DNA of 64,000 nucleotides from Octopus sinensis. Lineage: Eukaryota. Below the pieces are notes generated by a model. That model was not told the origin of the DNA. It saw only the letters and a list, made by a program, of their open reading frames with translations, and made no database searches. The translations under genes were made by a program, and so were the position numbers. Positions 1-64,000 of the stretch are shown here, one piece after another; the first letter of the stretch is position 1, and every line of letters begins with the position of its first letter. The DNA is taken from positions 93,434,001 through 93,498,000 of the forward strand of contig NC_043000.1 of the NCBI RefSeq assembly GCF_006345805.1, read 5' to 3'.

Positions 1-500
1 CTCTAACCATTGAGCCATGTGCCACATTTATATGTGTGTATACATGCAGGCATACATGCACATGCACACATATTCCTTCTAAAAGGAAATGAATGTGCTT
101 GGCGCCTGGCACATTTGCTCTTTGGTTTGTGACTCTTTACTCTCTCTGATCTTGGACCCTGCGTCTAACTTTAAACTTCACCTGGTCTCCTGACCCCCAA
201 AATAAATATTTACTTATACATCCCAGGTGTAATGGTTGCAAACAAAGTAATGGACAGAATCTGCTGTGTCTACTTTTTCTGCGTGTGTCGTTCATTACAG
301 CTTTACAGGGAATCCGGCAGAAATGACGTTTAACCTATTTCCATGAGAGCAGGAACTCTGTGTGACAGGGTGAATAATCATCACATCAAACTCCCACTGT
401 TGTGTGATTCCTAAGGGTTCTATCTGGCCTAAGGAGAGCTGTAACAAACTATAAGAAGCAATTCAAGAATGGGACAAAAAAACATGGGGCTTCCTTTTAC

Positions 501-823
501 AGGGAAGTGCAATAGCCTAGTGGTTAGGGCAGTGGACTCGCGGTCGGAGGGTCGCAGTTTCAATTCCTAGATCAAGTGTTGTGTGTGTTTATTGAGCGAA
601 AACACCTAAAAGCTCCACGAGGCTCCGGCAGGGGGTGGTGACGACCCCTGTTGTACTCTTTCGCCACAACTTTCTCTCACACTCTCTTCCTGTTTCTTAA
701 GTAATGCTGTGATGGACTGGCGTCCCGTCCAGCCGGGGGGAACACATATGCTACAGAAACTGGGAAACCGGTTCCATGAGCCTGGCTAGGCTTGAAAAGG
801 GCGACATTTATCGTATCGTTTTT
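501..823 (+). mobile_element. tRNA-derived SINE, family C
   Basis: tRNA-like head (TAGCCTAGTGGTTAGG...GTTTCAATTCC); body with GATGGACTGGCGTCCCGTCCAG; 10-bp TSD TTCCTTTTAC at 491-500 and 824-833; homologous to 46206-46526 and 55534-55838. Confidence 0.85.
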
Positions 824-1345
824 TTCCTTTTACTACATCTGTTAGATAAACGCTGTGTACAACTCCTAATAATTTCTCAAACATATTTGAACTGGTCTCA
901 AGTTTTTTTATCCTCCCTTACTTCATGAAACTACTCACGATATACATACATATATGCACCCATACATACACACATACATGCATACATCCATACATACATA
1001 CACACATATTTATACTACTGACTAGTCTGTATTACCACGATTGCCTGATAGATGGTTACGTGAAACCTTGAATAATAGTTCATGAAGTTTTTTTCCAGCT
1101 TTAATGAAATAGTAATTTACTCCACATTTGTTATCCGAGTGCTATGTTTTCCATCTTGTTTTTCATCTCAGTGCTTACTTGTGTGAGTGTATGTATGTGC
1201 ATGTGTGTGTATGTGTACAAATGTGTGTGTTATATCAATTGATGACTGGATGTGTATACATATGTCTGTCTTGCACTATACTAAAATAAAGCTGAATATA
1301 TCTGTATATAGAAACAAATTTATAATAATAATAATAATAATAATT

Positions 1346-1376
<31 letters not shown>

Positions 1377-1431
1377 CAACAATAATAATAATAATAATAA
1401 TAATGATAATAATAATAATAATAATAATAAT

Positions 1432-1782
1432 ACAAAAGATGTGGTACCTTAAAGTGAGAACTGTTCCTGTTATTTTGGGTGTCCTAGGTATGATAAAAAA
1501 TGGATGACAGAAACATTTAGATAATATCCCAGAAGAACCATGTCTCAGAGAAATCCAAAAGTTTGTGCTGACAAGTACTGCCCACATCTTTAGAAAAACC
1601 CTATCAATTTAAATATCTGGGCTGTATTACATGAAGATACTTTGCTACTGCCTCCCCCCAATGCCACTTTCCTCCCCAGGCTTTAAGTTGTACTGCAGCA
1701 TCTCATACCCTTCACTCACCCCAGGATGCTGGGTGTGCTTCAGCAAGTGACAGTAACAAACATGCAGATTAAAAGTAAATAA
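1432..1782 (+). mobile_element. 5'-truncated R4/Dong-type non-LTR retrotransposon (endonuclease C-terminus plus 3' UTR)
   Basis: Reads QKMWYLKVRTVPVILGVLGMIK...CLREIQKFVLTSTAHIFRK; closely similar to 2530-2875; flanked by (TAA)n on both sides. Confidence 0.85.
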
Positions 1783-1843
<61 letters not shown>

Positions 1844-1846
<3 letters not shown>

Positions 1847-2875
1847 TCTGAATTAGATGAAGAACCTGAAACCACTGCCACTAGATAAACAAAACGGATC
1901 AAGCAGACTGCAAAAAAGAAATGGCAGAAACAAAGTGAGGAGTGGTGGAGCCAGAAGCCTCTGCATGGGCAGTATATACTTCGAAGTCAAAATGCTGATG
2001 TAGACCAAGCAACAACCCATCAGTGGCTGAGAAGTTCAGGACTGAAAGTGAAGACTGACAGCTTCATATTTACAAGCCAAGATCAAAGCTTGCTTACCAA
2101 AATCTACCAGGCTATCGATCTTTAAAATGGTATTGATCCTAAGTGCAGATTCTGCGACACATTTGATGTAACAATAGACCATCTCATCTCAGGATGTCCT
2201 ATGCTGACACCAAACGAATAAAAAAAATCACCACGATAAGGTAGGACAGTATTTACATTCAAAAATATGTAAACACTACAAAATCAGCACTCCTGCTTAC
2301 TGGTATGAACATCATCCTGAGCTAGTCATTGAAGGTAAAAATATCACTATCCTTTGGGATTTTCCAGTCAACACTGACAGAACGATCCAGGCTAATCGAC
2401 CAGACATAGTTATTAATGACAGGGAAGAAAATACTTGTAGACTAATAGATGTAAGTGTACCCACTGATAAAAATATAATTGTATAGGAATTTGACAAATT
2501 AAGTAAATATAAGGACCTGGAAATTGAAATACAAAATATGTGACATCTTAAAACGAGAACTCGTCCTGTTATTGTGGGTGTTCTAGGTATTGTAAAAAAA
2601 TGCGAGTCAGAAACATCTAGATAAGATCCCTGGAGAACCATGTCACAGAGAAATCCAAAAGATCATGCTGACAAGTATTGCCCACAATCTTAGAAACTCC
2701 CTTTTCATTTAAATGTCTGTGTTGTATTGCATGAAGATATTTTGCTACTTCCCCTGCCTCTTCCCCTCCCCAGGCTTTCAGTTATACTGCAGCATCTCTT
2801 ATCCTTCACTCACCCTTGGATACTGGGTGTGTCTTGGCAAGTGATTGTAACAAACACGCAGATTAAAAGTAAATA
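1844..2875 (+). mobile_element. 5'-truncated R4/Dong-type non-LTR retrotransposon, decayed (CCHC knuckle plus restriction-like endonuclease)
   Basis: Motifs KPLHGQY, WLRSSGLK, CRFC...HLISGC, WYEHHP, ILWDFPVNTDRTIQANRPDIV; stops and frameshifts; (TAA)n at 1783-1843 and 2876-3039. Confidence 0.9.
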
Positions 2876-2880
2876 ATAGC

Positions 2881-2956
<76 letters not shown>

Positions 2957-2983
2957 ATAATAATAATGATAATGATGATGATG

Positions 2984-3039
<56 letters not shown>

Positions 3040-3427
3040 TCTTTAATTCTTTATTTGCAGTGACAATATCATGCAGCTTCCTGTGAAATAGACGTCTCTA
3101 TATGTATATCACCATGTTACCAGTTTTCATGAACAACTATCAGCCATTTATGTGATGATCGCAAAGGCAGAAACACAATTCTAATAGTTCTGATGTCATT
3201 GTATTTTGCAGGCAAATCTACACATAAATGTTATTGTAATGTCTTTTTTTAAAAAATTTTTGTACATCATTCCCCTCTTCAGGGTATTGGCGGTGACTCT
3301 AAGTCTCAATAAAACTATTGTTATATATTTCTTGTGTTAACTGTTTTCAATTTGTATTGCAATTTATTGATTATGATTTTAGGAATGCACAATACATATA
3401 TACATACATACATATGTATGCTCATGC

Positions 3428-3458
<31 letters not shown>

Positions 3459-3810
3459 AGCAGTATGTGCTTTAATTGTTGTTTACAATGCTCTTTAAGG
3501 ATCATCGTGTTGGTTCTTGAACCAGCTTATATCTCAGATATTCTGTGTATTTATAGGACATCCCCTAATTGGTCATCGGCATGACAAGCCTGTTACCCGT
3601 GAACCTGTGAAGTATATTGTATCTATTAACTCAATATGTCTACAATGTGATTTTAACCAAACAAGAAACTGCTAATTTCTTTAAAGACTAGTATTTATTT
3701 TATCAGCCTCTTTCACTGAACCATTAACTTTCAAGGATGAAAACAAACCATCATCGTTTGTCGAATAGTGGTTGGGGACAAATTGATCAAGAAGACACAC
3801 ACACACACAT

Positions 3811-3853
<43 letters not shown>

Positions 3854-4168
3854 ACATATATTTTAGTTTCCCTCTACCAAACTCTCTCACAGGCTTTGGT
3901 TGCCTCAAGGCTAAAGTAGAAGACACTTGCCCAAGGTGCTGCAGAGTGGGACTGAGTCCAAATTGGACGGAAACAATTTTCTTAACCACACAGCCACACC
4001 TTATATGTTTGTATATTTCAGAAGTCTCATGGAAAGAGACCATTTTGGGAATACAACAAAAAAGTACCACCTGACTTTATTCTCCAAAATTACACACTTT
4101 CATCTCATCTAAATGCCATGTGTATAATCTCTTTCTCTCTCTCTCTCTTTCTCTCTCGCTCTCGCTCT

Positions 4169-4205
<37 letters not shown>

Positions 4206-4948
4206 CTTCTCTCTCCCTCTCCCCCTCTCTTTCTCTCCCACTCTCTCTCTCTCTCTCTTTCTCTCTCCACTCACACACACATACATGTATGTATGCGGTG
4301 GGCTTCATTCAGTTTCTGTCTGCTAAATCCAAATCCACTCACAAGGTCTTCGGGTCAAGCCAGAGTTATGAGTAGAAAGCGCTTGTCCAAGGTGCCACAC
4401 AGTGGACAATGAACAAACAAACAAACTAATAAATAAGTAAATAAATAAATAAATAAATAAATATATAAATAAATAAATACATGAAAGGAGGAAGCATAGG
4501 AACAGGCGGAGATATGCATTGTTAGTGACCTGAATTAGATGTCTAGTCTTTGAAAAGGACAAATGATATAATAAGAGAATCAAAATTATTTTCATCTTAG
4601 ATTTATATCATTATTTCATGCTTCTTGCTTTCTTTTGTTACCTTTCATTTTTATTTGCTTAAATGTGTTATTTCTGTATTATTTTGTATTTTATTTTATT
4701 TTTATTTTATTTTATTTTAGTTTGTTTTATTTTTCTCCTCTGTTCCTGTTCGTTTCTTTATTTACTCCATACTGATGATCTTGATATAATGCCGTTATTA
4801 TCATTCTTTCTAATTTCTGGCACAAGGCTAGAAGTTTTTGTTTTTTTTTGCGGTGGGGAATAGTTTAGTCAATTATATTGACGCTAATGATAAGCTAGAG
4901 CTTATTTTAATCTAGGCGGAAAGGATGAATGGCAAAGTTGACCTCGGT

Positions 4949-5245
4949 ATGATTTGAGTTCAGAACAAAATACCGCTCAGAACATGATTTAAGCTCAGAA
5001 CAAAATGCCACTCAAAATATGATCTGAGCTCAGAACAAAATGGTGCTCAGCACATGATTTGAGCTCAGAACAAACATGATTTGAGATCAGAACAAAACGC
5101 TGCTCAGAATATGATTTGAGCTCAGAACAAAATGCTGCACAGCACATGATTTTGAACTCAGAACAAAATACTGCTCAGAACTTGATTTAAGTTCAGAACA
5201 AAATGCTGCTCAGAACTTGATTTGAGCTCAGAACAAGAATGCCAC
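4949..5245. repeat. 35-bp minisatellite (~8.5 units) inside a minus-strand family B SINE
   Basis: Consensus ATGATTTGAGCTCAGAACAAAATGCTGCTCAGAAC repeated in tandem, one unit shortened. Confidence 0.9.
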
Positions 5246-5589
5246 TTTTCAATTCGCTCGACGTGCTAAAGAATGTACCAGTTCCCTGCTCTTCTTTTAA
5301 ATTTTGGTACAAGGCCATCCATTTTGAGTAGGGGGTGCAAGTCGATTACATCGACTTCAATACTCAACTAGGAGATTATTTCATCAATCTCAAAAGGATG
5401 GAAAGTAAATTCAGCCTCAACGGGATTTCAGATGTGTTGTAAAGAGCTGGAGGTAATGCAGATTACGATTCTGCCAGCTTGCTGTCAACACTTCTGTACT
5501 ATTCCCAATATTTTCATGAACCCTTCGTGATTAATAAAAAAGTTATTATTATTATGATTATTATTATTATTGTTGTTGTTGTTGTTATT

Positions 5590-5793
5590 ATGGTGAGCTG
5601 GCAGAATCGTTAGCACACTGGAAGAAATGCTTAGCAGTATTTCGTCTGTCACCACATTCTGAGTTCAAATTCCTCAGAGGTCGACTTTGCCTTCCATTCT
5701 TTTGGGGTCGATAGAATTAAGTACCACTGGGGTCGATATAATTGACTAGCCCCTTCCCCCAAATTTCAGGCCTTGTGCCTATAGTAGAAAGGA
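5590..5793 (+). mobile_element. tRNA-derived SINE, family B
   Basis: GGTGAGCTGGCAGAATCGTTAGC...GAGTTCAAAT...GGGGTCGATA. Other copies at ~4810-5290(-), 5300-5485(-), 7834-8026, 8068-8282, 9830-9995, 22800-23165(-, three in tandem), 33254-33462, 33968-34180, 34207-34365, 42412-42625. Confidence 0.85.
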
Positions 5794-5817
5794 TTATTAT
5801 TATTATTATTATTATTA

Positions 5818-5848
<31 letters not shown>

Positions 5849-5889
5849 ATATCATCATTATTATTATTATCATCATCATTATTATCGAT

Positions 5890-7775
5890 ATTTTCGTATA
5901 CACTCAACAGATTAGTCTGTTGGAAAAGAAAAGAATCGTACCATCGGGCTACAACAAGTAGCCTTAGAAGCCAAGAACCCTCCTATTGGGTTACAGCAAA
6001 TAACCTTAGATGCAAAAACCCTCCTAAGTATCCTAGCTTCCCCTAATAACACTGTTTTCTGGACCTGTACTAAACTGGGTGTGCCTATTTCCTCTATCCG
6101 TCTGTTCAGATCTTTAGGGATAGTTTCCAATGCACCTACAACTACTAGCATACATTTTACCCGCACTTCTCATAATCTCTATAATTCAATATCTAGGTCC
6201 TGGTACTTTGCTATTTTTTCTATACTGCTCTTATTAATTTTTTCATCATTTGAGACTGTAAAGTGAATTATCTGGCACTTTCTATTCTCTTTATCTACTA
6301 CTACTAAATCAGGCCTTCTAGCTTCTATTACTTTGTCACTCTGAATGTTAAAATACCACATCTTGTATTTCTTACTTTCTAGTACTTTACTAGGTTCATG
6401 TTTATACCATTCATCAGTATGTTCAAATCCTAGCTTTCTACATAGTTCCCAGTGGATTACTCTCCTTAGATTGTCATGTCTTTCCTTGTATTCTTTCTGC
6501 ACCAGCATACTTCATTCACTTGCTATATGAGTAACGTTTTCCTCTTTTGATTTGCATAATCTACATTGGGAATCTACTTGGATTTTATCTATCTTGGCTT
6601 TTATCCAATTAGTCCTTAATGCTTAGTCATGTGCAGCTACTAACAAACTTTCTGTCTCCCACTTTAGCTTTCCTTTCTGCAAACAATAACCATGTCTCAC
6701 TACTACTGTTTGCTGCAACTATCTTTGGGAATCTACCATGCAATGCATTTTCCAGCCTGTCAGATTATTTCTATTGTTCTTTTCTTTTCTGGTTTTTAAC
6801 TTCGTTTGGGTTTTTGGTTTCCTTATATCTTGCTGTGACTCTAGCACCTTTTAATAATCTTTCTTCCCTACTACCTCCATGGGAATCTATAACTACTCTA
6901 ACTAACACCACGCCATCTTCTACTGATATTAACCCTCTTCCACCTTCCTTTCTAGGTAGGTATAATCTTGCTACTCCTGCCCTTGGGTTGACTACTCCAT
7001 TTATACTGAATTCCTCCCTAGTTCCTCTGTCTAGCTTTGCTAATTGAGTTTTTGTCCAATCTACAAAAACTGCTGAGCATCTCAGTAATGATACTGCCCA
7101 AGGATTTACAGCCTTCACTAGATTCAGACCATTTAGCTTTGACTTCATCAGCTTCCTCATCCTTCTGATATACTCCTCAATTTTCGTTTTCATTTCTTGC
7201 AATTAGTACTCTGTCAGATTCTAATACTCCTAGATACTTATAACTCTCCTCCTTTCAATGATTTTACTGTCTGGCCATCCAGTAATCTGGTAATTGGATG
7301 CTTTCGCTGCTGACTGTCCCCTTGTCATGACTAATATTGCACACTTATCTATATCTTTGCTGAAGAGTCTTACAATCTGTATTAAAGAATCTATCTCTTT
7401 AAAGCTTCAGATCATCCATGTAAAGCAAATGGTTAATTTTCCCCTTACCGTTTCTGAACTGATACCCTGCCTTTGCCTTCATTAATACAAAAATGAGGAG
7501 GATCAAACATAAGACAAATATTAAGGGGGACAAGTACCCACTGGAAAATTTCTCTTTTGATATTAACTTACCCTAAGAGTGTGTCACCTGAGTAGGGTTC
7601 TACTTTCCATCTCTTCATGCTACAGGTAATTAATTCCCTTATGTTGTCTGCTATACTGAATATGCTCAAGCATTCACTTATTCATGGGTGTGGGATCATG
7701 TGATAGGCTTTCTTATAATCTACCCACCATACTATTGTTAGATTTTTGTTTTTAGCTTTAACTTCATTATCATTC
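5890..7775 (-). mobile_element. R4/Dong-type non-LTR retrotransposon, 5'-truncated, decayed RT plus endonuclease
   Basis: RT motifs WVDYKKAY and NHLLYMDDLKL (~7401-7434); RLYLPRKEGGRGL; HDNLRRVIHWELC; IEARRPDLVVVDK; flanked by (TTA)n on both sides. Confidence 0.92.
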
Positions 7776-10180
7776 TCATTATTATTATTATTATTATTAT
7801 TATCATCATCATTATTATTGTTATTATTATTAAAGGCAGTGAGCTGGCAGAATCATTAGCAAGCCGGGCAAAATGCATAGTGGCATTTCGTATGTCTTTA
7901 TGTTCGGAGTTCAAATTCCACCAATGTCAACATCACCTTTCATCCTTTTGGGGTTGATAAATTAAATACCAGTGAAACTCTTCTCTTCACCCAAATTTCA
8001 GGTCTTGTACCTTTAGTAGAAAGGATGATTATTACTATTATTATTAGTCGACATTACTTATTTTTATGGCGGCGAGTTTGCAGAATCATTAGCAAGCTGG
8101 ATGAAATGCTAAATGGTATTTCATCTGCTACTTCATTTTGAGTTCAAATTCCACCGAGGTCGACTTTGCTTTTCATCCTTTTGGGGTCGATAAATCAAGT
8201 ATCAGTCAAGTATTGTGGTTGATGTGATCGATTGTCCCCCTCCCTACAAAAATCTAGACCTTCTGCCTATAGAAGAAAGGATTATTATTATTATTGTTGT
8301 TGTTATTGCTATTGTTGTCATTGTTGATATTGTTACTGTTTTTGTCATCATCATCATCATCATCATCATCATAAACTACCTGTAATTCAAAGGCCCAAGC
8401 TCTTGTCTCAACGTGCCATACTGATTTGGTTGGATAATTACATTAATTCTTTTACTAGAAATAGCCTCAAGGTCAAGAACAATTATATTAAAACCGTCGT
8501 TAGTGTCATAAAAGTTAATCTTCAGGAAAAATTGTTTAGTTACACACCAGCAATCACATGGAACTGCATGCGCGTAAAGTTATATCATCTTATAGATAAA
8601 TGCTTAATGACAACTTTTAGTTATAGAAGCAAACACACATTCTTACTGGACGGGGCAGGCAGAGAAAACCTGTAATGGTATGAATGAAAACAGATTTGAA
8701 AAAAAAAACTCCATGAAGCCTATGTTCAGATTCAGCGATAAGTAAAGGAGGCACATAAGTACCTTTTTCTAATATGTACAGCATTATATATATATTTCCT
8801 TCCTAAAGACAACACGTGATTATACCTGTCTCCTCTCATAAGCTCGTCCTCCTAGTATTCATATAATTTTTCTATCGTCTTGGCTTAACAGCGCTCACCA
8901 TTTGTTTTTACTGTCTTGTCCTTGTTACCACTTTCAACCTCTGCAAAAAATGCCAAATTTTATTTAATTTGTTTTGCGGGAAGGACTGTTTCAATGGAGT
9001 CGTATATTGTCCTTGCTGTTTTTTTATTCGTTGTTCGAAAAAAAGTTCGTTTTCTATGTTTTTGTTTTTTATATATATTGGCCTGTTCGCTTAGCCAGCG
9101 GGGTGGTGTCATTTGAAGGATAAAACAATGCGAAGCGCATTGTGACCAGCGATGTGTAGCAACATCTGATAGCCTGGTTTCATAGTTGATTCAAGAAGTC
9201 ATTCAGTTATGAACTAATGTCCACAATGTATGATCAAGAAATACTACATCAAGGCAGACAATATCAATTCAAATTCAACAATATCAAAATGCTCTGGCTA
9301 TCATAATGTTGCACGATGGGTATTAGTGCTCTTATCTGTGTGATGACAGTTGGTGAAGCTGTTAGCAAAGCTGATTTTTTTATGAACATTGCTCAGTGCA
9401 TAGACACCCAATATTTGGGTACCGGATTGCCGTGCCTTGTGTCTATTGTGAAGTTTTGGAGAGCATTTCAGCCTTTAGAGGAGGTACATGAAGTTTCATG
9501 TACTGGCTGAATATAATCTGTGACCAAGAGATTGAATTGTGGGCGAAATAATAGAGTAAAGAAAGTGACAGAAAGGACGAAAATGGATGATAGTACATGC
9601 TGAAATTTCTAAAAACCCAGGTTGTAAAGATGTATGGCTGAGTAGTTAGGGCATCAGACTCACAATCATGAGGTAGTGAGTTCGATTCTTGGAGTTCGAT
9701 GTGTGTTGTGTTCTGAGCAAACACTTTATTTCACTTTGCTCCTGTTCACTCAGCTGTAGAAATGAGTTACAATGTCAGTGGTGCCAAGCTGTGTCGGTCT
9801 TTGCCTTTTGTCTTTTGCCTTTTGCCATTATGTTCTGAGTTCAAATTCCGCCGAGGTCGACTTTGCCTTTCACCCTTTTGGGGTCGATAAATTAAGTACC
9901 AGTTACACACAGGGGTCGATGTAATCGACTTAATCCCTTTGTCTGTCCTTGTTTGTCCCCTCTATGTTTAGCCCCTTGTGGGCAATAAAGAAATAATATA
10001 GTTTTGTTCTTTTGAAACAACCATCAAGATTTGTATTTTGGGCTCCATATAAATATGTCTCAAGCCTAACTGTGTTTATCTGCCTTCTACTTCACTCTCT
10101 CTCTTGCTTCCTCTCTCTTTCTCTTCTCTCTCTCTCTCTCTTCTATATATATATATATATATGTGTGTATATATATATAT

Positions 10181-10918
10181 AAAAAATACAAAAATGAAAC
10201 AAGAACGCAAAACATCCATGCTGTTAGGTGATACAAAAACGGGACAACAAAACATCCAGATAGATGATACAAAGAAAACAAAGAAGGGTCATTCAGGGTT
10301 TTCTTTTCTCAGTTGAGTTCCAGATTATCTTTGCAATGTATACGAAAACAAGGATGGAAAAAACGGAGAAATGTTACACAAATACAAATGCACATAACAG
10401 GACATAACAACAGGTGTCTTTCGTCTATCCCTCTGCCTCTACCTCTCTCTCTTCTCTCCCCACGGGACTGGTATTCAGCCAAGCTCGACCTTTCTTTCTT
10501 GGTTCGACTACCATCTGTGCAACATCTATATTCCTCCCTGTGCCTGTCAAATCTCATGTCCTTGCCGTAAGGCTTCACTTCCACACACACCAGCTTAATT
10601 TAATTCGTCCTTAGTCGAAAGACTCCTGTTGTTATGTCCTGTTATTTGCATTTGTATTTGTGTAACATTTCTCCTTTTTTTCTGTCCTTGTTTTTGCATA
10701 CATACACTGCTTTCTTCCAATGAATCTAATGCTCTTAGCTTAGTTTTTCCTTGGGGCTGGTCAGATTGGAGCAATCTCAAGTAGAACTAGCCGAAATTGT
10801 AAAGATAATCTGGAACTTGAATGGGGATAGAAAACTCTGAATGACCTGTCCTTGTTTTCTTTGTATCGTCTGTCTGAATGTTTTGTGTTCTGCTCCCTTT
10901 TTTGTATTTTTCATATAT
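10181..10918. mobile_element. Non-coding fold-back element (inverted pLTR-like) between TA/CT microsatellites
   Basis: 10181-10336 is the diverged reverse complement of ~10796-10918, and 10337-10425 of ~10612-10700; related end sequence at ~63435-63575. Confidence 0.7.
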
Positions 10919-10947
10919 GAAAATATAGTGGGGTACGTACACTTTGA

Positions 10948-10978
<31 letters not shown>

Positions 10979-11134
10979 GTCAAATTAAATACACAACCGA
11001 AAGAGTGATTAATAGTTTTATGCTATTATGATACTTGATCAGGCATTTTTATAAGATGCACCATGTATCTTAAAGCAATCTTCAATTTTTCAGGCTCTGT
11101 TTATGCATTATACATATATATATATATATATCAA

Positions 11135-11402
11135 TCATCATCATCATCATCTACTGTTTTAAATCTGGGTTTTGTCTCTGTTAACGGATGTGGCCGGATC
11201 TACCTCAATAGCATAGTAACTGCTCTCGCACAATCTCGCCTTCTTGCCTGGTTTTGGGCATCTTCCTTTTTCAAATCAACCCTCTCAATCTCTTCCTCCA
11301 TCTATCTCCACGTTTATCTCAATCTACCTCACTTTTGTGTTCCATTCACTTCAAATACGATCACCCTCCTCAGAACATGCTCTTCGTCCCTCCTCAAGAC
11401 AT
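11135..11402 (-). mobile_element. RTE-clade LINE 3' fragment
   Basis: Minus strand reads HVLRRDEEHVLRRVIVFEVNG..GR...W, followed by a (GAT)n tail. Confidence 0.65.
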
Positions 11403-11749
11403 GGAGTGAAGTGGTATATACATATATATATATATACCTCCTCAAGACATGGAGTGAAGTGGTATATACATACATACATATATATATATATATTATATAT
11501 ATATATATATATATATTTGTGCAGGTGCCACGTTAAAAGCAGCCAGCACACACTGTTAAGTGGTTGGCATTAGGAAAACTATCCAGCCATAAAAATGAAG
11601 CCTAATCAGAATGGAACCTGGTACAGCTCTCCAGCTTGCCAGCTCTGGTCAAACCATCCAACCCATGCAAGCTTGGAAAACAGACATTATAGAATGATGA
11701 TGATGATGATATACATAAATACATATATATTTATACACAGAGGTGTGCG

Positions 11750-11795
<46 letters not shown>

Positions 11796-12524
11796 TATGT
11801 ATGTATTTTATACATGCATGAACAGGTGTGTGTGTATAGACATGCATGCATGCATACATACATACATACATACATACTTCTGCATTTTTTTTAGCACTTG
11901 TGCATGTGTAGGGAGATACATATCAAGATAAGAACATATGAATCTCTGGAACATATGTCTGTCCAAAAAAAAAATTCAACACTCAGCAAGTTTATTCGTA
12001 TATGAATTATTATTATTATTATCATTAGTTTTTCAATCTATTAACTGGGGCCAATCTAGAACGTCGATCTGTTAAAAATTCCATATGACTAAAAACAACA
12101 ACAACATGCCATCTTTGAAGACCACAGAACTTTACCAAAGCTGTCTCATTTGAATATCAGATGTCATCAATAGAATACAGAAAAAAAAAAACATGCACAA
12201 TAAAAAAAAGTGTAGAAAAGTAAAACTAATATAGGAATTGATAATAAATATGAAAATATATATTGAAATATATTTCTAAATTTGATTTAATTTCTAGATT
12301 CTCCTCACACCACAACCCACTGTATATCATTTTATTGATTTTAATTGTAATGTCTGCTGTGGTAATATTGATATGGTATTATAATTTATTGATGTGTCTC
12401 TGGATGTGATTTTCGAGTTGGTTTTTGGCCTTCATGTTTTCTTTCTTTTTAACAAGAATTTCTTCGTTTGAAATCATCTCGGAGTTTTTTTTTCTTTTAC
12501 TGACATCATTGAAATCAGTACGAG

Positions 12525-12532
12525 AATGGTGG

Positions 12533-12569
<37 letters not shown>

Positions 12570-12772
12570 AACGATGACCATGATCATGATGTTTGTGTCT
12601 GCAAAGAATTTTTTTCTTTCCAATCATCTTTGTCATCATCTTCTCCATCATTGCTTTGTCCTTCATCCGTTTGTTTTTCCTTGCTGTGTCTCTTAATCTT
12701 GTCATTCTTCATCATCAATTTCTCCTCCTCCTCCTCCTAATCTGCCATTGTATATACAATTTTTGTGGCCTG

Positions 12773-12815
<43 letters not shown>

Positions 12816-13144
12816 TCATCATCATCATCATCATCATCATCATTGCCGTCATTTTTATCATTATCATTGTCCCTGTTATCCTCATTGTCGTTATCGTCCT
12901 CGTCATCATCATCACCATCATCATCATCCTCATCATCATCATCATCATCGTCATCATCGTTATCGTTGTTGTACTTCTCCTTTTCCTCCTCATCAAAGTT
13001 GTCATCGTTTTCATTGCCTTTGTCTTCATCATCAACTTATCTCACCTCACTATCCCTTCTCTTAACACCATCACCACCGCATTCCTTCCTCCTTCCTTTC
13101 GTTTTTTTTCCTTTCTTCTTCCTCCTTGTCGCCATTATCATGAC

Positions 13145-13183
<39 letters not shown>

Positions 13184-13195
13184 TATCATCACCAA
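12525..13195. repeat. Degenerate (GAT)n/(CAT)n low-complexity tract
   Basis: Direct inspection; explains the poly-His/Ile/Ser ORFs. Confidence 0.9.
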
Positions 13196-13478
13196 CTATT
13201 TGCCTTCATCAACCCTTGCTGTCATTCTTATCTCGCTGATTAAAGTCGCTGATCTACAATGTAGTGAGCTTATCGCCTGTTAATATCAACCACAGAAGCC
13301 AAGCTGAGAAATAATTATACGGCCTTCTTGCGTGCCATGCCGCTAAACAAGTGATGGCCTCTCAGCGATAACAATAATGATAATTATTCATTTATTCAAT
13401 GCCTAAATAGGAGATTCTGATATTTTCCGAAACTGGTAATGAAAAGTGAACAGATCTAAAACAATCCATGTTACATGT

Positions 13479-13533
<55 letters not shown>

Positions 13534-13947
13534 TGTGTGTGTGTGTGTGTGCGTGTGTGTGTGTGAGTGAGTGAGAGAGTGTGTGGGGGTGTATTGGGGT
13601 GTATGTGTATCTATGTACGAGAGTGTGTGTTTATACACATACATATACATACACACATGCATATATTTGTATATATACATGCATATAAGAATGTATGTAT
13701 ATCTATGACTATCTATCTTATATCCTTCTCCTCTCTCCCTTTCTCTCTCACTCTCTCTCCACACATGCACACACATATACATACATACATACATATGTAC
13801 ATACATACATACATGAATACATGCACTCACACACACACACATAAAGATATATATATATATATACACACACACATATGTGTAATATATATATACATGTATG
13901 TGTGTGCATATATACATGTATATATATAAAAAATATATATATATATT

Positions 13948-13978
<31 letters not shown>

Positions 13979-14353
13979 TCACACACACACACACTCACAC
14001 ACATGTATGTAACACTTACATACATATATATATATATGTGAATGTCAGGGTGTGTGTGAGTGTACAATGTGTGCATCTGTGTCTATATGTAAATATATGA
14101 GAATACGTATCATAGAATAATGAAATTAAAGGCAAACACACATTGTGATTAGCAGCAAATTTATTCTGAATTTCTTGGTTTTTCGTTTTTTTCTTCTTCA
14201 GAAAGTTATCTTTTAATTTATATCTACTGATTCGGCATTGTGTCAAAGGTCATGCTGGGTTTTGTCAAATTAATCAAATCATATGGAATAATAATATTTC
14301 AGAATAGGAAGGAATAAATTCCAACTACAACAATATACATATACATATATATA

Positions 14354-14404
<51 letters not shown>

Positions 14405-14446
14405 TATATATATATTTATATATATTTATAGGTATATATGTATATA

Positions 14447-14494
<48 letters not shown>

Positions 14495-14669
14495 TATATA
14501 TATATGTATGTATGTGTGTGTGTGTGTGTGTTGTGTGTGTGTGTGTATGTATATATATATATATAGAGAGAGAGAGAGATAGACAGACAGCCAACCAGAC
14601 AGATTGATATATAGACAGATAGATAGATATAGATATTTATAAATATATAATATATATATGTATACATAC

Positions 14670-14716
<47 letters not shown>

Positions 14717-14880
14717 CATAGATATATATGAATACATACACACACACACACATATATATATAAAGAGAGAGAGTCTTGGACCTTTCTAACACTAATCTGG
14801 TTGTTCATCTATTTATTATACGCTTATACTTGTGTCTTCTCATATCCACTAGATACATACAGACATATATATGCATATAT

Positions 14881-14974
<94 letters not shown>

Positions 14975-15044
14975 ATAGGTTTGGTGAAGCAAACAGGAAT
15001 AATAGAACTCTCAAAATATGAGTGTTTGGGAGTGGGGACTCAAA

Positions 15045-15715
15045 AGTAATTGGAAATGTTCTCTGTGGGACAAACCCATTGTAGAAGTGACTCCTGCTGC
15101 TAGAAGCCACTTTATGCAACCCTCAGGCATCTGTCTGCTGATGCCATCCTCCAAGACACACCATATACTGCTATATGGTGTGTCTTTGAGTTTCAGTGCT
15201 TCTCCCCTGTTCATTGATTTTTGCGATGGCTGAAACAAAGGAACAACTTGCTTCTATGAAATTCTGTTTCCTGCTGGGGAAAACAGTAGCTGAAACAGTT
15301 ATGCTTCAAACAGCTTATGAGGATGCTGTCATGAGCAAAACACAAGCTTATGAGAGGTTTCCATACTTTAAGAATGGCCACCTGTTGCTTGAAGACTGAC
15401 CTTGTTGAGGGTGGCTGTCAACCTCCGGAATGAAAATTTATGAACTGATCTTGGTGGACCACCATTGAACAATAGATGAACTTGTTGATCTGACCGTCAT
15501 TTCCTAGAGTGCCTGCCAATTAATTTTGAGTGAAGAATTGTGAGCGAAAAGAGTTGCAGCAAATTTTGTGCCTTGCTTGTTCACAGAAGTATGAGACAAT
15601 TTTTGACCAAAAGTGGCATGACACCACTTACCCACCTTCCCTATTCACCTGAGCTTGCTCCCTCAAATGAAAAAGTCCTGAAAGGAAAAGGTTTTGAAAA
15701 TGTGGAAGAGGTGGT
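15045..15715 (+). mobile_element. Decayed, internally deleted mariner transposon
   Basis: MAETKEQLASMKFCFLLGKTVAETVMLQTAYED (HTH region) and HLPYSPELAPS (YSPDLAP motif). Confidence 0.85.
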
Positions 15716-16629
15716 GAAATTCTCGATGGAAATGTTTCTTTATTAAAGGCAGGAAGCCCCTGGCTACATCAGTAGAAACTTTCAGTTAAAATGGTGGTAG
15801 TGGTGGGGGGGTTATACCAGATTATTTTCCATTTCCTAATTCTTTTAGGGTGAGTAGAGGGGGTTTGGAGTCCATCTGCATATGTAAGCTTCTCAGAAAA
15901 TCCGCTCCTAGACAAATCCTCCTTGTGGTGGGGGATGGCCCTTTAAAATATCTCCATGTTGGCTAAGAATTTAGAGACCATTTGCTAATGCCTGAAACCA
16001 GGTTTATATATATATAATTATATATATATTGATGGGTATAGGAAATAGAGAAGTTATAACTGAGCTACATATGTTGTGAAAGAAACATATATGCTGCTGG
16101 GAACTGAACTCATGAACTTATGATTAGGATCCGAATACCTTAACCAATAAGTTATGTGCCTTCACCATTCAAGCCAACAATAACACTGCTCACAGAACTG
16201 AGAAAGAATATTCCAGAGGTTATGAGATTTTTCTTTTAGGAAAGGTGGTTATAATTTTCCTAGATTATTGAAATTTTAGTATATCGTTACTATACAACAA
16301 ATAAGCTGACTTGTCACCTTTTGTTATTCTAGGTTGAAGGTGATGACTGTACCAGCTCTTTGAACATACCCTGCAAAATACTGCTTTTCACAACTGACTA
16401 GTTTGCAGGATGCATGGAGACAATTTGAAAGTTCGCTATACAACATAGTTTTGAGTTAAAATAAGCAAAAATGATACAGAAACATATGAAATGCTTCAGA
16501 CTGCTAATGGATTGTTTTTTTACGTGGGTACAAGATTTTCAAGAATGGTAGAAAGGAGGTGAGGGATGATGAGAGGTATGGGGGAAAGTGAGATGTCAGA
16601 ACATCAGAGATGACTGAGAAAATTTGCAA

Positions 16630-17237
16630 TTTTCTGGATGAATTCACTATTAATCTCGACAACAGTTTTAAAATGGTGATTGTTAGACTGCCTTTTCATC
16701 TTGGGGAAGAGATGGAAGTCTGCTGGTGCTAAATCTGGTAAATAGGATGAGTGCAGAAGCAATACCATGTTGTTTTTTGGCAAAAAATTTATGAGTGAAG
16801 AGAACTGGGTAACAGGGTGCATTGTTGTCATGAAGAAACCAATTCTTTGTGCCCCACAGCTCTGGTTGCATTCACTGAATATCCTCTCTCAAACCCTTCA
16901 AACGTTGCAGTAGAACTCTCAAGTGATGGCTTGGCCCTGGGGGATGAATTCTTGATGCAAAATGCCTCCTATCCAGGGGTGACACTCATTCATCATGCCT
17001 ACTGTCTTCCAGGGAGTTCTTTTGCTTTTGAAGAATCTTTGCCACTTGCACATTGCATGTAACCCACTGCCTTGTCATCGTAAGCTTGCTGAAGCATGAT
17101 CAATATTTCTGTAGCAGACTCCCCAAGTTTATTAAAAAATTTCATGTCACTGTTAGCTCTCACTGTGCATGCAAATGTGTGCTGCCATCTGTTGGCATGC
17201 TACAGAACTAGTCAGGGAACGTTTTGATACCACCTCG
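16630..17237 (-). mobile_element. Decayed mariner transposon (a plus-strand mariner N-terminal fragment lies at ~16400-16630)
   Basis: WFLHDNNAPC and YLPDLAPADFHLFPKMK; TIR-like end ACGAGGTGGTATCAAAACGTTCCCTGACT on the minus strand at 17237. Confidence 0.85.
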
Positions 17238-17259
17238 TCGTATGTGTGTGTGTATGTGT

Positions 17260-17400
17260 TCAAAATACTATGCGTGATATTCTCCCTCTAACATGTGGTG
17301 AAAAACTATAAAATATGCAAGGGCAATCTCAAAATACTATGAGTGATATTCTCCCTCTAACATGTGGTGAAGAAACTATAAAATATGCAAGGGCAATCTC
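17260..17400. repeat. ~70-bp tandem duplication
   Basis: TCAAAATACTATG(C/A)GTGATATTCTCCCTCTAACATGTGGTG...GGGCAATC occurs twice. Confidence 0.9.
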
Positions 17401-17499
17401 CTTCATTTTCCTAACCAAAAAGAGAATAACACTTTACATTTACATCTGTTTAAATTTCAATAGTGAAGAGTTTAAAGATTATAGTTTAACTCTGTACAT

Positions 17500-17745
17500 T
17501 TATGTAAGCCCAAAAGGAAATTTAATACAAGCTATCCAAACAAGTCTGGCTTACGTCATTGTATCTAACGTCCAGCCTAATAATAAAGCTACTCTCAGAA
17601 CTTACATTGGTCTGGCCGAGAATTCCTTTAAAACTCACTACATGTAGCAATTTAATTGTATAAAACTAATGATTCACACTTTCACTCTAAATGTAAAAAA
17701 AGACCCCAAACAACTCTGAATAAGAACAATGTGAATCATCAACTC
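17500..17745 (+). pseudogene. Penelope-like (Naiad-type) GIY-YIG endonuclease remnant
   Basis: RTYIGLAENSFKTHY resembles the YIGLxExxFKxRY motif. Confidence 0.6.
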
Positions 17746-17767
17746 TATACATACAATACATACAAGC

Positions 17768-17800
<33 letters not shown>

Positions 17801-17977
17801 TACAAATATATATATGTATGTCATAATAAAATAAATATAAGAGAGTGGTCACTATATGGCTCACTCTAGCACCAGTTAATCCAAAAGGTTTCAACCACAA
17901 AAATACATGTTTCCCATGAAAGTCAGTACGATTGTTAGCTCACACGGACAGGGCAAATAAAAAATAACAAAAATACA

Positions 17978-18069
17978 GATTATTTTGGGACAATTGTTTC
18001 GCTATTAATGAATTAAATGTAATTTTACTTACAAAAAAATCCACTTGTAGCTCGTCAGCCAAAACTATC
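17978..18069 (-). ncRNA. Type I hammerhead ribozyme
   Basis: GATAGTTTTGG-CTGACGA-GCTA...TAGC-GAAA-CAATTG-TC-CCAAAATAATC: stem I 10 of 11 paired, intact core, GUC site, palindromic stem III ACAATTGT. Confidence 0.85.
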
Positions 18070-18495
18070 TGGATGAAATCCACTCAATCACACGCCAGAT
18101 TTTACCATAACGATAAATACGCGTGTGGTTCAATTGATTACATCCGACGTTATAATTCAAATGCCCCAACTAACAGCGCGCCAAACTTTCACGGAAAACA
18201 AATACAGCATTTAGAAATAAATGCAGCATAATTATAATTAATTAATAAGGGTGAGAGAATTAGATACTAATTTAATAGTATATCTATTCAACACCAAGTG
18301 GCCTAGTGCTCCGAGAAACCTGGATTATTATAATATTTTATAATATATTACAATATTTTTACAAAATAAATATAAGAGAGTGGTCGCGCTGTTAGTTGGG
18401 GCATTTGAATTATAACGTCGGATGTAATCAATTGAACCACACGCGTATTTATCGTTATGGTAAAATCTGGCGTGTGATTGAGTGGATTTCATCCA

Positions 18496-18587
18496 GATAG
18501 TCTTGGCTGACGAGCTACAAGTGGATTTTTTTGTAAGTAAAATTACATTTAATTCATTAATAGCGAAACAATTGTCCCAAAATAATC
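18496..18587 (+). ncRNA. Type I hammerhead ribozyme
   Basis: CTGACGA 18507-18513; stem II GCTA/TAGC with a pairable internal extension; GAAA 18565-18568; predicted cleavage after C18576 (GUC); stem I TTGG/CCAA plus extension. Confidence 0.85.
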
Positions 18588-19170
18588 TGTATTTTTGTTA
18601 TTTTTTATTTGCCCTGTCCGTGTGAGCTAACAATCGTACTGACTTTCATGGGAAACATGTATTTTTGTGGTTGAAACCTTTTGGATTAACTGGTGCTAGA
18701 GTGAGCCATATAGTGACCACTCTCTTATATTTATTTTGTAAAAATATTGTAATATATTATAAAATATTATAATAATCCAGGTTTCTCGGAGCACTAGGCC
18801 ACTTGGTGTTGAATAGATATACTATTAAATTAGTATCTAATTCTCTCACCCTTATTAATTAATTATGTATGTCATATATATCTAATATAAATGTACACAC
18901 ATACACACACACACATATATATATTTATATCTGTATATACGTGCTTTTGTTTGTATACATATGCAAATATGTGTATATATAAATACATATACACACATGC
19001 TTACATATATATGTGTGTGTATGTATATATATATATATGTATGTATCCATACAAATAGATATATATATAATATACATATTTATTATATATATGTCTGTGT
19101 GTGTGTAATATAGATATATATATATGTATGCATGTATATATGTCTGTCTATTTCTCTGTGTGTCTATCTC

Positions 19171-19261
<91 letters not shown>

Positions 19262-19416
19262 TATATATACACATACATATATATATATATTGCACTGGCT
19301 TACATTTTGTCCAACGATTTTCTTAGCAACAATAAATAGAGTTTCTTCACCTACCATCTCACAATTTTGTTACCATGGAGTGAACAGAAAAAAACGAAAG
19401 CAGTGAAAAAGAAAAG

Positions 19417-19482
<66 letters not shown>

Positions 19483-20214
19483 GTTCTGTAGGAGTGTCTG
19501 AAAGGGAAGAAAGCACTCAACACAGAGAACCAGAAAAACATGAAAACAACACATTAAAAAGCAACAACAAATGAGAATAATAATAATAATAATAATAATG
19601 ATAATAATAATAATGATAATAATAATAATAATAATAATAATGATAATAATAATAATATACATAAATAACAGTAAAAATCTTAAGGAATTACTTAAATACT
19701 CAATGAAATAAGCCCTATTACCCATCGTTAGTTCTTGGAGATCATATCGTATTAAGACCTGTCATTGTTAAAATCCTCTTTTTCCCTCTTTTTTCTCTGT
19801 CAGTCTGCCTCTCTTTGTTTCTTTTACTTTCTGATTCTCTGTCTCTCTCTTTTAACTCTCTCTCTCTCTATCTCTATCTTTCTGTCTCTGTTTCTCTTTC
19901 TCTCTCTCTTCATCACCCACTTTCTATTGTGATGGACAACTGGAGTTGTGTCCAACGTAAGTATGGAAACCAATACTCTCTATAATCTACTTAAAATGAT
20001 GGAAGAGAAGACGTTTTTGCTGTGAAGAAGATTGAACTCATTTGAAGGTATTATGGATGGTGTTCTCTCTCCCAATCTCTCTCTCTCTCTCTCTCTCTTA
20101 AACACACACACGTACACACACACACGTACACACACACACGTACACACACACACGTACACTCACACATGCACATATGCAGACACACTCTGTCTTTCTAATT
20201 CGCACTCATGCATG

Positions 20215-20257
<43 letters not shown>

Positions 20258-20699
20258 ATGCATGTAAATATGTAAATACATTATGCATCCAAGCATATAT
20301 ATATACACATACATATATGTATATACATATATATATATATATATAATATATATATATATAATATATATATATATATGTATGTATATACATATATGTATGT
20401 ATATATATGCATACATACATAAATATATATTTCATTTTTTCATCTTTTACTTGTTCCAATCATTGGATGTGGCCATCTTGATTGGTTAAGTTGAGAAAAT
20501 TCAACGCCAGTTAATAGTATATATTTTTAAAGCCTGAAACTTATTCTATCAGTTATTTTGTTGAACCACTAAGTTATGAGGTTGTAAACAAATCAATGCT
20601 AGTTGCTGAGCAATGTTGGGCAACAAACACAACTACAAAAACACACAAACACACACACACATACACGCACACACCACACATATACACACACAAACACAG

Positions 20700-20730
<31 letters not shown>

Positions 20731-21111
20731 CAGACACAGACAGACACAAACACAAACACACACGCAGACACAAACATGCATACACACAAACACAAACACA
20801 CATACAAATGCAGACACAAACATACACACATAAATACACACACACACACACACATTAAGAATTAAGAGTATCTCTAGTAATGTAAGCATGATAGGTGACT
20901 TGTACACAATGTGTTTCATTTATGCACCAAATTTTATGTGGGAGCTTTCCCTGAATGCTGTCCCACAGCAAATTTGGTGTATAAACAAAACACATACAAT
21001 ATGTATGTTCAACTGATAATGGTCAGCTCCATGTCAAACCGTCCAACCCATGCCAGCATGGGAAGTAGACGTTAAATGACAATGATGATTATATATATAT
21101 ATATAATATAT

Positions 21112-21524
21112 TTGAGGTGGTTTCTTGACTAAGAATTCATCAAGGTATCTTTTTATATCATTCAAGGAATTGAAATTTTTTCCATTAAGACTATTCTACA
21201 GAGACCTGAATAAGTGGAAATCCGAAAGAGCAATATCTGGTGAATATCGAGAGTGGGAGTAACACATCCCAGCTGAGCTGCAGCAATTTTTGTCTGGTTC
21301 CCAAAGCAACAAGTGCTGAAAATGAACTTTCTTATCTTCCATTTTAAAGGATTATAGAATTAACACAGGTTATAGGAACATAAACCTTCTTCTGCGAAAA
21401 TATAGCTTAAACTCTGCTCTAAATGGATGTGTAGTCAAGTCCTATTTTATGGACTCAACCATGTTCTAAAATAAGTTGAAAGGTAAGCTACTATAAATCG
21501 GCATGAACTTTCCGGACAACCCAA
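21112..21524 (-). mobile_element. Partial mariner deletion derivative (same family as 52804-53371)
   Basis: TIR end AACTTTCCGGACAACCCAA followed by TA; same internal deletion junction as the 52.8-kb copy. Confidence 0.85.
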
Positions 21525-22097
21525 TATATATGCTGGCATGGTTAACCTCTACTTCCTATGCTGGCAGGGGTTGGACGGTTTGTCATGGAGGTGACCAGGT
21601 GGGAGCTGTCTAGACTCCAATTGTCTGTTGTAGCATGGTTGCTACAGGTGGGTGCCTTTCCTAACACCAACCACTTAACAGAGTGTACTGGGTGCTTTTT
21701 TTATGTGCCACTGGCAAGAAGTGCATTCGCACAGCATCAGCACAGGGTGTTCACACAGCACCAGCACAGGTGCATTTTATGTGGTCCTAATACCTGAAAA
21801 GACAAGCCTGTATGTGTGGAAGACAGCGATTTTACTTAGCTTGATGTATCTTATAAAGTACAACAAACTGTCACATCTCTTTATATAAAGTCCAGGGTGG
21901 AACAAAAAATTGCCCCATATTTTACAAGAAAATTATTTGGTGATAACTGGTTAGAATGTCTACAGGTAGTCACTGTTGTACTGTTGTATTTGTGGTTGGA
22001 ATTGTAATTTGACTCAATGCATATATTGTGCTTGCTTTTGAAATGTTTGTCAATTTCTAAAACGTATGAGGTATTTTTGTTGCACCCTTTACCTGTA

Positions 22098-22345
22098 GTG
22101 GAGGTGCATGGCTTAATGGCTAGAGTGTTGGTCTCATGATGATAAAATTGTGATTTCAATTCCTGGACTGGGTGATGTGTCATGTGCTTGAGCAAAACAC
22201 TTCATTTCATGTTGCTCCAGTTCCCTGGGGTGACAAAAATGAGTAATTCTGCGATGGACCAGTGTCCCATCCAGTGGGGGAATATATATGCCACAGAACC
22301 TGGGAAGCTGGCCCTATGAGTCTATGTGACTCAGGAAGTTTCTTT
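22098..22345 (+). mobile_element. tRNA-derived SINE, family D
   Basis: Head GTGCATGGCTTAATGGCTAGAGTG; body GCGATGGACCAGTGTCCCATCCAG; related heads at ~9630, 38830-39050(-), 39140, 46075, 48590-48700(-). Confidence 0.7.
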
Positions 22346-23638
22346 ATCCTTTGCCCTATTCTGGACTTTATAATTCCTCAAAAAATGGACAAAAAGTAAA
22401 GTTGACCCAGATGTAATGTGAACTTGGTATGCAAAGAACCATGTCAAATACTACAAAACATTCTTTAAAATATTGTTTGTTTGTTTCTTCTTCAGCCATG
22501 CCTAGCTCATAAGGGCTGGTTTCCCAGTTTTATTGGCGTATAAGTTCAGCACATGGATGGGACACTAGTCCATTGCAGGTGAGCTGCTGGATGCAAAAGG
22601 AAAGAGTAAGAGAAAGTTGTGGCAAAAGAGTCAGCAGAAGTTTGCCATTACCTTCTGCCAGAGCCGTGTGGAGCTTAGGTGTTTCACTCATAAACACCCA
22701 CATTGCTCGATCTGAGATTTCAACCCATGATCCCTCAACTGCGAGTCTGCTGCTCTAGCCACTAGGCTATGTGTCTCTACATTCTATAAAATATTGGATT
22801 CAAATTTTGGCACAAGGCCAGCAACTGGTATTTATTTTATCAACCCCCAAAAGAGTGAAAAGCAAAGCAAACCTTGGGAGGATTTGAACTCAGAATGTTA
22901 TGATGAACAAAATGCCTCTAAGCATTTTGGCCAGCATGTTAACGATTCTACCAGCTCACTGCCTTAATATTCTTTGAAATATTGGTTTCAGATTTAGTAT
23001 AAGGCCAACAACATCAGGGGAGATGGCATATTGCTAACATCAACCCCAGTACTCAACTGGTACTTATTTTATTGGGCCTGAAAGTGGAATTTAACCTCGG
23101 AATGTAAAGACAGATGAAATACCGCTAAGCATTTTGGCCGGTGTGCTAATGATTCTGCCACCTTGTCACTTTAACATTCTTTGAAATAATACATGCACAA
23201 AATGTAGTGGCTGAAGATATTTCCACAAAATAATGCTTTGCAGGATCTAAGCTGGAATTAGGGGACAGCCAAGAGAATATGTTGACCACACAGCCAGCCA
23301 CACTTGAGTCCATGACTGTTGCTATTCTCGGGTTAATGCAGTTCTTGTTATTGTTCTTGTTATTCATGCTAGTTCTATTGTTGCAGATGTTGGTATAAGC
23401 ACTGGTGGTGGTGGTGGTAGTGGTGCGATAGTAAATTTTGTTGCTCTTTTTTCTGTCTTTCTTTCTATTATAGTAGAGTTTGATATCATATTTGCCAAAA
23501 TCCAATTAGGAAATTTTCATTGAGAATCCTTTCTTTTATAAAATAAGACAACCTTTCAAAGATAAATGGTAAGATTGCATTTAATAAAAGACATCACTCT
23601 CTCTCTCTTTCTTTCTATTAAAGGAGGCACAAGCACTT

Positions 23639-23704
<66 letters not shown>

Positions 23705-24419
23705 ACACATATAGTGCCTGTGTCAATTTAACCAATCCCATATACACATATATCTATATAATGTATGCATGTATATGTATACACACAATGTATATGTGTG
23801 TGTGTATATATATATGTATATATATATATATTATATGTATGTATATATATTATATATATATATATAAACATGCATACATTATCTATCTATCAATCTATCT
23901 ATATATATATATATAAATAACATACATACATGTATACATACATACATTCATACATATATACATATATATATATATTTGTTGGCATTAATAAAAACAAAAC
24001 ACAATATCTAACTCTACATAAAAGGAACACAACATTGTTGCTTGACCTACTAAAAATAGCAGCTAATATCACTTTGAAATCATACCCAATCCTCAAAATA
24101 GGATACATCAGAAAGTGTAGTTTGAGATATGTTAGTGCAGAAAAAAATATAAGAGGTAATGGTCATGGCTAAGTGTCTTCAACCATCAATAATAAATGAT
24201 ATAGACCTAAGCAACAACTAATGGGGACAACACAGGAAAGTAGGAACTTTCTTGAGACAATAGAAATGAGATAGCCTTCTGGTATATACACTACTCTGTA
24301 AAGAGTGATTAATGGTAAGAAGGCTATCTAGGCATAGAATCTTTGTAAGAAAGAAAACATATGAGAAGAGAAAGATATGACATTGACTCATCTATGATGG
24401 CAGGAATATATGTATATAT

Positions 24420-24708
24420 ATGCCGTTGCCAGCCTCGCCTGGCCCCGTGCCGGTGGCACGTAAAAAGCACCATCCGTCCGTGGCTGTTTGCCAGCTCCGT
24501 CTGGCACCTGTGTGGGTGGCACGTAAAAAGCACCCACTACACTCACGGAGTGGTTGGCGTTAGGAAGGGCATCCAGCCGTAGAAACACTGCCAGATCAGA
24601 CTGGGACTGATGCAGCCTTCTGGCTTCACAGACCCCAGTTGAACCGTCCAACCCATGCTAGCATGGAAAGCGGACGCTAAATGATGATGATGATGATGAT
24701 GATGATGA
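24420..24708 (+). mobile_element. RTE-type LINE 3' UTR fragment with (GAT)n tail
   Basis: GGAAGGGCATCCAGCCGTAGAAAC...CCCATGCTAGCATGGAAAGCGGACG followed by (GAT)n; other copies ~11520-11710, 30070-30255, 39250-39696, 41830-42300(-), 46660-47015, 54610-54790(-); linked to an RTE ORF end in the 52083-52790 copy. Confidence 0.75.
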
Positions 24709-24737
24709 TATATATATATATATATATATACACACAC

Positions 24738-24945
24738 TCTTTTACTTGTTTCAGTCATTTGACTGCAGCCATGCTGGAACACCGCCTTTTAGTCAAGCAA
24801 ATTGACCCCAGGACTTATTCTTTGGAAGCCTTGTACTTACTCTATCGGCCTCTTTTGCTCAACCACTAAGTTACAGGGGCGTAAACACACAAGCATCGGT
24901 TGTCAAGCGATGTTGGAGGGACAAACACAGACACACAAACATATA
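24738..24945 (-). mobile_element. Family A SINE, 3' half
   Basis: Reverse complement of the family A body ending CAGTCAAATGACTGAAACAAGTAAAAGAG. Confidence 0.85.
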
Positions 24946-24968
24946 CACACACAACATATAGACACACA

Positions 24969-25017
<49 letters not shown>

Positions 25018-25182
25018 CATAATATATATATACATATATATATGTATATATATATATATATAAGCTGCATCGATCAGCTTTTACGTCTATGACTACTATT
25101 AGTTGTCACTCATTCTGTGAATTCCTCAGGTGGGTAATTCTGTGTTCACTTCACTGGAGAGTAATATTGTCTGGAGTATATA

Positions 25183-25450
25183 TATTAGCAATAATTATAA
25201 CAATATACAACATGGGATCTTGTTCATCCTCCAAATTTATTTCCTCTTATTTTTGAATTTTATACAGCATGTTTTATGGTCTTTATGACCTACACATTTC
25301 CACTGTATAGCTTACAGGCAGTTGCAATAGAAACATGTGTAGGTCGAAAGGGCAAAAAAAGTATAGGGTATAAAATTGTAAAATAAGAGGAAATAAATTT
25401 TGACGATGAGCAAGACTCCATGTTCTATATCATTGTGATTATTGTTAATA
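25183..25450. repeat. Diverged fold-back element with ~115-bp arms
   Basis: AAATTTATTTCCTCTTATTTT pairs with AAAATAAGAGGAAATAAATTT; GACCTACACAT pairs with ATGTGTAGGTC. Confidence 0.75.
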
Positions 25451-25497
25451 CACACACACACACACACATACATACATATATATATACATATATATAT

Positions 25498-25665
25498 AGG
25501 TGTAGGAGTGGCTGTGTGGTAAGTAGCTTGCTTAGCAACCACATGGTTCCGGGTTCATTCCCACTGCATGGCACCTTGGGCAAGTGCCTTCTACTATAGC
25601 CTCAGGCTGACCAAAGCCTTGCGAGTGGATTTGGTAGACGGAAACTGAAAGAAACCCGTCGTATA
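25498..25665 (+). mobile_element. Family A SINE, 5' half
   Basis: GGAGTGGCTGTGTGGTAAGTAGCTTGC...GGTTCCGGGTTCA...GGAAACTGAAAGAA followed by (TA)n. Confidence 0.85.
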
Positions 25666-25928
25666 TATATATATATATATATATGAGTGACAAATAACAG
25701 TAGTCATAGACGTAAAAGCTGATCGATGCAGTTAGCTGTAACCTGGAAAATAACTGAGAGCCACCATACTATCTGCCTGGATGATATGTCCCTTCAAACT
25801 CACATATATATGTGTATATATACATACATGCATACATACATATAAGTGTGTGTGTGTGTGTGTGTATTTGTAAATACATATTTATACATACATACATATA
25901 TACATACATATATCTATATACATATTTA

Positions 25929-27429
25929 TAGGGTCATCTCATAAGTAATGGGTTTTTTTTATACTTCTTTTATTTTTCAAAATAAAGATAATCAAAGTTC
26001 TTTTTTAATCTAAAATATACTCGCTTTCATTTTCTACAATGCTCTTCCATCTATCTGGCAGACTTGCAAGGACGATCTTCCAAAATTTACTTGTCTATGA
26101 TGAAGAATAATCCTCCAATACTGTTCCTGCCTCGTCTACAGAATTCATAGATTTTCATCCAAATAATTTTGAAGACAGTGGAATAAATGATAATCAGATG
26201 GGGCAATTTCCTGCGAATATGGTGGGTGGTGGATCATTTCCCATTCAAACTGCTCCAGCCTTTAAAATGTCATTCTTGCTGTATGTGGCTGAGCTTTATC
26301 CTGATGGAAGAACACATTTCATCTTGAAACCAAAGATGGTCATTTTCCTTCTAGCACTGACTTGAGCTGCTCAGACTGCTCACAGTAGATCTCCTTTGTT
26401 ATTGTTTGGCTTGGGTTTAACCCTTTCATTACCAACCCAGCTGAAACTGGCTCTGCTTCTGAGTACAAGTATCTTGTTTTCATAAGTTTTGAATTAAAAT
26501 CTTTCACCAAACCTTAGTCACAATTTATGTTCCTAACACTAGCTTAATGATGTCTAAGTTATTTTACTAAATTCTTTCTTATATTTAAAGTAATTGAATG
26601 AAACACAGAACATCACAATACAGTAACAAAAGGGTTAAAAGTTCAAAGTGGACTAAATTTTTCATATCCCACCAAACTGATAACAACACCTTATGTGGGT
26701 GAAGACCTTTAGCCTGGGGTGCCAGCGTTTCTCCTTTCCCTACCCACTATCTTCGGTGCTTGACATTTTTATAGAGAACCCATTTCTTGTCACCACTCAC
26801 TATTTGGTCCAAAAAGGTTCATTCCTGAGATGTGACAGCAAAGAAGAGCACATATTCACTCTCTGCACATGATTAGACTTGAAAATGTTGTGAGGAACCT
26901 ATTGACCCAATTTGCTGACATTTTTTATGGCACACAGGTATCGATGAATGGTTGAATGATCAAATCCAAGATTCTCTGCTAGTTCCTCCACAGTTACAAT
27001 GGGATTTTGTTCTATCAGGATTTGCAGAACATCCTCATCAAGCTCTACAGATCTTCCAGGATAAGGCTCATCTTCTAGGCTATAGTTTTTGGCTTAGAAT
27101 TTCTGGAATCACTATTAACATGGGCTTACACTTATTGTCTGATCTCCATATACTGCATTAATATTCCTTGCATTTTCTGTTGCGTTTTTGCCTTAATTGA
27201 ACTCATAAAGCAAAATATGCTAAATATGTTCCTTTGCCACTTCCATTATAGCTTTGAAAAAATAATAGTTAAATCGAACTGCACTCTTCAAAACTTGCAC
27301 TAAGAATAAGCACAAGGTAAAATTACTACCTGCTTTTATAGCAAGTTGTTGCAGGTAGTTTATCTCATCCCCCTCCCACTTTTAGTTCATGCAATTGAAG
27401 AAAACCTTATTAATTACGAGATGACCCAA
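25929..27429 (-). mobile_element. Near full-length decayed mariner transposon
   Basis: TIRs GGGTCATCTC(A/G)TAA at both ends with TA flanks; minus-strand traces of FHQDKAQPH and HPPYSQEIAPSDYHLF. Confidence 0.85.
26421..26634. mobile_element. piggyBac-type MITE nested in the mariner
   Basis: TTAA|CCCTTTCATTAC...GTAACAAAAGGG|TTAA. Confidence 0.8.
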
Positions 27430-27782
27430 TATATACACGCATGCACACACATACGTGTGTGTGTATATGCATATATATATGATAGAGATTGAAGAAGGAA
27501 CAGATACGAGGGTTTAGTAGTGAGGGAGTATTATTATCAAAGTGTAGGGAATGAACCAGATGTAAAGTGCATTGGATAGTGGTGGTGTTGGTGGTGGAAG
27601 TGATGAAGGTGATTTGGCGAGTGATGCATGTGTCTGAGAGAGGCTGGTTTCTCAGCTGGTCATTTGGTCATTGTCAATATAGACCTATGTTCTGGTCAGT
27701 TATGAAACGAACAAAAAAAAAAAAACAGAAATTAATTAATTGAGGTAAATGGATAAGACATAGTCTAAAAAAATGTGTATAT

Positions 27783-28180
27783 AGGCACAGGTATAGCTGT
27801 GTGGTAAAAAGCTTGCTTCTCAGACACATGGCTCCTGGTTCAGTCCCACTGCATGACACTTTGAGCAAGTGTCTTTTACAATAGTCTTAGGCCAACCAAA
27901 GACTTGTGAGTGGATCTGGTAGATGGAAATTGAAAGAAGCCTATCATATATATTTATATTTATGTGTGTGTGTATTTGTGTCTGTTTGTCCCCCACCATT
28001 GCTTGAGAACCGATGTTGGAGTGTTTACGTTGCCTTAACTTGGCAGTTCAGCAGAAGAGACTGATAGAATAAGTACTAGGCTTACAAAGATGTTGATTTG
28101 TTCGACCAAAACCCTTTAAGGTGGTGCTCCAGCATGGCTGCCATCAAATGACTGAAACAAGTAAAAGAATAAGAGAATAA
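27783..28180 (+). mobile_element. Full-length family A tRNA-derived SINE with internal TA/TG microsatellite
   Basis: Head, internal (TA)(TG) tract, body and AAGAGT-like tail; fragments also at ~3865-4002(-), 4290-4405(-), 20430-20630(-), 29890-30040, 57243-57410, 63660-63755. Confidence 0.85.
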
Positions 28181-28245
28181 AAGAATATGTGTATTAATGA
28201 ATAGTAATATATGTGTATTTGAACAACTATGTGTTTATGTATGCA

Positions 28246-28277
<32 letters not shown>

Positions 28278-28698
28278 GTGTGATTGAGAAAATTCTAAAA
28301 GGAGAGAGAGAAAGGTAGAGGAAGAGACCAAAAATACTGGTGAAAGGAGCAATGTGGTGTGGAGAAGAGAGAAGGAATGATGGGAAAGTTAAGGAATGTT
28401 GAGAAGCAAGAATAAGTTGCCAAGTCAATGAATGGGCCAGAGGATGGTCAAGAATCAATGGAGGTCTGAATATAATCAAGTTGTAATACAAAGATAGGTA
28501 GATGTATTTGTTTGGACACACACACATACATGCCTATCCAACCACCTGCTTGCATGCATGCGCATGACCGTGCACAGGTGAACACATCCATACCTATCAT
28601 TCTCTGTCTTTACCTATATATAGATGTGTTTCTCTCTCTAACTAGCTTTCTTTCTCTCTCACTCTCCCTCTTTTTCGCTATATCTATATATGTATGTA

Positions 28699-28732
<34 letters not shown>

Positions 28733-28780
28733 ATATATATATATATATATACACACATGCATATATATATATGTATATAT

Positions 28781-28823
<43 letters not shown>

Positions 28824-30209
28824 TGTATAAGGCTGCTCATCAGGTAAATTGCAAAATAACAGGTCACTAGACTGGGCTACATACGTATACATACATCCAT
28901 ACATATGATGTATATGTAGTTATCTACATATGTGCATGTATGCGTATACTTATATACATACATTACACACACACACAATATACTTATTTATTATATATAG
29001 ATATATACATACATACATACATACATACACCCACCCACACATATATATGGAGAGTAAAGGCTGGTTGGAGTGATTGACATATATTTATGCATGTTTATAT
29101 GTTTATGTATGTGTGTTCATGTGTGTATATACCTCATATGGTTTCTCAGCAAGCAAGACCTAACGAGTGGTTGAAAGCAAAAGCAAGAGAGCAATCCTGC
29201 TGGTATGGCCCAATCAGAAGTCTATTACCAAAAGTCTATTAACAAACATTGTGTCTCCACTTTATAATATAACATAGCATGATAGCAGTGTTGATATCGG
29301 TGGTGATATTGGTGGCACCATCAGTTTGTAGTGGTGATAGTTTGTGAGTGGTGATTGTAGCAATGGCTGTGGCGTGGTGTCAGTGTTGGTAGGGAAAAAT
29401 GGCTTGTTCAGTGAAGCAATCTCAAATGGAATGGATGCTCAGTTTTATAAAAGACGGTCCAGTCGGTCATTCGATGTCAGCCATTTGCTTCTGTTCAAGC
29501 AAATGATTTTCGTGAATTAAGTACAGGCTAAGGCGAGTCACAATAGAAGCACGTTAAGACATTGTTATCGTAGTTGGGTTTTAAGTGTTGGGTTTTTTGG
29601 CGTTGGGTCTCTAGACGGCAGCAGCAGTACCCACCACCACCACCACCACCACCACCACCACCACCGCTGCTGCTGCTGCCATCACCATCACCACCATCAT
29701 CACCACCATCACCAATATACCTGTCAAACTAGATTGAACAGTTTAGGCTATAGGCTGTTCTTTTACACAGAAAATAAACCAAAACAACATTACTACCACT
29801 ACCACCACCACCAATACTACTATTATCACTACCACCAGTACAACTATGAATATTACCAACCACCACCACCACCACCACCACTACTACTATTGCCTGTAAC
29901 TTACTGGTTCAGTAAAAGAGACTGATAGAATAAGTACTGGGTTTACAAAGAATAAGCCCTTGGGTTAATTTGCTTAACTAAAGTTGGTGCTCCAGCATGG
30001 CTGCAGTCAAATGCCTGAAACAAGTAAAAGAATAAAAGAATATATATATATATATATATTATTATATACTTGCGGAGTGTTTGGCATTAGGAAGGGCATC
30101 CAGCTGTAGAAACACTGCCAGATCAGACTGGAGCCTGGAGCAACCCCTGGCTCCCCAGACCCCGGTCGAACCGTCCAACCCGTGCTAGCGTGGAAAACGG
30201 ACGTTAAAC

Positions 30210-30257
<48 letters not shown>

Positions 30258-31093
30258 ATATATATATATATATTTGTATCTATATATATACATCCAAATT
30301 GAGTGAGTGGAACAGGTAAAATTCAGGCTAAAATTCAGATCCTCTGAGGCAGTAATTACCCAACAAGGGATACTCAACTAGCTACTAATTAGGCTGAATA
30401 TACCGCGATTATATGAAGGTTCCATTGTCATTAAGGAATTCCCAAGTTTACTTGTCAAAGATATGATATGAAATTTTATACCTACCAAGGACTGCTCAAA
30501 GCTTACAGACACCCTACACTTAGATCCTTGGATCTTATAATTACATATCAATATCCCTTCATCGTCACCCCTCCCTCGTTACCCCACTCCTACACATTCC
30601 AACCCCATCATCCCTATACATTTCATCCCACCCTCCACCCCATCCATTAGACTCCACCCTTGCTTCCCCCACACACCAACACCACCACACCACACACCAA
30701 CACACCATGCACCCCCACTCTACCACACCACACACCAGCACACCACACACCAGCACACCACACACCAGCACACCACACACAATCATACCACACCACATTA
30801 CACCACCCTGCACACACTAGCACTAACCACTTCCCAGCACCCACACTAGCACTTACCACTTCCCACCACCTACTCCATCATCCACACACCTACACATACA
30901 CATGTCAATGTCATCAGCCCCCTTCAACATGCTCATACACACGCACGTCCACCTTCATTTTGGGATCACCACTCCTTTATTATCTCCCCTTCTTCCTAGC
31001 TCTCCTGTATAACCCTCTGTCCTGCATTCACCATAATAGATCTCTAGCCACAAAACATTTTTCTATTTTCTTTTACTGTTTATTTCTGTGTTC

Positions 31094-31129
31094 CTTTTTG
31101 TTGAAGAGCGTAGGCTCGAAACGTAAAAG
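31094..31129 (+). ncRNA. Degenerate minimal hammerhead-like motif (PLE pLTR type)
   Basis: CTTT-TTGTTGA-A-GAGC(GTAG)GCTC-GAAA-CG-TA-AAAG: stems I and II and the ACGT palindrome are intact; core deviates at C3 and A6. Confidence 0.5.
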
Positions 31130-31212
31130 ACTTTCTCACTTCTTAAGCATTAAACTAATACATCTGTTTGTTTACACACCTGGCTTCGTCTTTTGTTTTT
31201 TGTAAATTCTCA

Positions 31213-31256
<44 letters not shown>

Positions 31257-32019
31257 TGGATGAGTGATGTAGAATTTGAAATGAGTAATTTACTTGAGTT
31301 CAACTTGACTGAGTGTTATGCAGTGAATACTTCTGATGCCCTCATACCTAAGACATCTCCATGACCCTGCAAACGCAATTACCATGCAACCAATCCCACT
31401 GATTATCTATCTTCTTCTACTGCTCATACTTCAGTACTCACTACCCATTGGTCTATCAGATTTACAATTGATAAATATCATTTCCGATATTGCACTGCAT
31501 TAACCTTCGGTGTTCATTGATTTACAAGAACCCAAGTTTATTCACATTAGATGACAAAAATAATAAAAATAATAATAACAATTACGGTAATAAAAATAAT
31601 AATAATAATAACAACAATAATAATGATGATGATGATGATGATTATGATGATGAAGGTAAATAAACAACTTCAAAAAATAAACAACCTCTTTCTACAATTT
31701 TTGCATGCATTCCATTGATTCCAAGTGATTACCATTTATCGAGGAACTCCCGGCAGACCGAAATAATTGAAAGATTTGAAATGTCTTATTAAGAAAAACA
31801 TATTCAAGGAACTGACAATGTTATTGAGAGGAGACTGGTGAGAACAGCAACTGGATATACATACATATATACATACATACATATACATACATGTACATAC
31901 ATATACATACATGTACATACATGCATACATATATATGTATATATATATATATAGATGGTGTGTATACACTACACACACTCATACATATATGTGTGTATAT
32001 ATTATATTTATGTATATAT

Positions 32020-32070
<51 letters not shown>

Positions 32071-32316
32071 TGTATATAAATTATTTATTATGCAGTCTTT
32101 CTTCAATCACATCGCAGTATATTCAGTCATTTGCAGGAGAGTGCAAACAATTTTTCTCTCTGTATCTAAATGCATGCAGATATAAAAAATTGTATACATA
32201 TGCATACATGCACATATACATATATGTATGTATACATGTATATATATGCATGTGTGGGGGTGTGTGCAGCATGCATGTGTATGTATGTATTTGTATGTAT
32301 ATACATATATATGTAA

Positions 32317-32351
<35 letters not shown>

Positions 32352-32487
32352 AAGATATATATGTAAAGATATATATATATATATATATATATTGTATATA
32401 TATGTATATATATTGTGTGTATATATATATAATATATATTATATATATATATATATATTATATTTTGTATGTATATTTATATTATAT

Positions 32488-32532
<45 letters not shown>

Positions 32533-32764
32533 GTATATATATACATATGGTCATATGCAACTGACATTCTTATATGTGTATATGTTGTATGGTGTGTGTT
32601 TGTTGTTGTTTGTGTGTGCATGTGTGTGTGTTGGTAGCAAGGGATGTTTTGCTTTCCTCGAGAGTCCAGCTTGTCATATAAGAAGAGGAAAAGTTGAAAA
32701 TACTTTTCCAGCAAGTATAAGAAATTTTTTGTATGTTAGGAATGTTTTGAAATTGAAACAAATA

Positions 32765-33232
32765 TTACCACCACCACCATTAGCACCACCATCACCACCA
32801 CCACCACCACCACCACCACTCATATGACCAGGATCCCCATTATTAACAGCAGCATCAACACCACCACCACCACCATGACCAATGCCACCACAAAAATCAC
32901 CACCACCACCACCACTGTCATCACCACTACCACCACCACCACCACCACCACCACCACCACTGCCAACACAACCACCACCACCACCATCACCACCACTGTC
33001 ACTGCCACCGCTACCACCACCACCACCACCACCACCACCACCATCACCACCATTAACACCAAAACTACCACCCATATCATCAACATCTACTAAGAGCAAC
33101 ACTACCACCACTGTCACCACTACCATCGTCATCACTACCACCACCCATATTACCAGCTTCTCCACTATTGCAAGCAGCAGCAGCAGCACGATGACGACCA
33201 CCACCACCATGACCAATGCCACCACAAAAATC
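32765..33232. repeat. Degenerate (CCA)n tract
   Basis: Explains the poly-Pro/Thr/Gly ORFs; contains a ~36-bp direct repeat at ~32863-32898 and ~33197-33232. Confidence 0.85.
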
Positions 33233-33504
33233 TTGAGCAGAAGTTTGAATCAAAGGTGGTGAGCTGGCAGAATCGTTAGCAAGCCAGGATAATGAATGGT
33301 TAGCAGTATTTCGTCTATTGCAACATTCTGAGTTCAAATTCCGCCAAGGTCTTTCATCCTTTCGGGGCTGATTAAATAAGTACCAGTTATGCACTGGGGT
33401 CGATGTAACTGACTTAATCCCTTCCCCCAAATTTCAAGCTTTGTGTCTTCAATAGAGAGGATTATTATTATTATTATATTATTATTATTATTATTATTAT
33501 TATT

Positions 33505-33955
33505 GTTATCTTTTTTTCTTCTTCTTTCAAATTTGCATCCATTTCTTGCCGAGTGTCTTCCCGACTCCTAGGGCAAAGAAACTCATAGTATACATTGGTA
33601 GGCCATTAAACTAGACTCACTAGTTCGTTCATTTTTTTTTTTTAAAGTTAAATTAAAATACATGGGTAGTAATAGTTTTTCTCCATCGACAATGCTCTTC
33701 TCAATATTGTGATGTACCAGTTAAGACAATCTTTGCACTTCTTGCAGGGATGGTAAGCCAGGGATCATTCTCATATAATTTTCGGTTCCCTTCTTGATCA
33801 TTCCTAGTCCCTACGATCACTGGTATTGTAATCGCCTTGAGATGCCAACTTTTCTCAATTTCAATGAGCAGGTCTTTATAATTTTCTGAGCTTGTGAAAC
33901 TTTTTCGCCGAGATATTATGATCACAGGGGATGCTCAATAAGCAAACTTACTATC
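33505..33955 (-). mobile_element. R4/Dong-type 3' fragment (third subfamily)
   Basis: YKDLLIEIEKSWHLKAITIPVIVG; flanked by (TTA)n. Confidence 0.8.
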
Positions 33956-34410
33956 ATCATTATTATTAAGGCGGTGAGCTGGCAGAATTGTTCGCACGTC
34001 AGGTGATATGTTTAGCAGTATTTCATCTGCCGCCACGTTCTGAGTTCAAATTCCGCTGAGGTCGACTTGCCTTTCATCCTTTCGGGGTCGATTAAGAAAG
34101 AACGAGTTACGCAATGGGGTCGATGTAATCGACTTAATTCCCTCCCCCAAGCTGCCCTAGTGGCAAAAACTTGAAATCATTATCATTATTATTGTTATAA
34201 TTATTAGGGGTATTGAGCTGGCAGAATCATTAGCACACCAGGAAAAATGCTTAGCGGCATTTCGTCTGCCTTTATATTCTGAGTTCAAATTCTGCTGAGG
34301 TCAGCTTTGCCTTTCATCCTTTCAAGGTTGATAAATTAAGCATCAGTGAAACACTGGGGTTGCTGCAGAAATAATTATTATTCTTATTATTATTACTATT
34401 ATACTTACTA

Positions 34411-34800
34411 CTAACAGTATCGCCTGGCATTGCTTGGGTTTGTTTTTTAACCCTTTAGACTTGGAATTTTTGAAAAGTAAAAATTTTTCATTATGTAGCT
34501 TGTTATTTTCTTTAAGTGAACATTTTTCTGGTTGAAATACACCGAAAAATGGCAACACAGCAGTCAAAAAATCGTAAAAATAGGGATTTTCATAGAAAAA
34601 AAAGCACCTTTATGGTGTAAATAATTTTTGGTCTTAACATGGTCCGATTTGAATTTTATCTTCTACGGAATAAAGAGCAAGCCTTCTTCTATCATACTCT
34701 CAATTTTCGTCAACTTGTGCCGCAAGGTCTCGGACGAGATAGTGTTAGTTGAAGGCCACCAAACCTGCCACACAGATAACTTCAGCTTTATATATAGAGA
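34411..34800 (-). mobile_element. Non-autonomous Helitron
   Basis: Minus strand A|TCTCTATATA...ACCCAAGCAATGCCAGGCGATACTGTTAG|T: 5' TC, decayed subterminal GC-rich hairpin, CTAG-like end, A/T target. Confidence 0.7.
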
Positions 34801-34916
34801 TTTTTACTATTATTCTTATTATTATCATCGTGATCATTATCATTATTATTATCTTAGCAATACTCTTTCTCACTACACCCCTGTCCAAAAGAAGAAAACA
34901 AAGAGGCAAACACACA

Positions 34917-34954
<38 letters not shown>

Positions 34955-35631
34955 ATATATACATCCACAAAATGAAGTAATTTCACTGAAATAGGAAAGA
35001 TAAATAGAACAAAAAAAATTTGAATAATAATTGAAAACAAAATAATATTTATTATCTTAACCATCTCTCCCTCCCTCCGACCTCTACCCAAAATTTAGTA
35101 CATTTAGTGAATTTTTTTTTGTATATTTTTTGCTTCTAATTCTCACATTTTTTAGAATTTAATCTCTGGCATTTTTTCTACAAATTTCTTTCTTTCTTCC
35201 ATTATTTACTCTGTTTTACTATGTAATAGTTCAGTGTATATCTTGGATGAAATGTCAAAAGTTTCCTTTCTTTTTTTTCTTCGTAATTTCCACTCTTTTG
35301 TCAAACTGTAGAAATATCGGTTGTCACTCATCTGCGGGTAGAATGTTTGTCTTTCAAGCAAGCATGTTTTGGCTACACAAACACACACACACACACAACA
35401 CACACACACACACACACACACTTACACATACATGTACCTATATATGGTATATACATACATATATATATGCATATGTATGTATATATATATATATATATAT
35501 AATATATATGTATATATGTATATATATAAATATATACATATATATATACATACAATATGATATATATATATATTGTTTATATATATATGTATATACATAT
35601 GTAGGTATGTATTCCTGTGTGTGTGTATATT

Positions 35632-35672
<41 letters not shown>

Positions 35673-36465
35673 CATACATATACATACACAACACACACAC
35701 GCACACACACTCACAGACATATATATATATATTTGGTGAATGAAAATGAGTGGCGATGGAGATTTTTGAAAAATAATAATATGAAGAATGATGATGACAA
35801 TGATGATGATGGCAAAAAAAGAACAAAAGAGATTATTAGCCACCATGTCTAATGAATTTTGGCATATGCTTTGTCATCCTATATATATTAATATATATAT
35901 ATTATATATATATATATATATACATTTAGATATATACATATAGATATTCATGTTTGTATATATATGTAAGCTATATATGTATATATACACACACACATGC
36001 ACATACATTCATACACACACATACATGTAGATATAGATATAAGTATATCAATATGTCTGCATATCTAGAGATATATGGAGGAAACGTATTGCTGCTCCAT
36101 GTGGAGATTTTTATAATAATAATACTAGTCATCATGATAATGTTGAGGATCAGAAAGAAGATGAAGATGGTGCTGATGATTCGATAATATTGATAATTAT
36201 ATTAGAGGGTGTGCTAAAACAGATGGTGGGGAACAGAGGAAAAGACGATAACATTAAATAGAATAGGACTATGCATAACACATAAATAATATAACATGCA
36301 TATTTAAACACATAGGTGATAATTCAAACAAGGATATACATGTCTATATATATCTATATTTATATATACATATATATATATGAGTATTCAAACTATGCGT
36401 ATGTAATATATCTATACTTGTATAACAACTCACACACAAACACACAGACATATATATACATCCAT

Positions 36466-36507
<42 letters not shown>

Positions 36508-36878
36508 ATTGTATATGAAAAAATTGTGTGATTTTTTTGTGTATTGTATCTGTACGAATGTGTGTATATGTTAATCCCTGTGTAAGCTTTTTCCATGTGT
36601 TTGCATGTCTGCTAAGCAAGTCAACTTGTATATAAAAATACGTAAAAAAGAAAAAAAAGTAAAAGAATAATTTCTTTATCATAGCTAAAAAGTTGCATTA
36701 CATCAGGCATACATATATGTGCTTGTATATACACTATATATATATACACACACACACACACATATATATATAGGCACATATGTATATATATATATAAATG
36801 TGTATATATATATATATATATCTATATATATATATATATGGGCATATATGATATATAATGTGTGTATAACTATATATA

Positions 36879-36921
<43 letters not shown>

Positions 36922-39650
36922 TCATGCACACAGACACACATAAATGCATGCATACATACATATGCACATTTATACACCTACACATAATTTGTAATTGTCT
37001 CTGTTGGTTTGCAGTTTTATTTTTCACGAGTTTCTCAATTGTGGTTCACTTTACATTCTAAGGAAAATTATAAAAGTGGGCTTTCTTACCAAATTCAACA
37101 GGGAGATTTCTCTCTTCCATGTGTATACTCCAATGATTTCTATAGGTGACTGGATTCATTCATACACTGCTCTGTGTATCTGCAATTATTATTATTCCGA
37201 TGGCCATTTATCACTTTCACTCTGGTCCCCAAAGTAAATCCCTGCAATGCATCTTCAATGAATATGTTTTGCTTTAAGTCTGCTGCAGTTGTATTATATG
37301 CAATAGAAGGTATGCATGTGCATAACTATACACATGCATATACATGCACGTGCACGCATGAATATATACACTCACGCATATACATACACACATTTCCTCA
37401 CCTATATGTGCATGTGTGTATATACAAACTCGCATACATGTGTGTGTACGGAACTATATGCCTCTATGCTTGCTTATTCATGCATACATATATGCATATA
37501 TACATACATGCATACTAGCATATATACTTATATATACATGTACATATGCATGCATATTTTCTTATATATTTGTGTATATGTCTATAACTTTATTTGTAGA
37601 TGTATGTGTGCAAATTTATATATATGTGTGTGTGTGTGTGTATTTGTATACATGTACATACATATATAGAGAGAGGGACAGCATATAGAAATATATGAGC
37701 ATTTACATATATATACATATATATATATTATATATATATTATATATATAATATATATATATGAATCATATATATACATATATATGAGCATTTACATATAT
37801 ATATACATATATATATATATATAATATATATATGAATCCATATATACATATATATGTATATATACATATGTACATGCATCATACATACATGCATTCATAA
37901 ATGCATATATCATACGTACATGCATATATGTAATATATAATATATATATATATTATATATATATATATACACATACGTATGTATATATTTATACATACAT
38001 ACATACAATACATACATACATAATATATATATATATATTATACATTATAATATATTATATATATACTCTATGTATGTATATAGGTAGGTATCTATGCAAT
38101 GCATATATATATACACATATATGTGTGCATCTGTGTATAATTGTGCACATTTCAATTGCTGAATATACAGTGTTTGGCGTTGTATTCTGTCATAAATCTG
38201 TGCATCAGTGGAATTATTACACAACTATATAATTGACTAAAGATAAAAAAACTTGTCTAAGAAGCTTTTGATATGCTTCTGTTGATGAGGAAATCTTTCC
38301 TTTAACAGAAATACAGTTTGGAAAACAGAAAGCTTATCCCAGGAGATTGTGTTTTTCTGTGATAACAGCAACATTCTTATAACTGCTTCAAACATTTTCT
38401 AATACATAATTCAAAATGTGATTCATGATGATGACGATGACAATCCAGAAGAGGATAATGATGATGATTAGGATGGTGAAAATAATATTCCCAATAAAAA
38501 AGAAAACAGTATTGTAAATAATGTTAATGATAACTGTGGAGATTTTTCAGCTCTTGGAACAACATGGAATGAGAAATTTACTGGTGGAAAATGTTATCAT
38601 CGTAATTGCCATCAGCATTTATTTCCCCTGCATATCATTGCTCATCTGCAAGGCTCAGTATTTTGTGTACTACACTCATATTCATCCTTGGGTGGATTTT
38701 TTTTTTGTTTTGATAACAGAAAATTTCTTATATTTGTTTCAAATATTTTCTTCAGCATTCCTTTTCCAATTGGCAGCACAAATTGATATTCAAACATGAC
38801 ATTTTATTGTCTTGAGCTGTGGCACTCATTGAGCCAGTTACCTGGTTTCCATGACATTTAAATAACTGAGGCCACAACATACACCCTGAACATGGTGCCA
38901 GACCATCATAGGGTAACTCTTTTACAGCTGAATGGACTGAGTCAATGTAAAATTAAATGTTTCCTCAAGAACACAACACATCACCCAGTCTAGAAATTGA
39001 AACCATGGTCTTGTGATTATGAGTGCAACATCCTGTCCACAAGGGTATGCACTTTTACATTCACACAGAACATTTATCATCATTTCATGTCAAACAGTGA
39101 CACCAACACTGTTATCTCCCCTGTATATGTTTAGCCATGAAGGTACATGGCTCAATGGTTAGAACGTTGGGCTCACAAACATGAGGTAGTGAGTTTGATT
39201 CCCAGACTGGGCTGTGTGTTGTGTTCTTGAGAAAAACATTTCATTTCATGAGCATGATCGCTGCAAGCAGCTGACTGGCTTCCGTGCTGGTGGCACATAA
39301 AAAGCACTATTCAAATGTGATCGTTACCAGCGTCGCCTTACTGGCACTTGTGCCAGTAGCACATGAAAAACATTCGAGCGAGGTCGTTGCCAGTGCCACT
39401 GGACTGGCTCCTGTGTAGGTGGCACATAAAATCACCACTTGAGTGCGGCCGTTGCCAGTACCGCCTGACTGGCGCTCGTGCCGGCGGCACGTAAAAGCAC
39501 CCACTACACTCTCAGAGTGGTTGGTGTTAGGAAGGGCATCCAGCAGTAGAAACTCTGCCAGATCAGATTGGAGTCTGGTGCAGCCATCTGGTTCACCAGT
39601 CCTCAGTCAAATCGCCCAACCCATGCTAGCATGGAAAGCGGACGTTAAAC

Positions 39651-39696
<46 letters not shown>

Positions 39697-39959
39697 TTGC
39701 TCTACTTCACTCAGTTGTAGAAATGAGCTGCAATGTCACTGGTACCAACATCTGGTGGCATGGAGAGGGGAGGCTGGTATACTTAGGGTGACTGCTGATC
39801 TTCCATAAATGGACTTGTACGATGGAGGAAAATTTCTAGGTGTAATCCCATGAGCATTCATGACCAAATGGGATCTTTACTCTTGCATATGGTTAGGTAA
39901 TGTCATCAGTTGTATGAATTCTTATAGCATTGAATAGAATTTTGTAGGTACTAGACATC

Positions 39960-40650
39960 TGTCAGTCTTGGGAGGCCATGGATCTGTGCCCAAAGAAATG
40001 GTATCAGCTGCTGATGGTGATGCAGTGTCTGTTGTGGCTGTACTGCCCCACATGGGAGTGGCAGTGATGCACACAGCAACTGCATTTGAAGGAGCTCTCT
40101 GCCAGTGCTGATGATTTTTTTCCCTTCCGTTGAATGCGATTTCCATTGATGGCAAGCACCGGTTTGTCTTCCACAGTATTTTATTTCTTTATTGCTCACA
40201 AGGGGCTAAACATAGAGGGGACAAACAAGAACAGACAAAGGGATTAAGTCGATTACATCGCCACCGTACGTAACTGGTACTTAATTTATCGACTCCGAAA
40301 GAATGAAAGGCAAAGTCGACCTCGGCGGAATTTGAACTCAGAACGTAAAGACAGGCGAAATACCGCTAAGCATTTTGCCCGGCATGTTAACGTTTGTGCC
40401 AGCTTGCCACCTTTCACAGTATTTGCCTCCAGTGTGGGCAATTATTTGCAGCCTCCCCCAATCTCAGGACGTCCAGATCAAGTGATTTCATATCTGTCTT
40501 GCACTTACAGACATTTTTGAAATGAAAATGTGGTAGTCTTCATGCTCTCGTACTGGTAGCCAATTCCTCATGCATGAGGCCTTTTGAGATACTTTCGTCT
40601 GACATGTAATGAACACGACTGAGCCGGCTCAAACAATGCTGCTGCAGAAA
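39960..40650 (-). mobile_element. Decayed RTE (BovB-like) LINE 3' region interrupted by a SINE
   Basis: EELATSTRA*RLPHFHFKNVCK..DMKSLDLDV resembles the GELxxGxRxxGRPxLRFKDxxKxD motif. Confidence 0.65.
40182..40414 (-). mobile_element. Family B SINE with TSD
   Basis: TSD CACAGTATTT at 40172-40181 and 40415-40424. Confidence 0.9.
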
Positions 40651-40933
40651 GATGTGTATGACAAGAATGACTTACAAGGAATTAAGTAAACTCATTAGTA
40701 CTGATGCTATGATGAAATACACTCAATACACTATGAAATGGTTGACAAACAAATATTGGCAATGTAGTTGTAGGAATCTCAAACCTTCCAAATTTTCCTG
40801 ACATTTTTTTTTTAAAGGCTAATGAAGTATAAAGTATAAGATGTATACAAAACAGTCCCACTGCAACAGAGTAATATTAGATAATACTGAAAAGATGTAA
40901 GACTAATCGTATACAGAAAAAACTGAGTAGAAT

Positions 40934-41105
40934 AGGCGTAGGAGTGGCTGTGTGGTAAGTAGCTTGCTTACGAAGCACATGGTTCCAGGTTCAGTCCCAC
41001 TGCGTGGCACCTTGGGCAAGTGTCTTCTACTATAGCCTCGCGCCAACCAAAGCCTTGTGAGAGGATTTGGTAGATGGAAACTGAAAGAAGCCCAGCGTAT
41101 ATATG

Positions 41106-41154
<49 letters not shown>

Positions 41155-41402
41155 ATGTTTGCGTGTGTGTCTGTGTGTGTGTATGTTTGTGTGTCTGTGT
41201 TTGTCCTCCTAACATCGCTTGACAACTGATGCTGGTGTGTTTATGTCCCTGTAACTTAGCAGTTTGGCAAAAGAGACTGATAGAATAACTACTAGGCTTA
41301 CAAAGAATAAGTCCTGGGGTCAATTTGCTCAACTAAAGCCAGTGCTCCAGCATGGCCACAGTCAAATGACTGAAACAAGTAAAAGAGTAAAAGAGTAAAA
41401 AG
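40934..41402 (+). mobile_element. Full-length family A SINE
   Basis: Complete head, internal (TG)n, body and tail. Confidence 0.9.
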
Positions 41403-41564
41403 AGAATGCTTTAGCTGCATAAATCATTTGTGTCTTTGGAGAATCACAAGGTCAACTTCACCCAGAACATTTGTTGCAGGTTAAACAACTAATGTGGTAA
41501 ATAGATATCAGAAGAAAATGCTACATCAGCTCATTTTACAAATTAGAGCAGCTTTGAAACTTAA

Positions 41565-41784
41565 GCCTTTAACATTCAGATTGCTCTGTGAAATGTAATG
41601 CTTATTCATTCACATTGTTTTGAGTTTGTCATACATTATCTTGTAGCTTTGGGATTTTGATGACGTGATTGTTTATTTTTAGAATGACATTGTAGGGTAG
41701 ATGTGAAAGGTTTGATCTGTCTACTTTGAACATAAAATAGAAAGAATATTTGGGCCTGATGTTGATGGCTTAAATACCAAAGGG
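41565..41784. mobile_element. TTAA-flanked piggyBac-type MITE
   Basis: TTAA|GCCTTTAACATTC...AATACCAAAGGG|TTAA; partial copies at ~55905-56000 and 63951-64000. Confidence 0.7.
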
Positions 41785-42847
41785 TTAAGGATGAATATGG
41801 TGCAGTATCATGATTGAATGGGTTAAATATCATCATCATCATCATCGTTTAACGTCCGCTTTCCATGCTGGTATGGGTTGGACGATTTGACTGAGGACTG
41901 GCGAACCAGATGGCTGCACCAGGCTCCAATCTGATCTGGTAGAGTTTCTACAGCTGGATGCCCTTTCTAACGCCAACCACTCCGAGAGTGTAATGGGTGC
42001 TTTTACGTGCCACTGGCATGAGGACCAGTCAGGTAGTATTGGCAACGGTCACGCCCAAATGGTGTTTTTATGTGCCACCTGCACAGGAGTCAGTCCAGCA
42101 GCACTGGCAATGACTTCACTCGAATGTTTTTTCACGTGTCACTGGCACAAGTGCCAGTAAGGCGACACTGATAATGATCACACTCAAATGGTGTTTTGTA
42201 CGTGCCACCAGCATGGAAGCCAGTTAGCTGCTCTGGCAACGATCATGCTCAGATGGTGCTTTTAGTACTCCACTAACACAGATGCCAGTCACCGAATTTG
42301 ATTTCGATTATGAAATAGCATACCCAGCTGCAAATATATATAATTGAGTATTATAGGGTTTTACCCTGTCAATATCAAAGACCCTTCTTCTCTAAGCCTT
42401 AGAATTCGTTTAAGGCGGCGAGCTAGCAGAAGTGTTAGCATGCCCAGTGAAATGCTTAGCAGTATTTCGTCTGTCTTTACGTTGAGTTCAAATTCCACCG
42501 AGCTTGACTTTGCCTTTCATCCTTTTGGGGTCGATAAATTAAGTACCAGTTACATACTGGGGTCGATCTAATTGACTGGCCCTATCCCACAAAATTTCGG
42601 GCCTTGTGCCTAGAGTAGAAAAGAATCACTGACTCCAGCATTAGTATGATTTTGAATCCTAGAAAATAGTTATTATTTCACAATAACTGTTGTCAGGTGA
42701 AGAAACTGGCAAGAAACCCTTCAGCATTGCATTAAGGTATTTTGAATGGGAGGAACTCATAGGCTTTGTAGGCCTAGACATTCTTGATATCCTGAATAAT
42801 GAAGTAAAGAAGGTTAAAGAATACCTAGAATAATGAAGTAAAGAAAG

Positions 42848-43260
42848 TGCAGGAGCGGCTGTGTGGTAAGTAGCTTGCTTACGAACCACATGGTTCTGGG
42901 TTCAGTCCCACTGTGCGGCACCTTCAGCAAGTGTCTTCTACTATAGCTTTGGGCCGACCAAAGCCTTGTGAGTGGATTTGGCAGACAGAAATTGAAAGAA
43001 GCCCGTCGTAAATATATATATATATATATATACACACATGTATGTGTGTGTATATGTTTGTGTGTCTGTGTTTGTGCCCCCAAAATCGCTTGACAACTGA
43101 TGCTGGTGTGTTTACATCCCCCGTAATTTAGCCCGTTCGGCAAAAGAGACTGATAGAATAAGTACTAGGCTTACAAAGAATATGTCCTGGTGTTGATTTG
43201 CTCGACCAAAGGCGGTGCTCCAGCATGGCCACAGTCAAATGACTGAAACAAGTAAAAGAT
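42848..43260 (+). mobile_element. Full-length family A SINE
   Basis: Highly similar to 40934-41402. Confidence 0.9.
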
Positions 43261-43534
43261 TAAAATAGAATAAGATTATAAAGTGATGATGGACTGAAGT
43301 GGTACACAAGAGAAAAAGATACAAAACTGAGAGTATTAGAAAGAAACTTATAAATATAGCTACACATCTCGATCTGAAGATTATTGTAAATACAAATCTG
43401 AAATGATTGACTTGTTAGACAATATACTGAATCTCACAAGGTGGAAATATGCACTTCCCCTTCTCACAAACCTAATAATCTATATAATTAACTGGCACAA
43501 CCCCTCCACCCACAGTCATCAGACATATTACCAA

Positions 43535-44481
43535 CAGTGACGTATGGTGGTTGTTGTCATTGGGTGTGCTTCCACATTGACCATACTATGACTAACATTG
43601 GTATTACTCAAATTAAGCATACAAATTGTGTATTTCTAAATTTTAAATAAAATCCCCAAGTACGCAACTAAGAAAATCGCAAAATTCACTGAGCTAAATA
43701 TCAACGCACAGCCTTCCACATCGAACCGTTTTTAGTGACTAATGACAAAATAGCCAATACTGCCCAAACTTGTAGTGTTTGATGTGCTAATTTGACCTGA
43801 CTCAAGTTTTGTTTCTGACTTCTAAAAGTGTACTAGTAGTTTTGAAAATAAATTAAGATCAAAGTTATATATTGATTTTGTAAGAAAAATATTACTGTAA
43901 AAAAATTAGTTTTAGTTTAGGAATTTTAAATTATTGTGAAGTACATTTGCCACTTAAATGTGGCTAACCCCTATGGGTGGATGCTACTATAGCTTGTAGC
44001 CCCAGGAGGACACCTCCTCCAGCTGGCTATTGACACACTTTCTGTGCCCTATCAAGCTACAGTAGCATCCACCCTTAGAGGTTAGCCACATTTAAGTGGC
44101 AAATGTACTTCACAATGTTGTGCAGCTACTGTTTATACCTCACTCAGAGATTTATTATTGCAATTTAAAATTAATTTAAACATACATCTTCTTGCCACGA
44201 AAAAGAACATGTGACCGTGCTGTCAAAGCTGTTGCACACCCTTTGCAACATTTTTTGTCATTCTCTCATTATTCTACATTACGCCTAGTACATTATTATG
44301 ATATGATACCCTATGAGGTGTGCAGCGTTATTTCAGGACACAAAAATTCAAGCAGGGGTACAACAAGTTTTCCATTATGATTTGTGATTAAATTAATGAG
44401 TAAGGTTAATATTTATAATGAATTTGCCATTTTCGCTGGGTGTGCAACACACACCTAGCAAACCTGGAATATACGCCCCTG
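43535..44481. mobile_element. Non-autonomous hAT-type element
   Basis: Imperfect TIRs CAGTGACGTAT / ATACGCCCCTG; 8-bp TSD ATTACCAA (43527-43534) / GTTACCAA (44482-44489). Confidence 0.7.
43933..44116. repeat. Inverted repeat with ~64-bp arms
   Basis: ATTGTGAAGTACATTTGCCACTTAAATGTGGCTAACC... and its reverse complement, ~56-bp spacer. Confidence 0.9.
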
Positions 44482-44940
44482 GTTACCAATAATATTAGCT
44501 GGCCATTCTCAGATAAAACCATTTAGTATTACAATATTGCACTCACAAGATCTGGCTTTAAACAAAAAAATTAATAGAACTATAAAGTATAGACATAGAA
44601 AAGTCTAATGGTTTAATACACCAAATAATAAGATTGCAATAATCAATGCAGCTAGGCGATTCTTCATTGTAGTTATTCTAGTGTTTATATATATTCTTTG
44701 AATGATGGCGAAAGGACTCTGGCACGGAAAACTAACGACCAATTAATGGTTCAATCAACACATTAAACAAACAATTGAATAATTTGTTGGTAAAAAATAA
44801 AGAAGTGATACTGGACCAGTGTGTGTGTTTATTTAAAATTTTATTGGAGTAATGACCCTACCTAGACACAACAATACATACATATATTTGTGCGTGTGTG
44901 TGTGCATGTATGTATGTGTATATATATATATATATATATA

Positions 44941-45199
44941 ATAAATATTAGGGAATAAATCCAAATTTACAGGGAAAAATCAGATTTAGGACACAATCCA
45001 ATTTTATAGTAAAATATTATATAATATTAATTAGAGACAAAACCACTATTATGCAAATCAAACAAAGAAAGACTTAATCCAATACATAAAAAATTTTATA
45101 TAAGTGGCGAATTTAATTTTATTTAATTTATATAAAATTTTTATGTATTGGATTAAGTCTTTCTTTGTTTGATTTGCATAATAGTGGTTTTGTCTCTAA

Positions 45200-45210
<11 letters not shown>
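44941..45210. mobile_element. Short fold-back element, same family as 54939-55490, without the ribozyme
   Basis: Same start ATAAATATTAGGGAATAAATCCAAA; arms 45020-45103 and 45128-45210; flanked by (TA)n. Confidence 0.85.
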
Positions 45211-45254
<44 letters not shown>

Positions 45255-45313
45255 TATATATATATATATACATAAAATGTATGTATGTACGTATCTGTCT
45301 ATCTATCTATCTA

Positions 45314-45391
<78 letters not shown>

Positions 45392-45456
45392 CGTACATAC
45401 ATATACATACATACATACATACATATATACATACATACATACATACATACATATAC

Positions 45457-45516
<60 letters not shown>

Positions 45517-46205
45517 GCATAGTATGATTAATGAGATGACACCAATTCATCATGTAATTAATCTCTCAAAGGAGTTTATATTTATGATTTTTTTTATTCT
45601 CATTAAAAAAATATTAAAAAAAAAATCTTTCAACACAGTAATCTTATCTATACTTTACATCTTTCTACCCAAATGCCTTAATATGCATTACATATTAAAT
45701 TAGAGCAGTGGGACAATATGCCTGGCAATATTTGGTTATGTGCTGCTATATACAGAGTTCAAATCCCACCAGGGGCAATGTTGCCTTTCATCTTTTCTGG
45801 AACCGATAAGAATAATTACAAGTCAATTACTGGCAATGAGTTGATTGATTATTCAGCACTCCTATGACCCACACACCCATACCACAAATACACATGCACA
45901 TCACATACACATTATTCATACACAGAAAAATATTGTAGCTTTGTACCAAAAACAGAAGTGAATATTATGTATTAACTTTGTACACTTTTATATTCCAAAA
46001 ATGTATTTTTTTCTGCCCTTATCAGTAGAGAAAAAGCAGCACTTAGGCAATATATATGATTCCTAAGACTCCTGGGTGGAAGTATGTGACTTAGTAGTTC
46101 AGATGTTGCATTCATGGTCGTAAGATTAAGGGTTCACTTCCTGGACTGGGCAATGTGTTGTGTTCTTGAGTAAAAGACTTCATTTCACATTGTCCCAGTT
46201 CATTT

Positions 46206-46526
46206 CTTCATGTCTTCTTCTCACCCTTTCCAAGCCTAGCCAGGCTCATGGGCTCAGTTTTCCGGTTTCTGTGGTGTATGTGTTCCCCCCAGCTGGACGG
46301 GACGCCAGTCCATCACAGTGTTACTCAAGAAAAAAGAAGAGAGAGTGAGAGAAAGTTGTGGCGAAAGAGTACAACAGGGGTTGCCACTCCCACCACTGCC
46401 AGAGCCTCATGGAGCTTTTAAGTGTTTTCACTCAATAAACACACACAACGCCTGGTCTGGTAATCGAAACCTTGATCCTCCGACCGCGAGTCTGCTGCCC
46501 TAACCATGGGGCCATTACGCCTCCAC
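46206..46526 (-). mobile_element. Family C SINE nested in a family D SINE
   Basis: 13-bp TSD TCCCAGTTCATTT at 46193-46205 and 46527-46539. Confidence 0.88.
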
Positions 46527-47279
46527 TCCCAGTTCATTTAGCAAACAAAATTGAGAAATTCTGTGACAGACCAGTGTTCGGTCCAGTAAGGAATTTATAT
46601 GCCACAGAAACCAGAAAACCAGCTTTCAGAGTCTATATGACTTGGGAAGAAGCTTTTGTGCTAGTGGCACATAAAGAAAACCCTTTGGACTTTGAGCCTC
46701 ATGGAGGCAGTGACAAGTGACTGAGACCTTTGGCAATACACCATGCTTGAGAAGAGTCAAGTGAGATTGTAGTCATAGCTGATGCTGGTGTTTCATAACT
46801 GGCACTCATGCTAGTGGCACATAAAATGCATCCACTACACTCTTAGAGTGGTTAGTGGTAGGGAAGGCATCCAAATGTAGAAGCTAAGCCAAATCAGATT
46901 GAGACGTTGTACAGCTCCCCAGCTTACCAGTTTTCAATCAATCTGTCCAACCCATGCCAGCATGGAAAACGGATGTTTAGTGATGATATTGATGATGATG
47001 ACGATGATGATGATGACTACTCGAGGTAAAAGCTCCAACAGTTACTCCACACCATGGAGTATTCTTCATCAAACAGGTAATCCAGCTTTGACTATTTCAT
47101 TGACTTTATATAAATACAAGGATCTGTACCGGAAAATTTATTTTTCTACATTTAAGCCAGTGTGGTGCAAGTAGGAAGATCAATGGCTGGCAGAGTGGTG
47201 AACCAAATGAAGGCTTCTTCTTCATTAGTGTGAACCATAACTCATGGGTTCGGTTGCCACATTTTGCAACAGCAAACCA

Positions 47280-48180
47280 ACATATGAAAGATATTAGATA
47301 TACAAATGTAGACACTGTTCAACAAATAGTATATTTCAGTCATGACTATATATGTGTGATTAATTATTGAAAGAATTATATTCATCTGATAAAATATTTT
47401 TACTGGCTTCAAACAAATATCTGAAGCAACAATGGGGATGAAAGTTGTGCCTACTTATGCCAATTTAATCAGTGCATACCTAGAAGTCTAGCTGTATTAA
47501 TAATCTAGACTAAAGTATGAGGCCAGCTTTCATGAATATATATTAGAATATTAGTAACGTTACTTGGATCACCAGCCAGTCTTCCCCAATGACTTGAAAA
47601 CCATTATTAATAGTGTAACAATATTACATAATATTGTTATTTACAAGATATATGTGATAAATCGTTCTCTTTTAAAGCCTAGAACTTAAACAGATCTATA
47701 AATAATTATATAGGGTTAAAATCTCTTGGATGGAAAAGGCTTTTTCTATTGAAGGGTTTTTACACTATTATTTATAGTATTATCTACTTTGAGTTCTACC
47801 ACTTTAAAAGTGATTTATTTCATAAGCAGCAGTATACAGTTCATGGATATTTTAATCTAAAAAAAGAAAAGGCATACACATTGAAACTGAGATCAACTAC
47901 AAACTGACAGACTTGAAACAATACTTAAATTTTTATTTCTTGCCACCCAAAACTCACCAAAATAAATATACCATCATAAACAATATGTCCAATTGTCTTC
48001 AATTTCAGAATTTGGAACAGAAGATTATAAGAATTAAAAGGGATATAACTTGAAGAACTGTAACCAACAAGGATAATCAATATGAAGATAGGCTTTCCCA
48101 AAGCAACAGACATTCAAGGATTGCAAAGAACAAACACCAATTCTAATATACTAGATACTCTTCCTTATGTCACAGCATAT
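47280..48180 (+). pseudogene. Decayed Penelope-like RT (non-Naiad type)
   Basis: FKQISEATMGMKVVPTYANL..AYLE, RYLD, QFMDILI, INYKLTDLKQYLNF and SCHPKLTKINIP; ~250-bp interruption after RYLD. Confidence 0.8.
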
Positions 48181-48933
48181 ATATGAGAAACTGAGTAATA
48201 CCAATTGGTTGATAACTGACGAAGAATTAGGGACATTCTATGTCTGTCTCCTGTCTAGTTGTACACTCAGTGTACACCAACCATGGATGACACCAGATAG
48301 CCCAAACTGTGAACATGCTTTACTCAACACACTAATTGACATATGCCCATTAGTCCAAACAATTACATATGTATACATATATACATTTATATATATATGA
48401 CGGACTCTCCCGTCATTAGACGACGTATGAGGATTCAGCAATTTTTTACCAAACAACCACACGGATGATTATTTCATAGTGATCAAATGTTTGTGTAGAC
48501 ATAAGCTCACTCCCCTTGTCAAATCGACGTTACCTGTACAGGTGCAACGGGGTGCCACATATCAGATGGCGAAGTGATTGCAGAGCAATGTAAAATGAAG
48601 TGGCTTGCTCAAGAACACAATGCAATGCCTGAACTGGGAATCAAACTTACGATCTTGCAATCATGAGTGCAGCACCTTAACCACTGAGCCATGTGCCTTA
48701 TATATATATATTATTATATATATATATATACATGTATGGTAAGTAGCTTGCTTACGAACCACATGGTTCCAGGTTCAGTCCCACTGTGTGGCACCTTGGG
48801 CAAGTGTCTTCTACTATAGCCTCGGCTGACCAAAGCCTTGTGAGTGGATTTGGTAGACAGAAACTGAAATAAGCCCGTTGTAACCCATGGTAGCATGGAA
48901 AGCGGACGTTAAACGATGATGATGATGATGATG

Positions 48934-48993
<60 letters not shown>

Positions 48994-49061
48994 GAAAGAA
49001 TGGAGTCGAACGAAGATGTTAACAAAATTCCTTTACTCTCAACATATGTTTCGAAGACAAT

Positions 49062-49126
49062 ATGGTTTCATTCCAGAGGAATAAAGGGTGCATTATGCAC
49101 CCTTTATTCCTCTGGAATGAAACCAT
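49062..49126. repeat. Perfect palindrome, 32-bp arms, 1-nt centre
   Basis: ATGGTTTCATTCCAGAGGAATAAAGGGTGCAT-T-reverse complement. Confidence 0.95.
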
Positions 49127-50019
49127 GCTGACGATAAACATAGGATAATTCATTCACCTATTTATATATACATATATATATGTACGTATGTGTATGTGTA
49201 TATTTTTGTGCATCTGTGTTTGTCCCCCCAACATTGCTTGACAACCGATGTTGGTGTGTTTACGTCCCCGTAACTTAGCGGTTCGGCAAAAGAGACCGAT
49301 AAAATAACTAATAGGCTTACAAAGAATAAATCCTGGGATCGATTCGTTCGACTAAAGGCTGTGCTCCAGCATGGCCACAGTCAAATGACTGAAACAAGTA
49401 AAAAAAGACTAAATATATATATATATATATGTAATACTATGTATAATGTATATATCTGTATAGATATACATATATATATATATATATATTTGACTTTTCT
49501 GAAATTTCTAGCATACTGGGCTTGAAATGAAAACCACAAAGTTTAAAAGCATGCTTCTTACACACACCTCTTCTCTTTAAGGTCTATTTAAGTTACTTAC
49601 TTAAAATTTCACACATTATACAAGAATTTTAAAATCCAACAATATGTCATATTCTAAAATGTTTTTTAAATTTTATTATTAAAACAAAATCAACACGAGT
49701 AATAATACCATATATAATAGAAATATCAAATGGCAAGGCTAAATATATATTCTTACATAGAAGTGAATTATATATTTTATACAAACACGTGTATTTACCA
49801 GCGGTAGATATTACAATATATTGTATGCATCTCACCTAACAACTTCTATATTTAAATCTATAGCAATACATTTTGTGAACCCCTAATGTTCCACTATTAT
49901 TACTATTCTCTTATTAAATGATTTAAAATACTGATAGAGGGCTGTAAAAGGTAAGAAAAAAAAGAATTTTTAAATGCATGGACATTTTTACATCTATCAT
50001 ACTTTTGCCTATATGTGTA

Positions 50020-50056
<37 letters not shown>

Positions 50057-50103
50057 TATAATATATATATATATATGTATATATATGTATGTATATATAT
50101 ATG

Positions 50104-50135
<32 letters not shown>

Positions 50136-50571
50136 ATTATACACACACATGAACGTGCACACACAGAGATATGTATGTGTGTATATATGTATCTATGTAC
50201 ATATATATGTATATATATATATATAACCCTCTATCTATCTATATATGTAGATATGTATATATCTATATATGTGAGTACATATATAGATATAGATATATAT
50301 ATATATATACACACACACATGCATATGTATATTTATGAACATATGTATAAATATATATATATATATACAAATATATGTATACATTTATATATACATATAT
50401 ATATATATATATTTACATATAATGAAATATATATATATTTATATAATATATATATGTTTGTATGTATATACAAATGCATATATATATTCTGATACACATA
50501 TATTATATGTGCACACACACACATGCACACACACACAAATATGTATGTGTGTATATATGTATCTATATACA

Positions 50572-50602
<31 letters not shown>

Positions 50603-50603
50603 C

Positions 50604-50649
<46 letters not shown>

Positions 50650-51242
50650 CTATATATATATATATCTATATATATATATATCTATATATATATATATCTA
50701 TATATATATATATATATGTGTATATATGTATGTATGTATACACACACACACATACACACATACACACACGTACAACCTTATGTACCATGTTAAACATTAC
50801 ATATACGGTTACTGGAAATGTGCACAAGCTCCATGGCATCTATATTTATGGCATTTGGTGAAGGCTAACAGAAGCTCAAGACTATAACAGCGGTTCACAT
50901 AATTGAACTGAATCTATCTAACAAACTATTGTTATAGTGTTGTTATCATGATTATTATTAGGGCTGTTGTTGTTATTGTCATTATTAAAATTATTACTGT
51001 TATTCTTGTTGTTTTTATTCTTCTTATCATTTTCCTCATCCTTGTCATTATCTATAGTGTGCAAAATATTCAATATGATAACTGTGGTGAGAGGAATTGC
51101 TAAACAGAAAACAGGGTATATATATAACAGGCCACTTCCTTTGATTCTTAGTGAATCTTCCTAGTGGTATATTGTCACACACATATGCACACACACACGC
51201 CCACACACACACATACATACGCAACCTACATATGTATATACA

Positions 51243-51282
<40 letters not shown>

Positions 51283-51829
51283 ATATATATGAGTGAACAA
51301 ATGAAAGAAAAGGGCACTCAACATATATAGCAGGAGTTACATGTTACATTTAAAACAATTTGATTCAATTTCTGTATATCTATCTATCTATCTATCTATT
51401 TATTAATACACACAAACACATACACATAGATATATATATTATATATATATTATAAATATAATATGTATTATCATCATTGTCATCATTATCATCATCATCA
51501 TCTTCATCAACATAATTTAACGTTCATGTTCCATGCTGGCTTGTCAGGCCCAAACACTGTATTGCCCTCCTCTGTCTACTTTTGGCATGGGTTCTATGGC
51601 TGGATGCCCTTCCTAATGCCAATCACTTCATTGCATACTATTTTGAGGCAACAGCACTAGAGTTTACCATGCGGCTTGCAAGACTATGAACCTTGCAATA
51701 CAGGTGGTTTCATGATGGGAAAGGAAGAATTAAGTTATGAGAGAAGGGGCCTGGGCAGAACAGATTTCTTGCTGCAGAGTCACTCGCATCATTCCTGTTT
51801 ACCAAAACCTTTGAAATTCCTATGCCTAT

Positions 51830-52075
51830 TTTACAACTTCTCAATTCTGAGTTTAGCATTCATACCAGGAATTCTTTCTGCAATTCTTCCCAGTAGATTC
51901 ATCTTTGAGAATTAGATCTTCAGCCTACAGTTTTTCTCATGGACAGCTAGTCTTAAACTCCTCTGTGATGACGTGTAAGACTGTGATAAATTGTACAGTA
52001 CTGAGGGCTGATCCTTGATGAATTCCTACCATCACTCTAAATTTGACACTCGAATTGTTGTTGACTCTTTCTTTA
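51830..52075 (-). mobile_element. RTE LINE reverse-transcriptase fragment
   Basis: FRVMVGIHQGSALS...ITEEFKTSCP*E. Confidence 0.8.
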
Positions 52076-52082
52076 CTTGTTA

Positions 52083-52790
52083 CATCATCATCATCATCAT
52101 CATCATCATCTAGCATCCACTTTCCATGCTGGCATGGGTTAGATTGTTTGACTGGAATGAGTAGCCAGAGAATTGCATCGTGTTCCAGTCTGATCTGGCA
52201 TGGTTTCAACATCTAGATGTTCTTCCTAATGCCAACCACTCTGAGAGTGTAATGGGTGCTTTTTACATGCCACCAGTATGGGTGTCATTTGCATGATGCT
52301 AGTAATGGCGATGACTATGATTTCAAAGGTGCCATTACATAATACTGGAAACGGCCACAATTATAATTTCATCTGACTAGACAAGTTTTCTCAATATCAC
52401 CAAGGTCTTGTGTAGAATATCGCCAGAATATTGGCAAGATATCGGTCACTTGTCATCATCTCCATGGGGCCTAATATTCCAAGATCATGTTTCACCACCT
52501 CGTCCTTTGCCTCTGTGAAGTCCAACATTCAAAGATCATGCTACTGGCAATGGCCAAGATTATGATTTCACGCTTGCCATTTACATGACACCAGCAACAG
52601 CAACGATTCCACTTGACTTGAGTTTTCTCAAGCACAGAATGTCCCCAAAGGTTTCGGTCCCTAGTCGTTGCCACCATGAGGTTTTAGCATTTAAAGATCA
52701 TGCTTCACCAACTCATACCATGTCTTCCTAGGTCTACCTCTTCCACAGGTTCCCATCACAGTTAGTGATTGGCACTTCTTTACACAACAC
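52083..52790 (-). mobile_element. 5'-truncated RTE LINE (ORF end, 3' UTR, (GAT)n tail)
   Basis: CVKKCQSLTVMGTCGRGRPRKTW..VKHDL, followed by the abundant 3' UTR; internal partial duplication. Confidence 0.8.
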
Positions 52791-52803
52791 TTCTTTGTAT
52801 ATA

Positions 52804-53371
52804 TTGGGTTGCCCGGAAAGTTCATGCCGATTTTTAAATATAAAAAAAAGGTGAATAAATACTTGCCATTACAGCTTTAATCAACCAAATATGAACCATT
52901 TTGTTGCACAATGCGTTTCCATCTTTCCTTCAACTTGAAAATACCCTCTTCCCAGAATTGAGGTGATTTTATGGCAAAGAATTTCATCAAGGTATCTTTT
53001 TACGTCATCCAAGGAATTGAAATTTTTACCATTAAGACTATTCTGCAGAGACTTGAATAAGTGAAAATCCGAAGGAGCAATATCTGGTGAATATGGAGGG
53101 TGGGGTAACACATCCCAACCGAGCTGCAGCAATTTTTGCCTGGTTCCCAAAGCATCAAGTGCTGAAAATGAACTTTCTTATCTTCCATTTTAAAGGGTTA
53201 CAGAATTTACACAGGTTATAGGAACATAAACCTTCTTCCATGAAAAAGATAGCTTAAACTGTACTCTAAACAGAGGTGTAGTCAAATCGTATTTTATGGA
53301 CTCAACCATGTTCTAAAATAAATCGAAAGGTAAGCTACTGTAAATTGGCACGAACTTTCCGGACAACCCAA
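52804..53371 (-). mobile_element. Complete non-autonomous mariner deletion derivative
   Basis: TIRs TTGGGTTG(C/T)CCGGAAAGTTC with TA flanks; MEDKKVHFQHLMLWE fused to WDVLPHPPYSPDIAPSDFHLF. Confidence 0.92.
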
Positions 53372-55140
53372 TAGTTATACATCCTTTACTAGTCATTTTT
53401 CTATACCTAGTGTATAGCTTGTACTGCCTTCATAAGCCATTCATATACACCTAGTACATAGCTTGCATGTTAAATCATTTATGTTACATGTTATATCACA
53501 TAATTTTCTGAAATAATTTATTTTAAAATTTCATTACCAGATTATACATTCTCATTGTCAACTGTACAAGGACTCATTGAATGTTTTGTTTCTTAGTGCA
53601 CTATGTTCTGAGCCTGGAGTAATCATAGCTGGAACCTCTTTGATCATAGCTCTGCAGGTTCAGAGTTGACCTAGGGCTAAACAGTAATAACAGTAGTAGA
53701 AACTAAATAGCTAAGAAGATGAGCCAAAAATTGAACCTCTACGTAGTTTCTTAGCCTTTCAAAAACAACAGCCAAATTCCTCTCAAAAATCTTAACCCAC
53801 TGTTTTAGGAAAAAAAATACATATGATGGTAATGTGGTCCTCAGTATTCATGTGAAAAAAACAAAAAAGTCATGGTTGGAATGTCTACAGTTACAGGTTT
53901 TCTAATGTGAGACAATGCACCAAAACCAAAAACAACATTAACAACAACAACAACAGTGGCAGGCAGGTTATTTCACTTGCTGTCACTTCTTATTCACTAT
54001 TGTTCCATATATTTTGGACTAATTATCTTATGAAAGCTAATTAAATTTAAACAGTAATTAAGTTAAAGTTAACGTGTTTTATGTAAAGAATGCCAACAAT
54101 ATTTTATATAAAGTTATGTGATGTGAAAGATAGTATTTGATTAATTAATTAACATTATTTTAATAATTTCAGCAAGTATGGTAGACAAATTGAGACATGT
54201 TTTAGTCTTATTGAACCTTCTTAGCTAAGCATAGGCTCCACTGTACATGTCATAGGATTGATAAAAAAAAATCACTAAATAGGTATGAAAATATTTTCAT
54301 TAGTAGATATGAAATGAAAAATTAATATATATATCTAACAGGTGTCATTATCATCGTCGTTGTCATCATCATCATCAACATAGCATCTACTTTTCCATGC
54401 AGAACATTTGAAGCAGACTTTCTGTGGCTAGATGCCATTCCAGTTACCAACCTTAATGTATTTCCATGCAAGGTAATATACTTACATGGCTGGACATGTT
54501 TTCATGAAAGATTGAAAATAAAGGACACACACACACACACACACATGTGCATGTCTGCACACACATGCATATACATATTTATTCATGTATAAACATGTGC
54601 TTCATTGATCATTATTATCATTTAATGCCTGTTTTTCCATGCTGGCATGAGTTGGATGGTCTGACCAGAGCTGGCAAGCTGGAGAACTTCACCAGGCTCT
54701 AGTCCAATTTGTCTTTGGCTTTGGCTTCTATGGCTGGGTGCCCTTTCTAACCCTATCCACTTGACAAAAGGTGCTGAGTGCTTTTTGCATGATACTGGCT
54801 TGGATATATACTTTACATATATACTTTATTATTAAAGCTGTAAAAACATCACAAAAAACTGTTACTCAGAGTTTCACATTCCCATCTGTTGGATAGCTTT
54901 GGTTGAGAATGAAACAAAAAGTTATATATATATATATAATAAATATTAGGGAATAAATCCAAACTTACAGGGAAAAATCAGATTTAGGATTGAATCCAAT
55001 TTTATAGTAAAATATTATATTATATTAAATTAGAGACAAAAACCACTATCAGGCAAATCAAACAATGAAAGACTTAAGCCAATACATATGATTAATTTAT
55101 ATTATTTAAAAATGTAACAAAATTATCAAAAAATATAATT

Positions 55141-55219
55141 AATATCCCACTACGATCGTTTCCTGCCTGCAGTCTTCAAATTTTTGAGTCGCAGTCATTC
55201 ATCAGATGGTTTAAATATT
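55141..55219 (-). ncRNA. Type I hammerhead ribozyme-like motif
   Basis: CCAT-CTGATGA-(36-nt stem II)-GAAA-CGATCG-TA-GTGG; perfect palindrome ACGATCGT; GUA site; A.G mismatch at the base of stem II. Confidence 0.7.
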
Positions 55220-55288
55220 TTTCTTGGTGAGGTTTAAACAATGAACTAGAATTTTTAATCAAAAAACGTCTTATACCTCGCCAAGAAA

Positions 55289-55367
55289 AATATCTAAACC
55301 ACCTGATGAATGACTGCGACTCAAAAATTTGAAGACTGCAGGCAGGAAACGATTGTAGTGGGATATT
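55289..55367 (+). ncRNA. Type I hammerhead ribozyme-like motif
   Basis: CCAC-CTGATGA(55303-55309)-ATGACTGC...GCAGGCAG-GAAA(55346-55349)-CGATTG-TA-GTGG; distal stem I AATATC/GATATT. Confidence 0.7.
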
Positions 55368-55533
55368 AATTATATTTTTTGATAATTTTGTTACATTTTT
55401 AAATAATATAAATTAATCATATGTATTGGCTTAAGTCTTTCATTGTTTGATTTGCCTAATAGCGGTTTTGTCTCTAATTTAATATAATATTATATATATA
55501 TATATAGATATATATATATAATATGTATATATG

Positions 55534-55838
55534 TGGAGGCGCAATGGCCTAGTGGTTAGGGCAGCGGACTCGCGGTCGCAGGATCGCAGTTTTGATTCCC
55601 AGACCGGACGTTGTGAGTGTTTATTGAGCGAAAACACCTAAAAGCTCCACGAGGCTCCGGCAGGGGGTGGTGATCCCTGCTGTACTCTTTCACCACTCTT
55701 TCTCCCACTCTTTCTTCTGTTGGCCTGCTCACTTAGCCAGCGGGGTGGCGTCATTCGAAGGCTAAAACAATGCGAACGCATTGTGACCAGCGATGTGTAA
55801 CAACATCTGATGGTCTGGTCGGTCATGTGATCACGTGA
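55534..55838 (+). mobile_element. Family C SINE with alternative 3' body
   Basis: Head GGAGGCGCAATGGCCTAGTGGTTAGGGC; tail shared with 9078-9180. Confidence 0.85.
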
Positions 55839-55840
55839 TA

Positions 55841-55904
<64 letters not shown>

Positions 55905-56482
55905 TAAGGTAGGTGTGAGAGGCAGAATCTGGATCATTTGAACATAAAAACAAGTAGAATATTTGGTCTGGATATGGTCAGTTTAAATGCTAAGGAATTA
56001 AATGACAAAGATTCACTCATCCCAGTTTTATAGAGAAATGGAAAATAGGAAGCAGAAATGTTCATAGATTTTCTAAGTAATTTAGCTAACATCTAAAATA
56101 AAAGTTTCTAAACTAGATTTGAAAAACACAAAGTGTTTGTAATAATATCAGCTAGATAGAAACTTATTATCTTCTCAAGAGGAATTTACTTACCTTTGAA
56201 ATTATAAATAACAAAGCAAAATTTTATTTCACTTATTTATTTATTTATTATTGTTTATTTGTTTATCAAAATATTTATTTTCAAATTTTTCCTCCTTTTT
56301 TTTTTTTTTTACAAAAAAAGGATATTTTTTTGTTTGCTTTATTTTAACATTCGATTTATTTACATAATTTAAAATTTTGTCAAAATGTAATCATTCTTCC
56401 AAACTTAACTTCATCTCAAGTAATGCACAGTGGTCGTTAGGTGACGGCTAATGTTTCATTCATTTATTTATTTATTTATACG

Positions 56483-56518
<36 letters not shown>

Positions 56519-56942
56519 ATAATTATTATTATTATTATTATTGTTACCATTCGTATTGTTGTTGTTGTTTTCCTAAAGTACTTTCGCTTATGAACACTTT
56601 TAAAAGGAGGTGTCATTGGACATAAATAAACAAACAGAAATAAACAAATTTCAATAAATAAATATTAATACTAATAAACAAAATCTACAACAACAACAGC
56701 AGCAACAACAATAGCAACAACAAGCATTTACAAAGTAAGGCGTTGGTTCCACATTATGATTTGGACAGAAATTCTTTCATTTTCAATAGCTTTTAAGAAT
56801 CATACACAACGCAAATCTAAAACTAGATGGATAAACAAAATACTTTTTTAATTCCAACATATAAAAGACAATACAGAATTAAGTGCCGCACACTTTATAT
56901 TTACTTTCTTTATTATTATTATCATTATTATTATTATTATTA

Positions 56943-56995
<53 letters not shown>

Positions 56996-56999
56996 GTTA

Positions 57000-57058
<59 letters not shown>

Positions 57059-57183
57059 TTGTTAAATATTTTTTTTTATTAATTTTGTTATTAAGAACTG
57101 TTTTCTCTTGCATTAAACATTTAATCTTTTATTGAAATCTAGTTTTCCATATTTTTTTGCCCTACTACTACTATTGCTACAAC

Positions 57184-57214
<31 letters not shown>

Positions 57215-57413
57215 ACTACTACTACTACTACTACTACTATTCGGTGTAGACATGGCTGTGTTGTTAAGAAGTTTGCTTTGAGGCCATTTGGTTTTAAGTT
57301 CTGTCCCACTGTGTGGCACCTTAGCTGAATATCTTTTACTATTGCCATGGACCAACAAAAGCCTTGTGAGTGTATTTGGTAGATGGGAACTGAAAGAATC
57401 CCATCATATATAT

Positions 57414-57709
57414 ATAGAAACAAAACAATAAATTGAACAATTATATATTCAATTCAATTTAAATATTTTATACAAACATTTGTGTTATTTGTTTGTATTA
57501 AATATTTAAACTGAATTGTATTTATAATTGTTCGATTTATTGTTTTGTTTTCTATTTCTAATTTATATTTATATATTAATAAAATGTATGTTTATTTTTT
57601 ATTTACCTATTGGAATAACATTGTTATTGATATAGGTGATATAAACCAGTAAATTCTTTGGATATTTAATATCCCTTATGTAAATTTTATGCCTAGCTAA
57701 GTTATTGTC

Positions 57710-57710
<1 letters not shown>
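57414..57710. mobile_element. AT-rich fold-back with one-sided extension, in (TA)n
   Basis: Arms 57414-57478 and 57490-57555, then a unique extension to the next TA run. Confidence 0.65.
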
Positions 57711-57741
<31 letters not shown>

Positions 57742-58104
57742 GGGGGGCACTCCATTAGTTGCGATGATGAGGGTTCCGGTTGATCCGCTCAACAGAACAG
57801 CTTGCGCATGAAATTAACATGCAAGTGGCTGAGCACTCCACAGACATGTGTACCTTTAATGTAGTTCTCAGGGAGATTCAGCATGACACAGAGTGTGACA
57901 AGGATGGCCCTTTGAAATACAAGTACAACAGAAACAGGAAGAAAGAGTGAGAGAAAGCTGCGGTGAAAGATTACAACAGGGTTCGCCACTACCATCTTCT
58001 GGAGCCTCATGGAGCTTTAGGTGTTTTTGCTGAAGAAACACTCACAACGCCCAGTCTGGGAATCGAAACCATGATCCTACGACTGTGAGTCTGCTGCCCT
58101 AATC
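57742..58104 (-). mobile_element. Family C SINE with a third type of 3' body
   Basis: Family C head in reverse at ~57940-58104 joined to a different body. Confidence 0.8.
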
Positions 58105-58479
58105 ACTGGGCCATTGCACCTCCATATATATATATATGTACTTTACTTTTCCATACAGGTGCAATCAACAAAAATGTACTCCATTTAGTGTGAGTGATAT
58201 TATTTAATGTACACAGTATATGGTTATGAGCTACTAATAGTTTCATACATTGAAGATCTCATCTAGGTAGGTTTAAAGCAAACCTAGTGACATTAAGCAA
58301 TCTTCAGATTCTGGGCACATGGCCTATGCAAGTTACAATTCAGGACAATAGAACAAGAGAAATTGCAAGAAAAAACAAGATAAAAATTGATTCAAAGAGT
58401 GATATGATACAAAATTTGGACAAAGAAAGGAAAAAACAAAAAAGAAGGATTAGCATTATGTTCCCATTAGGATAGATAG

Positions 58480-58900
58480 CTTAGAATCAATGGAAGTTTG
58501 CAACACAGCTGCTCAGTCTGGAGAGGATTGTTCTCAAATTGGCGAAGAAGCTTGTCCATGTGTTTACATTTGTTGAAAATTTCTGATCTGAAATTCAGTG
58601 GTGTAGTGGAATTCCTAGATCTAAAATGGATATGTGATCTTTGAGCTATGCAATACTTGCATTTTTTTGATCCATTAACACATGGCATGGGTTTTTCTAT
58701 GATTTTCCACTTGATTGTGTGTGGCATGGAATTGGTCTTCAAACCTCATATGTGGCTAGTCAACTAGGTGGCGTTATTTTTCTCCATGTGCTGGGAAGAA
58801 GATGGGTGGTTAGCATAGATAATGGAGTTTGATTTGAGAGATGTGTAGCTACTGTTTCTAGTAGATTGTGTGAATACGTAAAGGCTCCTGTTAGTGATTT
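58480..58900 (-). pseudogene. Penelope-like (Naiad-type) GIY-YIG and Cys-rich C-terminus remnant
   Basis: YANHPSS..H...NAT*LTSHI, HTIKWKIIEK, GSKKCKYC, LNFRSEIFNKCKH. Confidence 0.8.
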
Positions 58901-59166
58901 GTATAATACAAAACATTTTTTTTCTTTCTCTCATATTCTCACCCCTTATCCACTCCAAGCTCCTCCTCTTTTTCATCATCATCATCATTATCATCAGGAA
59001 AATATACCAAAGATGACACTTGAGTTCAATGCAGCCCTGCAATTTGGTAGTTTCCTTTCAAAATGTCCAACCCATGTCAGCATGGAAAGCTGACGTTAAA
59101 ATGATGAGGATGATGATGATGATGATGGCTAAATGCTCACATGATTACATAGATAGAGAGATAGAG

Positions 59167-59203
<37 letters not shown>

Positions 59204-59974
59204 TGTGAGAGAGAGAGGTAGAAAGAGAAATTACACATGCATACAAACATAACAAGATACTGATGCATAAACAAAGGGGTGAGGGAAAAGGGTAGAGCGA
59301 GAGAGGGAGAGAGTGAGGGGACGAGAGAGTAGAAAGAGGGGGAAAAAGAGGGGAAGAGAGAGGAAAAAGAAGGGAGAAAGAAAGAAGATGAGAGGGGGAG
59401 AGAGAGATGAGAAGGAAATGGAGAGGGAGAGGGGAGAAGGCAAGGGAGGGAGAGAGAGAGGGGGATTGGGAGATAGAGAGAGAGTATAGATAGGGGAAAA
59501 AGAGGAGGAGAAAGGCATAGAGCTGGGGAGAGGGGTAGAGGTAAGAGGGTAAGAGAGAGAAAGTGAAACAATGAAACAAACATTAAAACAAGAGAAACTT
59601 TCAAATGTCTAACATCAAACAAGTCAATCTCGAATCAGTGACATCTAATTGGCAGTGACAAAACAGCAATGCCAAAACATCTCATACCTGTGATTTTCTA
59701 TAACCTGAGTATATGTATATGAATGTATGTGCCTAAAAAATTTTACTGTTTACTGTCTAAAATAGTGGTTCTATATTGACCTTCAGATGTCTGTATGGAC
59801 CCTGAGGGTTCATATAAGAATTTTGGGGGTCCACGCAGCAAAATTGTAAATTGGGGATCTACAATAATATTTTAAGGATCCCTGAAAAATTTTGCTTTAG
59901 ATGTATGTATTGGTGTGTATTGCAAGAAACAGTTTCTAAATGCCGAAACAAAAATCTGATGAGTGTGCACTACA

Positions 59975-60133
59975 CATCAGAACTCTCGGCATAACAGCTG
60001 GGAATTGACATAACCTGCTGGTGTGAAAATGTACAGGAAGGGTGGTGCCACATCCCACCCAAAAGATTTTGCCCATGTGGGATTAGTTTTTATAGGAAAA
60101 AATAAAACTGGATACTTTTTGAATGCACCTTGT
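59975..60133 (-). mobile_element. Mariner terminal fragment
   Basis: TA-CAAGGTGCATTCAAAAAGTATCCAG TIR-like end on the minus strand. Confidence 0.5.
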
Positions 60134-60710
60134 ATGTCATCATCATCATCATCGCCGTCATCATCATCATCATCATCATCATTATCGCCATCATCATCAT
60201 CATCATCGCCGTCATCATCATCATCATCATTTGCATTAGCAGCACCTTCATAATCATAATCATAATCATCATCGTCATGGTTTTCATTGTTGTCATGCTC
60301 ATCATCATCACCACCTCTACCAGCACCAGCACCAGCACCACCAGCACCACCACTACCACCAGCACCACCTACCTCTACCACCACCACCACCACCACCACA
60401 ACCACCACCACCACCACCTCCACCTCTACCACCTTCATCTAGATCACCATCATCATCATTAGCATCACCCTCATCGTCGTCATCATCGTTATCAATTACA
60501 CTTACCCTGCCCCTTCCTCCTCCTCCTCCTCCTCCATTCTTCCTCCTCCTGGTACCCCACTTTATTTTGTCTTTCATTCATTCTTTCTTTCGTTCTTAAT
60601 ACAACATGTTTGGAATTTTTAAATGAAAGTCATATTGATTTTCAGAATTAACTTAATGGAAAAGTCACCAGACAAAATTTTGTGTTTGCGTACATGGGTC
60701 TGTATGCATG

Positions 60711-60749
<39 letters not shown>

Positions 60750-60797
60750 TTATATATACATGTTGTGCGTGTGTATATATTTATATGTATATAGATA

Positions 60798-60838
<41 letters not shown>

Positions 60839-61428
60839 TAATAATAATATATATATATATAATATATGTATGTATATACATATATATATATATGTATATA
60901 CATTTGTATGTGTAAATGTGTGCATATTCGTGCGTGCATGTGTGCGTGTGTGTGTGTGTGTGCATGAGCTGGGATGCGGGTGGGTTGGATGGGATGGGGG
61001 GGTAAAGGCACCGTTCTGAGAGCAGAGGTATGACAGCAGGAGTGTTGGCGTTGGTGTTGGGGTTGATGCATTTGTTACTGGTGCTAGCGGTGTTGGAGGT
61101 GGTGGTCGTCTGGTTGTTTCGGAGGGAGGTAGTTCAAGGGGAGGGGGTACGCAGCAGACTGTGGCATTTGGTTGCCAGTGTATGGTAAAATAGCATGTTT
61201 TGTAATTAGAGAGTCGAAAAAGGCAAAATTGGCAGGCAAGTGTGTGTGTGTGTGTGTGTGTGTGTAGTGTGTGTGTGTGTAGGTATGTGTAGGTGTGTGT
61301 GAGTATATACATTTACATACATACATATATATATATACATATACATATATACATACATGTACATACACATATAGATAGATAAATAGGTAGATAGATAGGT
61401 TGATAGACAGATACACATATAAATAGGC

Positions 61429-61513
<85 letters not shown>

Positions 61514-61975
61514 CAAATATAAATATATACATGCATACATAAATACATACATATAAAAATATTTACATGCATACATAAATACATACATACATATATATAT
61601 ATATATTATATATATATATATATATTAAAATATATATGTATATATTATATACATACAATGTATAGGTGAATGTCTGTGTGTGCATGATGTGTGTGTGATT
61701 GTGTGTCTGTAGAGTGTTTGTACATCTGGATGAACATGTATTTATGTGTGGTGTGTATATATACATGTATGTGCCCCTGTATATGTATGGGTATATATTT
61801 ATTATATATATATATATATATATAGATATATATATATATATATATACATATATACATATGCACGCAAAAATAGTTTTAAAAAAACAAATAATAATAATAA
61901 TAATAATAATGATAATAATAATAATAATAATAATGATAATAATAAAGACAGAACGATTATGAAAAATCTCACCAC

Positions 61976-62008
<33 letters not shown>

Positions 62009-62176
62009 CCAGATGAACAACAATAAAAAGCAACCAGAATAAACAACAACACTAACATAAGAACGATCTCAGAAATGGTTTCTTTTGAATGGAGAATCTG
62101 GTCGTAGATTAATGTATGTTTTACACATACAAGCATTGCTCTCAAATGTGTTTATTCCAACACTCTAGCAGAGTTA

Positions 62177-62723
62177 ATGGTAGTGGTGGCGGCGGTGGTG
62201 GTGATGGTGGTGGTGGTGGTGGTGGTGACTGAGTTGGTTGTAGAGGAGGTGGTTACAGTGGTGGTGGTTGTGGTGGTAGTTGTGGTGGTGGTTGTGGTTG
62301 TGATGGTTGTGGTTTTAGTGGTGGTGGTGGTGGTGGTTGTGATGGTTGTAGAGGAGGTGGTTGTAGTTGTGGTGGTGTTGGTGGTTGTAGTGGTGGTTGT
62401 GGTGGTGGTTGTGATGGTGACGGTGGTGCCGATTGTGGTAGTGGTGGTGATTGTGGTGGTGGTAGTGGTGGTGGTGGTGGTGTAAGGGCTGGTGGTGGTG
62501 AGATGGATGTAGAGGAGGTGGTTACAGTGGTTATAGTTGTGGTGGTGGTTGTGATGGTGGTGTGGTGGTGATGGTAGTGCCAGTTGTGGTAGTAGTTGTG
62601 ATGGTTGTGGTGGTAGTTGTAGTGGTGGTGTTGGTGATTGTTTTGGTGATGGTGGTGGTGTTGGTGGTGGTGTTGGTGGTGGTTGTGTTTTTGATGGTTG
62701 TTGTGGTAGTGGTGGTCTTATTG

Positions 62724-62761
<38 letters not shown>

Positions 62762-62810
62762 GGTAGTGATGGTGGTGGTGGTAGTGGTGGTGGTGGTGTT
62801 AGGTGTTGCT
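62177..62810. repeat. Degenerate (GGT)n tract
   Basis: Explains the poly-Val ORFs. Confidence 0.9.
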
Positions 62811-62998
62811 GGATGACTTGATAGCTGGATGAAACAATGGATCAGAGAGGAGGTGTCAGCTAGTAGATGGTGATGGTGGGTGTGATAATAAAATTGCAGG
62901 TGTTACTGGAATGAGGGTGTCGGTGGTGGTTGTGGTAGTAGGGCTGGGGTGGTGTTTGTGGTAAGGATGGTGGGCACAGTAGGGTTGATGATGCAGAA

Positions 62999-63136
62999 AT
63001 AGAAGTTTAGGTAGAGGGGTGGTGCTTACATACATGCATACAAACATACATATATGTATATATATATATATATATATACATATATGTATGTTTGTATGCA
63101 TGTATGTGAGCACCACCCCTCTGCCTAAACTTCTAT
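62999..63136. repeat. Palindrome centred on (TA)n
   Basis: ATAGAAGTTTAGGTAGAGGGGTGGTGCTTACATAC...(TA)n...reverse complement, with two transitions. Confidence 0.9.
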
Positions 63137-63137
63137 G

Positions 63138-63181
<44 letters not shown>

Positions 63182-63295
63182 TACACATACATATACATAC
63201 ATACATACATACATACATACATACATACATAATACATATATATATATATTTATAAATATATATATATGTATATATCATATATGTATATATCTATA

Positions 63296-63346
<51 letters not shown>

Positions 63347-64000
63347 ATATATATTATATATATATATATATATATAATATATATACACCTCCCTGTCACT
63401 ATATGTGTAACTGCCTGAAATGGTCATGACTTTTGGAACTTGACTGAGGAAGAAAGCCACAAATGACCCGTATTTTTGGGCCTGTCCATCTAATTGTTGT
63501 TCTTCTTGTCTGCCTTTGTATTGTCTATATGTCTGAATGTTTTAACGTCCTCTATTGCATTTTTGTTCCATTGATATATATATATATATATATAGATATT
63601 ATATATATATAGATAATATATATATAGATATTATATATATATATATAGATATATATGCAGACATGGTCCCAGGTTCAGTCCTACCATGTGGAACCTTGGG
63701 CAAATGCCTTCTCCTATAGCCTTGAGCTGACCAAAGCATTGTGAGTGGATTTGGTGTGTGTAGATATACATGCATAACATACACACACACACACACACAC
63801 ACAAACAGATACGCATGTAATATTTTGTTGTGTCTAGAGAGAGTCATTATGCAAATATTATTAACACATACCCTGGTTCAATTCCACTCTGCTATTGTTA
63901 GTCAGTTGGGTAAATATCCAACTAGCTAATTGATTATTTGCTAAATTTGGTTAACCCTTTGATATTCTAACTGGCTATATCCAGCTCAAATGTTCTACTT

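What the first reader, a model, noticed from the sequence alone, without database searches (positions are those of the whole stretch)
54939..55490. Second, dissimilar fold-back family with the same hammerhead design
Seen: ~225-bp arms, each with CUGAUGA, a 36-nt extended stem II, GAAA, palindromic ACGAUCGU (ACGAUUGU in the plus arm), a GUA site and stem I CCAC/GUGG with distal AAUAUC/GAUAUU. There is no visible primary similarity to the 18-kb element, but the architecture and TA flanks match. The A.G mismatch at the base of stem II is in both arms, so it either predates the inversion or is a family variant. Inference: an independent family of the same system.
Basis: partly seen in the sequence, partly recalled or inferred. 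Interest (0 to 1): 0.75.

Follow-up and report, generated by a model that had tools for sequence, protein, structure and literature searches.

The report
Folded-back spliced Penelope retroelement leader
This mirror-image sequence is two intron-less copies of the front end of a protein-coding Penelope-type jumping gene (Hydra clade), each with a decaying hammerhead ribozyme motif, likely made by copying a spliced messenger RNA twice from the two ends of a DNA cut; the layout is known, but the family's copies bear on how these elements copy themselves.

Summary
The fold-back and both hammerhead motifs are real. It is not a stand-alone ribozyme family. It is the pseudo-LTR of a Hydra-clade Penelope-like retrotransposon, whose ORF-bearing parent (RT with YRDD, CxCx5C linker, GIY-YIG-type end) lies elsewhere in this genome. 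The layout is the published one: one arm with an ~80-bp tail, an inverted tail-less partner, and a (TA)n target. Both arms lack a 692-nt GT-AG intron that other copies keep (56 versus 52 exact junction matches). Of the 56 spliced copies, 52 start within 30 nt of the junction. All 9 that start at -29, an initiator-like site, carry an extra G, likely copied from the cap. In 48 of 49 fold-backs exactly one arm has the tail, and 11 of 11 scorable pairs agree in splice state. This fits two cDNAs primed on sense RNA from one source. The A.G pair at the base of stem II is a subfamily defect: it is A-U in 57 of 79 copies and in most older lineages. The 18-kb element is a non-coding tandem unit, so 'same system' holds only for the insertion machinery. 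This scan already noted the spliced-leader pattern on other families of this genome.

The parts
54937..55275 (-). Long arm: spliced pLTR copy from about -58 (relative to the splice junction) through exon 2 to the distal 3' end, with tail
   Evidence: L001 row: spliced, -58 to +281, tail
54937..55015 (-). PLE tail, about 79 nt: the first stretch of the element body that follows the upstream pLTR, about 60 bp before the ORF start
   Evidence: it lies between the pLTR end and the ORF in 12 of 20 RT-bearing loci; 3' ends pile up at +202 and +281
55147..55209 (-). Minimal type I hammerhead motif, minus arm (stem I CCAU/GUGG, A.G at base of stem II, palindrome ACGAUCGU, predicted site after 55151)
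   Evidence: cleavage untested
55218..55219 (-). Exon-exon junction; a 692-nt GT..AG intron is missing here
   Evidence: intron-bearing copies at C3:126.42 Mb and C22:29.08 Mb; junction counts
55243..55275 (-). Likely core promoter remnant: initiator-like CTAGTTC (A at 55247 = -29, inferred start site) and TATAAG 28 nt upstream
   Evidence: positions; 5'-end pile-up and extra G; promoter activity inferred
55274..55276 (.). Head-to-head junction of the two arms with about 2 nt of microhomology
   Evidence: read against the upstream sequence; gap -1
55275..55490 (+). Short arm: spliced pLTR copy from -15 to the proximal 3' end, without tail
55289..55290 (+). Exon-exon junction in the short arm
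55299..55361 (+). Minimal type I hammerhead motif, plus arm (CCAC/GUGG, A10.1.G11.1, ACGAUUGU, predicted site after 55357)
   Evidence: cleavage untested
54924..54938 (.). (TA)n target, left part
55491..55522 (.). (TA)n target, right part; no target-site duplication can be told
   Evidence: 152 of 163 family arms end in (TA)4+

Best explanation
This is a 5'-truncated, folded-back insertion of a Hydra-clade Penelope-like retrotransposon, made of two intron-less copies of its pseudo-LTR, likely produced when the element's enzyme cut a (TA)n site and copied uncleaved, spliced sense RNA from one source twice, once from each cut strand. Shown: the parent ORF, the intron, the one-sided tail, two sharp 3' ends and the (TA)n target. 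Inferred steps: (1) a Pol II promoter in the upstream pLTR starts a capped RNA at -29, and the cap-proximal intron is spliced. (2) The RT starts internally at two sites near the 5' end of the RNA (+202 and +281), one per target strand, as shown in vitro for an anole PLE. (3) The two cDNA 3' ends join by microhomology, head to head. (4) The downstream pLTR intron of long transcripts is mostly left unspliced, which gives the intron-bearing long copies. This copy's long arm reaches 29 nt beyond the main start site, so its RNA began further upstream. The hammerhead is a dimer-type motif inherited from the parent. It is probably weak in this subfamily and masked in any fold-back RNA.
For: Parent: (pLTR end + tail + ORF in 12 of 20 RT loci; a 761-aa open stretch in L158). 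Hydra motifs. Junction counts: 56 spliced, 52 intron-retaining. 5' ends: 52 of 56 spliced copies lie within 30 nt of the junction and none beyond -42, against 24 to >=1500 nt for the 30 intron-retaining rows held (one L085 row is repeated). Extra G: 9 of 9 ends at -29 versus 4 of 47 other ends (p=9e-8). Of 28 matches with upstream AAATT, 26 have T at -30 and 2 read AAATTAG, which is the inverted partner's end. All 23 G-start copies are spliced (22 scored, 1 read by eye). Coupling: the tail is on exactly one arm in 48 of 49 pairs (two rows are repeats). Splice state agrees in 11 of 11 scorable pairs (7 spliced, 4 unspliced). The window arms share 7 non-majority bases, one of them found in 0 of 132 other arms. 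In 26 of the 48 tailed pairs (hand count) neither arm contains the other, so one cannot be a copy of the other. In vitro precedent: Frangieh 2024, PMC11167929.
Against: No RNA 5' ends or raw reads were available. Contigs that skip the intron (3 of 4 runs) prove nothing, because spliced copies exist as DNA. The extra G could come from the inverted partner in 7 of 23 copies by script (about 9 by eye); in only 3 does the adjoining partner clearly stop before it. A second pile-up at -24 (10 of 56) has no G. The window copy is itself nested (its tailed arm is also the 5'-longer one), so snap-back is not excluded for this copy. One long ORF-linked copy is spliced (L135). Pfam gives no passing match for the ORF pieces, so domain labels rest on motifs and on homologues. 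No ORF-bearing copy with G11.1 was seen among the long copies read, so this subfamily's direct source may be non-coding.
Confidence: 0.72

Rival explanations
1. The parent is the same PLE, but the fold-back forms by snap-back: one cDNA folds at its 3' end and copies itself (or an antisense template self-primes, as proposed by Arkhipova 2013).
For: It also predicts identical arms with the same splice state. The window copy is nested, and short palindromic junctions such as ACAATGAGTTCATTGT occur.
Against: 26 of 48 tailed pairs are non-nested, and in 7 the tailed arm starts at +201 or later, so it shares almost nothing with its partner (hand count). Exact GT-AG removal on the sense strand rules out an antisense template for the spliced class.
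Confidence: 0.15
2. The window's subfamily is a non-autonomous mini-element (SINE-like or retrozyme-like) that now spreads from an ORF-less source, using the Hydra enzyme in trans.
For: G11.1 is in 10 of 56 spliced but only 1 of 30 unspliced exact copies. No long ORF-linked G11.1 copy was seen. The window's long arm starts upstream of the main start site.
Against: There is no fixed unit length and no tandem arrays of the unit among the loci held. The tail is body sequence. An intron-bearing G11.1 copy exists (L030). This rival changes the source, not the copying mechanism.
Confidence: 0.25
3. It is a selected two-ribozyme device in which each strand makes an active hammerhead or the pair forms the dimer.
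For: The core nucleotides are intact in both arms. Across 7 lineages every core position except N7 and 11.1 is invariant, and the stem III palindrome switches GAUC to AAUU.
Against: That conservation belongs to the parent lineages. One strand carries only one sense motif, and the whole RNA folds as a duplex (450-480 of 552 nt paired, -332 and -346 kcal/mol). The arms have each decayed (8 of 225 differences, including stem I and the palindrome), and stem II has two A.G mismatches. Most family fold-backs have a partner too short to hold the motif.
Confidence: 0.04
4. It is a DNA foldback or MITE-type transposon with long terminal inverted repeats.
For: Long inverted arms and TA flanks.
Against: The ends are asymmetric (tail), an intron is precisely lost, 5' truncation varies, 65 solo arms were found beside 49 pairs, and the sequence is linked to an RT ORF.
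Confidence: 0.01

Closest known systems
Hydra clade of C-terminal-EN Penelope-like elements (Craig et al. 2021, PMC8557442; includes Hydra-1_Obim)
   Same: R..WK, DKT, CxCx5C linker, CxxC and CxH around E and N, no CCHH, (TA)n targets, hammerhead near the 3' end. Hydra-1_Obim's hammerhead also has A-U at the base of stem II (supplement).
   Different: About 5.5 kb rather than <3 kb, with a ~2-kb microsatellite-rich 3' region, a 692-nt pLTR intron and an Asn-rich insert of about 100 aa after the thumb. It is a different family from Hydra-1_Obim (N-terminus compared by eye), which was listed with 'no pLTR'.
PLE insertion anatomy: pLTR, inverted 5'-truncated partner, one-sided tail (Craig 2021 Fig. 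2; Arkhipova 2013, PMC3846280)
   Same: Identical layout, including head-to-head palindromes.
   Different: The tail is 79 nt rather than 30-40 nt. About half of the junction-spanning copies are spliced, whereas these papers stress intron retention.
PAc, Poseidon of Anolis (Frangieh et al. 2024, PMC11167929)
   Same: Two internal RT start sites bounding the tail, both target strands extended, AT-rich targets, and uncleaved RNA as template.
   Different: A different clade. There the start sites lie inside the ORF, 111-118 nt in; here both 3' ends lie upstream of the first ATG of the long frame. The parts read (3 of 4) do not discuss spliced genomic copies.
Minimal type I hammerheads of metazoan PLEs (Cervera and de la Pena 2014, PMC4209133); D. 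virilis Penelope
   Same: Short palindromic helix III (dimer type), long helix II, opposite-strand pairs 100-700 bp apart, and an intron ending just 5' of helix I.
   Different: A10.1-U11.1 (A.G in this subfamily) instead of the conserved G10.1-C11.1, and no unpaired base after A9.
Animal non-LTR retrozymes (bioRxiv 10.64898/2026.07.22.740005)
   Same: Type I hammerhead and PLE dependence; fits the 18-kb element of this window.
   Different: This element is not a tandem non-coding unit but the end of a coding PLE.

Membership tests
EN+ Penelope-like element | Single ORF with RT followed by a GIY-YIG-type endonuclease, linked to this terminus | tested here: met
   (YRDD, VVY..YIG); 47 homologues, many with PF26215. 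Pfam itself gave no passing match.
EN+ Penelope-like element | pLTR at both ends (partial tandem) | tested here: met
   An upstream pLTR end plus tail in 12 of 20 RT loci, and a downstream pLTR in L137
EN+ Penelope-like element | Inverted 5'-truncated partner and a tail on one end only | tested here: met
   48 of 49 pairs; the window copy itself
EN+ Penelope-like element | Hammerhead motif in the pLTR | tested here: met
   no motif found upstream of the ORF in L140, L145 (truncated pLTRs) or L150, L151, L156, L157
Hydra clade | RWK and DKT motifs; GxKF/Y not conserved | tested here: met
   SRIKWK and SDKT align with RMRWK and DKT of homologues
Hydra clade | CxCX5C linker; CxxC and CxH flanking E and N; no CCHH | tested here: met
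   CTCRDKSKC; CYLC..E..N..KCRH
Hydra clade | (TA)n insertion preference | tested here: met
   152 of 163 arms
Hydra clade | Generally short (<3 kb) | tested here: not met
   About 5.5 kb from ORF start to 3' end in L137; the paper gives this as a tendency, not a defining trait
Hydra clade | Groups with Hydra references in an RT tree | not tested
   Reference sequences were only seen in the supplement text and compared by eye
Neptune clade | CX2-5CxxC linker and CCHH motif | tested here: not met
   my first reading was Neptune and was dropped
Type I hammerhead ribozyme | Core CUGANGA / GAAA / UH with helix I closing the ends | tested here: met
Type I hammerhead ribozyme | Paired 10.1-11.1 at the base of helix II | tested here: not met
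   A.G in both arms; A-U in 57 of 79 family copies
Type I hammerhead ribozyme | Self-cleavage | not testable with these tools
   Needs a cleavage assay
Non-LTR retrozyme | Non-coding unit in head-to-tail tandem arrays | tested here: not met
   Linked to an ORF; solos and fold-backs only. The 18-kb element does meet it.

The most novel reading that the evidence does not exclude
Penelope-like elements copy one capped mRNA molecule twice in a single event, from two fixed internal start sites, one on each strand of the cut. Their famous intron retention is then only position-dependent splicing: the cap-proximal pLTR intron is removed (giving a large class of spliced, cap-ended leader stumps), while the same intron several kb downstream is skipped by the spliceosome. 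No antisense or circular template would be needed, and the hammerhead can decay without stopping spread.
Probability: 0.45. Interest if true: 0.65.

Novelty: new member of a known kind. Interest (0 to 1): 0.4.

Why it matters
As a locus it is an ordinary dead retroelement stump. As a family it gives genomic counts on questions that the PLE papers leave open: template polarity and the cause of head-to-head palindromes (Arkhipova 2013), the meaning of intron retention (Craig 2021), and whether the two-site, two-strand priming seen in vitro (Frangieh 2024) happens in vivo. It supplies exact coordinates to test: start site -29, a 692-nt intron, and RT start sites +202 and +281. It also supplies a natural series of intact and damaged hammerheads.

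Tried and rejected
Rfam scans of the window and of the element gave no hammerhead match, only microsatellite or hairpin noise. Pfam and PDB sequence searches of the ORF gave nothing that passed. The Neptune assignment was rejected on motifs. One search was mis-addressed (it hit an unrelated LINE-like repeat) and is not used. Within-family conservation of core versus flank (0.73% versus 1.66%) is not used as support, because the search patterns fixed 6 of the 11 core positions; that 0 of 18 polymorphic columns fall in the core is also not significant alone. Sequencing runs: no RNA holder listed; contigs skipping the intron cannot be told from genomic spliced copies. The de-duplication failed (no coordinates), so counts come; repeated rows are noted where seen. 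The 1416 is first-look candidates, not a copy number. A search of scan notes by sequence found nothing. The literature search for 10.1-11.1 mismatches listed nothing relevant and the one for cap-derived G returned no paper, so both readings rest on recalled knowledge. The 39366-42131 inverted repeat is unrelated.

Full report
Observation. The element at 54937-55490 is a real fold-back. Its arms match at 217 of 225 aligned positions, and each carries CUGAUGA, a 36-nt stem II region, GAAA, a short palindromic stem III and a GUA site. A hammerhead descriptor hits the window 4 times against 0.03 in shuffles. Rfam does not recognise the motif, and the monomers fold no better than shuffles. The minus arm reads CCAU and AAUAUU, not CCAC and AAUAUC. 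The leftmost ~79 bp has no mirror copy. The host genome is 2.7 Gb and microsatellite-rich; homologue labels suggest an octopod.

A dispersed family with PLE anatomy. A search of the own genome gave 1416 first-look candidates; 40 were scored, with the best copies 93-98% identical. Copies end sharply at two places, +202 (64 arms) and +281 (58 arms) from the splice acceptor, and 152 of 163 arms run into (TA)n. There were 49 head-to-head pairs and 65 solo arms among the loci examined. In 48 of 49 pairs exactly one arm has the 79-nt extension (two rows are repeats; p about 7e-13 after removing them). This is the layout in Fig. 2 of Craig 2021 (passages read): pLTR, inverted 5'-truncated partner, one-sided tail.

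The parent. Walking upstream led to copies in which the terminus follows a decayed ORF, a ~2-kb 3' region and an intron. In 12 of 20 RT-bearing loci the pLTR end plus tail also lies just upstream of the ORF, so the tail is the start of the element body. L158 holds an open stretch of 761 aa to the edge of the locus; it has 47 homologues, many marked PF26215, although Pfam scans gave no passing match. Its motifs match the Hydra clade as defined in section 11 of Craig 2021: R..WK, DKT, CxCx5C, CxxC and CxH, no CCHH. It is longer than typical Hydra (about 5.5 kb) and has an Asn-rich insert, a feature also described for rotifer Penelopes. I first read it as Neptune; scan notes naming Hydra led me to check.

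Both arms are spliced. Long copies contain a 692-nt intron, GTATGT to TTTTAG, exactly at the point where the window arms read through. It ends 9 nt before helix I, much as in D. virilis Penelope (Cervera 2014, Results). Exact patterns found 56 spliced and 52 intron-retaining junctions. All 56 spliced copies were fetched: 52 begin within 30 nt of the junction and none beyond -42. The 30 intron-retaining rows held (of 52; one row repeated) begin anywhere from 24 to at least 1500 nt upstream. Nine spliced copies begin at -29, the A of an initiator-like CTAGTTC with TATAAG 28 nt upstream. All nine have a G where the element has T, against 4 of 47 other ends. No copy with genuine upstream sequence has that G, and all 23 G-start copies are spliced. 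The caveats are that the partner arm could supply the G in 7-9 of 23 copies, that only 3 exclude this, and that a pile-up at -24 (10 of 56) has no G. A few spliced copies reach further: this one (-58) and L135, which reaches the ORF.

How the fold-back forms. The two arms come from one source. Splice state agrees in 11 of 11 scorable pairs, and the window arms share 7 non-majority bases, one private (0 of 132 others). Yet in 26 of 48 tailed pairs neither arm contains the other, and in 7 the tailed arm starts at +201 or later (hand count). So in those pairs one arm cannot be a copy of the other. The simplest reading is two cDNAs primed on the two target strands from two internal start sites and joined by microhomology. 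Frangieh 2024 (parts 1-3 of 4 read) showed both-strand extension, two start sites bounding the tail, and uncleaved RNA as template in vitro. Arkhipova 2013 (Discussion read) instead proposed an antisense template and left it open; exact sense-strand splicing argues against that for the spliced class. Whether one RNA molecule or two from the same locus is used is not resolved. The window copy is nested, so snap-back cannot be excluded for it alone.

The hammerhead. Across seven lineages all core positions except N7 and 11.1 are invariant, while stem II runs from 17 to 39 nt and the stem III palindrome switches GAUC to AAUU. That fits selection for a dimer-type ribozyme in past source copies. 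Old lineages have AUGUC/GACAU with a 4-bp stem I. Young ones carry defects: an A.G at 10.4, plus either G11.1 (20 of 79) or a 3-bp stem I (52 of 79 have GUGU). Hydra-1_Obim also has A-U there (supplement). In four ORF-linked copies no motif was found upstream. An RNA through the whole fold-back would be almost fully duplexed. Activity is untested.

The 18-kb element. It shares the insertion anatomy but no sequence. It occurs as ~534-bp tandem units, 96-100% identical, with no tblastn match to this ORF in 25 loci of about 3 kb. It looks like a retrozyme (Li 2026, part 1 of 5 read). 'Same system' therefore holds for the machinery only.

Novelty. The element is a new member of a known clade with known anatomy. 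In the listings and in the parts of papers read, I found no report of a large spliced, cap-ended class of genomic PLE copies. Schostak 2008 (passages) reports spliced transcripts and explains retention by selection. Subscription papers (e.g. Arkhipova 2003, 2006) and most supplements were not seen. This scan's notes already describe the spliced-leader, two-arm pattern on other families of this genome; I tested it here on this family. Interest 0.4.

Noticed in passing
window 17808-18866: Young (96-100% identical) non-coding ~534-bp unit with a hammerhead (C-AAUU-GUC), in tandem arrays and fold-backs genome-wide; retrozyme-like; no match to this Hydra ORF in 25 loci.
   Followed up: partly
window 55530-55830: Repeat with a tRNA-like head (A-box and B-box-like motifs read by eye) inserted in the same TA tract just right of the element; ARAGORN calls no tRNA.
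   Followed up: no
window 39366-39668 and 41829-42131: 303-nt inverted repeat (89%) that looks like two copies of a (GAT)n-ended dispersed repeat in opposite orientation; appears ordinary.
   Followed up: partly
L038:2502+, L045:914+, L053:2122-2305, L089:674-, L029:3195-: Further unrelated hammerhead families with long stem II and short palindromic or near-palindromic stem III turn up by chance in 3-kb flanks; the L053 one is a fold-back.
   Followed up: no
L150, L151, L156, L157 (upstream pLTRs): ORF-linked copies in which AT-rich sequence stands where the hammerhead is expected; possibly a lineage that lost the motif.
   Followed up: partly
L158:271-2553 (-), residues about 490-590: Asn-rich insert of about 100 aa between the RT thumb and the linker, absent from most homologues, kept in frame.
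   Followed up: no
G000 C3:39656986/39662544 and C4:78079224/78084655: Pairs of RT matches 5.4-5.6 kb apart on one strand, likely full tandem copies; not fetched.
   Followed up: no
window 54963-54970 (-), in the tail: A GTAAGT donor-like motif inside the tail, and a TTTACAG-GTAAGA motif at the ORF start; a second intron is possible but untested.
   Followed up: no
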